A stretch of 13,515 nucleotides of DNA from an uncultured archaeon (GCA_964590575.1 CAZPWM010000086.1:1-13515), one strand, 5' to 3'. Counted from the stretch's first letter, positions 1-13,515 are shown. Made by a program: numbers and translations. The notes: generated by a model not told the origin, from the letters alone.

Positions 1-415
1 GGTAGATCAGACCCGGGAATTGCTCTGGTTCGTAAAGGGTGTTCTCAAGCTTCATTGCTGCGAGCTCGAGGTTTAGTTCAGCACCCAGACTTGCACTGGC
101 TACGATGTTCTGAACAACAATGATTGGTTTGCCGGTAATCTCAATTCCAGCTTCCTTAATGTTCTTGACAATCTTGTGAACTGCACGCTTTGCTTCTTTC
201 TCACTCTTCGCTCCAGTGCACACCATCTTACCTGAGTTGAAAATCAGTGTGGCTGTCTTGGGTTTCTTAAGACGGTACACTAGACCAGGGAATTGCTCGG
301 GGTCGAACTCGACGTTGGGCATTGTAGCTGCAATCTCATCGAGGTCGAGTCGCTGATTGAGAATAACTGAAGCAACAACGTTCTCTATCTTGGTCTTTGG
401 TTCTGGACGTGGCAT
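1..415 (-). CDS. tbp: TATA-box binding protein (3' end truncated by window edge)
   Basis: Manual translation from ATG at 415: MPRPEPKTKIENVVASVILNQRLDLDEIAATMPNVEFDPEQFPGLVYRLKKPKTATLIFNSGKMVCTGAKS...VQNIVASASLGAELNLELAAMKLENTLYEPEQFPGLIY. Both TBP repeats are present (NVVAS/NIVAS, PEQFPGL twice, LIFxSGKMVCTGAKS). Not in the ORF track because its stop lies outside the window. Confidence 0.98.
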   Translation of the reverse strand, partial: MPRPEPKTKIENVVASVILNQRLDLDEIAATMPNVEFDPEQFPGLVYRLKKPKTATLIFNSGKMVCTGAKSEKEAKRAVHKIVKNIKEAGIEITGKPIIVVQNIVASASLGAELNLELAAMKLENTLYEPEQFPGLIY

Positions 416-440
416 CTGCTCTTACCTGCCTTTACTTTTC

Positions 441-501
441 CTTTATATAGTATATAAAGTATATAAGGAGCTAAAAATTTCTATATAAGACGCCTTTTAA
501 A
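441..501 (-). promoter_or_regulatory. tbp promoter region with multiple TATA-like elements
   Basis: Inverted repeat CTTTATATA-G-TATATAAAG (441-459), further TATATAAG at 460-467 and 482-489, and TTTTAAA at 495-501, all 26-86 nt upstream of the tbp ATG. Confidence 0.6.
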
Positions 502-564
502 TGTAAGCAATGGTCCGCATAGATTTTTTTTGGGCTATTCAATGGAGAGCTGATCTGAACGTTC

Positions 565-936
565 TCAACAACTGCAATCATCGCGCTTTATTACGATGAT
601 TTTTACCTTGACATCCTCAGCAATATCTCCAAACGCTTGAAGGAAATATCTAGAGGCTTCAATTAATCCTTTTTCTCCCTCGGATGTTAGATGGTAAACA
701 ATCTGTCTACCTTCTTTGCGTCCCTCAATGAGACCTCCTTTTTTCAATTCCTTTAGTGCTGGATAGATTGTGCCAGGAGTGGGCTTTGTACCTCTCCTCA
801 AAGCAATCTTCTCTGCTATCTGTTGCCCGTTCAATTCCTCTTTTTCAAGCTCCCACAGAATCTGAAATGTAAGGAGTCCTCTCATGTCGCAACAATCTGG
901 AGGACAACATCCTGCAGACTCTTCGGAGCCGGTCAT
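565..936 (-). CDS. PadR-like winged helix-turn-helix regulator with Cys-rich termini (putative As(III)/metal sensor)
   Basis: Core MRGLLTFQILWEL...LNGQQIAEKI...PGTIYPALKELKKGGLI...RQIVYHLTSEG matches the PadR pattern (G-x-I-Y-P-x-L; Y-x-L-T-x-x-G). N-terminal GCCPPDCCD and C-terminal DDCSC. Start placed at ATG 936 (MTGSEE, 123 aa), 26 nt from a TTTAAA box, which suggests a leaderless mRNA. Confidence 0.88.
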   Translation of the reverse strand: MTGSEESAGCCPPDCCDMRGLLTFQILWELEKEELNGQQIAEKIALRRGTKPTPGTIYPALKELKKGGLIEGRKEGRQIVYHLTSEGEKGLIEASRYFLQAFGDIAEDVKVKIIVIKRDDCSC

Positions 937-943
937 ACTGTAA

Positions 944-1003
944 TATCGGATGTCCGATACATTTAAATGTATATATAGGATGTCCAATATTGGACACCCG
1001 ATA
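944..1003. promoter_or_regulatory. Divergent promoter with three palindromic operator copies
   Basis: TATCGGA-TG-TCCGATA (944-959, perfect 7-2-7), TATAGGA-TG-TCCAATA (974-989) and TATTGGA-CA-CCCGATA (988-1003). The first two flank a perfect 16-bp palindrome ATACATTTAAATGTAT (957-972) that contains TTTAAA. Confidence 0.8.
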
Positions 1004-1017
1004 TAGATGGTGATTGA

Positions 1018-1149
1018 ATGACTGAAGACAAAGTTGCTGTTAAATGTGGAATACCGAATGGAACAAAGTCAAGAAGTTCATGTCAGTCGACATCATGTGG
1101 TGATAATCGTTTTTCAAATTCTAATCCAATGAAAATGGTGATTGTATGA
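1018..1149 (+). CDS. Small Cys-containing peptide (43 aa), unannotated, upstream of arsM
   Basis: GGTGA Shine-Dalgarno at 1009-1013 before ATG 1018. Translation MTEDKVAVKCGIPNGTKSRSSCQSTSCGDNRFSNSNPMKMVIV*. Its TGA (1147-1149) overlaps the arsM ATG (ATGA), as in translational coupling, and it fills the whole gap between promoter and arsM. Confidence 0.6.
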   Translation: MTEDKVAVKCGIPNGTKSRSSCQSTSCGDNRFSNSNPMKMVIV

Positions 1150-1958
1150 CAGAAATGAAAAGAGTCCGCGATATGAAGCCTGAGGAAATCAAAGAAGAAG
1201 TGCGAAAAGCCTACTCTCGTGTAGCAGAATATAACAGCGATGAAGGGATATCAGCTAATTGTTGCGACGAACCAGCTCAGAATCGATCAAGCTGCTGTAG
1301 CCCAGCTTCTGAAGCTAAGGTCACAAGATTGAATCTTGCTGATGCACTTGGCTATGACACAGAAAGAATGCCTGTTTCTGCCACGGAATCATTTGCTGGA
1401 TGCGGGAATCCTGTTGCACTTGCAAGTCTGAAAGAAGGTGAGGTTGTCCTTGACCTAGGCAGTGGAGCAGGTCTTGACATGTTCGTAGCAAGTAAGAAAG
1501 TCGGTGATGCCGGCAAAGTGATAGGTGTAGATATGACGCCTGCTATGATTGAAAAAGCAAAGAAAAATGCTGAGGAGTTCGGAATCACAAATGTAGATTT
1601 CCGCTTTGGCGACATTGAGGATATGCCGGTTGATGATAATTCAGTTGATGTAGTGATCAGTAATTGTGTCATTAATTTAGCTCCAAGTAAGGCAAAAGTC
1701 TTCCAAGAAGCCTTTAGAGTTTTGAAACCTGGTGGACGCATAATGGTATCTGATATTGTACTATCAAAGCCACTACCTAAGGAAGTGAGTGATGAGGTCA
1801 TCACATACACCAGCTGCATAGGTGGCGCAATTCTTGATGAGGAGTATCTACAACACATGAGAGATGCCGGTTTTGAGAATGTTAAGATAACCGACAAAGC
1901 TGGTGAGAGCCTGCATGGTGCATACAGCGCCTATGTTGCAGGTCGCAAACCTGAGTGA
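1146..1958 (+). CDS. arsM: Arsenite S-adenosylmethionine methyltransferase
   Basis: ArsM/AS3MT motifs: N-terminal CC pairs, GCGNP, SAM-binding VLDLGSGAGLD, GVDMT, VISNCVINL, RVLKPGGR and CIGGA. GGTGA SD upstream. Confidence 0.95.
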   Translation: MTEMKRVRDMKPEEIKEEVRKAYSRVAEYNSDEGISANCCDEPAQNRSSCCSPASEAKVTRLNLADALGYDTERMPVSATESFAGCGNPVALASLKEGEVVLDLGSGAGLDMFVASKKVGDAGKVIGVDMTPAMIEKAKKNAEEFGITNVDFRFGDIEDMPVDDNSVDVVISNCVINLAPSKAKVFQEAFRVLKPGGRIMVSDIVLSKPLPKEVSDEVITYTSCIGGAILDEEYLQHMRDAGFENVKITDKAGESLHGAYSAYVAGRKPE

Positions 1959-1972
1959 TAGGGTGAGGCTTT

Positions 1973-2785
1973 ATGGAAACCGAGGTCGATATTGAAATCA
2001 GTATGCAACATGTCACAGTACCCATCAGTGTGAATAGTCAAGGACCATTCATGTTTACTCTGGACACAGGCGCATCCACCACAACTCTCTCCAAGAAACT
2101 GGCTGAGCAGCTGGGAATCCCAACTAGAACAAGTGATAATCCTGATGCGCGTGGTATTGGAGGAGGGATTCCCACAGAATTTGCTGATGCCACAATTAGT
2201 CTTGGATCGCTTGAGTTTGAAAATGATGAGGTGTACGTTCTAGATCTTGAAGCAATCTTGCGTGGTACAGGAAATCGTGATGGTGTACTAGGATATACAA
2301 CCCTAAAACAATGCACGATGTCACTTAGCTATACCCATCGACGTTTCAAGATAACCAAGGGGTATTCGACCAAGGATGTCAACTGGAACAAATTTGACTA
2401 CATCAAAGATTCCCATCTTGTGGGAGTTCCCGTTCATATTAATGGGAAAGGACCCTATGACTTCGTTCTTGATACCGGGGCTGGAAATACCGTGGTGACT
2501 CCGGAGCTGGCTAAATCAATTGGTCTCGAAGCAAAACCCGTTCAAGGAATTGCTCGTGGTGTGGGTGGAGATATGCAATTAGAGCTAGCGGTAGCTGAAA
2601 CTCTCTCTGTGGGTGACGCAAAAATTTCGAATACTCAAGTAGTTGTTCTAGATCTTAGCAAGGTATCACCAAAGGGGAAATTGATTGAGCACGGAATCAT
2701 TGGCTATGATTTCCTGAGGAACTTTGAAACAGTCATTGATTACCCACAAAAACAATTTTCCTTCATTGATGAACGTAGTTCATAA
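1973..2785 (+). CDS. Two-domain retropepsin-like (clan AA) aspartic protease
   Basis: Tandem repeats, each with a catalytic motif, a flap and a distal hydrophobic-Gly motif: FTLDTGAS...ARGIGG...DGVLGY and FVLDTGAG...ARGVGG...HGIIGYDFL. SD GGTGAGG upstream, 14 nt after the arsM stop. No signal peptide visible. Confidence 0.9.
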   Translation: METEVDIEISMQHVTVPISVNSQGPFMFTLDTGASTTTLSKKLAEQLGIPTRTSDNPDARGIGGGIPTEFADATISLGSLEFENDEVYVLDLEAILRGTGNRDGVLGYTTLKQCTMSLSYTHRRFKITKGYSTKDVNWNKFDYIKDSHLVGVPVHINGKGPYDFVLDTGAGNTVVTPELAKSIGLEAKPVQGIARGVGGDMQLELAVAETLSVGDAKISNTQVVVLDLSKVSPKGKLIEHGIIGYDFLRNFETVIDYPQKQFSFIDERSS

Positions 2786-2798
2786 ACTTCGGAAGACA

Positions 2799-2824
2799 CA
2801 TAGGGCGCTATGATATTATTTTTT
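2799..2824 (+). terminator. Possible terminator after the arsM-protease operon
   Basis: Short hairpin CATAG-GGCG-CTATG (2799-2812) followed by ATATTATTTTTT. Oligo-T tracts terminate archaeal transcription. Confidence 0.35.
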
Positions 2825-2837
2825 CGTGGTTTTCGAG

Positions 2838-3674
2838 ATGAGTGAAGAAAGTACGTACCAGGGATTTGACGGCACCACAATGCTGTTACGGATCTGGAAA
2901 CCTGAAACAGAACACAAAGCTGTGGTTCTTGGAATTCACGGGTTGGGGTCTCATAGTGGGCTAATGGATTTCATGGCTGAGCAGTTCAAATCACGAGGAT
3001 TCACTTTCTATGCACCTGATATGCGCGGGTTTGGTACATTTCCAGGAAGAAAAGGACATGTAGAGAGTTTTGATGAATACATCGAAGACATGGAATCATT
3101 AGTAGCTTATCTTAAGCTAACGCATCACGACAGCAAACTGTTTCTATTTGGCCATTCACTTGGTGGGCTTCACGTAATTCGATATATTGCACATCATCCT
3201 GACGAAGCTGATGGCATTATGATTCCTTGTCCAGCAGTATCAGAGAAACTGAAAATGAGTGGGGCAACTAGAGCAATAGCAAAGCTACTTTCAAAGCTGA
3301 ATGCGAAGATATACTTCAGCAACGGTCTTGATTATGATCTACTTTCACGTAACCCTGAGGTAGTTAAAAGGAATCGAGAAGATCCTCTCAGATTCGACAA
3401 AGCTACTCCCCGTTATGGCGTCGAAGGACTCAAGGCGAGTGAAGAAGGATTCAATCTAGCAAGCCAGGTTACTGTGCCTGTTCTTGTTCAACAATCTGGA
3501 GATGATATGATTGTGGATCCTGAACGAAACAAGGAATTCTATGACAACATTGCCTCTAAGGACAAAACATGGAAACTTTATCCAGGTCTGTATCACGAGC
3601 CATTCCAAGAGGAAGGTGGTGATGAAGTCATAGCAGACTTATTTGATTGGCTAGATGAGAGAATGTTATCTTGA
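2838..3674 (+). CDS. Alpha/beta hydrolase, lysophospholipase/monoglyceride lipase (PldB-like) family
   Basis: HGLGSH oxyanion region, DMRGFG, nucleophile elbow GHSLGG, acid in GDDMIVD and His in LYHEPF. ATG 2838 (MSEES) preferred over GTG 2826. Confidence 0.92.
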   Translation: MSEESTYQGFDGTTMLLRIWKPETEHKAVVLGIHGLGSHSGLMDFMAEQFKSRGFTFYAPDMRGFGTFPGRKGHVESFDEYIEDMESLVAYLKLTHHDSKLFLFGHSLGGLHVIRYIAHHPDEADGIMIPCPAVSEKLKMSGATRAIAKLLSKLNAKIYFSNGLDYDLLSRNPEVVKRNREDPLRFDKATPRYGVEGLKASEEGFNLASQVTVPVLVQQSGDDMIVDPERNKEFYDNIASKDKTWKLYPGLYHEPFQEEGGDEVIADLFDWLDERMLS

Positions 3675-3787
3675 AGTAAACGTTAGTCTTATGCGCTATA
3701 AACAAGCCAGTTTCATCGGTTGATTCAATCATATTAACTATCAGTCATAAGGATTGTTCTCTTACTATAGTTCCGAAGTTAAACTAT

Positions 3788-3802
3788 GAAAAGCCTTTTA
3801 TG
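3788..3802 (+). promoter_or_regulatory. Putative BRE/TATA promoter of the surface protein gene
   Basis: GAAAAG followed by CCTTTTATG. The same AGCCTTTTAT occurs at 5836-5845 upstream of asnS. Confidence 0.45.
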
Positions 3803-3882
3803 CGCGCCGAAGGTTCGACGCCGCCAAGAGTCGAGATGGCTAAAGGATAGTCCGTCTCTTGTCCTATCGAGAGTGACGTTGG

Positions 3883-5808
3883 ATGAGCAAGACACACAAA
3901 GCGTTTGCATTTCTCTTCTTGGTTCTATTCGTGGTTAGTATAGCCACCCCAGTTGCATTTAATGAAACCCTATTTTCAAATGCAATCCTAGAGACATCAT
4001 TTGAACCAGCTGCGACCAACTACGTTGTGGATGTAAGAGTCTATAACAACCTACTAGCATTCAATGATGATGACTTTGAGTTCAGAGTCAGGAATGGTTC
4101 AGTGCCCCTAAATGGCGCTTCTGTGCGACTCTACAACGTAACAACTGGTCTTTTCACAGGTTTTGAAGATGACACAGATGGAAACGGTTATGCTTGGTTC
4201 TCCAACTTACCACAGGGTATCTATCAGTGGAACGTTTCACATCCATCCGATACAGTCACTCCACAAAAAACTGGTCAGATTTTATCCGATGGTCCGGAAG
4301 TTATTGTTGCGATTCTATTCGGCAATCTCGATTGGAAAAATGACGACGACGATCTAAATGCTACCTTAACTGACATTGAAGGTAGACCTGCTCAAAACCT
4401 TAACTTTTCTATCCATCGTACTAGTGACAACTCGATTTGGGCGCAGACTGTAGTGACGAATGGACGAGCAGATTTTTCAAATCTCCCGGAGGATAACTAC
4501 ACATGGAAGGTTTCGGTACTCGGCGATCCGACCTATGATGGTTATCTTTTGGACTTTGGGACTGTTGAGTCCGATGGCACACAGCTTCTATGCACCACAC
4601 CAGAACAGAGTATTGGCGCACTAACTGGAAGTCCTGAATATCTTGATATGGAAATCTTCACTTACTATGAAACTAGCTTGTTTCCTATTGTGGGCGCAGA
4701 TGTTGAGGTGACCTTTAAAAATGGTTCATTATACGACTCAAAGGTTACTCCCACAAATGGTACTGTGATCTTTGTAGACCTTCCTGTCGAATACATCAAC
4801 TGGACTGTAAGCTACATGGGACAACCAGTTGGTCTGGGCAATTACTCCTATGATTTAACTGCAGTTGCTTCAGATTTTAGAGACCCAATCATCACTGGGC
4901 CTGATGATCTTCAAGTCTTGATTGACACAGAGAATGTAACCCTAACTTGGACCGTCGAAGATGAACATCCAAGCTCGATCAAAGTATGGGTTGATGGTAT
5001 TCTCAATATCACAACCTCTTGGGTAAACACAACCTTTGACTATGTATACAACGTGAGTGCTTCATTCCCTGCTTTCATTATTGGTTACTACGAGATCAAG
5101 CTGGTTGCTACTGACCAGAACATGAATTTCGCAGAGGATATTGTTTCACTTCGTTTCTATGAGAATGTGACCCCCGTCATTGAAGGACCTGATCCAATAG
5201 AATTCATCTTCACGGAAACAGGCTATTCACTTTCTTGGAATGTCACAGACGATTATCCAAATATGTATAAAGTTCACGACAACGACGAGCCATTTGCAAA
5301 TGGAATAATCAATCCTGATGAACCGGTCATCAGAATTAGTCTTGATGGTCTTTCTATTGGAATCCATAATTTTACACTTTATGTAAATGACACAAGCGGA
5401 AACAATGCAATGAACAGCGTATTGGTTACTGTTCTTGAAGATACCATTTTTCCAGTGATCACCTTCACTCCTGCAGACATATACTATGCACAAGGAGATA
5501 GACACCAAGTCTACAACTGGACAGCTGTTGACGATTCCAAGGATTACTATGTTATCCTTGTTGATGGTGAGCTTGTGCAAACTGCAGACTGGACAACCTC
5601 AAACATTGAATTCGATTTCTCAGGATTACTCCAAGGGCAACACAATGTGACTTTGAAGGTCTATGACCTCGGAGGTAATATGGCTGAATCTACCGTGAAG
5701 GTATATGTTTCTGCTTCAACCGCTATGGTATACCTCACCTCAGCAGCTCTTATCTCGGTAGGAGTACTAGCTCTTATAGGAATAATCTGGTTTGTGAGAT
5801 ATCGTTAG
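3883..5808 (+). CDS. Membrane-anchored cell-surface glycoprotein with tandem beta-sandwich (Cna-B/prealbumin-like and Ig-like) repeats
   Basis: N-terminal signal peptide (MSKTHK plus hydrophobic stretch). Three units ending NGxxxFxxLPxxxxxWxVS, then three PxI...WxxxD...(D..GN) Ig-like units. About twenty N-x-S/T sequons. C-terminal TM helix with RYR tail. Confidence 0.85.
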   Translation: MSKTHKAFAFLFLVLFVVSIATPVAFNETLFSNAILETSFEPAATNYVVDVRVYNNLLAFNDDDFEFRVRNGSVPLNGASVRLYNVTTGLFTGFEDDTDGNGYAWFSNLPQGIYQWNVSHPSDTVTPQKTGQILSDGPEVIVAILFGNLDWKNDDDDLNATLTDIEGRPAQNLNFSIHRTSDNSIWAQTVVTNGRADFSNLPEDNYTWKVSVLGDPTYDGYLLDFGTVESDGTQLLCTTPEQSIGALTGSPEYLDMEIFTYYETSLFPIVGADVEVTFKNGSLYDSKVTPTNGTVIFVDLPVEYINWTVSYMGQPVGLGNYSYDLTAVASDFRDPIITGPDDLQVLIDTENVTLTWTVEDEHPSSIKVWVDGILNITTSWVNTTFDYVYNVSASFPAFIIGYYEIKLVATDQNMNFAEDIVSLRFYENVTPVIEGPDPIEFIFTETGYSLSWNVTDDYPNMYKVHDNDEPFANGIINPDEPVIRISLDGLSIGIHNFTLYVNDTSGNNAMNSVLVTVLEDTIFPVITFTPADIYYAQGDRHQVYNWTAVDDSKDYYVILVDGELVQTADWTTSNIEFDFSGLLQGQHNVTLKVYDLGGNMAESTVKVYVSASTAMVYLTSAALISVGVLALIGIIWFVRYR

Positions 5809-5814
5809 ATTGCA

Positions 5815-5845
5815 TGATGGCCCGCGAAGGCCGTCAGCCTTTTAT
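5815..5845 (+). terminator. Hairpin plus T-tract after the surface protein gene; may overlap the asnS TATA box
   Basis: TGATGGCC-CGCGAA-GGCCGTCA (5815-5836; 8-bp stem with one G-U) followed by GCCTTTTAT. Confidence 0.4.
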
Positions 5846-5912
5846 CTTCAACCTGAGAGGTCAAAAGAATCACAGCTTCATTTGGTTGTGATGTTGTGTT
5901 TAGGTGAAAACA

Positions 5913-7208
5913 GTGAGCTATATTCACGTCGGTGACGTGCTTGAAGGAAAACACGAAGGTCAGAAAGTCCACCTACGCGGTTGGGTCCATCGGATCCGGA
6001 AGCAAAAGAAGATGGTCTTTATCCTTCTAAGAGACCCTTCTGGCGTCGTTCAAACTGTGGTAAAGAAAGATGCTGTCAGTGAAGATCAATACGCTGATGC
6101 TGAGAAAATGCTAATAGAATCCCTCGTGACTTTATCAGGCATTGTACATGCTGACAATCGAGCTGAGGGCGGATTCGAAGTGCAGGTTGATGATTTCAAT
6201 GTCCTCCATTTTGCTGAGGATTTTCCAATTACAGAAGAGCAAAGCATCGAGTTCCTGAATGATAATCGCCACTTATGGATGCGATCACGCAAGCTCACCA
6301 ATGTTTTGAAGATCCGGGATGAGGTGTTTGGAGCAGCTCGAGAGTATCTAAGGAAGAATGGATTCTATGAGACCACATCACCTATGTTCGTTTCAACAAT
6401 GGGTGAAGAAGGATCTGAACTCTTTGAAGTGGAATACTTTGGTAAAAAAGTATACCTTACTCAGACCAGTCAGATGCATCTTGAGCCCCAGCTATTCGCG
6501 ATGGAGAGAGTGTTTATTCTTGCACCTTCGTTTAGAGCTGAGAAGTCAAGAACTCGAAAGCATCTTACAGAGTTTTGGCATCTCGAAGTTGAAGAGGCCT
6601 GGTGTGACCATGAATGCAACCTAAAACGACAAGAGGAGCTCATTACCTATATGTGTCACGCTGTTGCCAAAAATAGGCTCCCTGAACTCACAGAGCTTGG
6701 TGTGGATCCTAAACGTCTTCTAAATGTAAATCCACCATTTGATAGAATGACCTATGCTGAGGCAATTGAAACATGCCAAAAAGGTGGTATCGATATCAAA
6801 TGGGGAGAGGACATCAGAAGCGAAGCTGAGGAATTTCTAACTAAAGATAGTGATAACTTTCTCTTTGTTGAATATTATCCTAAAGAGATTAAGTCGTTCT
6901 ATATGAAGGATAATCCTGAAGATCACCGCACTTACAAGAACAGCGATCTATTAGGCCCTCGAGGTTTCGGAGAAGTGATTGGTGGAAGTGAGCGTGAAAC
7001 TGATGCTCAACTCATTATTGACAATCTCAAACGAATCGGTGATGATCCAGAAAAATACAAGTGGTATATCGATATCCGAAGGTATGGGAGCGTTCAACAC
7101 TCCGGTTTTGGTGTAGGAATGGATCGAATAATTACTTGGATGTTAGAACTCGAGCACATTCGAGATTGTATTCCCTTCCCGAGAACTGTAAGCCGAATAT
7201 TCCCATAA
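5913..7208 (+). CDS. asnS: Asparagine--tRNA ligase (class IIb)
   Basis: OB-fold start (LRGWVHRIR...FILLRD), YLTQTSQMHLE, motif 2 FRAEKSRTRKHLTEFWHLEVE, GEVIGGSERE, motif 3 YGSVQHSGFGVGMDR and C-terminal FPRT. FRAEKSRT/EFW/GGSERE favour AsnRS over AspRS. GTG 5913 lies 5 nt after SD AGGTGA; the track's GTG 5904 is part of that SD. Confidence 0.93.
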   Translation: MSYIHVGDVLEGKHEGQKVHLRGWVHRIRKQKKMVFILLRDPSGVVQTVVKKDAVSEDQYADAEKMLIESLVTLSGIVHADNRAEGGFEVQVDDFNVLHFAEDFPITEEQSIEFLNDNRHLWMRSRKLTNVLKIRDEVFGAAREYLRKNGFYETTSPMFVSTMGEEGSELFEVEYFGKKVYLTQTSQMHLEPQLFAMERVFILAPSFRAEKSRTRKHLTEFWHLEVEEAWCDHECNLKRQEELITYMCHAVAKNRLPELTELGVDPKRLLNVNPPFDRMTYAEAIETCQKGGIDIKWGEDIRSEAEEFLTKDSDNFLFVEYYPKEIKSFYMKDNPEDHRTYKNSDLLGPRGFGEVIGGSERETDAQLIIDNLKRIGDDPEKYKWYIDIRRYGSVQHSGFGVGMDRIITWMLELEHIRDCIPFPRTVSRIFP

Positions 7209-7392
7209 TCAGAAGACATCTGAAGAAGGGGGGGCATATCCTTACTTTCATTGAGGATATACCAATCCTTTCTTCCATCAAGTACTCTGATTTTTTCGAA
7301 ATTGCTATAACCTACTTTTGCATAGGAATATGCGAAGATGTAACTATGGATACTTAGACTGATACAAATTAATTTCTTCATTCTAGTTCCAC

Positions 7393-9993
7393 TTGAGGGA
7401 GTGTGGACCTTTGGGAAAAATCATCCAACCGAAAACAATCGCGTGCCTTGTTGCAATTTCAGTCCTTATCTTTCAACTAGGTCTCGGAGTCACAGCTCAG
7501 GAATATGTTGAGCCTGTTGACCTTCTAATAATAACGCACGAAGATTTTGTTTCAGAATGTGAGCGTCTAGCCTCTTGGAAGAACAGCACTGGGATGAGGT
7601 CTGCAGTCGTCACTTGGCAGGAGCTTACTCACTATACAGGAGTAGATTTGCCAGAGAAAATTAAGTTAGGAATTTTAGACTGGTTAATTCGTTATCGAAT
7701 TAAATATGTCCTCCTAATGGGTGATAGTGATGTATTTCCGGTGAGATACTTAACTATGGACTGGAACTGTCACACTCCCGAGCCAGACAAAATCGATTCG
7801 TCTGACATAGTTTTCAGCGCGTCTGATCTTTACTATGCGGATGTGTATAACGCTAGTGAAGATTTTGCTGATTGGGATTTTGATAAGAATGGTTACTTTG
7901 GTGAACTACTAGGCGCTTGGAAATTCACGGGGATTGCACCTATTAATTATGACCGTTTGGATATGTATCCAGATGTTGCTGTTGGAAGAGTACCAGCTTC
8001 CACACTAGAGGAAGCCAGGAACTATGTTGACAAAGTGATTAGTTATGAAACTAATGCTGACATTCAATCTCCAGGTTGGCTGACCAATTCGCTAATAGTT
8101 GCCAATGGTGTGAATGACCTTGACCAGTATCCCTTGTCTCAGGATATAGAAGCTGACCTCGCATCTTTTGGGATGACGAACAAACTGTTGTATGATGTTG
8201 ATTTGCTAAATCTCCCAAGACCCTACACTTATCGACCAAATAATATTGTAATCACCAATGAACTAAACTATGGTAAGGGCTATGTCAACTTTGCAGGTCA
8301 TGGAAGTCCTGGCCATCTCCCTTCTTTTGGGCCTGATTCCTATGATTACAGCATCTGGGTATCTCATTCCTTAGGCTTTCAGTTCAACACATCCCAAAAC
8401 GCGAAATCTGCATTGTGCTTTGGAAAATCTGGATATCCTTCAGTTGGCAACATGAATGGCGATAACGCATCTGACATCTACTTCTTTGACTGGAATGGAA
8501 CTCTTCACACAGCCCAATCAATAGACCCCTATGGATCAGGATACTACATCAATCCATACGAATATAGCTGGGATCTCTATCCATTTTTTGCAGCAAATCC
8601 AGGTTTTCCCAAAATTGGTGACTTCAATGGCGATTCACGAGATGATGTTGTTCAAGTGAACATAACGAGTGGAGATGTATATGTCTGTACTGCGAATGCT
8701 GGAAATCCTTGGTTTACAGCAGTATCAACATGGATGACTGGATTTCTTACAAGCTCCTCCTCTTGGTATGTTGGCGATTTCAACGGTGATATGTTCTATG
8801 ACATCGCCTATCGAGATGGCACTCAGTTTCAAGTTGCCCGTTCTTCAGGAACTAGCTTTACACCAATAATAACAATGTTTGATGGAATAGGTGCAAATGA
8901 AAACATTGTCGTGGGTGATTATGATGGTGATAACAATGAGGATATAGCTCTGATTGATGCTTCTTCAGGCAATGTGCGGGTTGCCATATCTCATGGTCAA
9001 TTGATGGAGATTGATACTAGCTTCAATTATGGTGGCTTCTGTCCAGGTGATATCTCCCGCACAGCAAGAGTCCTCTCTGCTGATTGCCAAGGTGGTGGAT
9101 ACGATAGCCTCATCCTCTTTCTAAGAGATTCAAGGATTGGAGGGAAAAGATCAGATGCAACAGGCACCAATTGGGAACTTGGTGATGTCTATGTACTCAA
9201 CTCTGATGGAATAGGTTGGTGTGCTTGCAGTGTCTGGCATGAACAGTTTTGCCTCGGTAATCAGCAACCTGCTATTGGAGATTTCGACGCAGATGGAAAA
9301 GATGACATTGTCCTATTCAATAGATATGATCGGATTGATCCCTTTGATAATCTCATGAACAAAGATATGTATCCGATAATTTTCGCAGCATCTTGCAGTA
9401 CAGCTGAATACGCAATAATACCACCGTGGCATGACTATGAGGATGCGACTAGAACAGACCAAGTTGGAAGTAACAATGGGAACATCTTTCCTCTAAGAAT
9501 GTTTCACGGAATAGAAGTCCATCTTGCTCCAAGACCCTTCGCATTGCAATCTATTGATACAGGGTGCATTGCAGAACGATTTCTTGTTCAAGATAACACA
9601 AGTGGAGCAGTAGCATATATTGGGGGAGTTGAGGTCCTACAAAATTATGTGAATGATCTCAACAGATATTTCGTTGATGCTTATACTGGTGGAGGAAATA
9701 TTCTTGGAGATATGTGGAATGAGGCATTAGAGTCTTTTCTAACTGCAAAAGGTTATGGGCGAGGTGAGCATTCTCTATATGCATCAGATTGGGCTGATGT
9801 GGCAAGTTATCACCATCCTTCAAAAGTAACATTGTTTGGAGATCCATCCTTGAGAGTCTTTGACACACCTGACCCAACAACACCTGTTCCTGTGATAATT
9901 CCTCCAATCTTCGTGGTCATAATCGGAGGCGGTTTTATCGCAGCTGTTGTTGTTGTTGTCTTTGCTGTTCGTAGATTTCGTCTTAGACCTTAA
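7393..9993 (+). CDS. Membrane-anchored peptidase C25 (gingipain-like cysteine protease) with inserted FG-GAP/VCBS repeat domain
   Basis: Signal peptide. C25 motifs LLIIT, YVLLMGD, SDLYYAD, PDVAVGRVP, NFAGHG (His303), IFAASCST (Cys668), AERFL...GAVAYIG, LGD and LFGDPSL. Six GD(F/Y)xGDxxxD-type repeats lie between His and Cys. Pro/Thr linker, TM helix and RRFRLRP tail at the C-terminus. Start may be TTG 7411. Confidence 0.9.
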   Translation: MRECGPLGKIIQPKTIACLVAISVLIFQLGLGVTAQEYVEPVDLLIITHEDFVSECERLASWKNSTGMRSAVVTWQELTHYTGVDLPEKIKLGILDWLIRYRIKYVLLMGDSDVFPVRYLTMDWNCHTPEPDKIDSSDIVFSASDLYYADVYNASEDFADWDFDKNGYFGELLGAWKFTGIAPINYDRLDMYPDVAVGRVPASTLEEARNYVDKVISYETNADIQSPGWLTNSLIVANGVNDLDQYPLSQDIEADLASFGMTNKLLYDVDLLNLPRPYTYRPNNIVITNELNYGKGYVNFAGHGSPGHLPSFGPDSYDYSIWVSHSLGFQFNTSQNAKSALCFGKSGYPSVGNMNGDNASDIYFFDWNGTLHTAQSIDPYGSGYYINPYEYSWDLYPFFAANPGFPKIGDFNGDSRDDVVQVNITSGDVYVCTANAGNPWFTAVSTWMTGFLTSSSSWYVGDFNGDMFYDIAYRDGTQFQVARSSGTSFTPIITMFDGIGANENIVVGDYDGDNNEDIALIDASSGNVRVAISHGQLMEIDTSFNYGGFCPGDISRTARVLSADCQGGGYDSLILFLRDSRIGGKRSDATGTNWELGDVYVLNSDGIGWCACSVWHEQFCLGNQQPAIGDFDADGKDDIVLFNRYDRIDPFDNLMNKDMYPIIFAASCSTAEYAIIPPWHDYEDATRTDQVGSNNGNIFPLRMFHGIEVHLAPRPFALQSIDTGCIAERFLVQDNTSGAVAYIGGVEVLQNYVNDLNRYFVDAYTGGGNILGDMWNEALESFLTAKGYGRGEHSLYASDWADVASYHHPSKVTLFGDPSLRVFDTPDPTTPVPVIIPPIFVVIIGGGFIAAVVVVVFAVRRFRLRP
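8446..9324 (+). repeat. Six FG-GAP/VCBS-like Ca-binding protein repeats
   Basis: GNMNGDNASDI, GDFNGDSRDDV, GDFNGDMFYDI, GDYDGDNNEDI, ADCQGGGYDSL (degenerate) and GDFDADGKDDI, most followed by a VxVxxSxG-like strand. Confidence 0.85.
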
Positions 9994-10238
9994 TCCTTGA
10001 GAGTTTCCGAAAGCGACTCTTGGCGTTTCCGCTCCACCAGCTCAGCTTGGTGAATCCTTACCATATGTACAGAATACACTAAGCACAATGCACCAACAAC
10101 AACGCCAATCAACCACAATGGACTTGCCATGGGGTGTGCTAACCAGAGAGTGAGAATGTAGATATTCAGACTGGCAAAGAATATTCCAAATGATGCTAGT
10201 GTTGCATAGAATGACCAAGGCATTTCGGTGAAGCTCAT
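9990..10238 (-). CDS. Small hypothetical membrane protein (82 aa, two TM helices)
   Basis: MSFTEMPWSFYATLASFGIFFASLNIYILTLWL-AHPMASP-LWLIGVVVGALCLVYSVHMV plus a charged helical tail. Its stop overlaps the C25 stop in a shared TTAA (9990-9993). Confidence 0.7.
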   Translation of the reverse strand: MSFTEMPWSFYATLASFGIFFASLNIYILTLWLAHPMASPLWLIGVVVGALCLVYSVHMVRIHQAELVERKRQESLSETLKD

Positions 10239-10302
10239 AGGAACCACACACAAGTTTCGGGCTCACTGCAATAAAGACATTGTCTTATCTAGAATCTTGA
10301 CA

Positions 10303-11187
10303 TTATTGCGTAGCTTGATTATTATTGTCCTCTTCTCCAGTGTCCAATGGGCTGATGAGGAGCCCCTCTGAGGTGGCTTTCAACACAACACGTTTCTTTA
10401 ATCCTGCAAGGCGTCTGATAGTTTCAGGAATCACCATTCGACCTTTTGCATCGATTTCACTGATATCGCCATAGAGCGTGTGTTTCTGACCTTCGATGAG
10501 CCCATCTCTTATTCTTAGAACTCTATCTGCATATTCTGCAACTCTCGGGTTATGAGTGACATTAATGACAGTAGTTCCAAATTCCTTGTTTGTCTTCTTC
10601 AGAGCCTCCATCACCATCTCAGTTGTTTCGCTATCTAGCTCACCGGTGATCTCATCTCCGAGGAGAAGTTCTGGATTGTTGGCAAGAGCTACACAGATTG
10701 CGCATCTCTGATTCTCGCCTCCTGACATCTGATTTGGCTTGTGATTAGCTCTAGGACCGAGTCCCATGGTGTCAAGCAGCATGCTCGCTCTTTCGTTAGA
10801 TAGTCTTGTTGGAGCCCCCGCGAGTTTCATAGGTAGGGTGACATTTTTGAAGGCTGAAAGGCCTGGTACTAAATTGCCGACCTGCCAGATGAACCCGACC
10901 TTCTGTCGTCTATATAGCATTGATCTTCTATCATCCAGAATCGAAACACTGTGCCCATCATACAAAATTGCTCCTGCTGTAGGTCTATCCAAAGCACCAA
11001 GCATTTTAAGCAATGTTGATTTTCCGGAACCACTTGGGCCAATTATTGAAAGGAACTCGCCTTCGCTAACTTCAAAATCAACACCCCTGAGGGCAATGAC
11101 CTCTTTTTGGCCTCGTTTGTAGACCTTCATCAGGTCTCTGACAACAATTTTGTATTCATCTGCGATTTCATCTAGATTTTCTGACAT
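10303..11187 (-). CDS. ABC transporter ATP-binding protein (LolD/MacB type) with C-terminal AbrB/SpoVT-like domain
   Basis: Walker A GPSGSGKST, Q-loop GFIWQ, signature MSGGENQR, Walker B/D-loop LLLGDEITGELD and H-loop VTHN. C-terminal EIDAKGRMVIPETIRRLAGL...VVL...EGLLISP. Start set at ATG 11187 (MSENLD) after SD GGTGA, which overlaps the permease stop. Confidence 0.93.
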   Translation of the reverse strand: MSENLDEIADEYKIVVRDLMKVYKRGQKEVIALRGVDFEVSEGEFLSIIGPSGSGKSTLLKMLGALDRPTAGAILYDGHSVSILDDRRSMLYRRQKVGFIWQVGNLVPGLSAFKNVTLPMKLAGAPTRLSNERASMLLDTMGLGPRANHKPNQMSGGENQRCAICVALANNPELLLGDEITGELDSETTEMVMEALKKTNKEFGTTVINVTHNPRVAEYADRVLRIRDGLIEGQKHTLYGDISEIDAKGRMVIPETIRRLAGLKKRVVLKATSEGLLISPLDTGEEDNNNQATQ

Positions 11188-11192
11188 GATAT

Positions 11193-13515
11193 TCACCCTG
11201 TGTATTGAATTTCCTCTGCGATGTTGATTTTTAATGCTCGAGATACAACAAAATAGGTAGCTAAGAGCGATACTATTACAGCTGTACCTATTACTCCTGA
11301 AAGTAATAACCATGGAACTATTAGATTCACAGGAAGCCTTGTCCACAACTGAGTGGTTGCTATTCCTATATATAACATAGGGATTTCTTTCAACAAGAAT
11401 GCAAGTGCTGTGCCGATACCTCCACCAATAAGTGTAGCAAGTAACAATCCCGTAGATGAATCAACAAGTGATGCAACTACCATCGATTTTCTTTCTGCTC
11501 CAAGTGCCCTGAGAACGGAGAATTGCTTTCTCAGACCTCTAACTCTTACAGTTGTGACAATTACAATTCCAAATGTAAGATAGATGAGTGAGAAAATGAT
11601 ATTGAGCGTGTATGCTCCAAAGATAGACTGAGTCGCGCGTGAATCTAGAACTTCGTCAATCGATTCTTGTGCAGCTTCAACAGAATTGAAACTAAATGGT
11701 GCAATCCTGTAGATGTCATTCATTGCTTGTGTATAATTGGCTCCTGGTTCAAGATCAACGTAAAATTTTGTGACCTGTGTTGTGTTAATCCAGTTATGTA
11801 AAAGGCTAATATCCATGATAAGAAAGTCAGATAAGTCTGACTCACCTGGGAAGTAGGTTTGATATCCATCTAGACCATTTTTCATGATATCGATAATTGT
11901 GCATTCTGTTTCATTATACCAATCAGAGCTAAAGACCTGCAAATCAAGGAATGGTGAGTATTGCGGAATGGCTATACGTGTGATTGGGTCCACTGTAAAA
12001 TGACTCACTGGTTTAAATGTTGTAATGATGTTGATGCCATTTTCAATTGATTCACTCAATTTCGGAATGGACACGTGCGGTACATTATACGATGTGAAGT
12101 AGTCAAGCCAAAATGCTGTTTCGATCCATGTGTCTGGTTGGACTCCAAACACTGAGATTGAACGATTGATATTGCTTCCACCACTATAAGCATAGGCATT
12201 CCAGTATTGAACGTATCCTGTAACTCGAAGCATAGGACTGACTTGAGCAACTCCGTTCACTGCGGTTATATTCTGAATTAGATCCATGGTGACATTACTC
12301 AGGATTGGATCAACATCCACAGCAATGTCCGCTCCTGTTTCAAAATAAAATAGATGTTTCATATGTTCACTTCCAGTTGTAGCTGAGAGTGAAGCAAATA
12401 GACCAGCTATAAAGACCATCGCGATAAACATTGTTCCGGTCGCTTCAGATTTTTTGAACATATGTACTGTTCTTGAGATGAGTCTTGTACCTACAATCAG
12501 AGATGGGTTTTTTATCCTAGAAAGAATCTTTGATTTTATTGCTGCAGTGCTTCTTGATAACATTCGGGTAGAGAAAAATAGAAACATCGCCATCATTGGA
12601 ATGATTGTTGCAGCGAAGAATGTAGATGCTGTTGCTGAAAGACCAGTCATTGCGTAAAGAACCATCATCCGCAACAGAAGATATCCTGTAATACCTACAA
12701 TCAGCATATCAATTGCAGGACTACCCATCTTTTCTGATTGAGTAAGAATCTCTCCTTCCAGAGCACTATGAGCTTCAGTTGGTGTCATTAGCAGAGCCTT
12801 CACTGCTGATGGTAAAGCCACAATAAGACCAACTATAAATGAGAAAGAGAAGACAATGATTATGGCAATTGGCTGAAGAAGCATTGTGAATCCTGAGAGT
12901 TGATCCAGATTAAACACAAGTAACTCCCTTACAGAACCTGAAAGGACTGCCGCTAAAACGCCTGTGAAAATAGCACCGATGCTTCCAATTATACCAGTTG
13001 TGACTGCACTACTTAGGACCCAAGAGAATGCCTGTATCCCTGATGAACCTCTGGTCTTGATGGTGCCAACATCTTTTCGTTGTTCTTCAGACAGGAGTTT
13101 GGAGTTGTATTGGATTAACATCACCCCCATTATTATTGAGGGGATTGAAAAAGCAATAGCTATCCCTCTGACACTTAATGACCAGATTGCAAATTCTGTA
13201 ACCGCATCCCTTAATCTGAAGGAATCATAATTAATGACTCCATAGGGCAAGGTTTCTTGTTCGATCTGCTTCTTAACATTGGTTAGGGACTCTATCATCA
13301 TTTCAGCAGTATTTTGAACAATACCTGTCCTGTCAAACTTCACCCAGATGCGTTTTTGTATTCCATACCTGTCATCATGTGGCAATGCTTCAAACAGTGT
13401 TTCAAGAGTTTCAGGGGTAGTAATAATCTGAAGGTATGTCACTTCCGGCGCATTCCAATACGGTTCGAACATGTAGATGTTTGAGATGAAAGTGCCTGCA
13501 ATGATGAATGTTTTT
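11193..13515 (-). CDS. FtsX/MacB-like ABC transporter permease (5' end beyond window)
   Basis: Two FtsX-type motifs (EQRKDVGTIKTRG; LRKQFSVLRALGA), many TM helices and a large extracellular domain starting ETGADI. The frame stays open upstream of 13472 to the window edge (KTFIIAGTFISNIY). Confidence 0.9.
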   Translation of the reverse strand, partial: KTFIIAGTFISNIYMFEPYWNAPEVTYLQIITTPETLETLFEALPHDDRYGIQKRIWVKFDRTGIVQNTAEMMIESLTNVKKQIEQETLPYGVINYDSFRLRDAVTEFAIWSLSVRGIAIAFSIPSIIMGVMLIQYNSKLLSEEQRKDVGTIKTRGSSGIQAFSWVLSSAVTTGIIGSIGAIFTGVLAAVLSGSVRELLVFNLDQLSGFTMLLQPIAIIIVFSFSFIVGLIVALPSAVKALLMTPTEAHSALEGEILTQSEKMGSPAIDMLIVGITGYLLLRMMVLYAMTGLSATASTFFAATIIPMMAMFLFFSTRMLSRSTAAIKSKILSRIKNPSLIVGTRLISRTVHMFKKSEATGTMFIAMVFIAGLFASLSATTGSEHMKHLFYFETGADIAVDVDPILSNVTMDLIQNITAVNGVAQVSPMLRVTGYVQYWNAYAYSGGSNINRSISVFGVQPDTWIETAFWLDYFTSYNVPHVSIPKLSESIENGINIITTFKPVSHFTVDPITRIAIPQYSPFLDLQVFSSDWYNETECTIIDIMKNGLDGYQTYFPGESDLSDFLIMDISLLHNWINTTQVTKFYVDLEPGANYTQAMNDIYRIAPFSFNSVEAAQESIDEVLDSRATQSIFGAYTLNIIFSLIYLTFGIVIVTTVRVRGLRKQFSVLRALGAERKSMVVASLVDSSTGLLLATLIGGGIGTALAFLLKEIPMLYIGIATTQLWTRLPVNLIVPWLLLSGVIGTAVIVSLLATYFVVSRALKINIAEEIQYTG

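Follow-up and report, generated by a model that had tools for sequence, protein, structure and literature searches.

Repressors of the ArsR/SmtB family (e.g., R773 ArsR, CgArsR, and AfArsR) are dimeric, autoregulated, and bind As(III) through cysteine thiols, which sit at different places depending on the member, including N- or C-terminal tails. Single-domain PadR proteins recognize drugs, phenolic acids, metals, or redox signals. Anaerobic archaea of sediments methylate arsenic and thereby alter its mobility and toxicity; to our knowledge, there is no experimental account of how archaea switch arsM on. In bacteria, a PadR-family repressor of an operon for resistance to trivalent metalloids, PadRars from Azospirillum halopraeferens Au 4, was published by Zhang, Wu, Tang, Chen, Rosen, and Zhao (Zhang et al. 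2022, Environ Microbiol 24:5139, doi 10.1111/1462-2920.16147), judging by the title as cited in PMC11566425. Its operator is quoted in PMC12817078 as the inverted repeat CCTTGA-N11-TCAAGG. The archaeal locus compared with these systems below also carries a PadR-type regulator gene, placed divergently from arsM.

Organization of the locus

The window, a stretch of 13,515 nt from an uncultured Asgard archaeon (GCA_964590575.1), holds all the elements listed by the first-pass annotation: a divergent regulator, a palindrome-rich promoter, and a three-ORF operon with an ATGA overlap and a 14-nt gap. The regulator gene (565-936, minus strand; start codon ATG at 934-936, stop codon at 565-567) encodes a 123-aa protein of the PadR subfamily 2 type and is separated by an 81-nt intergenic region from the operon. 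The latter begins with a Cys-containing micro-ORF of 43 codons (1018-1149, plus strand), preceded at a distance of 3 nt by GGTGAT and overlapping the next gene through ATGA. It is followed by arsM (1146-1958, plus strand), encoding a 270-aa As(III) S-adenosylmethionine methyltransferase, and, after a 14-nt spacer (1959-1972) that includes GGTGAGG, by the gene of a two-domain, tandem retropepsin-like aspartic protease of 270 aa (1973-2785, plus strand). An alpha/beta hydrolase gene of the Hydrolase_4 or lysophospholipase-like type (2826-3674, plus strand; Pfam Hydrolase_4, E 9.7e-66) comes after the protease gene in same-genus relatives as well. It is probably a syntenic neighbour outside the arsenic circuit. 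As the annotation had also held, no efflux or reductase gene adjoins the operon: none was recognized among the window ORFs of at least 80 aa or among those scanned with Pfam.

Metatranscriptome contigs from four runs, about 95% identical to the window, cover arsM, and in all four they bridge the arsM-protease junction (the longest spans 1061-3265); being assembled contigs, they are no proof of one continuous transcript, and the RNA libraries may have carried over DNA. The regulator gene has low cover. Contigs of three runs have their first nucleotide at 1061, within the micro-ORF, and 742-1060 is left without any contig, so that the micro-ORF may lie off the main transcript in the strain of the RNA runs, or the start may be an assembly effect. 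Transcription of the operon would be expected to start near 1000.

ArsM and other arsenic genes of the genome

The methyltransferase scores 304.8 bits against NCBIfam NF008823 (cut-off 263), and its best PDB matches are solved ArsM enzymes. It contains the SAM motif VLDLGSGAG and N-terminal CC pairs at residues 39-40 and 50-51. Both printed solved chains have Cys opposite C86 (GCG) and C174 (SNC). Opposite C224, a Cys (GEC) stands in the chain common to 4kw7, 5jx7, and 6cx6, and in 5evj it is offset by one column. In the former chain, Cys72 and Cys174 are legible as printed positions; together with Cys224, they are presumably the As(III)-binding cysteines of the Cyanidioschyzon enzyme. With a score that exceeds the NCBIfam cut-off and a Cys in each of the three motif positions, the protein is, by sequence, a true member of the ArsM family.

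The organism is not free of ArsR: a canonical acr3-arsR pair lies on another contig of the genome, and that ArsR carries a CQC motif. ArsC of either type (PF03960, TIGR02691) was not found in this 91%-complete genome, which does not imply its absence.

Family and fold of the regulator

The longest ORF of the regulator gene runs from a TTG (565-987); the ATG at 936 is the start that is conserved, and a protein of 123 aa results from it. Pfam PadR (PF03551) matches residues 26-91 with 41.3 bits (cut-off 27); in a genome-wide Pfam scan the protein ranks ninth of 10 PadR matches (42.3 bits). No ArsR-type Pfam model (HTH_5/HTH_20) gives a match at E≤0.1, and the NCBIfam ArsR/SmtB model NF033788 gives 30.3 bits, under its cut-off of 55. 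In a PDB profile search, the best 15 matches are all PadR-fold by their PDB titles or Foldseek descriptions, TA0346, Rv3488, and RosR being among the PadR matches, and ArsR-family chains surface only at E~0.5. The core of the AF2 model (pLDDT >90) forms a winged helix-turn-helix with a C-terminal helix (helices H18-32, H37-48, and H54-66, strands E70-75 and E78-83, and helix H85-106), and its top Foldseek matches are PadR proteins. The protein has the architecture of PadR subfamily 2, i.e., a winged helix-turn-helix plus a single C-terminal helix in about 110 aa. With Pfam, the PDB profile search, the AF2 model, and Foldseek in agreement, the regulator is PadR-type and not ArsR/SmtB, and the PadR-type core proposed earlier is borne out. 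An ArsR identity is rejected on the Pfam and NCBIfam scores, the PDB profiles, and BLASTP against the genome's own ArsR, which aligns a 42-residue stretch only (residues 55-96, 33% identity).

The protein is also Cys-rich, as had been claimed, with an N-terminal CCPPDCC motif. The codons of this arm (C10-C11-P-P-D-C15-C16; 889-909, minus strand) specify a putative metalloid-binding site. All four cysteines are invariant in 14 of 14 aligned orthologues, and the motif CC[PA]PxCCDMRG is found at 67 of 80 loci. Both TGT and TGC are freely used at each Cys, and all four Pro codons occur; such synonymous variation indicates that the arm is translated and under purifying selection. Its pLDDT below 50 marks it as a flexible tail. 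The wider regulator family has members with one Cys, or none, before the DMRG motif.

A second cluster, C121-S-C123 (codons at 568-576, minus strand), lies in the C-terminal tail of most same-genus orthologues and is variable or absent in other lineages, some of whose orthologues instead carry a Cys in the last helix (YFC). This lack of conservation of the C-terminal CxC weighs against the arsenic-switch reading. Both the arm and the C-terminal tail are low-confidence, disordered parts of the AF2 model, from which no binding geometry can be read.

Conservation of the regulator-arsM pair

An orthologue of the regulator is present in 35 of 60 relatives, and all 35 also have arsM (one cut by a contig end), while three near-complete genomes of the same family have neither. 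At 29 of 29 relatives' loci, arsM lies divergently beside the regulator. The first-pass annotation had asked whether the arrangement recurs across Asgard and other archaea. The regulator-arsM pair does, at 74 of 80 loci in several archaeal lineages, with MAG labels of Thorarchaeota, Hermodarchaeota, Bathyarchaeota, Methanomethylicota, Hydrothermarchaeales, and Methanosarcinaceae; by contrast, the micro-ORF and the linkage of the protease gene to arsM are confined to one genus. At the remaining six loci the regulator is present and adjacent arsM is absent, and in two of them (Methanoperedens and Methanobacteriota labels) the divergent position is taken by a gene of FMN_red, which we take to be the Pfam family of ArsH. 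Among the 25 relatives without the PadR-type regulator, arsM is present in five, with other regulator types adjoining.

No consistent third gene of the cassette was found among the listed neighbours of 28 diverse loci (30 ORFs scanned with Pfam). The only recurrent neighbours there were two Flavin_Reduct, two CbiQ, two DinB-type, and two FMN_red genes. As far as gene order and sequence tell, the regulator-arsM pair is a conserved two-gene cassette, divergent from one short promoter region.

Promoter region, operators, and proposed mechanism

Three copies of a 17-nt palindromic unit are present in the 81-nt intergenic region. O1 (943-959), a perfect 7-2-7 inverted repeat of sequence TATCGGA-TG-TCCGATA, is located between a TATA element and the regulator start, and the overlapping O2 (973-989) and O3 (987-1003), together spanning 973-1003, lie between that element and the start codon that opens the operon. 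The element itself is the A/T palindrome ATACATTTAAATGTAT (957-972), a perfect 8+8 palindrome (ATACATTT/AAATGTAT) and the putative common archaeal TATA/BRE region of the divergent promoters. TTTAAAT is kept at this position between the operators in many relatives, and the palindrome presumably acts as a promoter element.

The predicted operator core, TATTGG-N4-CCAATA (16 bp), recurs across the archaeal lineages. With up to 2 mismatches allowed, the pattern was found 190 times in 24,000 nt upstream of the regulator versus 47 times in the other 518,135 nt of 80 related loci, an 87-fold enrichment, with at least two copies at 75 of the 80 loci. In the genome under study, a scan gave 54 loose matches compared with 15-30 in three shuffles, and three copies within 60 nt occur only at the regulator-arsM locus. 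As this locus holds the lone cluster, a wider regulon was considered without a conclusion on further targets in this genome.

From these features, we infer repression, ligand, thiol chemistry, and promoter geometry as follows. The regulator, presumably a dimer, would bind the three palindromes of 16-17 bp with the core TATTGG-N4-CCAATA. These flank the palindromic TATA element and would overlie the regions on either side where transcription is expected to start, so that the regulator would shut off its own gene as well as the arsM operon. The flexible N-terminal arm CCPPDCC would serve as the sensor; the C-terminal CxC may contribute in this Thorarchaeota-type genus, and the last-helix Cys may do so in other lineages. 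A trivalent arsenical (As(III) and/or methylarsenite, possibly Sb(III)) would be bound by three thiols, upon which the repressor would leave the DNA and ArsM would be made. The reading that a PadR repressor of arsM and of its own gene is released by trivalent arsenicals through its Cys arm, with the micro-ORF and the protease as genus additions, is given a probability of roughly 0.65.

The micro-ORF

The micro-ORF is found at 24 of 30 loci (the window and 29 relatives). Over these 24 loci its frame contains no stops versus 66 and 122 in the other two frames, and at 22 of them its stop and the next start share 4 nt. Two features, SC-Q-x-S-x-C (with two Cys) and NPxKxVV*, are conserved across the genus. 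The frame is thus kept open, and the micro-ORF is predicted to be a translated, coupled upstream ORF of arsM. It is missing at six of the 30 loci, three of which are same-genus loci whose intergenic region measures about 80 nt; on this comparison of loci, it is a genus-level addition.

The micro-ORF may have arisen when the 5' end of arsM was partially duplicated in tandem. Two copies of a 29-nt direct repeat, 79% identical, span the ribosome-binding sites and starts of the micro-ORF (998-1026, plus strand) and of arsM (1126-1154, plus strand), and six relatives have a second small ORF that clearly copies the N-terminus of ArsM (hhalign probability 99%). It is because of this repeat and these clear second copies that the duplication origin is kept as a possibility. 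As a homologue of the ArsM N-terminus, the micro-ORF itself is not significant (hhalign probability 6.6%; 41% to the second ORF).

The micro-ORF could then be a decaying, functionless relic of the partial 5' duplication, its frame open merely for read-through to re-initiation at arsM. The coverage of both start regions by the repeat, the second ORFs of the six relatives, and the ATGA overlap at most loci agree with such a relic, and so does the identity of the relatives' sequences to the window micro-ORF (about 38-54% by tblastn), which is low compared with 52-85% for ArsM. The retention of both Cys and of the C-terminal NPxKxVV across the genus speaks against it, as does the non-significant homology to ArsM. 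A functionless relic is quite plausible, if somewhat short of an even chance. It is rather unlikely that the 43-codon ORF and the second ORFs of the six relatives, which copy the CC arm of ArsM, are working genes that arose by repeated duplication of the arsM 5' end and encode As(III)-binding peptides, made together with ArsM and delivering or buffering arsenite. If they were, they would be an archaeal equivalent, on a very small scale, of metallochaperones like ArsD, and the birth of a gene from an enzyme's sensor arm would be visible in them.

The signal sensed by the regulator

Cys clusters are not specific to arsenic, an observation that weighs against the arsenic reading. The regulator might repress arsM through the same operators while its cysteines sense Cd, Hg, Cu(I), Zn, or thiol or redox stress, with ArsM being part of a general response. 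Besides the unspecific chemistry of Cys arms, such a signal would fit the closest solved relatives, which include RosR, presumably a redox-linked archaeal regulator, and Rv3488, which we take to be linked to cadmium, as well as the members of the wider family with one or no Cys before DMRG. It is nevertheless improbable, considering that the divergent partner is arsM (here with a product above the curated cut-off) at 74 of 80 loci in distant lineages, that among the 60 relatives an orthologue of the regulator occurs only in genomes with arsM, and that neither a metal transporter nor a redox enzyme shows a consistent linkage. Release of the PadR repressor by trivalent arsenicals remains the preferred reading.

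The aspartic protease

Pfam Asp_protease_2 matches the protease in two stretches, DTGA is present in both halves, and 13 of 13 sequences keep D31 and D167; no obvious signal peptide was seen. The AF2 model is bilobal (mean pLDDT 88), and Foldseek retrieves a Bacteroides endopeptidase (9iy9), pepsins, and tethered HIV protease dimers. The protein is thus classified, on sequence and model, as a clan AA (retropepsin-like) aspartic protease with a predicted single active site formed from two lobes.

Of the 26 loci of relatives that reach past arsM, 23 have the protease gene after it, and all 27 same-genus genomes contain the gene. Outside the genus, it was found in 2 of 33 relatives only, both with arsM on a different contig, and the genes downstream of arsM in other lineages are unrelated or there are none. 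The protease is most likely a genus-level addition, cytoplasmic and a passenger. We know of no arsenic system that uses an aspartic protease.

A regulon coupling methylation with a thiol peptide and proteolysis, as originally suggested, fared poorly, given that the protease-arsM link and the micro-ORF are confined to one genus. That a Cys micropeptide binding As(III), ArsM, and a protease removing arsenic-damaged proteins form one functional regulon is quite improbable: the 14-nt gap with its ribosome-binding site, the gene order and presence kept within the genus, the RNA-run contigs bridging the arsM-protease junction, and the conserved micro-ORF frame with its two Cys would suit it, and against it stand the distribution of the protease outside the genus, the unrelated or missing genes after arsM in other lineages, and the loci, three of them of the same genus, at which the micro-ORF is missing. 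In the preferred reading, the circuit consists of the PadR repressor, its operators, and arsM.

Comparison with known systems

The locus would represent a compact testable circuit in which a single 123-aa protein and a 16-bp operator serve one target gene. Its conservation extends from Asgard archaea to MAGs with the labels Bathyarchaeota, Methanosarcinaceae, and Methanoperedens. The regulator and its operator could serve in an arsenic biosensor with a specificity distinct from that of ArsR.

The idea of such a switch is not without precedent, as the 2022 publication of a bacterial PadR-family repressor of trivalent metalloid resistance, seen through its citation in PMC11566425, makes clear. 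A full-text literature search for PadR with arsM, arsenite, or arsenic gave nothing relevant. Compared by title and quoted operator, PadRars shares with the archaeal regulator the PadR family, a metalloid-resistance gene as partner, and an inverted-repeat operator, which is a predicted one in the archaeal case. As far as these sources go, PadRars is bacterial, whereas the archaeal regulator would have arsM alone as its target, with a putative TATA-type promoter, and the operators differ (CCTTGA-N11-TCAAGG in PadRars versus TATTGG-N4-CCAATA here).

The single-domain PadR proteins TA0346 (PDB ID: 3elk), Rv3488 (PDB ID: 5zhc), RosR (PDB ID: 6ez1), and LmrR belong to the same fold and length class. 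The alignment with TA0346 starts at profile residue 18 and chain residue 11, i.e., after the Cys arm. Likewise, PadR genes of bacterial plasmids match the regulator only from residue 19-20 and are generic PadR cores. The one that was inspected lies after chrA and beside an ars operon on a Klebsiella plasmid, which is no evidence of orthology. A look-up of the clusters of distant family members returned one generic PadR name and no taxonomy.

Other regulator types take the same genomic role in Asgard relatives without the PadR type, of which four genomes with five arsM loci (L120-L124) were considered. A CC-rich MazE/AbrB-domain (HgcC-like) ORF is located directly upstream of arsM in L122 and L123, a divergent HxlR-type gene with an FCCSD motif adjoins it in L121, in L124 an HxlR-type gene with the same motif is found about 0.9 kb upstream, with a DUF169 gene in between, and a TrmB gene is found near arsM in L120. 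Three of these AbrB/MazE, HxlR, and TrmB regulators are Cys-rich, and their DNA-binding folds are unrelated. Taken together with the PadR type, they suggest that arsM acquired regulators of different DNA-binding folds repeatedly and independently.

ArsR/SmtB proteins, which are of a different fold family, resemble the PadR-type regulator, a putative repressor, in being small winged-helix proteins, and their variable Cys positions are paralleled by those in the PadR-type family described here. The latter is probably an arsenic switch not built on an ArsR protein, and the multiple recruitment of regulators to arsM would mirror the convergent As(III) sites within ArsR.

Gene organization and regulator family

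Over its first 3.7 kb, the window carries a putative TATA-binding-protein-like gene (2-415, minus strand; named from its translation as read by eye), the small regulator (565-936, minus strand) and, across an intergenic region of 81 nt, a 43-codon micro-ORF (1018-1149), arsM (1146-1958), a gene for an aspartic protease of 270 aa (1973-2785) and an alpha/beta hydrolase gene (2826-3674). The layout given in the first-pass annotation, a PadR regulator divergent from a tightly coupled operon, is confirmed down to its junctions: the stop codon of the micro-ORF and the start codon of arsM overlap in ATGA, and the gap between arsM and the protease measures 14 nt and contains GGTGAGG. The longest ORF of the regulator begins at a TTG at 987 and the conserved protein at an ATG at 936; with just 6 nt between this ATG and the first operator, the mRNA probably has no leader or a very short one.

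Further along the window, 3883-5808 and 7393-9993 encode two large proteins, probably exposed at the cell surface, whose N- and C-terminal ends each carry a hydrophobic stretch; one is rich in N-x-S/T sequons and carries a CarboxypepD_reg domain, and the other combines a Peptidase_C25 (gingipain-like) domain with FG-GAP repeats. The gene at 10303-11346 (minus strand) probably encodes an ABC-type ATPase, judging from Walker-type motifs read by eye; the C-terminal end of its product resembles an AbrB/SpoVT-type DNA-binding swapped hairpin (GRMVIPETIRR...), and it adjoins a gene for a 759-aa multi-pass membrane protein, permease-like in appearance.

The HMM comparison proposed in the first-pass annotation places the regulator among PadR-type proteins. 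It scores 41.3 bits with the Pfam PadR model (cut-off 27), whereas no ArsR Pfam model matches at E<=0.1 and the NCBIfam ArsR/SmtB model reaches 30.3, under its cut-off of 55. When a profile of 14 orthologues is compared with the PDB, the 15 best matches are all PadR-fold proteins (e.g., TA0346, Rv3488 and RosR), and the first ArsR-family chain appears at E of about 0.5. In the AlphaFold model, residues about 20-100 are confidently predicted (pLDDT >90) and form a winged helix-turn-helix and one long C-terminal helix, flanked by disordered N- and C-terminal tails; the best Foldseek matches of the model are PadR proteins. Public annotation of the relatives reads "PadR family transcriptional regulator". 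Alignment to the canonical ArsR of the same genome is limited to a 42-residue stretch (residues 55-96), which, together with the Pfam, NCBIfam and PDB profile results, rules out an ArsR assignment.

Cysteine arm of the regulator

Immediately N-terminal of the first helix, residues 10-16 of the regulator read CCPPDCC. All four cysteines are invariant in the 14 aligned orthologues, and the motif CC[PA]PxCCDMRG occurs in 67 of 80 public-MAG loci of the wider regulator set. Both TGT and TGC are used at each cysteine and all four proline codons occur; this synonymous mixture indicates that the arm is translated and under purifying selection. Such evidence matters because some public gene calls begin at Met18, yielding proteins of 104-108 aa that lose the arm. 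In distant lineages the arm varies (e.g., CCPEVPDCC and CCTENCCPPDCC), with the cysteine preceding DMRG retained. Among the best 150 representatives of the wider family, at least 36 have a cysteine directly before D-M/L-R/K-G and at least 19 have CC there, both counts being lower bounds because many of these representatives are fragments. The C-terminal CxC of the window's regulator is not conserved; other lineages instead place a cysteine within their final helix (YFC) or at the extreme end.

Operators and promoter

The intergenic region carries three copies of a 17-nt unit, the putative operator, at 943-959, 973-989 and 987-1003, the copy at 943-959 being a perfect 7-2-7 palindrome. A perfect 16-nt A/T palindrome, ATACATTTAAATGTAT, occupies 957-972. 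Relatives keep the order of operator, TTTAAAT element, operator(s) and start codon, and the same layout with the core TATTGG-N4-CCAATA recurs in loci labelled Hermodarchaeota, Bathyarchaeota, Methanomethylicota, Hydrothermarchaeales, Methanosarcinaceae and Methanoperedens. At up to 2 mismatches, the regulator's upstream regions in the 80 loci (24,000 nt in all) contain 190 matches to the pattern and the remaining 518,135 nt contain 47; at least two copies are present in 75 of the 80 loci. A loose scan of the window's genome returns 54 matches, compared with 15-30 in three shuffles; three copies within 60 nt are found in this genome at the regulator-arsM locus only. From archaeal promoter geometry, the A/T palindrome probably represents a TATA region shared by both directions. 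As operators would then lie between it and each start, a bound regulator dimer would block both promoters.

Pairing of the regulator with arsM

The ArsM protein scores 304.8 bits with the curated arsenite methyltransferase model (cut-off 263). Its Cys86, Cys174 and Cys224 presumably occupy the positions of the known As(III)-binding cysteines. In the alignment with solved ArsM enzymes, Cys86 and Cys174 stand opposite cysteines in both printed chains, and Cys224 does so in the 4kw7/5jx7/6cx6 chain, with a one-column offset in 5evj.

The gene is divergent from the regulator in all 29 relatives' loci and in 74 of the 80 wider loci, one of the latter with a fragment only (L104). In this Bathyarchaeota chromosome the arsM match is limited to residues 42-116 beside an intact regulator, and may be a decayed arsM. 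Of the six loci without arsM, two carry an FMN_red gene in its place, facing the regulator, and four have unrelated neighbors. FMN_red is the Pfam family of ArsH; the two loci concerned (L117 and L118, labelled Methanobacteriota and Methanoperedens) share the regulator family and the operator.

At the genome level, 35 of 60 relatives encode a clear regulator orthologue (E<=1e-25), and every one of them has arsM (the copy in G019 is cut by a contig end). Of the 25 relatives without the regulator, 20 lack arsM as well and five have an ArsM-like gene, whose score is below the cut-off in one of them; both genes are missing from three same-family genomes with a completeness of 92-97%. This co-occurrence is to be read as a pattern and not as a statistic, because kin are not independent. 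Genes flanking the pair vary by lineage (glycosidase, DHODH, CbiQ, TGT, thiolase, DinB-type and flavin reductase genes), so the conserved unit is a two-gene cassette. Comparative evidence thus lends good support to the core of the earlier proposal, a non-ArsR, cysteine-armed regulator presumably dedicated to arsM, and its mechanism is plausible.

Micro-ORF, protease and transcription

Counting the window, the micro-ORF is present in 24 of 30 loci; it is missing from the three loci of other genera and from three same-genus loci whose intergenic region measures about 80 nt. Stop codons in the 24 copies number 0 in frame 0, as against 66 and 122 in the other frames. The peptides are about 38-54% identical to that of the window (tblastn) and conserve an SC-Q-x-S-x-C pair and an NPxKxVV end. 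Together, the open frame despite divergence and the conserved features indicate that the frame is under selection. A GGTG-type ribosome-binding site precedes it in every case, the 4-nt overlap of its stop with the next start is kept in 22 of the 24 loci, and translation is most likely.

A 29-nt repeat, 79% identical, spans the starts of the micro-ORF and arsM. In six loci (L010, L011, L014, L020, L025 and L034) a second small ORF of 48-56 aa lies between the two; its product unmistakably duplicates roughly the first 50 residues of ArsM with their CC motif (hhalign probability 99%, E 6e-18) and stops short of the methyltransferase domain. The 5' end of arsM thus seems prone to partial tandem duplication. 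The repeat and the second ORFs hint that the micro-ORF itself may be an older product of this process, although its own hhalign matches are weak (probability 6.6% with the ArsM N-terminus, 41% with the second ORF).

The protease combines two retropepsin-like domains in one chain; both contain a DTGA motif, and the aspartates of these motifs (D31 and D167) are invariant in 13 of 13 sequences. Its confident, bilobal model (pLDDT 88) resembles a Bacteroides endopeptidase (9iy9), pepsins and tethered HIV protease dimers. At 270 aa, this Asgard protein is a compact pepsin-like arrangement, apparently located in the cytoplasm. Among the relatives, 26 loci reach beyond arsM, and the protease gene comes next in 23 of these; it occurs in all 27 same-genus genomes. 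Outside the genus it is found in two of 33 relatives, in both on a different contig from arsM. This distribution marks the protease as a genus-level synteny partner. Of the arrangement of regulator, arsM and retropepsin originally put forward, the pair holds widely; the protease follows arsM in 21 of the 80 wider loci.

Four sediment metatranscriptome runs yielded contigs that map to the operon at about 95% identity with the window. One of 2,205 nt corresponds to 1061-3265 and covers arsM, the protease and half of the hydrolase, and contigs of all four runs bridge the arsM-protease junction. The protease is likely co-transcribed with arsM. In three runs a contig starts exactly at 1061, inside the micro-ORF, such contigs showing presence and not transcript ends, and RNA libraries being able to contain DNA; the boundary might reflect an internal start, variation between strains or an effect of assembly. 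The word TTAAATGT at 1040-1047 repeats part of the promoter palindrome. A role of the protease in arsenic biology beyond synteny and co-transcription is not supported. The idea of a regulon coupling methylation with a thiol peptide and proteolysis is accordingly tenuous overall: the micro-ORF frame is open, but the protease is tied to arsM within one genus.

Other arsenic genes and regulators

Another contig of the same genome encodes acr3 (G000:C78:11768-12730; 291.9 bits, cut-off 282.8) and, after it, a canonical ArsR of 98 aa that has a CQC motif (L119:2522-2818; HTH_5, 46 bits). Given this separate pair, efflux in this organism appears to be controlled by ArsR and methylation by the PadR-type protein. 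A further PadR-family gene (G000:C78:9088-9306) is located about 2.5 kb upstream of acr3. No ArsC of either type was found in the window's 91%-complete genome, which agrees with a remark in PMC10060404 that Asgard lineages possess acr3 and arsM and lack arsC genes.

Four Asgard relatives with arsM and without the PadR-type regulator have five arsM loci (L120-L124) beside other regulator genes. A CC-rich AbrB/MazE-domain ORF is immediately upstream of arsM in L122 and L123. HxlR-type genes with an FCCSD motif are divergent from arsM in L121 and about 0.9 kb upstream of it, past a DUF169 gene, in L124. L120 has a TrmB gene and a CMD/AhpD-like gene beside arsM. The one enterobacterial plasmid inspected (L125, Klebsiella) encodes a weak PadR relative, its similarity confined to the winged-helix core, directly after chrA, the gene for chromate efflux, and adjoining an arsH-arsR-arsB-arsC cluster: another PadR gene in an oxyanion-resistance setting.

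Comparison with known systems

New in the present analysis are the conservation of an open frame in the micro-ORF, the history of duplication at the arsM 5' end, the genus-level restriction of the protease, the tabulated co-occurrence of regulator and arsM, the separate acr3-arsR pair and the metatranscriptome contigs. A literature search for PadR proteins with arsM or arsenic in archaea found no paper linking them. For bacteria, a PadR-family repressor described by Zhang et al. is cited in PMC11566425, and its operator is quoted as CCTTGA-11N-TCAAGG in PMC12817078; it is a bacterial precedent for the general kind, a PadR-type metalloid repressor.
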